Assembly: GCF_016432865.1 (NCBI RefSeq)
Contig: NC_067400.1
Location: 65,596,001-65,660,000 of the forward strand
Source of the DNA: Antechinus flavipes
Taxonomy: Eukaryota
DNA length: 64,000 bases
Direction of reading: 5' to 3'
Shown here piece after piece: positions 1-64,000 of this stretch. Under the pieces are notes generated by a model, which saw nothing but the letters and a program-made list of their open reading frames with translations, was not told the DNA's origin and searched no databases. The translations under genes were made by a program, and so were the position numbers. How positions within the stretch are numbered: position 1 is the stretch's first letter; every line of letters begins with the position of its first letter.

Positions 1-390
1 CAAAAAGCAAAAAAAATGAGAAAGAAAATAAAATGCAAGCAAATAATAAAAAGGTGAAAATACTATATTGTGATTCACATTCAGTCTCCATAGTACTCTC
101 TCTGAGTGCAGATAGCTCTCCTCATTACAAGACTAGTGGAACTGTCCTGAATTACCTTATTGTTGAAAACAGTCACGTCTGTCAGAATTGATCCTTGTAT
201 AATCTTGCTGCTATGTACAATGTTCTCTTGATTCTATTCACTTTACACAGCAACAGTTCATGTAACTTTTTCCAGGTATCTCTAAAATCATCTTGCTGAT
301 CGTTTCTTATAGAATAGTAATACTCCATAACATTCATATACCATAACTTATTTAGTCATTCTCCAACTGATGGGCAGCCACTCTGTTTCC
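1..390 (-). mobile_element. L1 LINE 3' region fragment (marsupial type)
   Basis: Resembles the reverse complement of marsupial L1 3' UTR (e.g. ...ataacttatttagtcattctccaactgatggg...); similar to the fragment at 23825-24170. Family from recall. Confidence 0.75.
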
Positions 391-414
391 AGCTTTTTGT
401 CCTAGGCCTAATTT

Positions 415-512
415 TAAGGGAAAAAGTTATTGAAAACAAAAATGCATATCTTCCCACCCATGCTCATGGACCCCTTGAAATCTACCCATAAACCCCAGCT
501 TAAGATCCCCTG
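415..512 (+). mobile_element. Terminal fragment of a hAT (MER63-like) non-autonomous DNA transposon
   Basis: Ends in ccccagcttaagatcccctg, a TIR-like end; similar to copies at 57158-57385 and 59457-59670. Family name from recall. Confidence 0.4.
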
Positions 513-544
513 TCCTAAACCTTGGTGCTCTTTTTCAGCATTGT

Positions 545-970
545 ATATCTACTTAATAATGGCTGTGTGATCCTGTAAAATCTTTTAACTTCTATTTGCC
601 TTAACTTCTTCATTTGTGAAATAGGATTAATAATAGCACCTATCTCCCTAGGCTATTGTGAGGATAATATGAGACAAAATAATTATAAAGTACATAACAA
701 AGTGCCTGCTACATTCTTATTTAGGCATTTTCCAATTACATCCAAATCTTTGTAAACCCTTTTGGTGGTTTCTTGACAAAGATACTGCAATGGTTTGTCA
801 TTTCCTTCTTCAACTCATTTTATAAATTTGGAAACTGGAAGCAAACAGGGTTGAGTGATGTGTCCAGGGTCCAGGTGAGTGTCTGAAACCAGATTTGAAC
901 TTAGGAAGGGTCTTCCTAACTCTAAGCATGGTATCACCTAAAGTTAGCATTACATAAATGTTAGCTATTA
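545..970 (+). mobile_element. MIR SINE interrupted by a Mar1 SINE
   Basis: MIR core (ctgtgtgatcct...catttgtgaaatagg...attgtgagg) at 545-710; MIR tail (aaatgttagctatta) resumes after about 930. Confidence 0.6.
735..930 (-). mobile_element. Mar1-type CORE-SINE
   Basis: tttcttgacaaagatactgcaatggtttgtcatttccttcttcaactcattttat matches the reverse of the Mar1 RTE-derived tail plus core. Confidence 0.75.
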
Positions 971-1403
971 TAATTATTAATTACTCTTAAGTTTATATAT
1001 TACTAAACTCTGCAGAATATAAATTTGTTGGGATTTTTTTCCATTTTTTTCCATTTTATCCTTATATCTCTAATACCCAATGTAATATCTTATACACAAC
1101 AGGTTCTTAATAAATAATATTTAAATTGAATGCATTCATAAAATATATACTTAAGACCCTTTAGAGGTTTTTTCCTCTCTTTTCTCATAAAGCACTCTGG
1201 GAAAATGCAGCTCTCTTCAGTGAATAATTTTAGTAGTTTAATCATCAAATATTACTAGATTATCAGAATNNNNNNNNNNNNNNNNNNNNNNNNNNNNNNN
1301 NNNNNNNNNNNNNNNNNNNNNNNNNNNNNNNNNNNNNNNNNNNNNNNNNNNNNNNNNNNNNNNNNNNNNNNNNNNNNNNNNNNNNNNNNNNNNNNNNNNN
1401 NNN

Positions 1404-1532
1404 TAAATGACTTACCTATGGTCAACACACAGCTCATAAATATTAAGTGTTAACTGTCTGAGGCCAAATTTGAACTGAGGTCCTCCTGACTTCAGGGTCA
1501 GTGTTCTATCCATTACACTATCTAGCTGCCCC
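1404..1532 (-). mobile_element. tRNA-derived CORE-SINE (WSINE1/SINE1-like)
   Basis: tttgaactgaggtcctcctgacttcaggg...ctatccattacactatctagctgcccc is the reverse of the SINE head with A/B boxes; 3' part lost in the N gap. Confidence 0.8.
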
Positions 1533-2125
1533 CAAGCTTATTTTTCTTAAATTTAAAAGGGATGTCATGAGGCAGGTAAGTCTGCTTAGATGCAGGGTCA
1601 TGAAAGACATGACTTCTGGGGAGCTCTGTCCACTCAGAGATTGCTATTATAAAGTCAGTCCAGCTCTCAGGCAGGCAAGAGCCTGAGAACTTTCACCTTA
1701 TTCTTTTTCTAGAGTACAATCTCTCCTCAAAAGGTGGTGCTGTGGATTAAGGAGAGGCAGCAGCTAGCTGAGGCTGCTGGAGAAGCACATCTTGCCAGCA
1801 GTCCATCACTTCCTCCTTGTTCTTTATTTCATGTGTCAGAGGATGCCAAATCATCCCGAGGACATGAAATAGCCCTGTTCTCCAGCTTTGGTGCAGAGTC
1901 AGCTGGGGAGGTGATGGTAGGTAGGAGGAACTGGTTTTCAGGAGATGGAACGAAGGTGACACTGGCCAGTCAATGGGATGGATTGAGCTTAGTTCTAGTT
2001 AAGTAAGAAGGGGAAAAAGACACAATTGGGTAGATTTCTTGTGAGGGAAGATTTGACCATTTTACATATTACATGTAATATGATACATGTAGATAGTCAA
2101 ATTAGATTGTTTCATCTGATTTATG

Positions 2126-2310
2126 ATACTAATAACTCACATTTATGTAGTGCCTTAAGGTTTAAAAACACTTTCCTGAAAGTCAGGTGGTATAAATATA
2201 ATTTCATTCTCTCTCTCAGATGGGGAAATTGAGATTCAGAGTACTTAAATGATTTGACTGAAGGTAGACTAGTAAGTGATGCAACTAAGATTCAGATTCA
2301 AGAACGCCAA
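2126..2310 (-). mobile_element. MIR SINE
   Basis: taataactcacatttatgtagtgccttaagg...cagatggggaaattgagattcagag, a typical antisense MIR. Many further decayed MIR/MIR3 pieces in the window are not listed individually. Confidence 0.65.
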
Positions 2311-3482
2311 TTTCAAAGGCAGTTTGGAGTAGTCAGTCATCAAATACATATTTATTGAGTGTTTCCTGTGCACCACACATTATGCTCAGATCTGGGGATA
2401 CAAAGAAAGATAAAAAACATGATTCTTCTCTGCAAGAAGCTTATATTTTAATGATGGAAGCTATAGGAAAATATTGATAAAAGTGTATTAGAAACAGCTG
2501 AACTGGCTAGAAAGACTAGACTATTAAATTTTTGGTGTGAGCATTTACACTTCAAAAATGGCAAACAATAAGAATCAGGGCTTGGGTTATTTTTTTGTTG
2601 CTTGTATAGACTTAAGAAAGTAATGGAGAAAATGTTACTAACACCTTTTTTTTGGAAGATACTCCACACTTCTCAGAAACCTTATCTTCTTTTAAAGTTC
2701 AGTTTAGATGTCATCTCCTTTATGCTTCCCTGGTCCCCCACCAGATATTAATACTCTTTCATTCCTCAAATTACATTCTATTTACAAATTAGTGCATGGG
2801 TCAGACTGCCTGACACCTGCTTAGTGTGATTTCAAAGAGAAGTGGTGATAAACACCCTGGGAGGTATCATCTGATGAATCTCATATTTTCTGCTATGATG
2901 AATCTGAAACTGCAAAGTCTCTCCAAAGCGTAGCAAGGCTCTTTGGATTTTTGTGAAAATCTCTACCTCAAGGGTTAAACTGAGTATAAAAAAAACATTG
3001 TCTCTGCTTTCAAAGATTTGACCCTCTAAATATACTTATTCCCCATTCAAGCAATAACTTTGATAAGTTTTTTTCTTTTTTATTCAGGTGCTTGATTTTG
3101 AATAGATTTAGCTTAGATGGTATTAAAGGCTGCTTAATGATGAAGAGGGTGGCCCATAATGAGGAAACCAAGGCAAACACAGATAAGTGACTTCCCCAGA
3201 GCTAGTACATGTCTGAGGCTGAATGGAAATCAGGTCTTTCTAACTCCTGGTGCAGCATTCCATCCACTGTACTACTTAGCTGTCCATGTGCTGGTATACA
3301 AAGATAAAAATAGATAGTCCCTGCCATCAAGGAGTTTATAATCCAACACGGTAATACAAAACACAAAACAAAGCTGAAAAGTGTGTGTAGGAGGTCAGGG
3401 AAGTTACTCAAGATAGTCTCCGAGGGGATAGGGGAAATTAATGAAATGTTAATTCAATCAGAGAAGTTCCAAGATAGTGTTG

Positions 3483-3650
3483 CTATTGTTTTTGGTTCTT
3501 GAAGGTGACCAGGATATCAGGGAGGAGATGCCATGCCATGCAAGTGAATTGGATTCGAGTGATAGAGGGATGTGCAAAGGTGGCTAGATAAAGATCTGGA
3601 AGACTGGAGATGGCTCTTGGTGCAGTGGGAGACCAAAGGTAACGTAGCCA
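3483..3650 (-). mobile_element. RTE-related marsupial SINE (MdoRep1/RTESINE-like)
   Basis: tcagggaggagatgccatgccatgcaagtgaattggatt is the reverse complement of the motif in the copy at 30615-31045. Family name from recall. Confidence 0.65.
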
Positions 3651-4249
3651 TTTGAGCTATGAGATGTTTGAGCTGGGGTCTCTCCTTCAATCGAGGTTCC
3701 CTGTTTATTCCTTTCCCTGTCTTCCAATTAGAGAGACAGATGAGCTAGAGCTTTAAGGGTGATGAGATATTTTAGGATAACGAGGTTGATTATTCCAGTA
3801 ATGAGTTTCCCGGGATATGATAGAGAAGTTAGTCAGAGAAGTTCCTAAGTAGTACAGTCAGATGAGAGATGAACAAAAACTTAGAAGTCTTTCAGCCAAG
3901 GTTTCTCTCTATTGTTCTTGCTCTTGTCATTAGACAATTCTAGACCTCTTGTGCAACAAGGGGGGATTTGTATGTTCTCATGGGATTGCTGTGAAGGTCA
4001 TAGATCCAGACCTGGAAGATTCTGCCTAATCTAATGCCCATTTTGCAGATTAGGAAACCGACTAAGTGACTTGGAGGTTAAGTGACATTTTGCCCAAGGT
4101 CAAACAAATAGTAAAAACCAGAAATAAAATTTTAACCCAGATTCTCTCAAGATATACAGTGAAATGATGTATATAAAGCAATTTGCAAATCATATGGAAT
4201 CACAGGAATATAAACTGCTATTATTACTATTATAGCTCAAAAATCATTT

Positions 4250-5095
4250 TGATACCCATCAGTTGGGGAATAGATAAATGAATTGTGGTCTGTGAATGGA
4301 TCATTACAATGCTATAAGAAATGGTGAATGTGAAGAATACAGACAGCCACGGAAAGATTTAGATGAACTGAAGTAGAACAAAGTAAGCAGAACCAAGAAA
4401 ACAATATACTCAATGATTGCACCAATGTAAATTAAGTAGAAAGAATAACCCTTAGAAAACAATCAAGGAGCAGCTAATTGATGTACTGGATAAAGAACCA
4501 GCCCTGAAGTCAGGAGGACCTGAGTTCGTAAATGGCCTCAGATACTTAATACTTCCTGGCTGTGTGACCCTGGGCAAGTCACTTAATTAACCTCAATTGC
4601 CTCAGCAAAAAAAAAAAAAAAAAAAAAATCAAAAGGAAATGTTGTGAAATCATAAAAAACAAAGAAGCTCTGAAGGATACATATAGGAAAATGTCTCCAC
4701 CCCATCATTTTGCAGAGGTTGAAGGTTTATGACTGTGGATTTCTTGGACTTTTTCAATATAGTAATCTGTTTTGCTATTATTTTCTTTTTTTCTATTTTT
4801 CTTTCTTTAAAAATATTATTTGTTATATAAAAGTAAAGAAATAAGTATTTGAAATACTTACTTTGTGACAGGTACTGTGCTATTTGACAGTTATTATCTC
4901 ATTTGGTCTTTACAAAAAATCTTGGGAGATGGGTACCATTATTATCCCTATGTTATAAATGGAAAAAAAACCCTGAAGCATATGCAGATTAAATAATTTG
5001 TGGTATGGGTATCTGGAAGGGGTAGGGGGAAGTAAGGGGAATTTTGGCAATGTAAAAATAAAAAAATAAAAAAACCTAAAATAAAAAGATCAATC
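4250..5095 (+). mobile_element. Decayed L1 3' fragment with nested SINEs
   Basis: ggggaatagataaatgaattgtgg...aagtaagcagaaccaagaaaacaatatac (L1 ORF2 end/3' UTR); A-rich end near 5055-5090. Confidence 0.7.
4467..4628 (+). mobile_element. WSINE1-type SINE with poly(A) tail
   Basis: ggagcagct...gccctgaagtcaggaggacctgagttc...aattgcctcagc followed by 22 A; candidate TSD aaaacaatcaa (4456-4466) / aaaaaaatcaa (4622-4632). Confidence 0.85.
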
Positions 5096-5844
5096 TCTAA
5101 GGGCATATATAGGATATATATTCATTCATTCATGCCTTTATTTGGCAGATATTTACAAAGGACCTGCTGCTTGGGGAGCTGAGGGGAAGAGACCACAAAC
5201 AGGGAAAACAGAATAATCATAGGGAGGCCCCCCGAGACCCATCCTCCAGCTGTGTGGCACAGCAGAGGATGCTGGGGAAACAGCATCCCCAGACTTGGAA
5301 TGCAATTTACCGTGCTAGGCATTGTAGGGTATATATAAAAGTATAAAACACAGTCCCTGTCATTATGGAATCAACACTATTGTTCAGCGTGGGGAAGAAC
5401 CTGAAAGGGAATTAATAATGACCTTCAAATCTTTGAAGATTATTGACTGAATGAAATGAGATCTTTGTTTCAACTTGACTCTGCTCCTAACTTGTGGCAA
5501 ACAGCAGATGCATTGATCTATCCACTCTCTTTATCTCTGTCCCCTTGGTGACCAGGGACACAGAGAGGCAATTTCCAGTAAAGGAAGGAACATTAGAGCA
5601 GGAGTTAAAAGATCTGAATTCTGGTCCTGGTTTTCCCACTAACTGATCTTGGGCAAGTCAATCTATGTTTCTGACCCAATGCAATGAATACAATGCACGG
5701 ACTCTTCCCTGACTCTTATGATTTTTGAGATAACTGACTGTGGACAGAGTTTATAGTCATTCTCTATTCTCACTGAAGCTCTGGATGGGTTTCAGTGGCT
5801 GAAGCTATGACCTTTATTAAAGAGAACTTGGATTTCACTTGTTG

Positions 5845-6062
5845 AATTGTTTAAGTCATTTCCAACTCCGTGATCCTATTTGAAATTTACTTGGCAAAGA
5901 CACTGGAGTGATTTGCCATTTTCTTCACCAGTTCATTTTACAGATAAGGAAACTGAGGCAAACAGGGTTAATGACTTGCCCAGGGTTATGTAGCTATTAA
6001 GTGTCTGAGGCTGGATTTTAATTCAGCTCTTCCTGACTCTACTGTGACACCTCCTTGCTCCC
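5845..6062 (-). mobile_element. Mar1-type CORE-SINE
   Basis: cttggcaaagacactggagtgatttgccatttt...acagataaggaaactgaggcaaacagggttaa. Confidence 0.85.
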
Positions 6063-7218
6063 AACATCACTTAGGAGAGGGCAAGTATTAGTTTTCTAAG
6101 GTTGGGTTCATTCAACCCATTTTATTGTCTGACTTGTATATTTGGCATTTAGTATATTTCATCATGTTGGTTTGGTGATTTTCCTACTGGGCAGGGACTA
6201 TATTATGCAGCTTTGTATCCTTCACACTGGTCTAGCACCTAATAAATGTTCGTTGAATTGAATTCCTTCTGGGCTGCCAGAATTCTTTTGTTTGACTGAC
6301 CTAAGTCTCTGGTTTGTAAGTCCAAAGTGAGTCATACATAGGTTGGTAAGTGAGTCAGGCTCCCAGTAGAATGTAAAGTTCCTTTATAGCAAGGATATGT
6401 TTTTCATCTTTGTTTTTGAGGCTCAATAGAGGACCTTGAGCCTACCAGGCATTCATACTGGCTTATTATTTTGAATAAAATCATACTGCATTATTTAAGG
6501 CCAATTGGGCAGGTGGCTGCTTTGAATTAAGTTTAAAAGAAAGTTCTTAATGGTATCACATCCTGAAGTAGGGATGTCATCCTGCCAAGACATCAGACGT
6601 TTAGAGTCTGGTGTAATCTTAGAGGCTGTATAATCTTTTGGCAGGTGAGGGAAATAAAGCCTAGAGAAGTCAAGAATTTTATCTAAAGTCACACCACTTG
6701 TAAGTAACAAGAATAAGATTTTAACCTAGGTCTTCCTGATCCAAAATTCACATCACTTTCCACTATACCATGCTTCTTCTTACATTCAATACATTTTCAT
6801 AATTGATTAACAGCAGAGTAAAGTAAAATTGAGCAGCTCATGCCAGCCTAAAGCCAGGTTGGTCATCAAGCCACTTATAGTGGATGTTAATGAACTATCT
6901 GTTCAGTCACTCCAGGCTACTCTCTGGCCGTCTTTATGCCAGGTGGCCTGAGAACTACACAACTTCTTCTTCCTCAACTTCTCCATTCCTTCTTCCCATT
7001 TCTGCCTTTAGCCCTGAGAAGAGTAATCGAATCACTACTCCCTTTCCTGGAAAGGATATGCCAATAGGTTATTGCTCTGGTGGTTTTATCATATCTGTGA
7101 TTTCCTACTTTAAATCATCTCATCTTGTCCACCAATGTACTATAAGAATTGTCTTCTCATTTATTTTCTTTTTTTCTTTTTGGATTTTTATTCCTAGTAC
7201 AGAGTAAGTAGCTACTTA

Positions 7219-7335
7219 ATGTTTCCTTCCTTCCTTCCTTCCTTCTTTCTTCCTTTCTTCCTTCTCTCCTTCCTTCTCTCCCTCCCTCCTTCGTTCCTTC
7301 ATTTCTTCATTCCTTCGTTCCTTCGTTCCTTCTTT
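7219..7335. repeat. (TTCC)n-like pyrimidine-rich simple repeat
   Basis: Seen directly. Confidence 0.9.
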
Positions 7336-9559
7336 CCTGTTTCCCTGGACATAATGGGATTGACGTAAATTCCTGCTTTCCTCTTTATACTTCTCTTGCT
7401 CTGTGGCAAGTGAATAGCCCAGGAAGCCTTTCATGATGATCTCACCTCTCCACATGCAAGGCAGGATGGTTCCTGCAGGGACATAGATCAGGGCTGATGA
7501 GTAGTCATCACTTATGCCCCACAGACATGACCTCATTCATCCTCACTACAGCCTAAAGAGAGAGAAGGAGGAATGGGGATGATTCTATCTAACATCCAAA
7601 GGGGACACTGAGGCACAGTGCTTGGGTTCTGTCTATAACATTTTATCTCTTGTGCTGAGGGCTATAGCCTAATTCCATTTATAATGGCCAAGATTGAGAG
7701 ATGGTATATTCTCCTGCTGGGACAGGCAGAAAGGGTTAGGCAGCTGACAGATGGGAGGACCTAAAGTCTTTATATTTGCTAATCAGGGAGGGAGAGATAA
7801 ATGCAATGCAGGTGGTCAGTTAAGCATAGAGAGGTAACTCAGAATCATCATCTTCACTTCCAGGTCTGTGGCTTTGTCCAGGCTGACACATGATTGCCAG
7901 TTCTTCCCCCAATTGGATAGACTATGGGTGGCCAGAAAAAGTTCGGTGAACACTTTGCTCAGTAACTGCAGCCCAGCCCAGCTATGATTCCAATTAGCCA
8001 CAGTGTTGCATGTCTTCAGTAGCTTTGCTAAAGCCCTTGGTCAGTCACAGAAATGAACTGAGGTTCATTGCAGGGTGGCAGAGGAAAGAACAGTGGCTCT
8101 GAAATCAAAGTCCCTGTATTCAAATGCTACCTCTGCCTATGTAACTTTAGGTAAATCATTTACAACCCTAGACTTCAAATTATTTGTAAAATGAGGAGGT
8201 TGGAGGACATGAATTCTGAGGTCTCAACTTCCAGCTCTAGAACTGATTTCTCAACTTCCCTTCTACCAAAATATTCTAAACTGTGGATGTGGCCACATGA
8301 TAGAAACCTGCCTCCTTCTCAGAATGATTTGCCACTTGAACGACCCAAGATTATCTTTGCAGTTAACTATAAAACTTTTCCATTCCAAAAAGAAAGTTTA
8401 TTGCTTTTCNNNNNNNNNNNNNNNNNNNNNNNNNNNNNNNNNNNNNNNNNNNNNNNNNNNNNNNNNNNNNNNNNNNNNNNNNNNNNNNNNNNNNNNNNNN
8501 NNNNNNNNNNNNNNNNNNNNNNNNNNNNNNNNNNNNNNNNNNNNNNNNNNNNNNNNNNNNNNNNNNNNNNNNNNNNNNNNNNNNNNNNNNNNNNNNNNNN
8601 NNNNNNNNNNNNNNNNNNNNNNNNNNNNNNNNNNNNNNNNNNNNNNNNNNNNNNNNNNNNNNNNNNNNNNNNNNNNNNNNNNNNNNNNNNNNNNNNNNNN
8701 NNNNNNNNNNNNNNNNNNNNNNNNNNNNNNNNNNNNNNNNNNNNNNNNNNNNNNNNNNNNNNNNNNNNNNNNNNNNNNNNNNNNNNNNNNNNNNNNNNNN
8801 NNNNNNNNNNGCCGTATGGGTTGCCTATTGAGAAGCGCACACTAGATCTCCAACCTCTAGTTTATCTGTGACTCCCTTTTTCTGGGAAGAGAGTGGTTGC
8901 CCTTTGATTAGGTAGCCTGACTGTGTCCCTGTAATTAAAGCCTCAGCTAGACCCTATCTCATGTCTGAGTCACACACAGAAGAGGGTGCAGTTAACAGGC
9001 CCTGGGAAAAATAATCCTTTCTCCCCACCCTTTGGGAGTGTGAGAGTCTTTATGGTTGTGTCTACCCAGGCAAAGTCAGAGAGAGAATTGAAATTTATCT
9101 GATAATTCAGGACTGGGAAAGGGGAAAGGAATCAATTTCACTGAAAATGTACAAAGTGATGGTCATAGCCTGAATAACTTCAATAGGATTATCGATTTAA
9201 TTTGATTCAATTCAGTAAGCATCGATTAAATGTTTACCCTTTGCAGGAACTTGGTTAAGCACTGGGGGACTGTGAAGCAAAAAAAACAAAAAAATCCCTG
9301 CACTCAAGTATTTATATTCTGATGGTTTAGAACCGAAAGAACTCTTGCTTCAATGTCATCTAATTCCACACCTTTATTTAACAGAAGAAGGACCTGGTAC
9401 TCCTGGAGATGAAACTACTGACTAAAGGTCACACAGATACTTAAATGACAAAGCCCAGGTCTGAATTCAAGACTGCTTCCACATTACTTCTCCAAGGAGT
9501 CCGGTTACTCCCCTAAATTCTCTGGATGTGTGGGTGCAACCTATGTGAATTATCATGAT

Positions 9560-9735
9560 TTCACAGAGAGAGAAAAACAGAAAAAGATACAAGAGACACA
9601 GAGAGCCAGAGAGACACAAAGAGATAAAGAAACAGAGACCGAGGTGCGCACGCGCACACACACACACAGAAACATAGAGAGAGACAGAAAAATAGGGACA
9701 CAGAGACAGAGAGACAGAGGCAGAGAAAGAGAGAG
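9560..9735. repeat. GA-rich (AGAGAC-like) low-complexity repeat with a short CA/CG run
   Basis: Seen directly. Confidence 0.85.
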
Positions 9736-10269
9736 CTCTTAATTCGATCACTTCTTCAAGATGAAATGATTGAAAATCTTTCTTATTCTCCAGGATTCTT
9801 CCTGCTCTGCCAACCTGACCCTCCCCATATCTCCATGTTCTATTATTCCAGCAGTGTTGTGAAGCTCATCTTTTTCTTAGAAAGCTCCCTGGTTTTCCAG
9901 AAAAGAAGCTTTTCCTTCCTCAATCACATCCTTTCCCACATGAAACTCCTATGTATTCTTTCTTTCCTACTCAATAACTCCATAATGCCTTTAGCTTTCC
10001 TTTTTTTCTCCAATATTGATTTGTGATTTCATCAGTTTTAAGGGTCCTAGGTGAGCTGATTAGTCACCAATTGTTCACTGATGTCTCACTGTTGTTAACT
10101 GGCTTTTGTGCTGAAACTTTCAGCCTTGGAGCATTGCCTAGAGAATTGAGAGTTAAACGATTTGCCCAGGACCATGCAGCCAGTATGTGTCAAAGGTGCA
10201 CCTTCACTTCTATGCACTGTAGCTTCCATGACTAGTAGTTTATTTGGCCAAGAGATGTCACTCATGCCC

Positions 10270-10470
10270 AGAGACAGCCGGTGTGTGGTGGGTATAGTGC
10301 TGGGCCTGGAATTAGGGAGATGAGTTTAAATCTAGCCTTAGATGTAGCCTTGGGCAAGACGCTTAGCCTCCTTTTCTCTCTGTAGAGTAAGGATAATGAC
10401 ACCTCATCTCATACGGTTGTTGTGAAAAATAAATGAAATTATATTTGTAAAAAGCATGCAGTACATGAAT
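10270..10470 (+). mobile_element. MIR SINE
   Basis: gtgctgggcctggaattagggagatgagtttaaatctagcc...ccttgggcaag...ggttgttgtgaaaaataaatga. Confidence 0.7.
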
Positions 10471-10699
10471 GTTTATTTCTTTTCTCTCCTCTCCTTTCCC
10501 ATTTTCCCTTGACAGATTGGTTGTTACTTGTCTTGTACCATGAGAATCTAGCGCTTGTATGAACCTCTGCAGAACTAGCACGTTGGTATTTAATGAAATC
10601 TTAATAAGTTGATATTGTCCATATAGAGCTTCTTCTGTACATGTGACCATGATTAAATAAGAGCTAAATTCTACAGATGGCCCAAAGTGGCTGATTTAA

Positions 10700-12890
10700 C
10701 ACAAGGAAAACTATTAATATAATTGATTATATCAATAATAAAAGTAACAAAAATTATATGATCATATCAATAAATGCAGAAAAAAACTTTTAATAAAATA
10801 GAAGGCTCATTTCTCTTAAGAATATTTAAAAGTGTAGATATAAATTGTTTTTTCCTTAAATTGATTTAAAAAAAAGCTTTTACCTAAAACTGTTAGCAAG
10901 TATTTGTAGTAGAGATAAGCTGAAAGGTCTTTCCTGTAAGATCAGGTATGAAATGGGGATGCCCATTTATTCATTATTATATTGGAAATCCTAGCAATAG
11001 CAATAAGAGAAGAAAAAGAAATAAAAGGAGTCAGAATGTGCAAGATAGTAAGAGTTGCCTCATTTAAAATAACTGTAGACCGTATAAACTACCTGGTAGG
11101 ATATCTGCCAAAACAAATACAGGAATTCTATGAATAGAATTATAAAAAAATAAAATTAGATTTAAATAATTAGAAAAATATCAATTGTTTATGGGTAGGA
11201 AAGGACAATATAATAAAAATGACAATTTTACCTAAATTAATCTATATATTCAATGCCACCCAAATTAAATTACCAAAAATATGACTAAGTTAGAAAATAT
11301 AATAACAAAATTTATTTGGAAGAACAAAAATAATGTCAAAGGAACTTAAAAAAATGTAAGGGAAAAATGTTTAGAAGTATTAAATCTTAAACTATATTGC
11401 AAAAAAGTATTATCAAAATTATCTGGTCTTGGCTAAAAAATTGAAATAGTAGAGCAGTGAAGCAAAGCAGAAATACAATTTATAGCAGCAAATGATTATT
11501 TCAACCTTACATTTGACAAGTGGAAAGACAAGTTTTTGGATTAAAAACTCATTATTTGCTAAAAATTGTTGGTGAAGTTGGAAAGTAATCTGTTGGAAAG
11601 TGAGCATAGATCATTATCTTATACCATATACTGAGATAAGGTCAAAATAGATAAATGACCTAGATATAAAGAGAGATGGTACAGGAAAATTTGAAGTACT
11701 TGGAATGTATTCTTATCAGACTTATGGAATACTTCATGAATGAACAAGAGACAGAGAGCCTTGTGAAGTATAAATGTATAATTTCAATTATAATAAATTC
11801 AAAAAAAGTTTTGTACAAATAAAACCAATATAACTAAGATCAGAAGGAAAGTAGAAAATTGGGGGTACATTTTATAAACAGTTTATGAGTTAAAGCTCTT
11901 ATATCTCAAATATTTAAAGAACTTTGTCAAATCTATAAAAATATGTCATTCCACAATCACTAACAAACAGTTGCCTGATGAAAAAATCAAAACAATTTAT
12001 AGTTATATGAAAAATGCTCTAAATTATTATTCATTAGAGGAGTACAAATTAAAGCAACCTTTAGATGTAATTTTATTAGGTTGTCAATCTATCAGATTGA
12101 CTAAAATGATGGAAGGAGAAAGCTACCAGGAGGAGATGTGGAAAAATTGGGACACTAACTCACCATTGGTGGAACTATGAACTATTCCAATGTTTTTGGA
12201 GAGCAAACTGAAATTATGCCCAAAGAGTTTTTAATTGTCTGTGCCCTTTGATCCAAAAATACCTATATGTTCTAAAATAGTTATAGCAACTCTTTTTGTG
12301 GTGGCAAAGAATTGGAAGTTGCAGGTATGTTCATCGACTGGGGAATGACTGAACAAGTTGTGGTATATGATTGTGTTGGAGTACTACTATGCTATAAGAA
12401 ATGATGAGCTTAATCCTTTTAGAAAAAATGGAAATACTTGTACAAAATAATGAAGAGTGAAATGAGCAGAACCAAGAAAATGTTGTATACAGTAACATGA
12501 TATTGTTTTAAGAACAACTTTGAGTGACTTAAGATATTTTGACTATTACAACTACCCAAATTAACTACAAAAGACCTATGAAGAAAGATGCTATCTGCAT
12601 CCAGAGAAAAAACTAATAAATAGAAGTACGTATAGTATGGATTTACATATATATGTATTTATATATTACATATATATTTGTGTCTACACACATATTCATG
12701 TCTAAAGTTGAAATGGGGAGAAAAATATTATATAACTTTACTATATATTTATTATATGTATATATATATAATTTTACATATATATATATAATGTTAACTA
12801 TTTAAAAGGAAAAGCAAATTTTACATAATAGATTTGCAGTTTCATGTATAATCCTCCCCCCTCCCCACATTCAGAATAAAAAAAAATTGT
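10700..12890 (+). mobile_element. 5'-truncated, decayed L1 (ORF2 RT region to 3' UTR)
   Basis: Starts with aattatatgatcatatcaataaatgcagaaaaa (decayed HMIISIDAEKAF motif). ORF 11971-12180 resembles the ORF2 C-terminus (IRLTKM...WKNWDT). Ends in aataaaaaaaa. Many stops and frameshifts. Confidence 0.9.
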
Positions 12891-13171
12891 TTAAAAAAAT
12901 TTAAATATATTCATTATTCATTGACTGAGCAAAAGCTGAATTGACTACTCAAGATACTTGAGTTGGAGTCCAACATCCTCTCTTTACTAACTGTGTGATT
13001 TTGGGCAAATCATTTAGCATATATTTTTTCACTTAACATTTCTGAACTTCAGTTCCCTAGAATGTAAAATGGGAGTATCAATTACTATACTAATTCCTTC
13101 ATTGAATTATTAAGAGCATCAAATTTGAAAGTGAACATCAAAATATTTTTTCTACAATTATTTATTTTTAA

Positions 13172-13300
13172 CATTTTTGAGGCAATCAGGGTTAAGTGAC
13201 TAATCCAAAGTCACACAGCTAGTATCTGAATCTGGATTTGAATTCAGGCCTCCCTGATGCTAAGGTTGGTTCTCTCTCTCTACTTTACCACCCAGATGTT
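13172..13300 (-). mobile_element. CORE-SINE (WSINE1/SINE1-like)
   Basis: tttttgaggcaatcagggttaagtgact...gtcacacagctag...tttgaattcagg. Confidence 0.75.
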
Positions 13301-13307
13301 CCTTTAA

Positions 13308-13440
13308 CATTCATTTTTCTATATGCATGGGTAATTTGTCAGCATTGACCTTTGCAAAGCCTTCTGTTCCAAATTTTCCCCTCCTTCCCCCTTCCCCCCT
13401 CCGCTAGATGGCAGGAAGTCCAATACATGTTAAATATAAC
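13308..13440 (-). mobile_element. L1 extreme 3' terminus
   Basis: atatgcatgggtaatttgtcagcattgacctttgcaaagccttctgttccaaatttt is the near reverse complement of 52660-52843. Confidence 0.85.
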
Positions 13441-15149
13441 ACTCATTTTTCAAATAAAAATGAGGACTGAATTTTCTCCTTTCCTCCTGTCATTCCCCCA
13501 CCCATTGACAAGACAATATGTGAGATCTAAAGTATTTTATAAACCTAAAAAAACATTGTAATCATGAATAAGTTGCTAGATTTGGAATTAATAAATATCA
13601 TGTCTCAAATCCTACTTTTGACATCATCCTGTTTGAGTCCAAGTTAATCTGAACCTCAGTTCCCCCCTTTGTAAAACAGGGATAAATAATACTTTAATTA
13701 TCTACATTATTAAATTTGTCTAGTTCAAATGTTATTTTCTTTGCAAAGCACTTTTTAAACCTAAAAGTGCTATCTAAATCTTTACTATCATGAAAATATA
13801 AGAGGTAATGGAAATGCAAGATATAATTACAATTGTAGGCACTTGTTAGCTTAGCTCATTCATTGGGTCCTCATAGGGAAGCATCCTTATTCATCACAAC
13901 CTGACATCCCAAATCCTAGTTTAGCTCTTAAACTTCTCTATCTTCCAATCTCCTTCCCTAAGTCTTCAGGTCACAGAGGGTAGAGAGAGAATAGACCGAG
14001 AACTAGGCAAAGAGATCTTATTTCTGCTCGACTGTGGTGTAACCGTCTCTATTTCAAACCCTCTTTCCATTTTGGGGTCAGGTCTCCAGGAGGAGGAGGT
14101 TGGTAACTGGATCTACAACTCATAAACTTTTTCTAAGCCCATGGTACTCGAGTTTTAAATAAACTCCGGCTGTTGTTTGCTCAGATGCATTTTGTAAGAG
14201 GCACAGTGCCCTCCAGTTAGAGCAGCACTAGCCCCCTGCTTCTAGTTCAAACTCTTCCTGGAATTGTTTAGCTCACAATGTCTGTCTTTTCTGCCCAAAC
14301 CCCATCTTTCTCCATTTTCCTCTACACAAATAGGAAAAAATCCATAAAATTAAGATTCTTCGGAATCTGTTCCTGATACAGTTAGATAATTGCCCAAACC
14401 AACATTGTCTATCGATCTCTGGATTTTGGTAGTGTCCCAAACTCAAAGTAGCCTTTTGCCTGGACAAATCAGTTTACCACTTTCACACTTGTTTTTCTCA
14501 TTTGTAAAATGGAAATAATGAAAGCACCTGTTTTATTGATTTTTTTTGTGTGTGAGAGTTAAATGAGTTAAAATAGGTAAAGATCCTTGCAGACCTTAAA
14601 GCAAAATATAACTGCTAGCTAGTATTATCAAATATAGGGTTTTTTGGTTTTGTTTTATGTGAGTACCATTTCTGTGTTAACAGGGAAAGAAACTGAGGTT
14701 CAGAAGAGTAGAATTATTCCTTAAAATTCACACGATGAAACAAATAAAGGCAGGATTAGGATGTAGGTTTGTCCACAGGTCAGGACTCTACATTAGCTCA
14801 TGAACCATTCCTTCCTGCCTATGTTCAGAACTTGGTCAATAGCGGGAACGGGCTCTGATCCAAGCTTAGAGCATTCAATGAAGTAACAAGAGTGATACCA
14901 TAGCTGAGAATGAAGATCACCCCTGATTGGCTAATGGATTTTTCTACATTCTGCCCTGTTCTGTTCCTGTCCCCTCCAGCTCTTCCTTCCTGACACATTC
15001 TTTCTTCTTGTCCATTCCTTTTTTCATCCCAAATTTAATTTATTAATCCATGGGAAAGTAGGCTCAGATGCCACACATGGTTTGGGGCTTTCTACTCTTA
15101 AGTTTCCAACTGAGTTTGGAGGCAGGATAAGGTCAAGTGATTTGTATAA

Positions 15150-15545
15150 TGATTGTGGTGGGGAGAAGAGAGATGTGAGAAAGGGAGAGAGAAGGTGGGG
15201 TGGGGGAGAAGAAACAGAGACAGAGACAGACAAACAGAGACAGGCACAGAGATGAGAGAGAGAAAGACAGAGAGAAAGACAGAGATATGGGAGACAAAGA
15301 AACACACAGAGACATACATACAAATAGAAAGGCATACAGAGAGACATTTTAGTAGGCGGAGGGAGTATTTATATGGTGCCGACTATATGACAGATTCTGT
15401 ACTAAATGTTTTTTAAAGGAATGGAGGGAAAGAAAGAGAGAGAAAGAGAGTCAGGAGATGAAAGAGGGAGAGAGAAGAATGGTGGGAAGGAGAGAAGACA
15501 TAGAGAGAGGGAAGGAGGAGGAGGGGACAGAGACAGACAGACTCA
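15150..15545. repeat. GA-rich low-complexity repeat
   Basis: Seen directly; it generates the spurious SLCLSVS-type ORFs. Confidence 0.85.
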
Positions 15546-16724
15546 CACACAGCGTCATTTAGGATAAGATCTGCGATTTGCCTGGCTCAATTCTTTCTGG
15601 CTTCTTTTGCCCCTGGAATTTCTTTTAATTTTTCATCTGTGATGAAATTGTAACTGGAGGAGGAGGACAGACTTAGAAGAGATCATTCATAGTACCTAGT
15701 CCAATTCCATTTTGTGGATGAGAAAACTGAGGACCAGTGAAGTGAAGTAATTTATTTAGTCAATTATCATACAGATGCTAAGTAGAGAGGTCTAAATTCA
15801 AATCCAGTTCTTTTACTGCATGCTGAGCATTTGTTCCACTTCCCAATGCTTCTTCAATGAAATGAATTCTCAGAGACTTGCCAAAGATAACCCAGTGATA
15901 CAGATTCATCCCTCATTTCTGCTGACTTCAAACCCTATTCTTTTTCTACCAGATTTAGCCTGGAAGGTGAATACCACAGTGGTAAATCTCCCGCTCCTGC
16001 AGGTGAGCTATTGTTTTCCTTTTTGCCTTATCCCTTCCCTCCTGGTTTCCCAGCAGCTATGGGGGATGAGGGAGCTGTTCTTTAATCAGCTCCACCTTGC
16101 CCATTGCTCAAAGACCCTGGGAGAGGTATGTGTGTTGGGGGAGACGAGAGGGGGGTCTGCCTATGGTGCTGTTCCCAGAGTGGCCTCAGCTCCCAGGAAT
16201 TCTTTTCATCCTCAGCCTAGTCAAATTGACAGCTTCTTCCTGTTGGAAACCCAGTTGAAAGTCCCCATTTGTTTCATTTGGCCTTTAATTTACAGCCTGT
16301 CACTAGTGGTAGACAACTGTGTTAAAGGGGATGTCAGTGATTGCCTTGGGCACAAGCAGAGAGGACTGAAGAATCATAGAATGTTAGAGCTGGCAAGAGT
16401 TTTTAAGGGTTATATAGTCCAATCTGCTCACTCTGTAAGAGGTAACAACAGGGTCCAGTATGGCTGAGAGACTTGCTCACTATCACTCAGCTCTTTCCCT
16501 TCTTACTTGTTTGATACACAAACTGTCTCTGAATGACTAATATGTTAAGTCCTAAGCAATCCCTAACTCTTTAGTAAGAATTACATTTAATCAGTGTCTC
16601 TCTTCTCTGAGAAGAGAAATCAGACAGGATGAGAAAGGTTGCACTGGGGAGTTGCTCAAAGGTGGGGCAAGAACAAAAAGGATCGATTTTGCTAGTTTAT
16701 CAAAGTCTAACACTGAGAAAATTC

Positions 16725-17240
16725 CCAGAATTAAGAATTTGAGAGTTGGAAAGAATCTCAGTGGCCATCTAGTTCAGCCCATATCAGAAAAGAATTCCTG
16801 CTGTGGTATCCCTGGCAAATGGCCTCTGCTTAAAGACCTCCAAGAAAGGGAAACACGTGACTTCGTTAAGAATATAATCCACTTTCCAATAGTTTAGTCT
16901 CTTTTCCACAGCATGGTCCTTCATGTCCCTCCTTCTATACCTATCCTTAGTCTTCTAAAAACCCCAATTCTTTTAATCTAGCCTCAAGGACTCATCATCT
17001 TGACTGGCATCTTCTGGACACTTTTCAATTTATGGCATCCAGAATGGTACCTAATGCTTTTGATGAGTCTTGAAAAGGGGAAAGTACAAAAAACCCAACA
17101 TGTCCTTACTCCTGGAATCTATAATCTCAATGCACTCTTAAGACTTTATTAGCTTTTTGTATCACTTCTCATTTCTGATCTATATTGAGCTTGCAATCCA
17201 CTAAAATTTGAAGATATTTTTCAGCCAGATAGTAGTTGTA
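16725..17240 (-). mobile_element. L3/CR1 LINE fragment
   Basis: gagttggaaagaatctcagtggccatctagttcagccc...tggcaaatggcctctgcttaaagacctccaag, the typical antisense L3/MIR3 3' end. Confidence 0.6.
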
Positions 17241-17733
17241 AAATCATGGTAACAAGCTGAATTGGGTATAGATTGGACAAGGAAGACAGAATAAGAAAGA
17301 TGCTCTTGGCTTCTTACTTCTGGTGATATATAAATCATTGATCAGTGTACCAATAGTTGAACAGTATTAGAGTCCAAGTTGTTGACTTCTAGTTCTCCTT
17401 CTGGTATTAGTATAGGATACCCTACAACACTGTCTGAGAAAACCCTAAAAGGATTGCCCAACCCCTTTTTTTGTCCCCAGAGAGACCTATACTTTTGTCA
17501 TTCTGTGGAATTGAGATTCTTTCCTGTCTGCTATTTCAGTAATAACTCTTATTATTATCTCACTTCTAGTCAAATCAAAAGTTTCTCTCCTATAGTCCCA
17601 CATTTCTCCTTGGAAAAAGAGAGGAGCAAAGCTTGGAAACCTGGGCTCTGGCTCTATCTTCTGTGCAAATGTTCCCATCTCTCTCTAGGATAAACATCCC
17701 CATTTCCTCAAATTAGCCTCATAGATGGATCAC

Positions 17734-18010
17734 TGTTATGGGAGCAACCTGCTAGTGGCTAGGGATCTAATTCTGACCAGCAGAATAGATCCCTTCATGT
17801 GAGAGGATGATAATGATATAAGGACACTAAAAGACAGTTGCATTCTCTGACCACTCTCCTCTTCCCTCCAATTTATTTCATTCTCAAGCCATAAGCAACA
17901 TTTGCATCAATAAAGGCTGATTTGCAATTCCTTCAAAAGTGTTATGATTCACAGCTGTGGGGGCTTCTGGAGAACCAACTTCCCTTCACACTTAGGTGTG
18001 ATCCTCAACA
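17734..18010 (-). repeat. 3' LTR of the mini-ERV
   Basis: The minus strand reads TGTTGAGGA...CCCATAACA; AATAAA at 17877-17872; octamer ATGCAAAT at 17907-17900. Confidence 0.92.
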
Positions 18011-18030
18011 ATTCCCCATTTTTTGTTTTA
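18011..18030 (-). promoter_or_regulatory. Polypurine tract
   Basis: Minus strand TAAAACAAAAAATGGGGAAT lies immediately before the 3' LTR; A-run plus G-run as in betaretroviral PPTs. Confidence 0.85.
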
Positions 18031-18452
18031 TGGGAACACAATTATTTTTCCCCCAACAGCATAGTCCACTATTGTGAAGTGGCTGTTATCTAGTCCATAT
18101 GCTGAGGAATGCAAACAATATTATCAAAGTCTTTTCTGTCCTATTCCTCTGGATGATTGCAGGGTGAGAGTGAGATGCTATAGCAGGTGTCCAATCTTGT
18201 GAGATGTCATGGAGGCAAACTTTCTGGCAAATGGAGAAATAGGATTGTAGTCAAAATAGGCATTTTTCATTAGTTCCTCATCAGTCTCCTGGCTTAGCCC
18301 TTTGATATATTAGCCCATTTTAATTCCCTGACTAAAAAAAGTCTTACTGGGTCTCTTCTCCCTTTCCTTCCCTGTGGGTTTCCAAGGGAACTCTCCTGGG
18401 AGGATCCTATTCATGACCAGCTCTTGAGCACCGATGCTTCTTTGTTTCTAGT

Positions 18453-18470
18453 ATCCCTGTTCGGGCGCCA
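18453..18470 (-). promoter_or_regulatory. Primer-binding site for tRNA-Lys3 (UUU)
   Basis: Minus strand TGGCGCCCGAACAGGGAT versus canonical TGGCGCCCGAACAGGGAC (17/18), 2 nt downstream of the LTR end. Confidence 0.95.
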
Positions 18471-18472
18471 TT

Positions 18473-18753
18473 TGTTATGGGCGCAACCTGCTAGTGGCTG
18501 CTGGGGATCTAATTCTTGACCAGCAGAATAGATCCCTTCATGTGAGAGGATGATAACAATTCAAGGAGACTGAGAGGCAGTTGCATTCTCTAACCTTTCT
18601 CCTCTTCCCTCTTCCTTCTGGTTTATTTCATTCCCTCATTCATTGCCTCAATAAAGGCTGATTTTCAAGTCCTTCAAGTATGTTATGATTCACAGCTGTG
18701 GAGGCTTTTGGAGAATTGACCTGCCCCTTCATACTTAGGCTTGGTCCTCAACA
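18473..18753 (-). repeat. 5' LTR of the mini-ERV
   Basis: The minus strand reads TGTTGAGGA...CCCATAACA, followed by AA and the PBS; AATAAA at 18627-18622. Confidence 0.92.
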
Positions 18754-19199
18754 GATCACTTGATGGTTGTCTCTAAGCACTATCCACTTTATAGTATTCA
18801 GAACCATACACAGTACTTTAGATGAGGACTGATAAGGGGGTGGGGGAAATGCAATAAAACCAACACTCCAATTCCTATAATCTATGTCAGTCCTTGACAC
18901 ATAGTAGTTTACAAATGCTTGCCCTTCCCCATCCCTCTCAATTTCCTGACTTCCCCCATTTCATCTGCTCCCTCCTCTTTCCGAGCTACAAATGTCCTTC
19001 CTTTTGATTCTGATTTCCAGCAACATGGCTGAACAAGAGTCTCTCAGAAACTTCCTCTGCCTGTTTTCCTATCCCAATGCAGATTATCCAAGGCTCTTCA
19101 ATTCTGAGCAGTGGCCAATAAGAAACAGACTTCTAGCTTTTCATTTTGTATGGAACAATGTGAATCACATAAGATAAGAAGGCACGAATGTCTGAGATA

Positions 19200-19790
19200 G
19201 ATTACAGATCTCATTTTATTATCTTTGCCCCCAAACTATTGCTTTTACAAACTTCCATATTTCTTTTAAGGATATCACTATCTTTCTTGTCACTTGGGTA
19301 AACAATTTTGGTGTCAACTTCAGCTCTTCACTGTCCCTTATTCACTTTCAATCATACTCAATCAGATGTTAAATATTGTCCTTATAGTTTCCACACATCC
19401 CTCATTTGTCCCCTTCTCTAGATATACAGCTGTCACCCCTAGTCAGACTTTCATCTTCTCTCATCTGAGAACAAGAGCTCTGTGGAAGCAAGTGATATCT
19501 ATTCATCAACCATTATGGGCTGGCCCTAACCTCACCATTAGCAAATTTTCTTCATGTCTACCCAATATGTCACTTTATGCAAGTTGTAGTCATTTTTCCA
19601 GATGAGAGAAGATAATCAGTCTCCTTATTTGACTTTTCCTTCTACCTTCTATATTCCACAAAGCCGCTACCTTACAAAAAAAATGTAATTTTTCCTTACA
19701 TTTGACCATGTAATTCCCATACTTAATAAAACTCAGTGGTTCCCTATTGATTCTGAGATAAAACATTATTTCATCTGTTGAGTACAAAGT
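19200..19790 (+). mobile_element. L2 LINE fragment
   Basis: Pyrimidine-rich L2-like text (ttgcccccaaac..., gaccatgtaattcccatacttaataaaactcagtggttccctattg). Confidence 0.65.
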
Positions 19791-21757
19791 ATTCTGTCCT
19801 CATGAAATTCATTGTATAGTATTGCATAGCCAATGGATGAGTTACTCCTCCTCCAACCGGACATGATATTATAGATTCCAAGTCAATCTTCCATTAGACT
19901 AGTAAAAAATGTTACCCTTCAGAGCTGGCTTCTTTCTCTAGCTCTGACTGCTGCCACTGTTGGCAGACTCTCTCATGGATTCAAGGTGCTAGACCTCAGG
20001 TGGATCTTTAGAATTTTTGAACCTCACAAAGTTGTAGCCTGGTGCATCTGTCTCTGATATTCATTCCCCTAAGATCATGAAAGTAATAACGGAATAGTGG
20101 TATTATGTATCCATGGCCACATGGAAAGGAGCTGTCCTATCATGTGGTTCATAGCATTTATTCCTCATCAGAACCAGCCAGGGAGAGAGAATTCTTCCAT
20201 TGCCTTGAGCCTTTTGTACATTCGCCCAGTGTACCCAGTGCGGGCCCATCAGTCAGTTAAAAAAGGGTTTTCTTTGACAATAGGAAATAGTTAATATATT
20301 CTCCCAAGTGCTGAAATAGGGAAAGGGCATCTTCCATCAAGTCACTTAGAAATGAGTTCCCTGTGGGTTTATACCAGGAAGAGCATATTGTGCTTGCTCT
20401 AAGAAAAGGGACCTCATTGATTAGTGTCTTCCTTCCTCCCTTTATGTAAAGTTTATTTATATAAACATGAGTGTAGTAGTACATATGTAAATTAATAAGT
20501 AAACAAATGTATATTGAGAGTATGTGCTCAAAAGTTTTTACTAATGGGGTGTGTGCTCACAAAAGTTCCAACACATGAAGACCCCTGTACTCCATGATCT
20601 CTAAGGTAGCTTCCTGAATTAGTATTAGGTGGTTCTAAATGTATAAGGTGTTAAGCCATCTACGTCTTTCCTACTTTGAAAAACTCTTTCCCTGAACTGT
20701 CTTTCCTTAGCCTTGTCACATCAGAACAAGGAGAAAAGAGAAGGCTCATAATACCAACCCTTACTGATCTTTTCCCTAGGATTCTGTGCTGGTGAGATAA
20801 TGTCTGTGGAGGGCATTCTGGGGAGAAATACAAGGGGTACTGTTGTTGTCCCTGGGCTTCCTGAGCAGGCCAGGTAACAGGCTCTTTCATCTTAATGGGC
20901 AGCTGATGCTACTTATTCCTTTCTTTCTCCCAGAGTTAAAGATTTTCTTTAAAGAAATAATTAGCAGGTACTTTTAAACCTCCCCAGTGACTCATTCTTC
21001 TTTGAAATGCTAACTTGGGGTTGTCTCCTTCAGAGAATAAAATATAATGACAATAGCAATTTATTTCATAGTCAGAGCCTGGCCAATTAGCACCTACCCT
21101 TATACCCAGAAAGTAAAAGGCATTGGCTAGGAGGGCAGAAAGGGATTAACTACATGATATGGATCAAGTTTCTCAGCTTCTCTGGGACTCAGTTTCCCCC
21201 TTTGTAAAATGAGAAACTTAGACTAGGATTATGAGATTTCAGATTTTGAGGTGGAAGGAATTTGGCAATCATTTAATCCAGTGATTTCCAAAGGGGTAAT
21301 GTGTACTACAATGTGTGTGTGTATAATTACATAAAAAAAACATCTATTTTTGAGGTATTTTAGCTAAAAAAAAAACCCAAGGATCATTGATATTAATAAC
21401 TAGATTGACATTGGAGCCCTCATTCAAATAATTTATCAGACTCTCATGTGTTAAGTAAGTCTTTGACCACCTCTTGAAGTATATAATACATTATAATTAC
21501 TAGATAATTCAAAATAGTATTGAGAACATTGAGAAGTTTAGCAGGTTTGGCTTATAAAGTAGGAGACATTTTGCTTTTCTAGTGAGCCAAGGTAAGAGTT
21601 GGGATCACTTCCCTAATCTTGGTTACTTTCTCCAACATATATCAGGGCAGTTTCTTGGGGCTTTTCCTGAAAAGTCAGTGCTGACCAAGCACCCAGAAAC
21701 TCTTAATCTCTCAAAATCACAAGATTGCCTCTGAGACAGGTAATATCCATCTCAAGA

Positions 21758-21885
21758 TCACTAGCCCTAAAGTCAGGAGGACCTGAATTCAAATGAGATC
21801 TCAGACACTTAGCACTTCCTAGCTGTGAGATCCTGGGCAAATCACTTAACCCCAGTTGCCTAAGCAAAAAAAAAAAAAAAAAAAA
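21758..21885 (+). mobile_element. 5'-truncated WSINE1-type SINE with poly(A)
   Basis: gccctaaagtcaggaggacctgaattcaaat...ttaaccccagttgcctaagc followed by about 20 A. Confidence 0.85.
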
Positions 21886-22059
21886 GGGAAAAAAGATCAC
21901 TTCTCTGTCACCTATGTCCTGGAAAGAAACACAGAGTAGAAGAGAAACTAAAGTTTTGAGATCCAATCTCAGGCTTATCTAAGCCAACACACATGCTATA
22001 GCTTTTTAGCTATAATTATCATACTCCTGGGTAGAGAGTGGCCCTTTCCTGGAGTTACT

Positions 22060-22205
22060 TGAAGAGGGATAGAGGGAAAGGAGAGAGAAAGAGGAGAAAG
22101 AGATAGAGACAGAGAACAGAGAAAGAGACAGAGAAAGACAGAGGCAGAGACAGAAACAGATAGAGAGAAAGACAGAGACAGAGACAGAGACAAAGAAGAG
22201 AGACT
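22060..22205. repeat. GA-rich (AGAGAC)n-like repeat
   Basis: Seen directly. Confidence 0.85.
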
Positions 22206-23824
22206 CTGCTTCCCCTTTTTTAATTGAGGCAGTGTTCCATCATTTTGTCATTCTTTTAGGGATGGGGAAGAACACAAAGACATCATTAAGCTTTGTTGTA
22301 TCATCTCTTCAGCATTAAGCCATCCATTTGGCTTGGGGACCTCAATACACCCTTGATATGATTCCTGTAGAAACAGCCGCACATATTCCATGGGGTAAAA
22401 TCCAATCCAACTTCTGCTACAAAAGGTAACATCCAGAAATTCAGGATACCCCCCAACAAAACTCAATTCCAGTGTGCCAGAGAACACTCTATGAGAAGCA
22501 TTGATCTAGATGAGAGGCAGAGTGATATTGGATTTCTGTACAAGGTCTCTTAATAATTATTTCCCTATACCCAACCTCCCTCCCCACTCCTCTTCTCCTC
22601 CCCATCTACTCACTGTTTCCTCTTGGAGAAGAAAATCACCTGCTTGATCATCTCCCAAAAACACAAGACCTAAGCAAGTCTTCCCTAGGGGCTAACTGGT
22701 GAAGATAAAGGGGCCAATCTCTGTCTGCTCTGAATCTTTCCCATGTCTGGCCAAGAGAAATTCATTTGGAGTAGACACTGATTCAATGCCTTACACATTT
22801 GTAAATGAGAACAGGCTCTCTCCCTGACCAGGGTTAAATTATTCTGAAGCTATAAACAGATCCTGGTCCACTTCAAAGGATTTTTATCAGCTTATGCCTA
22901 CAGATCCTGTTCAAATCTTCTCATTTTCAAAGGGAGAAAGAAACCCCTTGGCTGAACCCCCAGCCAGGCCCTACCTTCCTTAGAATATCTTTGACTTCAA
23001 ATAAACTGATCCCTTCTTGTTTCTTCCCCCACCCTCTCCTTTTCTTTTCTTTCTTTCTTTTCCTTTTTGCATTCACAGAGGTTTCTCTGATAGTCTCCCA
23101 CTGTTTCACCCCACCAAGCTCTCTGTTCCCCCTCCTCTATTGCCTATTCCTTGAGCTAGGATTGATTCTAATCTCCTGAAAAGTGACCTGCATAGAGCCA
23201 AGTTTAGGAATGTGGGGTAGGATTGGTCTTTCTCATTAGCAATCTTTTTAAATGTGATCAGGGTTATCCCTGGGACAAAATCATGGAGGTGGTCAAATTT
23301 GTCTTAATGTTCCTTCTACTCCTTTGGTATCCTTTAGCTATTTGGCCGACCTCATCCAAGCATTCAATGATCTAACACCAGGGCATCCCATTACTTACTT
23401 TGACCCCCTGAGTATGACCTGGATCTTCACCATCAAAACACTGACTCAGGATCCAAACATAATGAAAATAGCTTTGGATTTAAAGCAAGGAAAACAGATA
23501 TTCTACCTTAGCTCTGCTGCTTATCATTAACAAAATTAACAACAGCAGTAATTTATATAACACTTTAAAGTTTGCAAAGTGCTTTGTATATATCTTTTTT
23601 GATTCTTACAACAATTTTGCTTACTGTTATCTCCATATTAGAGATTAGGAAACTGAAGCTTAGAGGGATTAAAGTGATTTCCTAAGATCACATAGCTATC
23701 AAGTGTGTCAGACTAGATTTGAATTCAGTTCTTCCTGATCCTAGAAACAACACTCTAGCCACTATACTACTTAATCATCTAGTTAATCTTTCCCCAGGAA
23801 ATGGATTTATTTCTCATTTCTCAA

Positions 23825-24170
23825 TAATATTTTATTTTCCTAAATACATGTAAAGATAGTTTTTTCAGCATTCATTTTCGGAAGAATTTGTGTTCCAAAT
23901 TGTTCTCCCTCCCTCCCTTACCTCTTCTCTCCCCAAGATAACAAGTAATCTGACATGGGTTAAATATGTGCAAACTTTTAAAACATATATCCATATCTAT
24001 CATGTTGTGTAAGAAAAATCAGATCAAAAGAGAAAAGCCACAAAAAAGAAAAAAACCAAACAAAACAACAGAAAAAGTGAAAATACTATGTTTTGATCCA
24101 CATTCAGTATCTATAGTTCTTTCTCTAGATGCAGATGGCATCTTTTATCTCAAGTCTATTGAAATGCCAG
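23825..24170 (-). mobile_element. L1 3' UTR fragment
   Basis: tattttattttcctaaatacatgtaaagatag...gtgaaaatactatgttttgatccacattcagt, similar to positions 50-100 of the window. Confidence 0.8.
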
Positions 24171-24684
24171 CAACTTATTTAATGAGCATCTAATAAAATA
24201 AAGCAGACCTTATAAGTGGAAAGTTTCTTAGAGAACATCTTGTCCAACTCATTTTACAGAGGAAACTGAGACTCATTTAGATTGCTGCAGTCATAGAGTA
24301 GGTGCTTTGATTCCCAGTCTAGGAATCAAAGAGCTATTCTAGACCTCTGTCCATTGCGCTATATTAACATGGAAATTTAAGTTTTGAGGTGTTACAGCAG
24401 TGGTAGGAACTTTGGGTTCTGACTAAGGACCATTAGCAATGGCATTTTGGGGTGGGTAGATATTTTGAAGGATGTAAAATCCTCCATATAGGGAGTTGCT
24501 CAATTGGTATTGTCATCTCTATCTAAGACAAAGAGCTTTGCTGGTACTACCCAAAGTCTGCCTTGCTCTTGAGGCATTTGCATTTTAGGGACAATACTAA
24601 TATGGACAAATAATTTGAACATCTCTGACAAGCAAGGAGAAAGAGAAAGGAATAGTAGAAAGAAGCACTGTGTAAATATCAGAG

Positions 24685-24911
24685 GAACAGCTAAATGGCA
24701 CAGTGGATAGAGTATTTACTGGACTAGAGTCAGGAAGACTCATCTTCCTGAGTTCAAACACTAGATGTGAGATCTTTAGCAGTCCACTTAACCTGGTTTG
24801 CCTTAGATTCCTCTGTAAAATGAGATGAAGAAGGGGACAAACCACTCCAATATTTTTGCCAAGAAAATGCTGAATGGTGTCATAAAGAGTCAGACATGAC
24901 TGAACAACAAC
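24685..24911 (+). mobile_element. Mar1-type CORE-SINE, near full length
   Basis: cagctaaatggcacagtggatagag...gagtcaggaagactcatcttcctgagttcaaa...gtcagacatgactgaacaacaac. Confidence 0.9.
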
Positions 24912-25967
24912 ATATATGTGATTGCTAAAGATTGAACAAGAACAAGTAGCCTTTTGCTTTGACTCACGCAGATGGTTGATCAAAATAATAACTTGTTATT
25001 TTTTAAGCCAGCTTCTCTGCTTTGATTAAAGACATTAGTGTTCATGTGGAAATGATATTAAGATTGATTGTTGATAAACCATTTTGTATTTCATTGCAGA
25101 TATCTAGGTTTTGTTTACACTTTCCAGTATTAACATTACCAAGCAAGGGGCTTAAACCTAAAAGATGATTACCTTTCCTAATACAAATATAAAAAGGCTC
25201 CACTCACATTTACTAAGCTTTTGCTTCTGTAACAATCTCAATTATTCTGAAAAATAGCCTGCTTTTGGAACATTTATGGTTTGGCTTTAGAAAGAAATAG
25301 AAAGTTTGAATTGTCTTATTTGCTGGGAGAGGAAGATAGAGGGAAGAAACCTTTTCTCTTTTAGTTCCTCGTAGCTCTCAAATAGCATGATTCTATAATT
25401 CAGAAAGACTTTCCAAAGAATCTTACATTTTAAGATCTCTTTTGACAAGAAGGGATTAGGCAGAGAAAGGGATTTATTAGGCATAGGAATGTTCCCATCT
25501 AGAAACAGTGGAAGGAAATAATTAACACTTACAACCTCTTTTCCATTATTTTTGTGAGACTTTGCTTTCAAATCCCTTCTAAGCATTAGCACAGGGTTTT
25601 GGAAAAAGCTCTGGACTTGGTGCTTGGAGAACCTGGAGAACCTCTCTTTCTGGATCTGTTCATTGAATTGTAAAGTGAGAAGGCTGGATAGTAATCAATG
25701 GTTTTCATCTCTTTGTTTGTTTGTTTCTTTTTCATTATTCTCTCTCTTTCTTTCTTTCCTTCCCCAGAATAATGCAATATACTATGTATAGTATTCTGCA
25801 ATTATTTGTTACTTGAGACACATTTCAATAATTTTTAGCCCCAACACTTTGGATCATGATCTCTAACCACAAGAAATAAGAGAACTACTAAATGGGAATC
25901 ACTGGAATAGGTGCTATCTGATCTTCCCTTAGACCTAAAATTATATCATTAGTTAGGTCTTTAAATG

Positions 25968-26215
25968 GGGCAAGTAAATGTCACAATGAAAAGAGTGCCA
26001 GCCCTGGAGTCAAGAGGACCTGAATTCAAATCTGGTCTCAGACACTTACTAATGTGTGACTCTGGGCAAGCCACTTAACCCTATTCACTTCACTTTTTTC
26101 ATCTGTCAAATGTGCTAGAGAAGAAAATGGCAAAATACCCTTGTATCTTTGCTAAGAAAATCCCAAATGACATCACAAATGAGTTGGACATGACTGAAAC
26201 AATTGAACAACAAAA
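25968..26215 (+). mobile_element. Mar1-type CORE-SINE, full length
   Basis: tRNA-like head, core, and RTE-derived tail ending gactgaaacaattgaacaacaa. Confidence 0.9.
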
Positions 26216-26384
26216 TTTACTATTTTAAACATATATAATTTTAAAAATTGGGTATATATATCTGCATATATGTATTTATATATGTTTACATGTTTATATA
26301 TATTATGTATGTGATATGTTTAAGTGATAAATCAACTTTAGTTTGTTACTTATTTATAATTATATAAACTTAATACTTATTAAT

Positions 26385-27669
26385 TTGCTGTTGTTGATCA
26401 ATTGTTTTCCTTAGTTATATCTAAGTCTTTGTGTCCCATTTAGGGTTTTCTTGGCAGAAATATTGGAGTGGCTTATCATTTCCTTCTCCAGCTCATTTTA
26501 TAGAAGAAGAAATTGAGGCAAGAAGAGTTAAGTAATTTGCCCAGGTTCATACAGTTAGTAAGTATCTGTGGCCAGATTTTAACTCAGGAAAATGAGATCC
26601 TGATTCTCGGCCTATCTACTATTACTACTACTACAACTACAACAACAACAACAACAACTACTACTACTACTACTTCTACTACTACTGCTACTACTACTAC
26701 TTCTACTACTGCTACTACTTCTACTACTATTACTACTACTTCTACTGTTATTACTACTACTACTACTTCTACTACTACTGCTACTACTACTACTTCTACT
26801 ACTGCTACTACTTCTTCTACTACTATTATTACTACTTCTACTGCCATTACTACTACTACTACTTCTACTACTACTACTGTCACCACTACTACTACCTCTA
26901 CTACTACTACTACCTCTACTATTACTACTGCTACTACTACTACTACTTCTTCTTCTTCTTCTACTACTACTACTACTGCTGCTATTNNNNNNNNNNNNNN
27001 NNNNNNNNNNNNNNNNNNNNNNNNNNNNNNNNNNNNNNNNNNNNNNNNNNNNNNNNNNNNNNNNNNNNNNNNNNNNNNNNNNNNNNNNNNNNNNNNNNNN
27101 NNNNNNNNNNNNNNNNNNNNNNNNNNNNNNNNNNNNNNNNNNNNNNNNNNNNNNNNNNNNNNNNNNNNNNNNNNNNNNNNNNNNNNNNNNNNNNNNNNNN
27201 NNNNNNNNNNNNNNNNNNNNNNNNNNNNNNNNNNNNNNNNNNNNNNNNNNNNNNNNNNNNNNNNNNNNNNNNNNNNTGCTACTACTACTTCTTCTTCTTC
27301 TTCTTCTACTACTATCACCACCACTACTACCTCTANNNNNNNNNNNNNNNNNNNNNNNNNNNNNNNNNNNNNNNNNNNNNNNNNNNNNNNNNNNNNNNNN
27401 NNNNNNNNNNNNNNNNNNNNNNNNNNNNNNNNNNNNNNNNNNNNNNNNNNNNNNNNNNNNNNNNNNNNNNNNNNNNNNNCTACTACTACNNNNNNNNNNN
27501 NNNNNNNNNNNNNNNNNNNNNNNNNNNNNNNNNNNNNNNNNNNNNNNNNNNNNNNNNNNNNNNNNNNNNNNNNNNNNNNNNNNNNNNNNNNNNNNNNNNN
27601 NNNNNNNNNNNNNNNNNNNNNNNNNNNNNNNNNNNNNNNNNNNNNNNNNNNTACTATTACTACTATTAC

Positions 27670-27700
<31 letters not shown>

Positions 27701-27735
27701 TATACATTTTATCTACTGTGCCACCTAGATGCTCC
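26385..27735 (-). mobile_element. Mar1-type SINE split by an (ACT)n array
   Basis: Body at 26385-26620; the head end (atctactgtgccacctagatgct) resumes at 27710-27735. Confidence 0.8.
26621..27699. repeat. Imperfect (ACT)n trinucleotide array containing three N gaps
   Basis: Seen directly; variants ACA, TCT, GCT, ATT and ACC. Confidence 0.95.
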
Positions 27736-27754
27736 CTTCTGCCTTGTTTAGGTT

Positions 27755-28090
27755 GTACATGTGTGTGTATGTGTGTGTACACATATGCATATACATATGC
27801 ATTTGAAGTATACATACAAATATACCTAAGCAATTATGCATACCCTATATTTTCATATAGACTTATGTGTATATATAAATATATATGTTTATGTATATAG
27901 TGTGTCAGTGTGTATGCATTTATATTACCTAATAGATAGATATAGATGCCTAAGTATAGGCATCTAAACCCATGTACACAATATATACTTACAACTTATA
28001 GACATATACACTATGCATATATAATATATTGTATATATTATGCATATATGTAATCTATATAAGTGTATATATAATGTATGTGCACATCAT
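27755..28090. repeat. Degenerate (TA)/(CA)/(TG) purine-pyrimidine low-complexity tract
   Basis: Seen directly. Confidence 0.8.
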
Positions 28091-29679
28091 GTATTTACAG
28101 AGTCAAAGGATTTACCTTTAACTCTGAGCTCCAATGCTGACTTTCTCTGTGATTTTAGACAAAAGACTTAATCTCTCGGTTGTAGTTTCTTTCTTTGTAA
28201 AATGAAGACGGTATTCTTATTTTACAGAGGAAGAAACTGAGTCTCAGAAAAGATAATTGAATTACTTGTCACAGGTTATAAAGCTGGGTTACATAGACAG
28301 GTATTGACCCAGCTTCTGTAGTTCTAAATCTATTTCTCATTCCATTGTGACATATAATCTCAGCCTGGTGATGCAGTTGTGAGATATTTTTATCAGGAAT
28401 GAAACTATTTTCATTTTTAAACATTCATGGGTGGAAAATTGAGAAGTAGAACTCTAGTGGTATAAGGACTTAGCTTGGGAAAAGGTTCCCATCTATCTAA
28501 TGTGAACAATCAAGGATTCTTGTTTTGAAAGCCCTTCTGGACAATTGCACAGGAGCAGGACTCAGCTGGCAACTGTAAAATACTGTTAGAGTCTCCACAT
28601 GAAATAAAACTAGCATCAATGTCATAATATCCCATGACTAATATCCCATGATCCTCATTTCCTTGCTGCCCAGATGACTGCTATTTCTGATAAACATTGT
28701 TCCATAGATGTTCCCATTACCTAGATTTATCTTGCATAGGAATGTTGGGAAAGCAGTGGATATACTGACTCTCAGAGATGAAAGGTACTTAAACCTTCAT
28801 CTAGTCCAATCACTCCATTTTCAAATGAAGAATTCTGACCCAAGGATGTGGAATGATTTCTTCAAAATTCTACTATGAATTAGTTGAGAACCAGGATAAG
28901 AATCTAGGTCACCTCAACTCATGACTGAGTCCTTGCATTAGACAATGAGCTGAAAGTGGATTTGGTCCTTCCCCACCCAAGAATGATCCTAGCAGGACCC
29001 AAAGAACTGCCTAATTTCAAATTTCTGGGCCTGAATTTAAACCAAAGACATAAAATAAAGAAGAAACTTAAATCTAAGTTGTAGTATACTCTAGTGACAT
29101 TTTGTCAAATGTCAAAGTAGACGCTGACAGAGATGAATAGAAAGCTGATATCTGAAATCCCTTTCGGATTTTCAAACCTTCTTTTGTTGATTTTAGCTGA
29201 AAACCAAGTGGTCTTAAAATTGTTTTGGCAAACCAAACACTGATGGGAACGAGGGAATAAGAGCGGAAACTCTGAGAATAGTATTTGGAATAGATAGTGG
29301 GTCCTCAGAAGATGACAAAGTCTGGAAAGACCTGTGATATTGCATAGACATTGTGATTCAATGTGTTAGTACCAACTTTTGGAAAATAGTCCTTGTTAAA
29401 ATAGGAATCCTTCACTCCCAGTTGACTCTTCTCCTCTCCCCCTTCTCCTCTTCCCAAAGATCATGCTTCTACTTTTGCTGAAAATTCCATGACTTTGAAT
29501 GATAACGTTGTCAAAATTTTTTCAATCCCTTTTTCAGAGAAATAGGAAAGGAATATTTTTAGAGTTTTCAAGACTCTACCCTTGCCTCTCAGATTTTCTC
29601 TACCCTGCCACACACAATAACCTTCTCACCCTGGAAGTACAGTCCTTTTTATTCCCTCCCCCCCACCATAACCTACAAT

Positions 29680-29810
29680 TATTTTTGGTGAGGCAATCAG
29701 GGTTCAGGGTCACACAATTAGTAAATGTCAAATGTCTGAGGTCAAATTTGAACTCAAATCCTCCCAATTCCAGGACTGGTGCCCTATCCACTGCAGCACC
29801 TACCTGTCCC
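29680..29810 (-). mobile_element. CORE-SINE (WSINE1/SINE1-like)
   Basis: tttttggtgaggcaatcaggg...tttgaactcaaatcctccc...ccctatccactgcagcacctacctgtccc. Confidence 0.8.
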
Positions 29811-30614
29811 TCTCATAACCTGTATTTTAAGAAAAGCACCCTTTTCATTCCTTTCTGGTCTCTCAGCACTTTATTATTCCTCTGCTTCCCTCTCACAGAT
29901 TCTGCTCCATCTCCCTCCACCTTTTCAGCTTCCTTTTATTTATTTCTTTTTCTCATTAGAATGTAACCTTGAGGGCAGATTGTATTTGTGTTCGCAGGAA
30001 TTGCATACTATCCAGCATATAATAATTGCCTCATTAATGTTTGTTGACTTGATGGGTTGACTGTCAACCAATTAATAAATATTTCCAAAGTCTAAGCTTA
30101 GTACTTCTTTTCCCCTTTGGTTATACAGTTGGAAAGAGAGGGAAATTGTGTCTTTAGCAGGGAGGCAGCAGCTATTGCTAATTATCCCAATGAAAATATT
30201 AATTTTGTGTCCCTATGAGACCCCTGGTAGCTAGAAATAGTCCATTCTTCTGAACTAAATTGACTGTTATAACAGAGTGCTATGTTTTCAGAAGGGAGAT
30301 TTAGAGAAGCAGGTAAGTGCATAGTGGAGCAGTGTATTTCTTGGGGATCTGTTATCTGTGTGAATTTATTCACGTGTCCCTACTGCCTTACATTACGTGC
30401 ATCCTTGGACTCTTAGAAAAGTCATGCAGCAAGTTATTACAAGCCTTAAGGTTCAGCTTACAGTTTCTACCAAAGAGCCAGGGCTGAGATGCTAAACTAC
30501 AACATCAGCACCTGAATCATCCTTAACAATACCTTTTGATTCTTATGCATTTACTCATGTGTCTTTTTCAAAAGGTTATAGAATTTTGGGAGTCAGAAGT
30601 AAATCAATAAGCAT

Positions 30615-31045
30615 TTTTTAAGCCCTTAGTATGTATCAAACTGAGAGCTGTCAAAAATCTTAGCTTAAAAAGACCAAGGTCTTCCAATGCATCCAGGGAC
30701 ATCTCCAGCTGTCCTGATCTATATCTGGCCCTGGACCCAGATGACTTTGGAGGGGAAAGTGAGGTAGTTGACCTTGCACAGCCCTCCTTCACTTAAATCC
30801 AACTCATGTGCATGTTATGGTATCACCTCCCTGATGTCATGGTACTCTTTAAGAACTAAGAACAGGGGCAGCTAGTTGGTGCAGTGGATAGAACCCCAGC
30901 CCTCAAGTCAGGAGGACCTGAGTTCAAATCTGGTTTCAGACCCTTAACACTTCCTTAGCTGTGTGACCCTGGGCAAATCATTTAACCCCAATTGCCTAAA
31001 CAGCACCCCCCCCAAAAAGATCTAAGGACAAACAACAATAACAAT
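30615..31045 (+). mobile_element. RTE-related marsupial SINE (MdoRep1/RTESINE-like) with nested WSINE1
   Basis: cttcacttaaatccaactcatgtgcatg...atcacctccctgatgtcatgg; ends in an RTE-type aaggacaaacaacaataacaa tail. Family name from recall. Confidence 0.7.
30865..31016 (+). mobile_element. Full-length WSINE1-type SINE
   Basis: ggggcagctagttggtgcagtggatag...ttaaccccaattgcct; TSD aagaactaagaaca (30851-30864) / aagatctaaggaca (31017-31030), 12/14 identical. Confidence 0.9.
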
Positions 31046-31894
31046 AATTATGGGTCACTACAATCTAAATAAGTCTTTCACTAGACCATGGTGTCCAGAC
31101 CTCTCATTTTACTGAAAAGGAACTTAAAACCTAGAAGTGGGAAAGTCATTAAATCAAAGCCACAATTGGCATCAGAGTGGGTTGTGCAGGTAGAGGGGGT
31201 GAGAATCATAGAGCTATAGATTTAGAACATCAGAAGTTGCCTGGCCCAAACCCAACATTTTATAGATGAGGAAATTTGAGATCTAGAGAAGTTCCCTGAT
31301 TAGCCAAAGGACATATGAGTAGGGAATAGCAGAGCCAAAATTCAAACCCAGGGTTTTTCATTTCACAACCAGTGATCTTTCCACTATACCAATAAAAGGC
31401 TGCCCACAAGGGAAGCTGGGAGGTTCGGGGTGGTTGTAAGAAGGGAATAGTTTGAATAGTAGATCAAACTTTTCATTCCTATGAAAGTCGCTGCCAAGGG
31501 AACAAGCATTGAGGTTTCCCTCAGTCACCAAAGAAGGAAAGAGCAATGAGTTCCCTCCCTTTCTTTGGCACCATATGTAACTGTTCCCCCTAGACTGTGG
31601 CTATGGGTAGCATTGGGGTTAGGAAAGGGTCGAAGTGGGAAGGAAAAGGCAAGCAGGTAACATCAGGTTTTAGGGAGAAGCTATCTTCTTGACCAGCTGA
31701 ATGACAGCTCTGTTTTTATTCATTTTTCTTCTCTTTTCTTTCTTCCTTTAAAAAAAAAAAAAACAAAAAACCTGTGTTCGAAAAAAAAAATCTTGCAAGT
31801 ACAAATCTCTTGCCAAAAGCCCATCTCATAAATCCTTTTGCACCTTCCTCCCCAGGCAGGTAGCTACCAGCCCTTCTAGGTGTGTAGCACACAA

Positions 31895-31895
<1 letters not shown>

Positions 31896-31954
<59 letters not shown>
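31896..31954. repeat. (TG)24 followed by a short (AG)n microsatellite
   Basis: Seen directly. Confidence 0.95.
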
Positions 31955-34900
31955 ATGACGGCAAGCCTCCATTATGGGGAAAGTTATTGTGGAAAGAAAT
32001 GCTAGAATTCATGGTTCTCAGGACTATGGTTTTACATAAAGTTCATCCAGCACTTCCAGGTTAGATCTGTCTCTTGTCCCAGCTGACACTATTACTTCCC
32101 TCCAACCCTGCTTCTATATTTCCATTCCAAATTCACAACTTCCTCCTGCCTCATTAAGGGCAAGCCTTTTCAAGCAGATAGTTGATGGGACCCACCCCAG
32201 ATTCACACCCTTGTTCAAATCACAATACTCATATTTACAGAGCAGATCTTGTCCTCTTGGCCTGTTTCAAGACATTAGCTAGCTCTCCTCCAAACTCAAA
32301 GGACCAAACTGCTCCCATTAAGGAGAAGTGGGGACACAGGGCCAGATGGGTTAGCAGGCAGGTGGACAATTTCTCATTTAGTAACTTTCTCTTCACATTT
32401 TTCCTTTTTCTCTTCCTGTAGAATTCCCCTCAGAAGTTATCCCCTTGACATTTTTGAAGCCAAAGGTTATATTTCAAGACTGGTCTAGGATGATCAACTC
32501 TCAACCTAAATTAGTTTTGTCTGGAATACTTTGTGGTCTCTGATGAAAATGCCAGGATTTCCTTTCTAGTCATACCTTCGATTCTCCTCAATTCTCCTTG
32601 TTTCCTTATTTTGTCCCTAACTTAGCCCATCTCCATCTTCCCTCTCTGCAATGTTTCTACTTAGAATTCCAGAATATTAGTGCCAAAAAGAACCTGAGAG
32701 ATGTTATATACATATACGTGTATGTGTGTGTGTAATATCTGTCTGTTTACCCATCCATCTATAATCTATCCTCTATCTTTATGATTTTGAGCCTTCATGA
32801 TCAACAGCTCATATATAAATAATATATGCACATATATAGCATAACATGGCATGTAATACATACATGAGTGTTTATATATGGGTGTGTACATACACACACA
32901 GTACTTACAAAGCAATTTCAGGATATAGGTAGGGAGAAGACACTAGTGATCAGTATTCTAGGCTATATGTGGAATTGTCCTCTCTAAAACCTTGCTACAT
33001 ATGAGGACTTGCCTGAGGTGATTATTCTGCTTTTTGAATTGCTATTAATTTATTTCTTTACTAATTTCTCAGCTAATTATTGAGTATCTTCTAATGTTTC
33101 CTAATAATTTAATATTAATGTACAACCTCATACAATTACCTTGGCATCCTCACCCTATTATCTTAAATAAATAAGAGAAAACTTTAATATCCTATAAACT
33201 TTTGCTCATTTTGTTCTCCCAATCCAATATAGATTTAAAATTTATTTTACTTGCTATACAATTTACTGACTATGTAACGACTAATATTTAACTTGTCTTT
33301 CACCCAATCCTAGGACATTTTACATGCTTCTGCATATACAAAAGGAGACCTGACTCCTGATTGATAGAAAATGCTGAGTGTCATGATACATAGTGTGTAA
33401 AGTACTTAGGAATTGCTGGCAGGAATTTTGGGGGAAAATGCATGAACATGACATTATAGGAAAATAGCCGAGAAGGACTTTGGAAAAGCAGACATGTATA
33501 GGAAGCTGGTATCATTGGGTCTTTGGGTTGATTTGAAATTCTAGAAATTCCTAAGAATATACCCCATTTAAGTGAGATAGTTATTTTTCCCTCTCTCTTA
33601 GTTTGAGCTTTGATCTTATCTCACCACTAATTTAAAAGCTCATTCATTCTTATTATTCATTTTTTGGGTATTTTCTTATCTGTACAACTTCTTTGAAATC
33701 TGTTTGCTCTTTTGCTTGTAGAAATAGGTTTATTTACTATATTTGTGATGGCTTTGCATGTGACTAAAGTGAGGTGGGAAGGGGTTTAGCTTGCAAAAAT
33801 AAGAGCAATCAGGAAATAAGCTTTTGTTTTGAACTTTTGGACTATGAGCATGTGTAGGGAAGAGTTACATAATATTCAAATCCAATACTTATCTCAGAGC
33901 CTGAGAGAAAGAAAATTTAGTCTTAATAGAGATCCTGGTACTTGTCTGTCATCTCAGCTCTTAGTTAGTAGGCAAATGATAGGAATATGTCTTGACTATA
34001 TGTGTCTTATATGGTCCTGGAAGAGGACCAAATTTTAGCTCATATAGATTTATGATACCCATGAGTTTTGTGTGTGTGTGTATATATATATTTTACATAT
34101 AAATATATATATAATTATATAAATAAAATATAAAAATTATATATATAAATAAATGTAAATACATAAATAAATATACTCATATAAATGCATATCACAAATA
34201 CATGCTTAAATAATTTATCAATTTATTTCTATTAAAAAAATCACAGCTGGTGTTATCTTTCACCATCAAACATAAGTGCTGATTTAAAAAGAATTATCTA
34301 TAAAGGATTCAACACTACCTGGCATATAGCAAGCACTTAATAGATACTTTTTTCCTTCCTTCTTTCTTCTTAAATCTGGAAACATAGTCCCACCATTCAG
34401 TTTTCATAAGGTAGCAATTAATTCTCAATTCTTTTTTCTCAATAATTTTCCACAATAAACTTCCACAAAATAAAAGTTGAACTCAGTTTTCTTTAGTTTC
34501 TTAGAGAAAAAAAAGTTATATTAGTTCTTTGTCCCTATTCCTCACAATTCTCTCTCAAATCATAAACAATAATCTCCAGATGAAAGTAAAAAAAAAATTG
34601 CCACATTTTTGAGGTCCTATCCCCAATGATGCAATTGATAGAGACAGAGATAGATGTAGAGGCAAGAGGCAACCCCTATATTTACAGTAAGGATGTATAT
34701 TTGGTTTAGTTTTCACACAAGGGTGGGGCTGGGTACAAGAATCAGGTTTTCATTAAATTTGCTTCAGGTTCTTATGTAATGAAGTGATAGGGTATGTAGG
34801 ATTTTAAATAGAAATCTGCCATTTCCCTAAAATTCTAGTTCAAGACTTGTCTATATGGACCTATCTTCTCTACATATATTCATGGTACATTATAGTTTAG

Positions 34901-36421
34901 AGAAGTAATATCAGTAAGCATCACCTCCTTCCTGAACTTATCCAGTAAGTGCTCAAGAATTTGTGGATCTCTTAGCATAATTTGATCTTGATATATTCTC
35001 CAGCAGTTGATCTGCTCACTCTGTGGCAGAATTCATAAAGTTCCTTTTCCTTCCTCATGTGATAAATGATAATTTTTAATTACAATGAGTATATCATGTG
35101 TAATGAAAAGTCATTCAGTCATCAGTTATTATTCATCCTGTTACATAACAAGTCCTTTCTAATTGTGAAGTCCTATGCTAGCTATGTAAATGCCAGCTAT
35201 TAATATTGTCACTTTAATCATCACTGTGTCATTGATCTAAGGGTAGAAATAAACTTAAGTTTATTAATTCCATTTAATCCAATTCTACATTATACAGATG
35301 AGGAAACTGAAGTCATATCAAGAGCTTAATAAGTCCTGGAGTCATGATTNNNNNNNNNNNNNNNNNNNNNNNNNNNNNNNNNNNNNNNNNNNNNNNNNNN
35401 NNNNNNNNNNNNNNNNNNNNNNNNNNNNNNNNNNNNNNNNNNNNNNNNNNNNNNNNNNNNNNNNNNNNNNNNNNNNNNNNNNNNNNNNNNNNNNNNNNNN
35501 NTAATATTTAAGCTATTTTATAGCTTAAACTGACATCTATTCTATCCACAGCAGCCCTAAAGAATCATAAAAAGGGCATAGGACTGGATATCAGGAAGCC
35601 TAGAATTAGTTCTGGTACAGTTACAAATTGATAGTGAGACCTTATACAAGTAACTTGACTTCTAGAGGAGGTGGTGACTTTTTTTAGCTGCCAATCTATA
35701 AATTGATCAATTAACGAATATTCATTGTGTCCTTTGCCACCTATTTTGAAATGTCTGGGGTGGCTAACTTGGATCCTTGTTTCCCTCCTCATTCTTCTTT
35801 TGCTCACACTATAGAGTTGAGAGTTGTACACAGATTAAATGCCCATTTCTCATCAGGGACATAACCCACATTCAGGCTTTTAGGTGGGAATGTTTTTCCA
35901 AGGCCAGCAGACAGGCCACTTACAAGATAAGAGATGTGTATGTAGATAACAAAGTCACCAGGACTTGCCTCCTACTTTAAAATGCTTTGCAAATGACCCA
36001 CATACAACCAGGTAATTTATATACATAGCAAAAAAAGAACTTTGACCAGCAGCTCATTTCTTAGACCACCAGCCCCAATCTCTTCTCATTATCCCAAGTC
36101 TCCAGACAATAAATACTTAACTGAGTTGATGCATCCCCTTTAAACTGACTTGGGAGGAGCCACGGTGGTGTCAATTATGCTTGGGATATCCCTTAACTGA
36201 TATAATTGATTAGAATGATTGGTGATTGATGGGGGCTATATGCACATATGTTTGAAAAGACTCAATAAATTATTTCTGGATCAGATGGATTGGGATTTGG
36301 ATCTGTATTTCAAACCCCATCATACTACCTATGGGATGTTGAATAAATCAATTTCCCCTCTGCATCTGTTTCCTCATCTATAAATTAAAGAGTTCAGATT
36401 AGATGCTTTTTTATTTATTCT

Positions 36422-36645
36422 TTTTTAGTTATGTCTGACTCTATTTTATTTGGGGTTTTCTTGGCAGAATTATTAGCTGGTTTGCCGTTTCCTTCTCTAG
36501 CTCATTTTACAGGTGAGGAAATCGAGGCAAACAGAATTAACTGACTTGACCAGGCAGTGTCAGAGACAAGATTTGAACTTAGGAAGATGAATCTTCCTGA
36601 CCCCAGTGATTGGAACTCTAACCATTGTACCACCTAGCTGCCCCA
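36422..36645 (-). mobile_element. Mar1-type CORE-SINE
   Basis: ggggttttcttggcag...tttgccgtttccttctctagctcattttacagg...accattgtaccacctagctgcccc. Confidence 0.9.
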
Positions 36646-36699
36646 GATAGAGTCAGACTAAATGATTTCTGAGGTGCTTTCTTTGAGAATCCCTTCTTT

Positions 36700-36970
36700 A
36701 CTTGAACTCAACTCAAGCTCCATGTTCCACTCCAAGTCTTTTTTGATCCATTCCTCTTCTCCCTCAGCTGCTAGTGCTTTCTTCCCAGAATTTTTGTGTG
36801 CTTAATCTTATATTTAGCCCATATGTGCATACACGTGTGTTATTTCCCTGGAGAAATATAAGCTCCTTGGGGAAAGAGCTGCCCATTTGTCTTCATATCA
36901 GCAGTGTCTTACACTGTGCCTGGCACATAGTAAATATTTAATAAATGCACGCTAATGGATTTATTGATTA
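36700..36970 (+). mobile_element. L2 3' end
   Basis: Ends gtgcctggcacatagtaaatatttaataaatgc, the canonical L2 terminus. Confidence 0.75.
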
Positions 36971-37019
36971 ATTTCCATCCTTAAAATCTTATGATCCCAC
37001 ATTGTCTCAGAGTTTTCCC

Positions 37020-38230
37020 TTATGTCTTCAAATATGCAATGATGGTGGAAAGATTGATTGGGGATGGATTGTGAAGAGCATTACAAGCTAAGCAGAGACA
37101 TTTATATTTGAAAGGCACTAGGGAACCACTGGTTTTAATTGAGCAAGAGATTAACGTGGTAAAATATGTTGTGAAGGAAAATGACTTTGATAGCTGTGTG
37201 GAGAATAGATTCAAGTAGGAGAATAATTAGGAGACCATTGCAATAACCTAGGCAAGTGGTAGTAAGGCCTGAACAAAGGTGGGAGCTAGGAGAATGGAGA
37301 AAAGTGGTTGGATGGGAGACATATTTTGGAAGTAGAAACAGAAAGATTTTGTCAATTGATTGGTTATGTGGGATGAAAGAGAGTGAGAAGTCCAGGATAA
37401 TACTAGGGAGATTGGAAGAATAATGGTATCTTTGATAAAAATAAAGAAGTTTGAGAAAAGTAGTAATAAAAGTTAATAGAATATAAATAATAATGCTATT
37501 TAATAATAATGTAAAAGGACAGCTTAAAATTCACTATAAAAATAAAACTGTAGTGATAGTTATAAATATATAATTAATTTTCGGATATGTTTAAAATGTC
37601 CAACAGGCAATTAGTGACATGGGACTGAAGGTCAGGGGAGAGACTAAAATTTGGCAGAAAGATCTGGGAATCATCTTGATACAGATGATAGCTCAAACTA
37701 TGGCAGATGGTGAGATTTAAATAAAGAGAGACTATCAAGGCAGAAGAGAAGAACTTTGGGGAATATACATAGTTAGGAGCCTTACTATAAATCAAGGCTC
37801 CTTAAACGCCTTGCATATGTGACCTTGAGAAATTTTTATGTGAACCTGTGTATATAAGTATATAAAATAGGTATATACATCAAACTTTTACTGATAATAA
37901 ATCATAATTTCATGACCCTCATATTCTGTTATGAGGCTCTATATGGAGTTGTGATGCACATTTTAAGAAGCTGGGCTACAGATGATAAACTAGCAAAAGA
38001 GATTGAGGATTGGTCAATCACACAAGTAGAAAGGTCAACCAAGGGATGGTAGTATCGCATAAACTCAGACAAGAGAGGGTATCCAGAAGATGGTGATCAA
38101 CAGTGTCATCTACACTTGATAGAGAAGAATTAGGACTGAGAAAAGATGATCATCAGAGATCATTGGTAACTTTGAAGGAAGAGGTTTGAAAGGGCAGAGA
38201 AATAGAAGAGGAAGTGAATGCTGTAAGTGC
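37020..38230 (-). mobile_element. L2 LINE fragments (antisense)
   Basis: Purine-rich antisense L2 text (ggagaccattgcaataacctaggcaag..., gacatgggactgaaggtcaggggagagact...), interrupted by a MITE. Confidence 0.75.
37793..37975 (+). mobile_element. hAT-Charlie-type MITE
   Basis: Imperfect TIRs (caaggctccttaaac...ttttaagaagctggg); 8-bp TSD-like flanks ctataaat / ctacagat (6/8); homologous to 55101-55301 in reverse orientation. Confidence 0.75.
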
Positions 38231-38269
38231 AGGAAGCTTTTCCTAATCACAAAAATTACCTCCAGAAAG

Positions 38270-38465
38270 GTTTCTTGATCTTTTTGGTAATGTGGATGCC
38301 TTTTGCACTCTGATGAAGGGTATGGAATAATACCTTTTTTATTTATTTATTGTACATTTATAGAATAATATTTTTAAATGCACATAATATTATAAAAAAA
38401 CCTATAGCATTATAGTTACCACATTGCTAAATTCTAGTTTTCAAATATTAAAAAATCAAATTCTG
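38270..38465 (+). mobile_element. MER63-like hAT MITE fragment
   Basis: tttttggtaatgtggatgccttttgcactctgatgaagggtatgga...gaataatatttttaaatgcacataa; family from recall. Confidence 0.45.
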
Positions 38466-39229
38466 ATTTTAATTTTAATGTAAAGACCAACCTCTAGCTC
38501 ACAAGCTGTCACTGTCACTTAGCTTTTTCTGAAGGAGGATGTGTCTCTAATTCAATGTGTTTTTCCAATTTATACATTTGCCATGTATTGGGGGTTGTAG
38601 GAGCTGTGGATGCAAGGGCAAGGTGTAATTTACCTTTGCATTTTCCAACACCTTTCTATGCTATTGACATCAAGAAATGTTTGTGGAATGAATGAATGAA
38701 TGTGCTCTGGGGGCCTCTGCCTGATCCCAGTTGTGCCAGCACCTGGTTTCTTTTGGCCTTTTATATGAGAACTAGTGTTGACTCATGATTGGTCTCTAGG
38801 AACATTTCTGCATTTAACCTCTTGCCGGTTCCTGTTGGCTTTTAGGAAATCCAGGTCCTTGTTTGAAGAGTGAAATGTCCACCATGCTGAAAGCTGACTT
38901 TGCCAACATAACTCGGTTTGGCTTCTTCAGATTTTTTTTTGAGCTGACTGACTTTTTTCTTGATTTTGTTGAATCAAGCAATTGTTTGGGCATCGTGTAG
39001 ACCCTTCAGCTTTAGCTCCAGCATCAGAGGAGAAGGGACTTGGCAGGACCATCTGGCCTCCTGAATGCCTCTATTCATCCCTGGGAGACAGCATCTCTCA
39101 CCTTGCAGCCTTCCAAAGGTGCTTTCCATTTTTTTTTCCAAGTTCTCTGTGGCCCTGCAATTTCCGCTCTCCATCCGCTATCCTGTGAGAATTATTTCTA
39201 GCCTGGGTTTATTTGTGCATACTTTCTTA

Positions 39230-39519
39230 ATATGTGTGTGTATGTACTTGTGTAGATAATGCATGTATGCACATAAAAGGTATTTATGTAAGTATATATG
39301 TACATACACAAACCCATGTACACAGCACACAACACACACATGTATACACACAATGCACATGTATATTGTAGACACATACAAAATATATACATGTGTATAC
39401 TTACATGCATATATGCACACAATATGTATATATATGTATCTGTCTTAATGTGTATATACAGAATATTCAAAAAGTCTTAGTACAATTTAATTAAGGTATT
39501 AATGTGTTTATATATGTAT
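39230..39519. repeat. Degenerate (CA)/(TA)/(TG) tract
   Basis: Seen directly; abuts an N gap. Confidence 0.8.
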
Positions 39520-40759
39520 NNNNNNNNNNNNNNNNNNNNNNNNNNNNNNNNNNNNNNNNNNNNNNNNNNNNNNNNNNNNNNNNNNNNNNNNNNNNNNNNN
39601 NNNNNNNNNNNNNNNNNNNNNNNNNNNNNNNNNNNNNNNNNNNNNNNNNNNNNNNNNNNNNNNNNNNNNNNNGTGTTTCTTTCCCCCCCAACCACCATTT
39701 CCCACAAAATAATAGTCCCCCAAACTCAAATAATAAAACTATTGCCACTTCCCTTAATCATCACCTGCTTTTCTACCTTGGGAACACTCCTGTTTCAGGC
39801 TGTTGATCTTGGGGTAGCCGTAGAGCAGTGGACACTGCTGAATTGGCTTTTGGACTCATTTACCTGAACACAGTTTATAGCTCCTGGACTTTGCCCAGCA
39901 AGCTGGTTGTATCTCAAGTCAATTCCATATTCCCTGCACTGATCCCCTGTGGTCTATAAACTTCGAGTTATGTGTGAGCCATATGCATCCACATTTCCTG
40001 ATCCTGCTGTGACTCAGCCCAGAGGAGTAGTTACAGTTGATGAGCAAGCTATTAAAAATATTACTATGTATATTAAAACGTATCCGTGAGCATGAGAGGA
40101 AATATGGTGTTGACAGAAAGTAGGACTAGAAGTAAAGAAGGAGTGGGTTCAAGGCTTCATCTTTTACACATGTTGGTCATGGGGTACTGGGCAAGTCATT
40201 TAACTCTGCAGAGGAAGGGCTGATCTGCACTGGTGGCCAGTTTCCTCACTGAGTGCTCTTTTTACAATGGAATCATAGAGCTGATACAAAAGAAAATCCA
40301 TCTGTACATTCATCCATTCATCCAGACAGACAAATCTAATTCAATCTAATTCTTGATCATTCATACTAATTGAGTATGTAACAAAAACAAAATAAAATAC
40401 ATAGGTCATCTCAAATTTTTAAATTTGACTTTGGGATCAAGCGACATGTCCCCACCCTTTCTGTTAGGTGCTCTTGTCCAGGGATGGGAAGATTGAGATC
40501 AGTAGAGGAGTATCTGATACATGGCTCTCTGCTGAATCTATGAGACAGTTTAGATTTTTTGGTTTGCTGTGTTGAGATCCAGATAAACACTTAGAGAACA
40601 TGGATGATCATTTATTGTGGACAAGTCAGTCAGTCTCCCTGAATCGTAGCTTCCTCATTTGAAAAATAAGTACAATTGTATTCCCACTAATAGTTGTGAG
40701 AAAGTATCTTGGGAGCCTGACACATAGGAAGCATCTGATAAATGCTTTATCTAGTGGTC

Positions 40760-41405
40760 TTTTTTCTCTTCCTTCCTCCCTCCCTTTCTTTCTCCCTTCT
40801 TCCCTCCTTCCCTCTTTACTTCCTTTTTTCCTCTCTCCCTCCTCCTTCTTTCTTTCCTTCCTTAGCTCTTTCCTTCCTCCTTCCTTTCCTTCCTTTGTCC
40901 CTCCCTCCCTTCCTTCTTCTCTCCCTCCCTTCCTTTTTTTCTTCCCTCTTNNNNNNNNNNNNNNNNNNNNNNNNNNNNNNNNNNNNNNNNNNNNNNNNNN
41001 NNNNNNNNNNNNNNNNNNNNNNNNNNNNNNNNNNNNNNNNNNNNNNNNNNNNNNNNNNNNNNNNNNNNNNNNNNNNNNNNNNNNNNNNNNNNNNNNNNNN
41101 NNNNNNNNNNNNNNNNNNNNNNNNNNNNNNNNNNNNNNNNNNNNNNNNNNNNNNNNNNNNNNNNNNNNNNNNNNNNNNNNNNNNNNNNNNNNNNNNNNNN
41201 NNNNTTCTTTCTGTCTTTTACTATTTTATTTTGCATCTGTACTTTATTATCTATCTCTCTTTCTCTGTCTCTTTCTGTGTCTGCCTCTCTCTATCTTTGT
41301 ATTCATCTTTGTCTCCCTCTGTCTCTTTAGCTTTTTCTGTCTCTTCTTCTTTTTGTCTTTCTCACTCTTTTTCTCTGCCTTTTTCTATCTGTCTCTTTCT
41401 CTCAA
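40760..41405. repeat. CT-rich simple repeat spanning an N gap
   Basis: Seen directly; source of spurious F/L/S/P-rich ORFs. Confidence 0.9.
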
Positions 41406-41424
41406 CTATTATTCCTGAGCAGTG

Positions 41425-41825
41425 TTGTCCAATCTGAACCTGAAAATGTCTAGGAAGGAAGAACCCACTCCCTTCTGAGGCAGCCCAATTTCTTTTTGGA
41501 TGTCTAATTTTGAGGAAACTTTTACTTATGCTCATCCTAAATCTGTCTGAAAGCTACTTTCCCTGGTTCTCTCCTCTGAGGATAAGAAAAGCAAGACTTT
41601 TTGCTCTTCCATATGGGAAAGCCCTTGAAATACTTGAAAACAAATATTACATTCTTCCTAAGTGTTCTTTTCTCCAGACTAAACATCCTCAATTTCTTTC
41701 AATAATCTTCATATGTGAAGATTATCATCCTGGGTGTCCTTCTCTGAACCTACTCCAGTTTGTCAATGTCCTTCCTAAAGTATAATGCCCAGAACTAAAC
41801 ATAATCCTTCAGATTTGGTTAGTGG
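41425..41825 (-). mobile_element. L3/CR1 LINE fragment
   Basis: ctgaggcagcccaatttc...tgttcttttctccagactaaacatcctcaatttctttcaa...atgcccagaactaaacataa. Confidence 0.75.
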
Positions 41826-42450
41826 TGGTCAAGGATTGGTTACATTCTTGGTGGAGGGAGGGAGATGAATGACCTTAGCTCTAGTCAAGGTTACTCACAA
41901 CAGTAAATATAACTCTAGGTACTGTTTATACCTCATTTGATTGACTTTTACATAAGCCAAGGAGAGGAAAAGTGTGAAACTTAATATTTGTATGATGGAC
42001 ATTCAAAAAATCTTGTCTGGAGTCCTGACTTGTGAAAGATAACATTTTTAACTAGCTCTGCGTTTTCACAGGGGAGAATCCATGATTTTCATTGGTAAAT
42101 ATAATAAATAGATGGAAAATCATAGAACCATATACATTATAGACCAAGAAGGAGTTTTTTATTATTCTATTCTATTATGATACAGAATAAACTGCTATTC
42201 ATTAAAATGAGGGGACTTGTCCAAAGTCACATTACTTGATTGTGACAGAGCCAGATCTAATCCTAGTTCCAGAGCTTTTTCTCCCATAGCCCATAGACTG
42301 ATGTGAGATAAGTTAGAAAGTCCCAAGTGGCTCAAATATTGCTCTCTCTTAGGAACGATTGTCTATATCTTCACTATCAGATATTCATTCATTCTTTTAG
42401 ATTAGGAATTGCCATTTCTCTCTCAGTATTCTTTAAAAATATAAATATCT

Positions 42451-42589
42451 GGGGCAGCTAGGTTGTCCAGTGGATAGAGCACCAACCCTGAAGTTAGGAG
42501 GACCTGAGTTCAAATCTGATCTCAGATACTTAACATTTCCTAGCTGTGTGACTCTGGGGGAGTCACTTAACCCCAATTGCCTCAGCAAA
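42451..42589 (+). mobile_element. WSINE1-type SINE lacking its tail
   Basis: ggggcagctagg...cctgaagttaggaggacctgagttcaaat...ccccaattgcctcagcaaa. Confidence 0.9.
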
Positions 42590-42789
42590 TTGGTGTGAAG
42601 GAATTAATCAGGGTGTTTTCTTAGTTTCTAGAGAGGTTGATGCTGACAGAGCATTAGAGTGAGTAGTAGCAGACTCTGAGAGTGGAGAGAATGAGGAAAT
42701 AGTTAAAGCCATTTCAGTGAGTTCTGACTCAAGTTCTCTAAGGCTATTAGTCCAAAAGTGTATGTGGAATGGAGGAATCTTTAGAACAT

Positions 42790-43300
42790 TATGCAGCAGT
42801 CCAGTGGACTATATATTCTCTGCAGTAGTTTGAATGCTTAGCAGTTTAGTTCAATAAAGGACTTCAGGATCTGGTATTTTATCTTGCCAGGTGATCTTCA
42901 GGATCTTCCTAAGACAATTCAAGTGGAAGTGATTCAGTTTCCTGGCATAGTGCAAGTATACCAAACTGGTTTCACAGGGACACAACAATGAGGTCAGCAC
43001 AACGGCTCTGTAGACCTTCAGTGTGGTAGTCAATCTAATACCTCTCCTCTCCCACACTTTGCTCCCACATTTGCTTGGCAATGTGTGTGCCAACTCCATT
43101 ATCAATTGGACATCCCTGGAAAGTATACTGCCAAGGTAAGTAAATTTATTCACAGTATTCAAAGTTTCTCCATTTGCCGTAACTGGTGGTTCTACATACG
43201 GATGATTTGGGATTGGCTGATGTTTTCTTGGTGCTAATTGTAAGACTAAAATTAGCACAAGCAGCAGAGAATTGATCCATACTTTGCTGCATCTCAGCTT
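42790..43300 (-). mobile_element. RTE-clade (RTE-BovB-like) LINE, decayed ORF2 C-terminal fragment
   Basis: ORF 42851-43327 contains VNKFTYLGSILS, KVWERRGIRLTTTLKVYRAVVLTSLL and LNHFHLNCLRKILKITWQDKIPD, hallmark RTE RT C-terminal motifs; frameshifted at its N-terminal end. Confidence 0.9.
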
Positions 43301-43339
43301 TGAATCACACACCAACACTCCCTCCACTTTATATTAACA

Positions 43340-43880
43340 AAATACAAAACGATACATGATGAATGCAGAAAGCAGAGTGTTGTGTGAGGACTAGGGGAAG
43401 ACATCAGGTAATGCTTCAAGAACAGGCATTTGAGTTGTGATATAAGAGACCAAAAAGATTGAGGGTATTCAATGATAGGTGCAAGGAACTTGCTGTGTGT
43501 TTATAAACAATAGGGAGCTATTGAAAATTTTTGAACAAGAAATGACATAAGCAGATGTGTATGTAATTGATTTTTCTTACCAGTAGTGTGGAATGAATAA
43601 GAGAAGAGACTGCTGGTGGCACAAAGACCTGTTGACAGGCTATTCCATTAGTTCATATGGTGGTAAGAAGAGCTTCTCTTGAAATAGAAAGAGTGGGAAG
43701 AGAGCTGAGAGGTGGAATGGATAAACCTTGGTAGACCCATAGGATGCAGAGGTAAAGAGAATGAAAAAAACCTAAGAAAAACTCAACACAATCGTTTCGA
43801 GGACTAGCTGAATGGTAGTGCTCCTGACATCTGGGAAGGTAGCTAGGTGTCTTATTGGACTGATAAGAAGGTGAACCCAA
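43340..43880 (-). mobile_element. L2 LINE fragments
   Basis: aatagggagctattgaaaatttttgaacaagaaatgacat...gacaggctattccattagttc. Confidence 0.6.
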
Positions 43881-46800
43881 GACCAAATTATGTCTCAGAT
43901 ACTTCCTACTGTGTGATCCTGAGCAATTAACCTAATTCCTCAGTCTTAGTTTCCTCATCCATAAAATGGGTATGTTAACAACACATCTCATAGGTATATT
44001 GTGAGGGTCAAGTGAGATCATGTGTATAAAGTACTGTATAAAATGTAAAGCACTAAATAAATAATAAGAATTATTGCTTTTAAATCAGAGGGAGGAGCAG
44101 GATTATGTAGAACAGCAACCAAGAACTTTTCTCTAGCAATTGGGAAATGGAGTCCATAGGATTGATTTCCTGGGACAAAATGCTGTTCACTCAACCCTAG
44201 ATGTGATTCCTGGAAAAAAGATCATGAACTCATAAAGCTGGCTTGAACCATATGAGTCATTCCAGAAACCTCCTAACCTTTGTCTATTGAAGAAATTCTG
44301 GATAGCGGCTAACTAGGAAGAATCTTGCTTAGGTGTTCCTTTTGTTTTATTGTTTTTAAGTGTTTTCAGGCTTTACATTTCTTTTAGACTATAAACTTCT
44401 TTCAGATAATTCCTGAGGAATAGTATTTGTTTCTTCCTCTGTAATTTCTCATCACATCTGGGTTCTAGGTTCTAACCCCAGTGATCTCACTCAAGGTAGA
44501 AAAGGGACTCAATGTTCTTATTTTGATTTGTCCCCACTAAAGATGATCAATGAATTATTGGAAGTGTCTTATTAGCTACCATATGTATACCATATGCATA
44601 TAAATGAGTGCATGTTCAGCTGTTTGGAGACAAAACACATGCATGCACGAACACAGAAACAGAAATTTCTGTTCTATTGATCACATTGTTTCTAGATGTG
44701 TGTGCCTTTTTTAAAAGTTATGATTGATAGGAAACATGTGATCAGAGCACAAATGCTGATGTGTTTCTCAGACTGTTTTTAAGAGAGTTGAGATTACTGA
44801 TTAATTATACATACACTGTCACATGCTGAGTCACCTAAACGCTAAGACCAATATATGCCTATAGAATCACACATCTCTATAGCACCTCCCGACCATGTGG
44901 AAGGGGGTGCTTCCTGTGAAGGGAGATTGTCACTGAAGCAGCGTTCATGACCCACACACCCACAGAAAATCAACAATTTTAGGGAAACAGTTGATTGTTT
45001 GGTCTTTGATGCTCCACAGCTGGATTTCTGGAAACATCTGGATATTTGGCTGACTTTCCCTCATACTTTTCATCTTCATCAAATTGCTTGGTGCAGCAAA
45101 AGCATTTTCTCTGAGTGTTTGGGTAATTTTTTTTTCAGATAAAAAATAGACTCTTCCATTATGGAATAGAAGTAGAGAGAAAATGATTCTAGAATTACTT
45201 ATGAAGAGAAGAGGTTTATAAGGCTCAATGGTGACTGACCATTATGATCACAATAATGATACTACTTTATATGTGTGTACCACTTATTGATGATGTAAAT
45301 GGTTTCAAATAATGATTTCATTTGGGCATCACAGTACTCTGAAGTTGCACAGTTCATTGATAACATGACAAATGGCTTTCCATCTCTGGGTCTCAATTTA
45401 CTCTTTGGTAAAATGAGACTGTTGGAGGAGATGGTTTTTGTGATCCCTTTCAGCTCTGACATACTGTGGTTCTATATGAACTCTCCTGGACAGAAGTTGT
45501 CAAGCCCTGCTAATGTACTAATGGAATCAGTCATGATGGTTTTAGAAAGGCTTCATGCATAGGAATAGAAATGGGCAGAGAAGGTTGAATGAGGGCTGTA
45601 ATATATTACTATCATAGAGTTCTTTGAAATGATCTATTACCATGTATATGCTTTTGCTTCTTAATCTATAGCAGAAGACTGAATGAAGGAATAGCTGTTT
45701 CTTCCCTTGGAAATTCTCAGAAAAGACAGGAGATCATTGAAATTCAAGAGTTCCAGCTTTCTTTGTCTTCTTTCTTTTTTCTCCCCAGTGGATGGGGAGA
45801 AGTTGGAGGATAAGTATTTGATAATTTAAAAAAAAATGATAATCGGTATAACCCCTTCATGGTATAGATGAAAAATGAGACTTAGGAAAAAGAGATGACT
45901 TGTTCAGAGTCTGTTAATAAACGGTAGAGGTTTAAACCCATGTTTCTTGATTCCAAATTTGCCCTTTCCACTTGATTTCTTTGGCCTCACTTTCCTCATC
46001 TGTAAAATAACAATATTAACCTAAATGATCTCTAAAGTTCTGATAACTCTGGCACTTTATATTTCTGTGAATTCCTCTTCAATCATGACGTAGTCTAAGT
46101 GATTATAAGTTTCCTAGTTCTGCTAGTTCTGAATTTCAGACTGAAATATATTTAAAAGGCTAGTTGAACATGCTCTCATTTCTCAGAAGGGACCTTATGA
46201 ATAATAGATAATAATAGTTATCCTGATAATTAGCATTTATTTGCCCATGGTTTGTAGTCAATTCAACAAATGCTCATTGTACTTTGTGTTTAAAAATGTC
46301 TTCCTTTTTCTTCTCCAAGGGATTGCAATCTATTAGGGTGATGTAATAGAGTACATAGAAAATTAAGAATAATTCAAAATAGAAGATAACTGTATGAAAG
46401 ATATCTGAAATGCTAAATACTGTCCACTGAGGGAAAGATAACATTTTATATTTAGTACATCTCCAATCCATTGAATATAAACTTCATAAAGGCAAGAATT
46501 ATTTAATTAAAAATATATATTTCCCATGCTAAGCATACTGTCTGGCACATAAAAGTGCTTAATAACTGTTTTTTAAAAAAGTTTATTGATTGAGCCTAAC
46601 CATCTTGTGACATAGACAAATAAATTATCACTACTCCTGGTTCACAAATTATGAAACTGAGTCATAAGTGAAATGACTTTCATGAGATTTCAATTATTTA
46701 ATGAAACTGCATCTGGGTTAGAGAATCATAGAATGTCAGTGGTAGAGGGAATCTGACAGGCTGTGGATTACAATTCATATGTGAATGAGAGTATCCTCCA

Positions 46801-47329
46801 AGGCATATACAACAACAGATTATCTAACCTTTGTTAGCAGACCTTGAACCTTCTTGATGTCTCATCCAATCCTGTTTCTATCATATCTTATTGATGCTAT
46901 CAGATCACTGCCATGTTTTTGCTCTCTCAGGTGTCTTCCAGCTCCAGGATTGAGGGAAATATAATCCTCATTTTATAAATCAGTGAAAGATTAAGTCTAG
47001 CCTTCATGTAATCCTCCTAGGATATTCTTTATGTCGCAGAATCATTGGTCCATTTTCCATGACAACTATAAAGGATTGTCAATAGCTAGAGAGAGTTAAT
47101 AGCAATTTGGAGGTCCTCAGTAAAGTTTGTCTGAGGATTTTCTCTGTCATTAGCTTATGAATCTTCCACTGGAAAACAAACGTTAAAACACTGAACCTTT
47201 TTAGCCCGTAAAAGCATGATGGACAAATGAATTTCAAATCCTATAACCCCTTTTTTCTTCTGTTCTTCTTGTTTCTATATGGCTAGAAGTCATTTCCAAA
47301 ATTTGAATTGGTTTCCAAAAAAAAGTCAT

Positions 47330-48030
47330 AGAAACCATAGAATACGAAGCAGGCAAAAAGGTCATCTAGTTCATGCTCCTGCCTCAAATCAGAGTATGCC
47401 AAAATCAACCCAGACAAATGCATGATTATTTAAAAAGTCTCTAGAGAAGGAAATGCCTTGCTTCTCTTGGTGATGCATTCCAATACCAAACAATTATTAT
47501 CACAGGAATGTTTTCCTATCTGTATATCTTCCATCTTGCCTGATGCCATTTTAGCAATTCTTTTTGCTACATATTCAGGAAAGATTTATAGCATCTCATC
47601 ATCATCCTTCATAGAAGAATCCCTCTGAGCTTTGAATGAATGCCATCTCCTGCCTTTAATGTGGGACAGTTTTGTGAAGTACTTTGGAAGGATCACAGAA
47701 TACCGACACAAAATCTTGACAATTGAAAATTGAGATGCAACAGATTGTATTTAACCAGCATTTGCTCAGAATCACAGAATCTGAGAGCTGGATGGGACCT
47801 GGATGGTTGTCTGGGAAAGGAATCACACTATAACATACTTGGATGACTAGGCTCAGTTTGAAAGTCTCCAAGGAAGGGGAAGCCACTGCTTCTGCAAGCA
47901 GGCCGCTACACCTTTGGGCAGCTCTTATTGCCCACATTTCCCCCTCAAATCAGTCTAAACTGCCCTGTTTGTATCTGGAACTCCATTCTCCAGGTTCTGC
48001 CCTTTGAGGTAAATGAAACAAATCAGCATT
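47330..48030 (-). mobile_element. L3/CR1 / MIR3 fragments
   Basis: atcatagaa...ggtcatctagttc and cagaatcacagaatctgagagctggatgggacc...tttgggcagctctta. Confidence 0.55.
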
Positions 48031-48129
48031 GCTTACTAATATTATAAGAAAGGAGCTTAGAAGCCATCTGACTCAACCCCCTTCTTTTATAGATAAGGAA
48101 ACTTGGAACTGGAAGACACCTGTATACTT

Positions 48130-48171
48130 TAAATTGTCATCTTTTAATTATAAATTGTCATCTTTTAATTA
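48130..48171. repeat. Perfect 21-bp tandem duplication
   Basis: taaattgtcatcttttaatta x2. Confidence 0.95.
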
Positions 48172-48379
48172 TAGTTTTAAGTTCCAAATATTACCTATAG
48201 AATAGGGATCAGGAAAGAGAATAAACCATGGATGTCCCCACCATCATCGTCTCCTTTAACACTATTTATCAAGTGCTCCCATACAAAAATTGCCAGATAC
48301 AACTCTTGTCCTTTAGGATCTTTAAAATTATTATTATGACACTCTATGGCAATGACTGAATTTTTCTTTACCCCAAACT

Positions 48380-48800
48380 CTGAACTCCAATCTCATCTTT
48401 ATAGCAATTTATTGAACATTTTCTGTGTGTCTCACTGGCAACTGAAATTCAACATATCCAGAAGTGAACTTATTATTTTACTTCAAATGTCTCAAAAACT
48501 GCTGTGATTCTTCATCACTCTTTATGTCTATTTGTCAAGACCCTCATTTCTATTGTCCAATATCTTTTAACTCTGTCCCCCTAACTTTTTGTTCCAATTA
48601 CTACCATTCTAGTTCATGCCCAATCTCTCTCCCATTCCCCAATATTTTCTGACTATTATCCCTGATTACATTCTCTTTTTTACCTTTAATCCATCTTACT
48701 GGACTAAGTAGCCATTCCCCAAATACAACCCTTGTTTTCTGCTTCTCTATTTTTGGTCACACTGGTCTCTTTGTATTTGACACTCTTCTGCTGTTTTCAT
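48380..48800 (+). mobile_element. L2 LINE fragment
   Basis: aactgaaattcaacatatccagaagtgaacttattatttt...ccctcatttctattgtccaa. Confidence 0.5.
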
Positions 48801-50129
48801 TAGACCATGTTGCTTTTCAAAGAGGGGGATGCCAAATATTCTGAGGCACAGCCATACAGTTCCTAAAGATAGATAGAACGGAAGTGAGAACACTTTGAAA
48901 ATTGGTTTAAATAACCATACAAATTATCAGGAAATAGGATCTAAAAGCAATCCAATGACAGTAAAAAGGCAGAATATTTATCTGGCTTGCTAACTATCTA
49001 ACATCTAATATGTCTAATATCAACTGATCATAGGATTTATTTAAATTGTTATCATCTGGAACTTAGAGGACCTCATCTCCTTGTGAGACTGTGATTCCCT
49101 CCTTTGTAAATCCTTTTTAATGTGAACTTGGTTGATATGGATAATATTGAATGATCAGATTATTACAAATTCTTGGGTTGCTACTTCCTTGAATGGAGTT
49201 TCTAGCTCCTCAAGGATACTGCTACTAATAAGACACAATATCCACTAAAATGGATATTGTAATACCTACTGGAAATGCGCAAAAAGTTTGTGTCTCTCAG
49301 GGCTCCTCAGAAATGCCTGATTCCTTTCTGGTCAAGGACTTCAAATAGGAGTGAGACAATGCGTGGCATGGGGAAGAAAAGAGACAAAGGAGGAGAACAC
49401 AAAAGAATGGGGATTGCAGGGAAATGGAAGAATATTGGGGAAAAAAGAACACAGGTCATGCAGATTTTTGTAAGTCAAATGATGCTCTTTGGGGGAGACA
49501 TATCATCTGTCTAGAAAGTTTGTAAAAAAAAAAAACATTATTAATTAAGAAAATAGCAATGAAAGGAAGGTGCAAAGGAAAACTTGAGATTGTGAGAACT
49601 TTAACCTGTTTGAGAACAGGGACTGTTTTCTTTTCAAGTACTTAGCATGGTGTCATGTGCACAATAGGTACATAATATATTTGCGATGCACCTGACACAT
49701 ATTCTCTTATGTTAGTTGCATTGTTGAAAAGGTTCAGATCAATCTACTTGGGTGTCTGCTCTTTGTCCTTTTCTCCATTTCTCCACTATCACTACCATTT
49801 TTCTAGGAGTTGATTCCATCCTGAAAATATTCTTTATGTCCTAGATTCACCTTGGATCCTTTGGGACAGATTAGGACAGCTCAGGCCAGGCTGAGAATCT
49901 GGCTTATGAGATGAATTTGAAAGAGTTCATAGTCCCAGCCCCCTCATTGGATGATCTAAGTTCATTTTTTCAACAGTGGATAAGGAAATGAGCCACTTGA
50001 GATGAGCTTGCACGTTTTTCTTAGCACCCTAGGGTTCAGATTTTATTTTAACTGAAGTGTTACCCAAGTCACAGGAGGACTCTGGAAGCTGATGTAGTAA
50101 CAAAGCATAATTTAGCAGCCCTTCAACAA

Positions 50130-50131
<2 letters not shown>

Positions 50132-50176
<45 letters not shown>
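50132..50176. repeat. (GT)22 microsatellite
   Basis: Seen directly. Confidence 0.95.
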
Positions 50177-50177
<1 letters not shown>

Positions 50178-51289
50178 TGGGGGTGAAGGTGAAGGTGGAG
50201 AAGGAGGTTTGGGGAGGGGAGGTTTCCTGTATTTCCTTGTTTTCCCTCACAAAAAAACCCAAACTTTCTCTGTAGATTGCTTGATACAGGCAGTAGCCTT
50301 GATGGCAGCTCCCTAATTCACAAAGGCTTTTTTATTCAGCAAGGGCAAGGCTTTCTCTTACCTCCTTTTCCCACCCGCTAAAGCAGCCATGCAAATCAGC
50401 ACGTACCCAGGGCCTCAAAAGAAATCAAGCTGGGGACTTAAAAGAATCCAAGCAGCCAGCCTAAAGAGACTTTAATAAGCTATCCTTCTCCTTTTTATGT
50501 TCTCTGGGTTCCCTTTTTATGGGGCCCTGAGTATGTTGGATGCAGGCCGATGCTGGGGATCTCCCTGAATGAGAGGGGAGAATGTGGGGGAGATGAGCAT
50601 GGTGAGGAGGGGTAACAGGAAACAGGGGTGGGGCCCGTGCCAATTATGTAGAACAACCGGGATTCCAGCAGCCTTAGGAAAACTCTTGGCAAGGCTTCAG
50701 TCTAAAACTGAAGACCTTCTTTCTAGCCCCTATCCCATGAGCTCTTTGAATGTTCTTCTCCAGGGATGGGGGGGATTTACATCAAACTACATATGTCTCC
50801 CTTGTAGGCCTTAGCTAAATTTAAATACCTCTGTTGGCAGAGTTATAAGGTTGAAGGTGAGAACTTATCTGTCATCAAGAGATGACAACAAATCCTAAGG
50901 CCTCCCATTATGAACATGGGTGGGAAGGGCCCCAAATTTAGGCTGACAGCAGTCAAGTTGATAAATGACTGTGAGGGCTTGAGGTATGACTGACTGGAAG
51001 CTCGCATTACAAGGAGAAAGGGAAGGTGTCCTCCAGAAAGCAATCCCAAGGAGGTAGTAAGCAGGTACCCAGACTCCAGCTTAGCTGGGCCTCTTGGTAA
51101 TACCCTTAGGGATGCCACAGAGACAAATGTGATATAAAAATGACACAGCTAGGAAAAACCCAGTGCTGGAAGAATCCCTGCTTCAAGGTTCTCCTTGAGA
51201 GGCTAAAATATATAATAGCTTATATTGTTTTGATTCTTTCCATTATTATCATTTTTATTTCTCTCAACTATCCTGTGATGAAAGTTAAA

Positions 51290-51532
51290 GCAGGTGGGTG
51301 GCACAATGAATAGGACATCAGATCTGGAGTCAGGAAGACTCATCTTCCTGAGTTCAAATCTGTCTCCACACCTTTATTAGTTGTATGACTCTGGGGAAGT
51401 CATTTAATCCTGACTGCCTTGATTTCTTCATCTGCAAAATTATCTAGAGAAGAAAATGACAAACTACTCTGGTATCTTTGTCAAGAAAACCCCAAATGGA
51501 GTCACAAAGAATTAGACACAACTGAACAATAA
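51290..51532 (+). mobile_element. Mar1-type CORE-SINE, full length
   Basis: ctggagtcaggaagactcatcttcctgagttcaaatct...aagaaaaccccaaatggagtcacaaag...actgaacaa. Confidence 0.9.
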
Positions 51533-51785
51533 TCTATGTAGAAAGGAAATAAATAAATGAACTAGGAGTCAAAAGATCTAAGCTTGAAAGCCACTTGCAA
51601 TACTTACTTTCCTTTGTGACCTTGGACAAATCACTAAAAAACAATGTNNNNNNNNNNNNNNNNNNNNNNNNNNNNNNNNNNNNNNNNNNNNNNNNNNNNN
51701 NNNNNNNNNNNNNNNNNNNNNNNNNNNNNNNNNNNNNNNNNNNNNNNNNNNNNNNNNNNNNNNNNNNNNNNNNNNNNNNNNNNNN

Positions 51786-51925
51786 AGGAGAAAGAAAAGG
51801 AAAATAGAAAGAAGGAAGGAATGGAGATATGAGAAAAGGAAGGAAGAAATCAAGGAAAGGAAGGGAGAAGGGAGGAAAAGAAAGAGGGAAAAAGGAAAGA
51901 AAGAAAGAAGAAAGGAAGAAAAAAC
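51786..51925. repeat. GA-rich (GAAA/GGAA) repeat next to an N gap
   Basis: Seen directly. Confidence 0.85.
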
Positions 51926-52659
51926 AGTTGAAATTAAAGACTGAATTTAGAAGTTCCATGAAGATGTTCACATGAAGATCCCACATCTATGGGATCTGAG
52001 AGCAAGTCACTTCATATCTCTTTGGCTCAGTTCTCTCAAATGGGATGGATGCCTTCAAAATTCCTTCCATATGAATTTTTATATAATTCCCCCTCAGTGT
52101 CTTTATCTATGGAATCAAGGAGTTAGACTAGAACCATAGCTCTGAAACTGAAAACAATGTCACATTCTTAGTGTAACTTTTTCATTTTTCAGATGAGTAA
52201 ACTGAGGTTCAGAGAAGTTGGTAACTCATCCAGGATCACACAGCAAGAGGTAAGTTTCCTTTTATTTTCTTAATCTTATATATCTAAGTGGCTTATTTAA
52301 GGTCACAATCTAAAAAATGGGGAAAGTAGAACATAACTCTGGTCATCTTTCTACTTACTGGGATGCTTCTTCAGGACCACCAGGCAACATTTAGATTGGA
52401 TGACAAACAAAATAGAAACTGGTATTCTGAGTCGGGACACTTGTGCTACAGACCTGAAACCAGATGCAGTCATTTGGATTTAAAAAGATTGGGTTTTCTG
52501 ATTCCTGGGGTAGGGAGATGTATGACTAGGTATCTACATAAAGAATCTAGTGGGGATGCAGTGTGGCTCTGCTTTACTTCTTTTGTTAAGAGTTTTAGGT
52601 TGATGAGGAAGTTAATGGAAAGATCACTAGTCTTGGAGTCAGAAAATCCTCCTATTTTC

Positions 52660-52843
52660 AAATACGTATACATAGATGGGATTTAACATGTATTTTAACA
52701 TTTAACATGTATCAGACTACCTGCCATATAGGGGAGAGGTGGGGGGAAGGAGGAGGATAATTTGAAACAGAAGGCTTTTCAAGGATCAATGTCGAAAAAT
52801 TACCCATGCATATGTTTTGTAAATAAAAAGCTTTAATAAAAAA
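52660..52843 (+). mobile_element. L1 extreme 3' terminus with poly(A) signal
   Basis: gactacctgccatataggggagaggtggggggaagg...aaaaattacccatgcatatgttttgtaaataaaaagctttaataaaaaaa. Confidence 0.85.
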
Positions 52844-53836
52844 ATCCTCATATTTTCTAGCTGATAGACTCCTGCATAAGTTATTAATTTTCTCTTTATC
52901 TATAAAATGGAGATAATACTGGTACCACCTACTTCTTGGAAACTTTTCTAGGAAAAAGTAACTTTGTAAGGTTACTTATAAGTAACTTAGTAATGTTACA
53001 AAGTAAGTACTTTATAAGTCATAACATGAAATATAAATGAAAGCCATGTATTTATTGGACTGAGGGAGGACTTCCATTTTGAGATTTCTCTTTAGTTCAA
53101 AAATCTTAGAGCTTTTGACAGGATATCTTTTCACTCTTCACATTTTCTCTTGTAGCACAGGTTTGGGGATCATGCTGTTTCTCCCTGTTAGAGGAAAAGA
53201 GTTTTGAGAAATTCTACATGCTTACAAATATCTATTTAATCTTTTGTCCTAGAATATTGCTAAAAAAAAATCCAAGAAACTGACTCAATAGTCTTTACTT
53301 TATGGAATCCTTCTTCTTCTTCTTTGTGAAACCTGGGCTGACATTGATCTGATCCTTGGGAGAAGGACTTGTGTCAAGACTTGTGTCTCCCAAAAAAGTA
53401 AGATTAAATAAAATTGACATCAAATAAATGTTATCACATTGTGTTAGCTAGTCAGTTTGCTGTAATTCTTTACTTTTTCTTTGCCTGGAACCCTTAGAGA
53501 TAATTGATACTTGTAGACCATCACCTAAATCTTTGTTCTCATTGTCAGAAGGTATTCCTAGTATAACATTAGACAAAACACTTAACTCTTTAATTTCATT
53601 GTTATCATCTTTATAATAAGGGAATCCAACCTAGATGACTATTGGGAACCCTTCTGGACTTAAATACATGATCCTGTGATCTTGGGGCCCTGTATGTACA
53701 TTATGGAAGTCTATCATCAAATTCTTTTGCAAATGTAGATGTGGTTAAATGTATATTGGTCAGACATTGCTTCAGTTTTTGCTAATAGGGAAATTATATT
53801 TCGATATATGGTTCACCTTCAACAATTTAGATTATA

Positions 53837-53955
53837 GGGCAACTAGATGATGCAGTGACTATAGCACAGGTCCTGGAGTCAGGAGGATCTGAATTCAAAT
53901 CCAGCTTCAGATAATTGATACTATGTGACTTCGGACAAGTCACTTATTCCAGGTA
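53837..53955 (+). mobile_element. CORE-SINE 5' part
   Basis: gggcaactagatgatgcagtg...cctggagtcaggaggatctgaattcaaatccagc. Confidence 0.8.
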
Positions 53956-54214
53956 CCTCCCCCATACAAACAATGTCAAATGCAATTTATCTACAAGTTA
54001 CAGTTTTAGAAAATTGTCAGAAGCTCAAAAAATTTGAGTGATTTATTCCTGGTCAGATCATTAATATTTGTTAGAAGCTTAACTTGAAGCCAGATCCATA
54101 GTAACTCCAAATTTAGCACTCTATCTAGATAAAAAAAGTTATAAGACTGAATTTTAATAGTTCTAGTGGTATTTGTGATGTACATCATGGTGTAATTTTA
54201 ACACTTTAGCAAGT

Positions 54215-54345
54215 TTCTGTAGCTCAACTCACCTAAGCTGCCAAGGTCTGCACCTACTGATGATATCATTTATGTGTTTTCTATTGGAGATATTACCCTC
54301 TTGATGTCATCGGTCCTCTTCAAGAACAAAGGACAAACAATAAGA
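54215..54345 (+). mobile_element. RTE-related SINE 3' end (MdoRep1-like)
   Basis: ttgatgtcatcggtcctcttcaagaacaaaggacaaacaataa matches the 3' end of 30615-31045. Confidence 0.6.
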
Positions 54346-54484
54346 ATAATTGATCCTCATGGGACAGGAGAAGTGATGCTTTGCTAGGTGCTTGTGGGAA
54401 GGATGCTATTGACACATACTTGGATGTCTTCAGCAATAAGGACCAGGATGTGGATTGTCAATCCTTAGCTGTTCACCTGTCATA

Positions 54485-54578
54485 TGTACTACTCAATACC
54501 AAAGGAAATTTCAGAGTATAAGTGGGATTCTGTACTACTCAATACCAAAGGAAATTGCAGAGTATAAATAGGATTCTG
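54485..54578. repeat. 46-bp tandem duplication
   Basis: tgtactactcaataccaaaggaaatt(t/g)cagagtataa(g/a)t(g/a)ggattc x2, 43/46 identical. Confidence 0.95.
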
Positions 54579-55100
54579 GCCCTGGGTCCTGAGACCCCTC
54601 TTAACTTCTAAAGGCAGCTTCCTTAGCTTTTTCCTTGGCTTCTCTTTCTCATGGGTAATATTTCAGAGTTTCTTGTTAGTTAAGGAATTGGCAGCACTTC
54701 TCAGTGATTATCCAATAAAATCATTATTCTTGCTCTCTCCTTCTCCTACTCCACTTCCCTCTTCCTTCCCTTGATGTCAATCAGTGGGCAAAACATCCTT
54801 ATATTGGAATTCTGTTTAGCTAGGTTAGGTTAGAATGATATAATAGAAGCAACAGACTTGTATTTTGGAAATAGTCTATCATTTTACATCTCAACTCCTC
54901 ACAGGAAAGAACACCTTGACTAGATGACTTCAGTCTCAGAATTGAAATGAATAGCTTAGATGCTTAATCCTATCTTCCCCCCCACACACACACACCTCGC
55001 TGCCCCATTCTCTAGGTTTATATCACTGCTACAGTCCATACTTTAGTATTAATCTGCCATCTCCCTACTGCTTAAGTGTCAGTATGGAGTTGTGCCTTTA

Positions 55101-55301
55101 ACCCTTACATTTCTTTAATTCTGCTTCATGACCCCATATGGGGTCTGGTAACTGGATGTGAGAGGGGGGGTCATAACATTATCATTTATTATTAGTAAAT
55201 GTTTAATTTGTATTGTTGAACATACTTATATAATCAGGGTCACATAATAAATTTCTTGGACAAAAAAGGATCTCCATGTGGGAAAAGCTTAAGAAGTCCC
55301 A
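55101..55301 (-). mobile_element. hAT-Charlie-type MITE, second copy
   Basis: gggtcataacattatcatttattattagtaaa is the near reverse complement of tttactgataataaatcataatttcatgaccc in 37793-37975; ends aagcttaagaagtccc. Confidence 0.7.
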
Positions 55302-57157
55302 TAACCTACTCCATCTCATTCTTCCTACCTTCCTTTGTTGACCAGGTTATATGAGTCTTCCAGTTATTATTTACAGCTTTTCTAGGCTGTTGGTACTTGT
55401 GTTCGCCAGTCCTTTATATTCATCCTGAAAAGTTTAATTGATCTAAATATCCATGTATCTTATTTTTATCCCTGGGAAAAAAACAAACTCCACAACTTTA
55501 GGGCTCCTAGTTATGGGAGTTAAAATCTGGGGAGCATATTGGAAGCAAGTCCCAAGTCAAAGGAAGATCACCATAGTACAATAGAAGTAGTTTAATATAA
55601 CAAAAGGCAAAAATACTTAATTAAATGATGAGACTAGGGAGGGCACTTTAAAAGTCAAATATTTGGTCCCCCTAATTTGTGCCAGGACTCCTGGGCATAG
55701 CCTAGTTTTTCTGGGTCTGTCATCTTTGATAATCATCAAGTTTTTCTATCTCATTTTAAGTTCATGTCCCAAGTAAAGACGGAGAACTTCAGTCCAATTT
55801 TTCCTGTTAGCAATGAACTGAAAATATCTTGTAAAATTAGGGGCTTGTGTAAAGTAACAACGATTTGATTGGACTTCATGTGGAGAAGGTAGGAAGAAAA
55901 AAGAAGGTAGGAAGTGGGAACAAGCTTCAAAAATCAAAATCCTAATCCTAAACTTTGAGGAATGTAGGAAGAAGGAGAAGAGAGCCCCTTTTGCTCCTCC
56001 TTTCCTCTATATATTGGCAGATTAAAACAGAAGCTGACAAAAAGAGAGGCAAGGGTCATTGAAAGAGGAGTAACTCAGTACCAGAGCTGAGGGATTTGCC
56101 AAGTCAGTGGAAACATCTGCTTTGATGCTCTAGCTCCAGGGACTGTCTCCTTAATGGAAGATAATTAATTATCATCATCTACTATTACTTGGTAATAATC
56201 CTTTTATAGGCACCTGGGCATTCCTGATGTATGTCGTCCTCCTACATTTGCCCGTTTTTTGGGGCCCAAGGGCACTGGTACTTTGCTGGCTGAAAAGTGT
56301 ACCTAACCATTTCCACATTAGACCAGACTTAATGTGTCAGATTGCCCCTGAGTTGGAGTCATTCACTGACAGTAACATAAATCCTCAAAGTCCGTATATA
56401 TTCTTTCAGATGTCTAGGATACTCCTTCTACACCTTCTCTCTGTCTCTGTCTCTTTCTCTTTGTAGTATTTAAGATGACCCTGAAGAGTGGACACAGTTT
56501 TCAAAAGTGCTTAATTTATAATTGAGGTAATGGNNNNNNNNNNNNNNNNNNNNNNNNNNNNNNNNNNNNNNNNNNNNNNNNNNNNNNNNNNNNNNNNNNN
56601 NNNNNNNNNNNNNNNNNNNNNNNNNNNNNNNNNNNNNNNNNNNNNNNNNNNNNNNNNNNNNNNNAAGGTGGGGATGGGTTGAATTGGAAGTGGGGTAGCA
56701 TTTATAATAAGACCGGGCTTTCCTTAACTCAGTGGGCTGTTGTGGAGATGACTGACATCATCCAGCTGAAAGGGGTTTGAGGTCTTCAGAGGACATGTGC
56801 AATATAAATATAAGCTATCATTACTGTCATCATCATCATTATTCTATGCCTGGAAGAATGAGTGCTGTAGCAACCTGCCCATTTATATGCTTTGTGTGTA
56901 TATTCCTCAGCCCCCCACCCTCGCTCCTGTCTCTTGGTCTTTTCAATCTGGAGACCGTCAGGAGGAAAAAAACTGTCCGTGCCTAGAAATTTACAAGGGT
57001 GCTTTACCAACCATAAGGATGAGGACCAAAGCAGGCTGGGTATTTCTGAATCCTTCTTCCTTCTGTAACAGGGAACTGGCTAATGAGAGTCTAATACTTA
57101 AAGTATTGTAAGGCAGTTTAAAAGTCTGGTTAAGGTACATTTGAGCATACTTCAAAG

Positions 57158-57174
57158 CAGAGATTCTAAACCTC

Positions 57175-57215
<41 letters not shown>

Positions 57216-57385
57216 TGTGTGATGGAAGTCCTTGGAAATCTGGTGAGGTCTATGGACCTCCTTCATAAAATCAAAAAAAAATTAGAAAGAAATGCTAAAT
57301 TTCAATTCATCAGTAAAAATGAAATTTTATTTATTTTTCTATTCTAAGTGTATGGATCTTCTGAAATCCCTACATGGAGAAACCC
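57158..57385 (+). mobile_element. MER63-like hAT MITE containing an expanded (GT)n at 57176-57221
   Basis: cagagattctaaacct...(GT)n...ttggaaatctggtgaggtctatggacctcctt; family from recall. Confidence 0.55.
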
Positions 57386-58624
57386 TACTCAAAGACTGGG
57401 ACTTCACTGGCCAGTCTCCTAGATAATTCTAATCTTCCTACTCCTGACTCTTGAGTTCTATATTCCCTATTGGATCAGGATACAGTGACTTGAGTTGCTA
57501 CTTGGTGAAGAAGGAGCCAGAACTGAGGATACATACAATGTGCTTATCATATAAAACATCTTGGTTGATGCTCACCACAATCCTATGAGCTTGCTGCTAC
57601 AATTTTAAATAATTTAGTAACTTGATTTGGGTTACATAGTGATCAGAGGGCATGAGGAGCAGGATGATGGGTATAGTATGAAAGGGAAAAAAGACTATGA
57701 GACTAGTATTGAAATAGCTCTTTTTTTTACACCATTCCCTTTCATCCTGACATGCCTCTGCAATCCACATCTGGATTTGGAGTCAGATCATTTACTTCCA
57801 AAGCTTGATCCTAATACACACTACCTATATGATCATGGATATCACTTGAAGTCTTGGATTCCTGAGATTGGCTTCAGAGATTCTAGGGACCTTATCTTTA
57901 AAGTGGGGGTGTGGTGGGGACAGGACTGGATGTTCTCAAAAATCCCCTTACCTTCTGGTATCTTGTGATTCCATATTCTTAGTTCCCCACCAAGCCTCTC
58001 TCCTTACCCCTTGTACTGTGTTGATCTATGTCAGGTAGACCTGCTCAGTTAGGTTGCTGACTCTTCACTCTCCCTCAAATTAGAAATATCTGTAGGTCTT
58101 ATAAAAAATGGGTCCCTGACTCCATGTTCTGCTCTGGGCTGGGTGGGCTGAAGTGAACATCCCTTATCCCTCACCCATTCCAACTAGTCAGGCTAAAGAC
58201 ATTGTCACAGCACCATCAGCACTGGACTATCCTGTGTCTTGAGAGCCCTGACACTAGGAACTCTGGATCTGGGAGCATTCCATCCCTCTCCGTTTTCTGG
58301 GCCCAGAGCCCATAACCTCCCTCCAGTTCACAGTAAGGCGAAACTCCCGGGGACCTGATAAATAAGAGTTGGAATGTGAGCTGCTAGGCTGTGTCAGGTA
58401 CCTGGGTCCTATTTGGGCAGATAAGAGCCATGTTCTTCCTTGGGTTGCCTGGACTTTTGAGGAAAGAGGATTCCAGAGATAGGAATCCTTCCCTTTTTTC
58501 TTCCCTCCCTTTTTCCATTCTCCCAGGCTATTCAAACAAACTTCCTTTCCCTGCTGTATCCCCTGCCTATAGATCCTGGTATTTGGAGGAGTGGAAATGC
58601 GTCACCAGACAGCATTCAAATTCA

Positions 58625-58800
58625 GGAAGGCAGAGAAACAAGCATTTATTAAGCACTTACTATGTGCCAGGCAGTATGCTAAGCACTTTATATTATTATT
58701 TTATCTTCTCAACAACCCTGGGAAGCAGTGGGGATTATAATCCCCATTTTATAGTTAAGAAAATTGAGGCAGAGAGCCCAAGGTCACACATCTAGTAACT
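58625..58800 (-). mobile_element. L2 tail followed by MIR (antisense)
   Basis: aagcatttattaagcacttactatgtgccagg then aacaaccctgggaag...ccccattttatagttaagaaaattgaggcagagag. Confidence 0.7.
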
Positions 58801-59456
58801 ACTTTGTGACTTTTAAAGAGCTCAAGAAACATAATTTCTAAATAATAAGTTATTTTACTATTAATGCTAGCATTTCATCAATAAAAAGTCAGGAACACTT
58901 TCGAATGCCAAAGACCCCTCATGGACTCAAAGTTTATATGCTCTTGGATGAGTGGGTATTCCTGAGAGTGGCAATCATCTCTGGTTAAAAATTAATGAGA
59001 AAATGAAAATTATAACGAGAAGCCCCTCTAAAGAGGGACTGAGAAAGTGATATCATTTTACTCTTGGACACAGAAACTATCACTGTACCAGACCACCCCC
59101 TATATGTTGGCAATTTAATCAAAGAATCTATTTCTATCCAAACCTGAGTAGAACACAATGATCTTCCCTACCTAGATTAATTCCTCATAAAGTTGGGTGG
59201 GGTCTAAGGAGAGTGAATTCAATCTCATCAGAGCTTCTAGGGGCCTATATCTTTCAAGAGAATCAACTTTGAAATTATGACTATAGCAAAAGGGGGAGCT
59301 CTCAATCTTTCCAAATCATTGGTTACTAACAATCTTTTCCCTCATTCTGAAGTTGGATTTGAACACAGGTCTTCCTGACTCTAGATCCAGGGTCTAGCTG
59401 TTCTAATATAGTGCATTGTTTCTCCTTTTCCCTTGGCATAGCACTCTAACTAGATA

Positions 59457-59670
59457 CAGGAATTCTTAACCTAGGGCCTGTGGATTCTTAAAAAAAAAAC
59501 AACAACAAAACATTTTGACACCTTTTCAATATTATTGCCTTCTTTTGTAGAACTATATATTTCATTTTCTATGTTTAACAACATTATTCTGTGAAGGAAA
59601 TATAAGTTCCAATCGAAAGGATCAGTGCCAAAGGGGGTCCATGAAATGATTATCAGTTAAGAAGTCAAGG
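59457..59670 (-). mobile_element. MER63-like hAT MITE
   Basis: caggaattcttaacctagggcctgtgga...gtgccaaagggggtccatga...gttaagaa; both termini are TIR-like. Confidence 0.55.
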
Positions 59671-59919
59671 TTTGGAAACTGAGGCTTATTGTGTTATCCT
59701 GATTGATGCTTTTCACCCTTTTCTTATAGCAAGTGACATTTCTCCTATTGAAATATGATAAGGTAGTCAGGCAAGAAGAGGTTGAAGGCAGTTTTTAAGA
59801 AGATTTTTCTGAAGCTTGAGTAATGTGAGGGACTAGGATGGGTGATAAGAAATGTAATAGATCCCCCCTCCCAACTCAGTAAAAGAAAGCAGAAACATAT
59901 CTGGGTTAGGGCAAAAAAA

Positions 59920-60175
59920 AAGGAGAAGGAGAGGAAGAGAGAGAAATGGAGATAGAGAAAGAGACAAAGATAGAAACATACAGACAGAATCAGAGGGAAA
60001 CAGAGACAGAGAAACAGAGTGAGAGACAAAGACATAGAGAGAGACAGAGACAGAGACAGAGAGACACAAAGACACAGATAGAAAAAGACAAATATAGAAA
60101 CATGACAGAATTAAAAGGAGACAAGATAGAGGCAGACAGAGACAGGAAGATAGAGACAGTGAGAGAAGATGAAAT
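59920..60175. repeat. GA-rich (AGAGAC)n-like repeat
   Basis: Seen directly. Confidence 0.85.
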
Positions 60176-61949
60176 TACTTCAGTTGAGACTCGCTGTATA
60201 TGTTAAGATTAAATTATCCCAGTTTTGCCCTAGTACTTCTAAACCACCTCCTGACCTCGCTCACCCAGTTTTGTTCCACTAATGCCAATCTTCACAAAGT
60301 GCTTTTGATCTGCTAATTCCCCTTGGGTTGAAGCAAACTGCCCTACTCTCTCACTCTCTAGCCCTAACTGAGAGGAAGGACTATTTATTTTTTATAATGA
60401 TGATCCCCTCCCCTCCAACTTCTAGCTTGGACAGTGGCCTTGTGCTTTTTTTGGGTTTAGTTTAGGGTACAAATGAAATATTGAGGAGATGATGTCCCCT
60501 GCCCCCATCTGCTCTTTCCCTCTGTCCTTCACCCACTTAGGTGGAAAGTAAAGCTACCAATTGCTACTCAATTTTTTAAAAAGAATAAAAAAATAAAATT
60601 GGACAAAATAAACAACAGGATTTTGTCTAGGGTAATTCACATAGACTTTACTTGGTTCCATCTCTGCCACTCGGTTGATTATTTTAATTGCTTCATCATA
60701 ATTAACAAACTGGTAGTTTCTAATTTCAAGCCCATGAGGCTCCTTTTTTACTGATAACTAGGCTAGCCAAGGACCAGATATACAGATTAAAAGGGCTTTC
60801 CTAAGCCTTTTAGGCATCTAAATTCAGTTCCCTAAACAAAAAGATATTCTTAGCAATATCTGAGTTAAAAAGCTTTTTTTTAATCATCTTCATTTTTTAA
60901 ACCTTTCTCAAACTAAGGAGATTGAACTATATGGCCTGTGTGGTCCCTTCCTTCTCTATATCTATGAGCCTATTAATGCCTAATGCTACACTGGGCTCTG
61001 CCTTCCCTGAAACTTGAAACATGAGGCCTTTGATGATAAGGTAGTAATAATAATAACTCACTTTTATAGAGCCCTTTCCAGCTTAGGCAGTGCTTAATAT
61101 CCAGTATCTCATTTGATCCCACAGCAAGCTTGAGATAGAGATAGTACAAGTAATGGCATCCCTATTGTACAGTGGGAAAAAAAATAAGGCTAAGAGAATG
61201 ATTAAGGCCCCTTTGAGGTGCCACAGACTGAGAGGTTCACCTCATCAAAAAGCCAAACTATGTAGTTAGTTAAATGTCTCCTATTCTAGCAGAAGTGATA
61301 ATGTCTTCCTTTTTCAGAATATTTTTACATGCTCTGTTTATGTAGTCCTATTCATGATGTTTCCCCCATTGGAATACAATGTAATTATAAAATATAACAT
61401 TTATATAGTCCTTACTACATGCCAGGCAGTGTGCTAAACACTATAGTTATTATCTTATTTGATTGTGATTATGTATTTCTATTCCCATTTTACAGGTGAA
61501 GAAACAGGAAGACTATACTAATAAGTGTCTTGAGCTGGTCTTCCTGCTTCCTAGCCTGGTGCTTCTCAAGGGCAGAAATCATGGCTTTATTTTTCTTTGT
61601 TTTACCTGGTTTGGTATAAATACTGATATTCAGTAAATGTTTAATAAATGTTTGTTGCTTAACTAAAGAGCAGGGAAACAAAACACCACCATTTAATATT
61701 ACTTTATATCTTTCTTCTCATCTTTTTTTTTTTTTTTAGAATTTGGATAGAAATGGTTTTAGATCAAGTAAAAATACTGGTATTAATCATTTATTCTTAA
61801 TGTTGCTCAGGTGGGGAAAATGACTGCTTTTTTTGTAATTGAGTAAAATATTTGTGATTTATACTCTTTTTTTGTTGGCTCATAAAAAGCCCCTTCAAGA
61901 CAACTCTAACAATGTATAGGATGTAAAGGCAATACACATTTTATCCTGT

Positions 61950-63560
61950 TTTCATTTTGATTCATTATTTTCATATTGTGCATTTTAAATTTTTGTATCA
62001 CTACAATTTCCAATATTCCTTCCCAGAAATTCATTCTTTTTAGCAAATAATAGAAGAGTAACTAAAAATTAGCAAAATGAACCAACATATCAGCATCAAC
62101 CAAATCTGACACTACAGACAGTGTCCTACATCCATATTACCCCACCTTTGCAAAGAGAGGAGTGTATTTCCATGGCTTTTTTTTTTGAAGTCAAATTCGG
62201 TTATAACAATTTCACACCATCCAATTTCAATTGCTTTGTTGCCATTTAAAAAATTTCTATCATAGTAGTTTGCCTTTCTTTTTGCTTGCATTTCTATTCT
62301 CAATGCTTAACATAGCACCTGGCATATAGTTGGTTGGTGGTTGTCCTTCTATTCTTGAAAAGGACCAAAGTGACTTTACTATGTTAGAGTCAAATTACAG
62401 TGTGTCCAATTTTGGTGAACAGGCCAATATGAACTCAGAACACTTTGCCATGGATGGGGCACAAATTGTCCATCTGAACATTTGGCTTGGATTCTCTAAC
62501 TTTGTGCATCTTATATTTCTTTTGAACTACTTCAATTCTGCTTTGCTCGTGGAACACAGCACCTTCTTTGATGAGGGCACATCATTCTGGGCAGTCCTGT
62601 GTCAGTATCTCCCATGTCAGGCAATCAATTCGAAAATTCTTAAGAGAGACCTTGAGAGTGTCCTTGGGTTGTTTTTTCTAAGCACCACGTAAGTACTTGC
62701 CCTGTGTGTGGGTTCTCTATAAAATATTCTTTGGCAAGCTCATGGTTGGCATTTGAACATTGTGGGCAGTCCAACCAAGTTGCACTCTCTGCAGTAGCGT
62801 TTAAATGCTTAGAAGTTTAATTTGAGAAAGGATTGCTGTTTCTGGTATCTTATCCTGCCAGATAATCTCCAGAATTTTCTTAAGACAATTTAAATGGAAG
62901 CAATCTGGCACACAGAAAGCACTTGATAAATACTGTTGACTTATATTGATTATGTAGATTGATTTCTTGGTTCTCCTTACTTTACTTTACATTAGTTCAC
63001 ACTTCTTCTTCTTATTCTCTGTAATTATCATAATTAATGTCTTATTGTGTATAAAGTCTCTTTTGGATAGCTATGTACTTTGTTTCAAGTTCTTTGCTAA
63101 GTGGCACTGAATTTTTTGGTGTAGTGATGGTATATGATATATTTTGGTGCATACTTAAGTTATATACTCAGCAGTGGGATTTCTGGGTCAAAGGATAAGC
63201 ACATTTTCATCACTTAGCATAGTTTCAAATTATTTGACAGAACTGTTCACAACTCCAACAAGTGTATATTTATGTCCTTATCTTTACTCCTATTTTTTTT
63301 TTCATTTTTGTCATTTTGTTAGGTTGTGAGATGAAACCCCAGAGTTCTTTGGTTTGCATTTATTTTATGATTGATGCTTTAGCAGAATCTTTCATATAGC
63401 TATTAAAAAATTGCAATTCTTCTTTTAAAAATCTTCATATCATTTGACCACTTCTACACTGGGGAATAATTAATATATTTATGTCAGTTCTCTATATATC
63501 TTGGATATAAGATTTTTATCAAAGATAATTGATATGAAGATTTTTCTCCTCAGATGATTA
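61950..63560 (-). mobile_element. Old L1 3' region (antisense), interrupted at about 62300-62950
   Basis: cagcagtgggatttctgggtcaaagg...tttggtttgcatttatttt...tttgaccactt are typical antisense L1 ORF2-end motifs. Confidence 0.7.
62330..62904 (-). mobile_element. 5'-truncated RTE LINE 3' end
   Basis: Starts with the reversed tail ttggttggtggttgtccttc; the distal end translates on the minus strand as CFHLNCLRKF; TSD ctggcatatag (62319-62329) / ctggcacacag (62905-62915). Confidence 0.85.
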
Positions 63561-64000
63561 TTTCTCTTCTTATTCCAGTTATACTAATTTGACAAATGTA
63601 ATATTTAATGTTGATTTCTTAATGTTATGACCTTCAATATTCATTTCTTGTTGTTTTTTACTGTTGTTATTACTTGTCAGATTATTTTCATTTTTTGAAT
63701 ATTTAACTTTTCATACTTACATGTAAAAATATTTTTAACACTTGTTTTTTTTTTTTTAATTTTGAGTTCCCAATTATCTCCTTCCCTTTCTACTTTGTTC
63801 CCTAAAATGATAATCACTTTGATATATATTATACAATTCTCATATTTTTCCAATGGAATTCAGACAGGAATGGTCCAAGGACAAATTTTTGCCCTACTGT
63901 TTTTCTTTTATACTTAATATTTTGGAGCTTATTGTAGAAATGGAGAAATAACTACTTTTTTTTTTAACTGAATAAAAGCATTGTGATATTTTGGTGCAAA

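What the first reader, a model, noticed from the sequence alone, without database searches (positions are those of the whole stretch)
17734..18753. Complete 1-kb TRIM-sized LTR retroelement with betaretrovirus-like cis signals
Seen: on the minus strand the order is 5' LTR (18753-18473), AA, PBS TGGCGCCCGAACAGGGAT, about 420 bp, PPT (...AAAACAAAAAATGGGGAAT) and 3' LTR (18010-17734). Both LTRs are TG..CA, and a perfect 6-bp TSD GATCAC lies on both sides. Established: the tRNA-Lys3 PBS is the primer site of MMTV and lentiviruses, 6-bp TSDs are typical of betaretrovirus-like class II ERVs, and TRIMs are mainly described from plants. Inference: the LTRs, PBS and PPT are all retained while essentially all coding capacity is gone. 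That is the architecture of a non-autonomous parasite mobilised in trans by a helper ERV, and it may be an unannotated marsupial mini-LTR family. It could instead be a one-off internal deletion of an ordinary provirus.
Basis: partly seen in the sequence, partly recalled or inferred. Interest (0 to 1): 0.82.

Follow-up and report, generated by a model that had tools for sequence, protein, structure and literature searches.

The report
Ancient 1-kb parasite of marsupial retrovirus
This is one old copy of a very small, gene-less jumping element that spread widely through a marsupial genome by borrowing another retrovirus's enzymes, and hybrid insertions joining the two show which retrovirus it most likely borrowed from.

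Summary
The anatomy is confirmed: 1,020 bp, TG..CA LTRs, a Lys-type PBS, a PPT and a perfect 6-bp TSD. It is not a one-off deletion. The internal segment drew 1,046 first-look candidates and all 40 scored matched. Thirty-five distinct two-LTR copies have 35 different left flanks, and 20 have a 6-bp TSD with at most one mismatch. The family is old: LTR–LTR K2P is 0.150 here and 0.159 at the median, roughly 25 Myr, and the insertion is shared by four other organism labels. The expected same-LTR helper was not found. Instead, mini parts are joined, mostly at the PBS, to an env-less MEBrv3-type betaretroviral element whose LTR is unrelated. This holds for 4 of 67 loci found without junction queries. 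Of 12 chimeras with unlike outer LTRs and both ends readable, 8 share a 6-bp TSD with at most one mismatch. Best reading: a TRIM-sized non-autonomous class II-like family, co-packaged with MEBrv3, with chimeras formed by intermolecular plus-strand transfer. Repbase and Dfam could not be checked.

The parts
18754..18759 (.). 6-bp target-site duplication (GATCAC), 5'-LTR side
18473..18753 (-). 5' LTR, 281 bp, TG..CA; AATAAA at LTR position 127
18471..18472 (-). AA spacer between LTR end and PBS
18453..18470 (-). Primer-binding site, tRNA-Lys3-like (17 of 18 to the recalled motif); other copies carry a Lys1,2-like site
18319..18452 (-). Leader; presumed packaging signal (inferred). No unusual folding stability in this decayed copy (z -0.49)
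18124..18318 (-). Broken ~62-codon ORF remnant starting Met-Gly; weak likeness to the capsid N-terminal helix of the helper's Gag; no Pfam or PDB hit
18011..18029 (-). Polypurine tract abutting the 3' LTR
17734..18010 (-). 3' LTR, 277 bp, TG..CA; K2P 0.150 from the 5' LTR
17728..17733 (.). 6-bp target-site duplication (GATCAC), 3'-LTR side

Best explanation
The element is one fixed copy, about 25 Myr old, of a high-copy, ~1-kb non-autonomous LTR retroelement family (a TRIM by structure, with class II ERV-like signals). SHOWN: it multiplied as an LTR-internal-LTR unit with 6-bp TSDs, left many solo LTRs, encodes no recognisable protein, and exists with either tRNA-Lys primer site. SHOWN: its parts are repeatedly joined, mostly at the PBS, to an abundant env-less gag-pro-pol element with an unrelated LTR, and many of these hybrids are bracketed by one TSD, so they integrated as single units. 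INFERRED: the mini RNA was transcribed from its own LTR, packaged in the intracellular particles of this MEBrv3-type element, primed by tRNA-Lys, and copied and integrated by the helper's RT and integrase. INFERRED: when mini and helper RNAs shared a particle, the plus-strand strong-stop DNA of one jumped to the minus strand of the other through the shared Lys PBS. That gives proviruses with unlike LTRs and three-LTR composites.
For: Family: 1,046 candidates for the internal part, 40 of 40 scored match at 77-86%; 3,712 for the LTR. 35 distinct two-LTR copies with 35 different left flanks; 20 of 35 have TSDs with one mismatch or none, against about 1% per control pairing; 24 of 37 solo-like LTRs likewise. 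The six interrupted internals inspected carry inserts that match repeats elsewhere or look like L1, SINE or other LTR pieces, not a shared longer core. PBS type is scattered over a star-like tree: 12 changes, 455 of 500 shuffles as low. Helper: L183 has Gag_p24, protease, RT, RNase H and integrase domains and no env family at E<=0.01; its Pol reads nearly the same, by eye, as the published MEBrv3 Pol. Its LTR is unrelated to the mini LTR (score 30 against a shuffle maximum of 34). Hybrids: 4 of 67 loci found with mini-internal or PBS queries alone; mini pieces lie next to 3 of 23 other helper gag loci. Unlike outer LTRs with a shared TSD: 6/6 in L183, L093, L232, L231; 5/6 in L224, L227, L229, L234. 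That is 8 of 12 readable; P about 2e-10 at 2.9% chance each. L217 has an exact 5-bp TSD. One helper LTR pair has K2P 0.164, the same age class.
Against: 3 of 12 readable chimeras lack a clean TSD (L222, L225, L180), and ends were read by eye after the fact. Some hybrids join inside gag rather than at the PBS (L155/L120, L180, L208) and need an extra deletion or template switch. Searches score only the best 40 candidates, so a rare, decayed autonomous parent with the mini LTR is not excluded. The tree has only 2 well-supported inner branches, which force only 2 PBS changes. The gag-remnant test used motif-selected segments and is partly circular (68 of 378 against 1-6 of 378 shuffled). The helper age rests on one LTR pair. 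The second retroviral strand transfer is described as intramolecular in a cited study (PMC5086612, passage). Co-packaging was not observed directly.
Confidence: 0.75

Rival explanations
1. The mini family was mobilised mainly by its own autonomous parent carrying the same LTR, now rare or decayed. The hybrids with the MEBrv3-type element are incidental products of occasional cross-packaging or cDNA recombination at the PBS.
For: The mini LTR is unrelated to the helper LTR and must have come from some other lineage. The internal part holds a weak gag-like remnant not alignable to helper gag at DNA level. Searches scored only the top 40 candidates each.
Against: Of 61 distinct mini LTRs followed by a PBS, 55 lead into mini internal, 4 into helper sequence, and 2 are 'other' (one looks like helper leader by eye); none leads into an unknown long internal. 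Separate searches with the middle and 3' parts of the internal returned only mini copies or hybrids. The 30 best integrase loci share nothing with the mini within 1.5 kb.
Confidence: 0.17
2. The hybrids arose after integration, by nested insertion plus deletion or by ectopic recombination over the 18-bp PBS, and say nothing about the helper. The family is non-autonomous, helper unknown.
For: Some hybrids join inside gag or have lost an end (L155, L179, L180, L185, L208). Old ERV loci collect secondary insertions (L162 holds an antisense mini LTR piece).
Against: Nested insertion would leave two mini LTRs and an internal TSD, and recombination between different loci would give unmatched flanks. 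8 of 12 readable hybrids have one TSD around unlike LTRs, a rate like that of ordinary copies (20 of 35). L229 sits in another element whose sequence continues across the site.
Confidence: 0.07
3. A single ordinary provirus lost its genes by a deletion after insertion.
For: None beyond the short size.
Against: The same 462-bp internal sequence is colinear in dozens of copies with different TSDs.
Confidence: 0.01

Closest known systems
TRIMs (terminal-repeat retrotransposons in miniature) of plants, harvester ant and taeniid cestodes (PMC4558846, introduction and passages read)
   Same: Non-autonomous, under 4 kb and typically 0.5-1 kb, keeping only LTRs, PBS and PPT. Multi-LTR composites are also reported for the Cassandra TRIM in pear (PMC4079214, abstract).
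   Different: This one is in a mammal and has retroviral class II-like signals (tRNA-Lys PBS, 6-bp TSD). Its helper is indicated by natural hybrids. That 2015 paper calls ta-TRIM only the second TRIM family in animals.
Mouse ETn (helper MusD), IAP 1-delta-1, VL30 (helper MLV) and non-coding ERV-beta4 elements (PMC6466679, section 11 part 1 and passages)
   Same: Non-coding or defective ERVs mobilised in trans; for ETn and IAP the helper is an env-less class II element that retrotransposes inside the cell.
   Different: Those are several kb (5 kb is stated for the beta4 case; about 5 kb for ETn and VL30 is recalled). ETn derives from MusD, whereas here the LTRs of parasite and helper are unrelated, which is closer to VL30/MLV (recalled). 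This family is ancient, not active.
MEBrv 3, marsupial endogenous betaretrovirus 3 (PMC11334065; results parts 1-2, section 10, supplement parts 1, 3, 4, 11 read)
   Same: The helper found here is env-less gag-pro-pol, very abundant, and its Gag and Pol match the published MEBrv3 translations by eye.
   Different: The mini is not a deletion derivative: no shared LTR and no DNA-level match of its internal part to helper gag. The helper copies here carry an older ~570-bp LTR unlike the 469-bp LTR of the published representative (by eye). The parts of that paper that I read deal with gene-containing ERVs and do not describe this family.
Short non-coding ERV1 LTR clusters in alpaca (PMC8605555, passage); devil ERV1 solo LTRs (PMC4408412, passages)
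   Same: Short LTR elements without ORFs have been noticed in mammals before.
   Different: Those are class I. The devil element has 4-nt TSDs and is 589-711 nt. No helper is identified in the passages read.

Membership tests
TRIM (structural class) | Under 4 kb, typically 0.5-1 kb | tested here: met
   1,020 bp here; 971-1,174 bp for 31 of the 33 copies with a measured length; definition from PMC4558846
TRIM (structural class) | LTRs with TG..CA ends, PBS, PPT, TSD | tested here: met
TRIM (structural class) | No gag/pol coding capacity | tested here: met
   Longest stop-free stretch 73 codons; 0 Pfam families in 12 frames of 4 copies; 0 PDB hits; ORF remnant open in 1 of 31 copies
TRIM (structural class) | Amplified as a unit by retrotransposition | tested here: met
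   35 distinct copies, 35 different left flanks, 20 with TSD of one mismatch or none
TRIM (structural class) | Mobilised in trans by an autonomous element | tested here: inconclusive
   Strongly indicated by TSD-bracketed hybrids but not demonstrated
Class II ERV (betaretrovirus-like, ERV2) | RT phylogeny within betaretroviruses | not testable with these tools
   The element has no pol
Class II ERV (betaretrovirus-like, ERV2) | tRNA-Lys PBS and 6-bp TSD | tested here: met
   (PBS reference motifs and the class association are recalled)
Class II ERV (betaretrovirus-like, ERV2) | Betaretroviral gag ancestry of the internal part | tested here: inconclusive
   68 of 378 best hits fall on the capsid helix against 1-6 of 378 shuffled, motif-selected; no Pfam hit
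MEBrv 3 (as member or deletion derivative) | Shares LTR and internal sequence with MEBrv3-type elements | tested here: not met
   LTR score 30 against shuffle maximum 34; no blastn match of the internal part to helper gag or to the 30 best integrase loci
MEBrv 3 (as member or deletion derivative) | About 7.3 kb, gag-pro-pol, env lost | tested here: not met
   Not met by the mini; met by the helper L183
MEGrv 3 (281-nt LTR) | Same LTR sequence | tested here: not met
   The published 5' LTR is unlike the mini LTR by eye; equal length is a coincidence
A named Repbase/Dfam LTR-internal family | Match to a library entry | not testable with these tools

The most novel reading that the evidence does not exclude
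This is an undescribed mammalian TRIM: a 1-kb parasite with its own LTR that hijacked the env-less MEBrv3 'superspreader' of dasyurid-type marsupials. About 1 in 20 of its internal-bearing loci is a fossil of a particle holding both RNAs. The genome would then hold a large natural record of intermolecular plus-strand transfer between unrelated LTR elements through a shared tRNA-Lys PBS, with switching between two Lys primers, naming the helper without any experiment.
Probability: 0.45. Interest if true: 0.72.

Novelty: new variant of a known kind. Interest (0 to 1): 0.6.

Why it matters
Helpers of non-autonomous LTR elements are usually guessed from shared LTRs. Here parasite and helper have unrelated LTRs, yet hybrids bracketed by one TSD tie them together. 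That gives a sequence-only way to assign helpers to orphan mini-elements in other genomes. It extends the TRIM architecture to a mammalian class II ERV setting and shows that about 420 bp between PBS and PPT sufficed for high-copy spread. It also suggests that plus-strand transfer between different RNAs can be common in intracellular particles. The window copy itself is an ordinary, dead member of the family.

Tried and rejected
One-off deletion: rejected. Young or polymorphic insertion: rejected. Longer native internal forms: six interrupted copies and two 5'-replaced copies inspected; inserts look like later L1, SINE or other LTR pieces, and L120 led to the helper. Young class II ERVs as helper (30 best of 150 scored IN_DBD_C loci): no shared sequence within 1.5 kb. 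Coding function of the ORF remnant: no codon-position bias (0.160/0.164/0.164), which is uninformative on a star-like tree. No Pfam or PDB hit; the protein-database search found 1 candidate and no hit (weak evidence). RNA structure of the leader: z -0.49, 33 of 100 shuffles as stable. Exact LTR-PBS pattern: only 4 matches, too strict for so old a family. The junction of L093 is unique among 40 scored. One search counted duplicates and was replaced. The automatic TSD hit for L186 was the PBS and was dropped. MEGrv 3 as LTR source: rejected by eye. Sequencing runs: no RNA holder listed, which is no evidence on expression. Earlier findings of this scan: none. Literature searches (listings seen) showed no title or abstract describing this family; most subscription papers are not covered. 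Supplements of PMC4408412 and PMC13641905 were not read and could name the LTR.

Full report
Observation. On the minus strand: a 281-bp 5' LTR at 18753-18473, AA, an 18-nt PBS at 18470-18453, 423 bp, a PPT at 18029-18011 and a 277-bp 3' LTR at 18010-17734. GATCAC lies on both sides. The two LTRs differ at 36 of 268 aligned sites (K2P 0.150), so the copy is old. No frame has more than 73 stop-free codons.

It is a family. The window lies in a 3.19-Gb assembly. The abundance of MEBrv3-type elements suggests a dasyurid-type marsupial (inference). The 462-bp internal segment drew 1,046 first-look candidates; 40 were scored and all matched, at 77-86% apart from the query itself. The LTR drew 3,712 candidates. 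These are not copy numbers. From loci L001-L220, 35 distinct LTR-internal-LTR copies with a readable 5' start and 37 solo-like LTRs were extracted. The 35 have 35 different left flanks. Of them 13 have a perfect and 7 a one-mismatch 6-bp TSD; 2 had no readable end, and 2 (L008, L098) are units of tandem arrays. Unrelated flanks match this well in about 1% of 4,830 pairings. The six interrupted internals inspected carry later insertions.

Age. LTR-LTR K2P has median 0.159 (0.106-0.261). The tree of 31 internal sequences is star-like, with median tip 0.11 and 2 of 28 inner branches well supported. A rate of 5.95e-9 per generation with two-year generations (PMC11128018, passages) gives about 25 Myr for this copy and 27 Myr for the family. 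This is uncorrected for CpG, and slower long-term rates would make it older (inference). In 4 of 4 runs laid, from four organism labels other than the best holder's, a contig bridges the 5' LTR-flank junction with 43-52 letters inside the LTR; those contigs differ from the window at 4 of 588 to 36 of 599 letters. On the other side three runs reach 23-27 letters into the 3' LTR, below the tool's 31-letter rule. No empty-site joint is among the 15 joints shown; 339 were not shown.

Primer. Of 34 copies that could be typed, 15 have a Lys3-like and 19 a Lys1,2-like PBS (reference motifs recalled). The types are not clustered on the tree (12 changes; 455 of 500 shuffles as low), but well-supported branches force only 2 changes. 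Since the PBS is re-copied from the primer tRNA in retroviral reverse transcription (established knowledge, recalled), this fits use of either tRNA-Lys.

Coding remnant. A ~62-codon frame starting Met-Gly lies at 18318-18124. It is open in 1 of 31 copies and has fewer stops than the other two frames (1.4 against 3.4-3.5), with no codon-position bias. It has no Pfam, PDB or protein-database hit. Best pairwise hits to helper gag loci fall on the capsid N-terminal helix in 68 of 378 comparisons against 1-6 in three shuffles. The segments were picked by motif, so this is suggestive only (14 of 20 gag loci had the motif).

Search for the helper. The 30 best integrase loci share nothing with the mini. 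Locus L120 joined mini sequence to a gag with a Gag_p10 hit. That gag belongs to an abundant family (1,285 candidates), and 3 of 23 other loci of it had mini pieces beside them. One broken copy, L183, carries Gag_p24, protease, RT, RNase H and integrase domains and no env family. By eye its Pol is nearly the published MEBrv3 Pol and the family's Gag is homologous (PMC11334065 supplement part 4). Its ~570-bp LTR is unrelated to the mini LTR and ends in one to three PBS-like units. One helper LTR pair gives K2P 0.164.

Hybrids. Among 67 distinct loci found with mini-internal or PBS queries only, 4 have helper sequence joined. Junction searches found more. Over loci L001-L240, enriched by those searches, the sequence 5' of a mini internal is a mini LTR in 69, a helper LTR in 16 and neither in 6 of 91. 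Of 61 mini LTRs followed by a PBS, 55 lead to mini internal, 4 to helper sequence and 2 to 'other'; none leads to an unknown long internal. Forms seen: mini LTR-helper internal-helper LTR (L183), helper LTR-mini internal-mini LTR (most), and three-LTR composites (L217, L186, L179). Twelve hybrids have unlike outer LTRs with both ends readable. TSD 6/6: L183, L093, L231, L232. TSD 5/6: L224, L227, L229, L234. Exact 5-bp: L217. None: L222, L225, L180. So 8 of 12 pass the criterion that 20 of 35 ordinary copies pass; P about 2e-10 at 2.9% each, with ends read by eye. Dropped before this count: L186, L155, L179, L185, L189, L223, L226, L233 (an outer end lost or eroded), L230 (5' end not found), L208 (not resolved), L087 and L207 (same LTR type at both outer ends; TSD 4/6 and 5/6).

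Mechanism. Shown: amplification as a unit, no coding capacity, two primer types, and single-unit integration of DNAs with one helper end and one mini end. Inferred: normal reverse transcription copies one LTR to both ends, so two complete unrelated LTRs cannot descend from a hybrid master copy. Each such hybrid is an independent event, consistent with the joint falling at different PBS-like units. The only homology between the two RNAs is the Lys PBS, the sequence that guides plus-strand transfer. The simplest route is co-packaging in a MEBrv3-type particle and transfer of one plus-strand strong-stop DNA to the other minus strand. A reciprocal transfer gives the three-LTR composites. One integrase must accept both ends, and only the helper encodes one. 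Against this: a review cites the second transfer as intramolecular (PMC5086612, passage), although aberrant plus-strand transfers are documented in HIV-1 (PMC12657518, passages). A few hybrids join inside gag. Recombination of two cDNAs at the PBS before integration would give the same products and still implies shared machinery.

Comparison with known systems. By structure it meets the TRIM definition (PMC4558846, introduction). It works like mouse ETn, IAP 1-delta-1 or VL30 (PMC6466679) but is much smaller and does not share its helper's LTR. It is not a member or deletion derivative of MEBrv3 or MEGrv3. Eight literature searches (listings) showed no description of it. PMC13641905 (one passage) shows that Repbase holds devil ERV2 entries, so a library name for this LTR is quite possible, perhaps 40% (my estimate). 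PMC5753468 (passages) added nothing specific.

Verdict. Real, amplified and ancient; a new variant of a known kind. Confidence is about 0.97 that it is a non-autonomous family and about 0.75 for the whole model including the helper. Interest 0.6, mostly for the hybrids that identify the helper.

Noticed in passing
L180, L181, L183, L221-L233 (helper LTR 3' ends): The helper's U5 ends in one to three tandem units, each a PBS-like 18-mer plus about 20 bp ending in CA, mixing Lys3-like and Lys1,2-like types. These may be products of repeated plus-strand mis-transfer.
   Followed up: partly
L002, L004, L005, L007, L014, L019, L022 and others (mini LTR 3' end): Many mini LTRs carry a ~33-bp tandem duplication at the U5 end, in the 5' LTR, the 3' LTR or both; the window copy has none.
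   Followed up: no
L180, L186, L193, L205, L207, L224-L239: A second mini subfamily with a slightly longer LTR end, a TA spacer and an internal gap at about positions 295-366; most helper-LTR hybrids found are of this type (the query was of this type).
   Followed up: partly
L008, L098, L029, L202, L228: Tandem mini arrays (internal-LTR-internal-LTR), like multi-LTR Cassandra elements.
   Followed up: no
L013/L017; L048/L058: Pairs of near-identical loci 7.3 kb and 2.1 kb apart, probably local duplications made after insertion.
   Followed up: no
L126-L154: Several groups of class II ERV copies at 95-100% identity with long open frames, so recent activity of other ERV families in this genome.
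   Followed up: no
L179:6829-7203 and 9527-9901: A 375-bp stretch repeated at 100% identity within one locus; a recent duplication or an assembly artefact.
   Followed up: no
window 42851-43333 (-): 160-codon open frame resembling the C-terminal part of an RTE-type LINE ORF (resemblance recalled).
   Followed up: no
window 26500-27900: Long TAC/TAT-type trinucleotide repeat tract, partly N.
   Followed up: no
window 1404-1534, 4487-4625, 21755-21889, 25967-26085, 29706-29810, 30865-30993, 42451-42589, 53837-53901: Copies of a short SINE-like repeat that is also inserted in mini copy L078.
   Followed up: no
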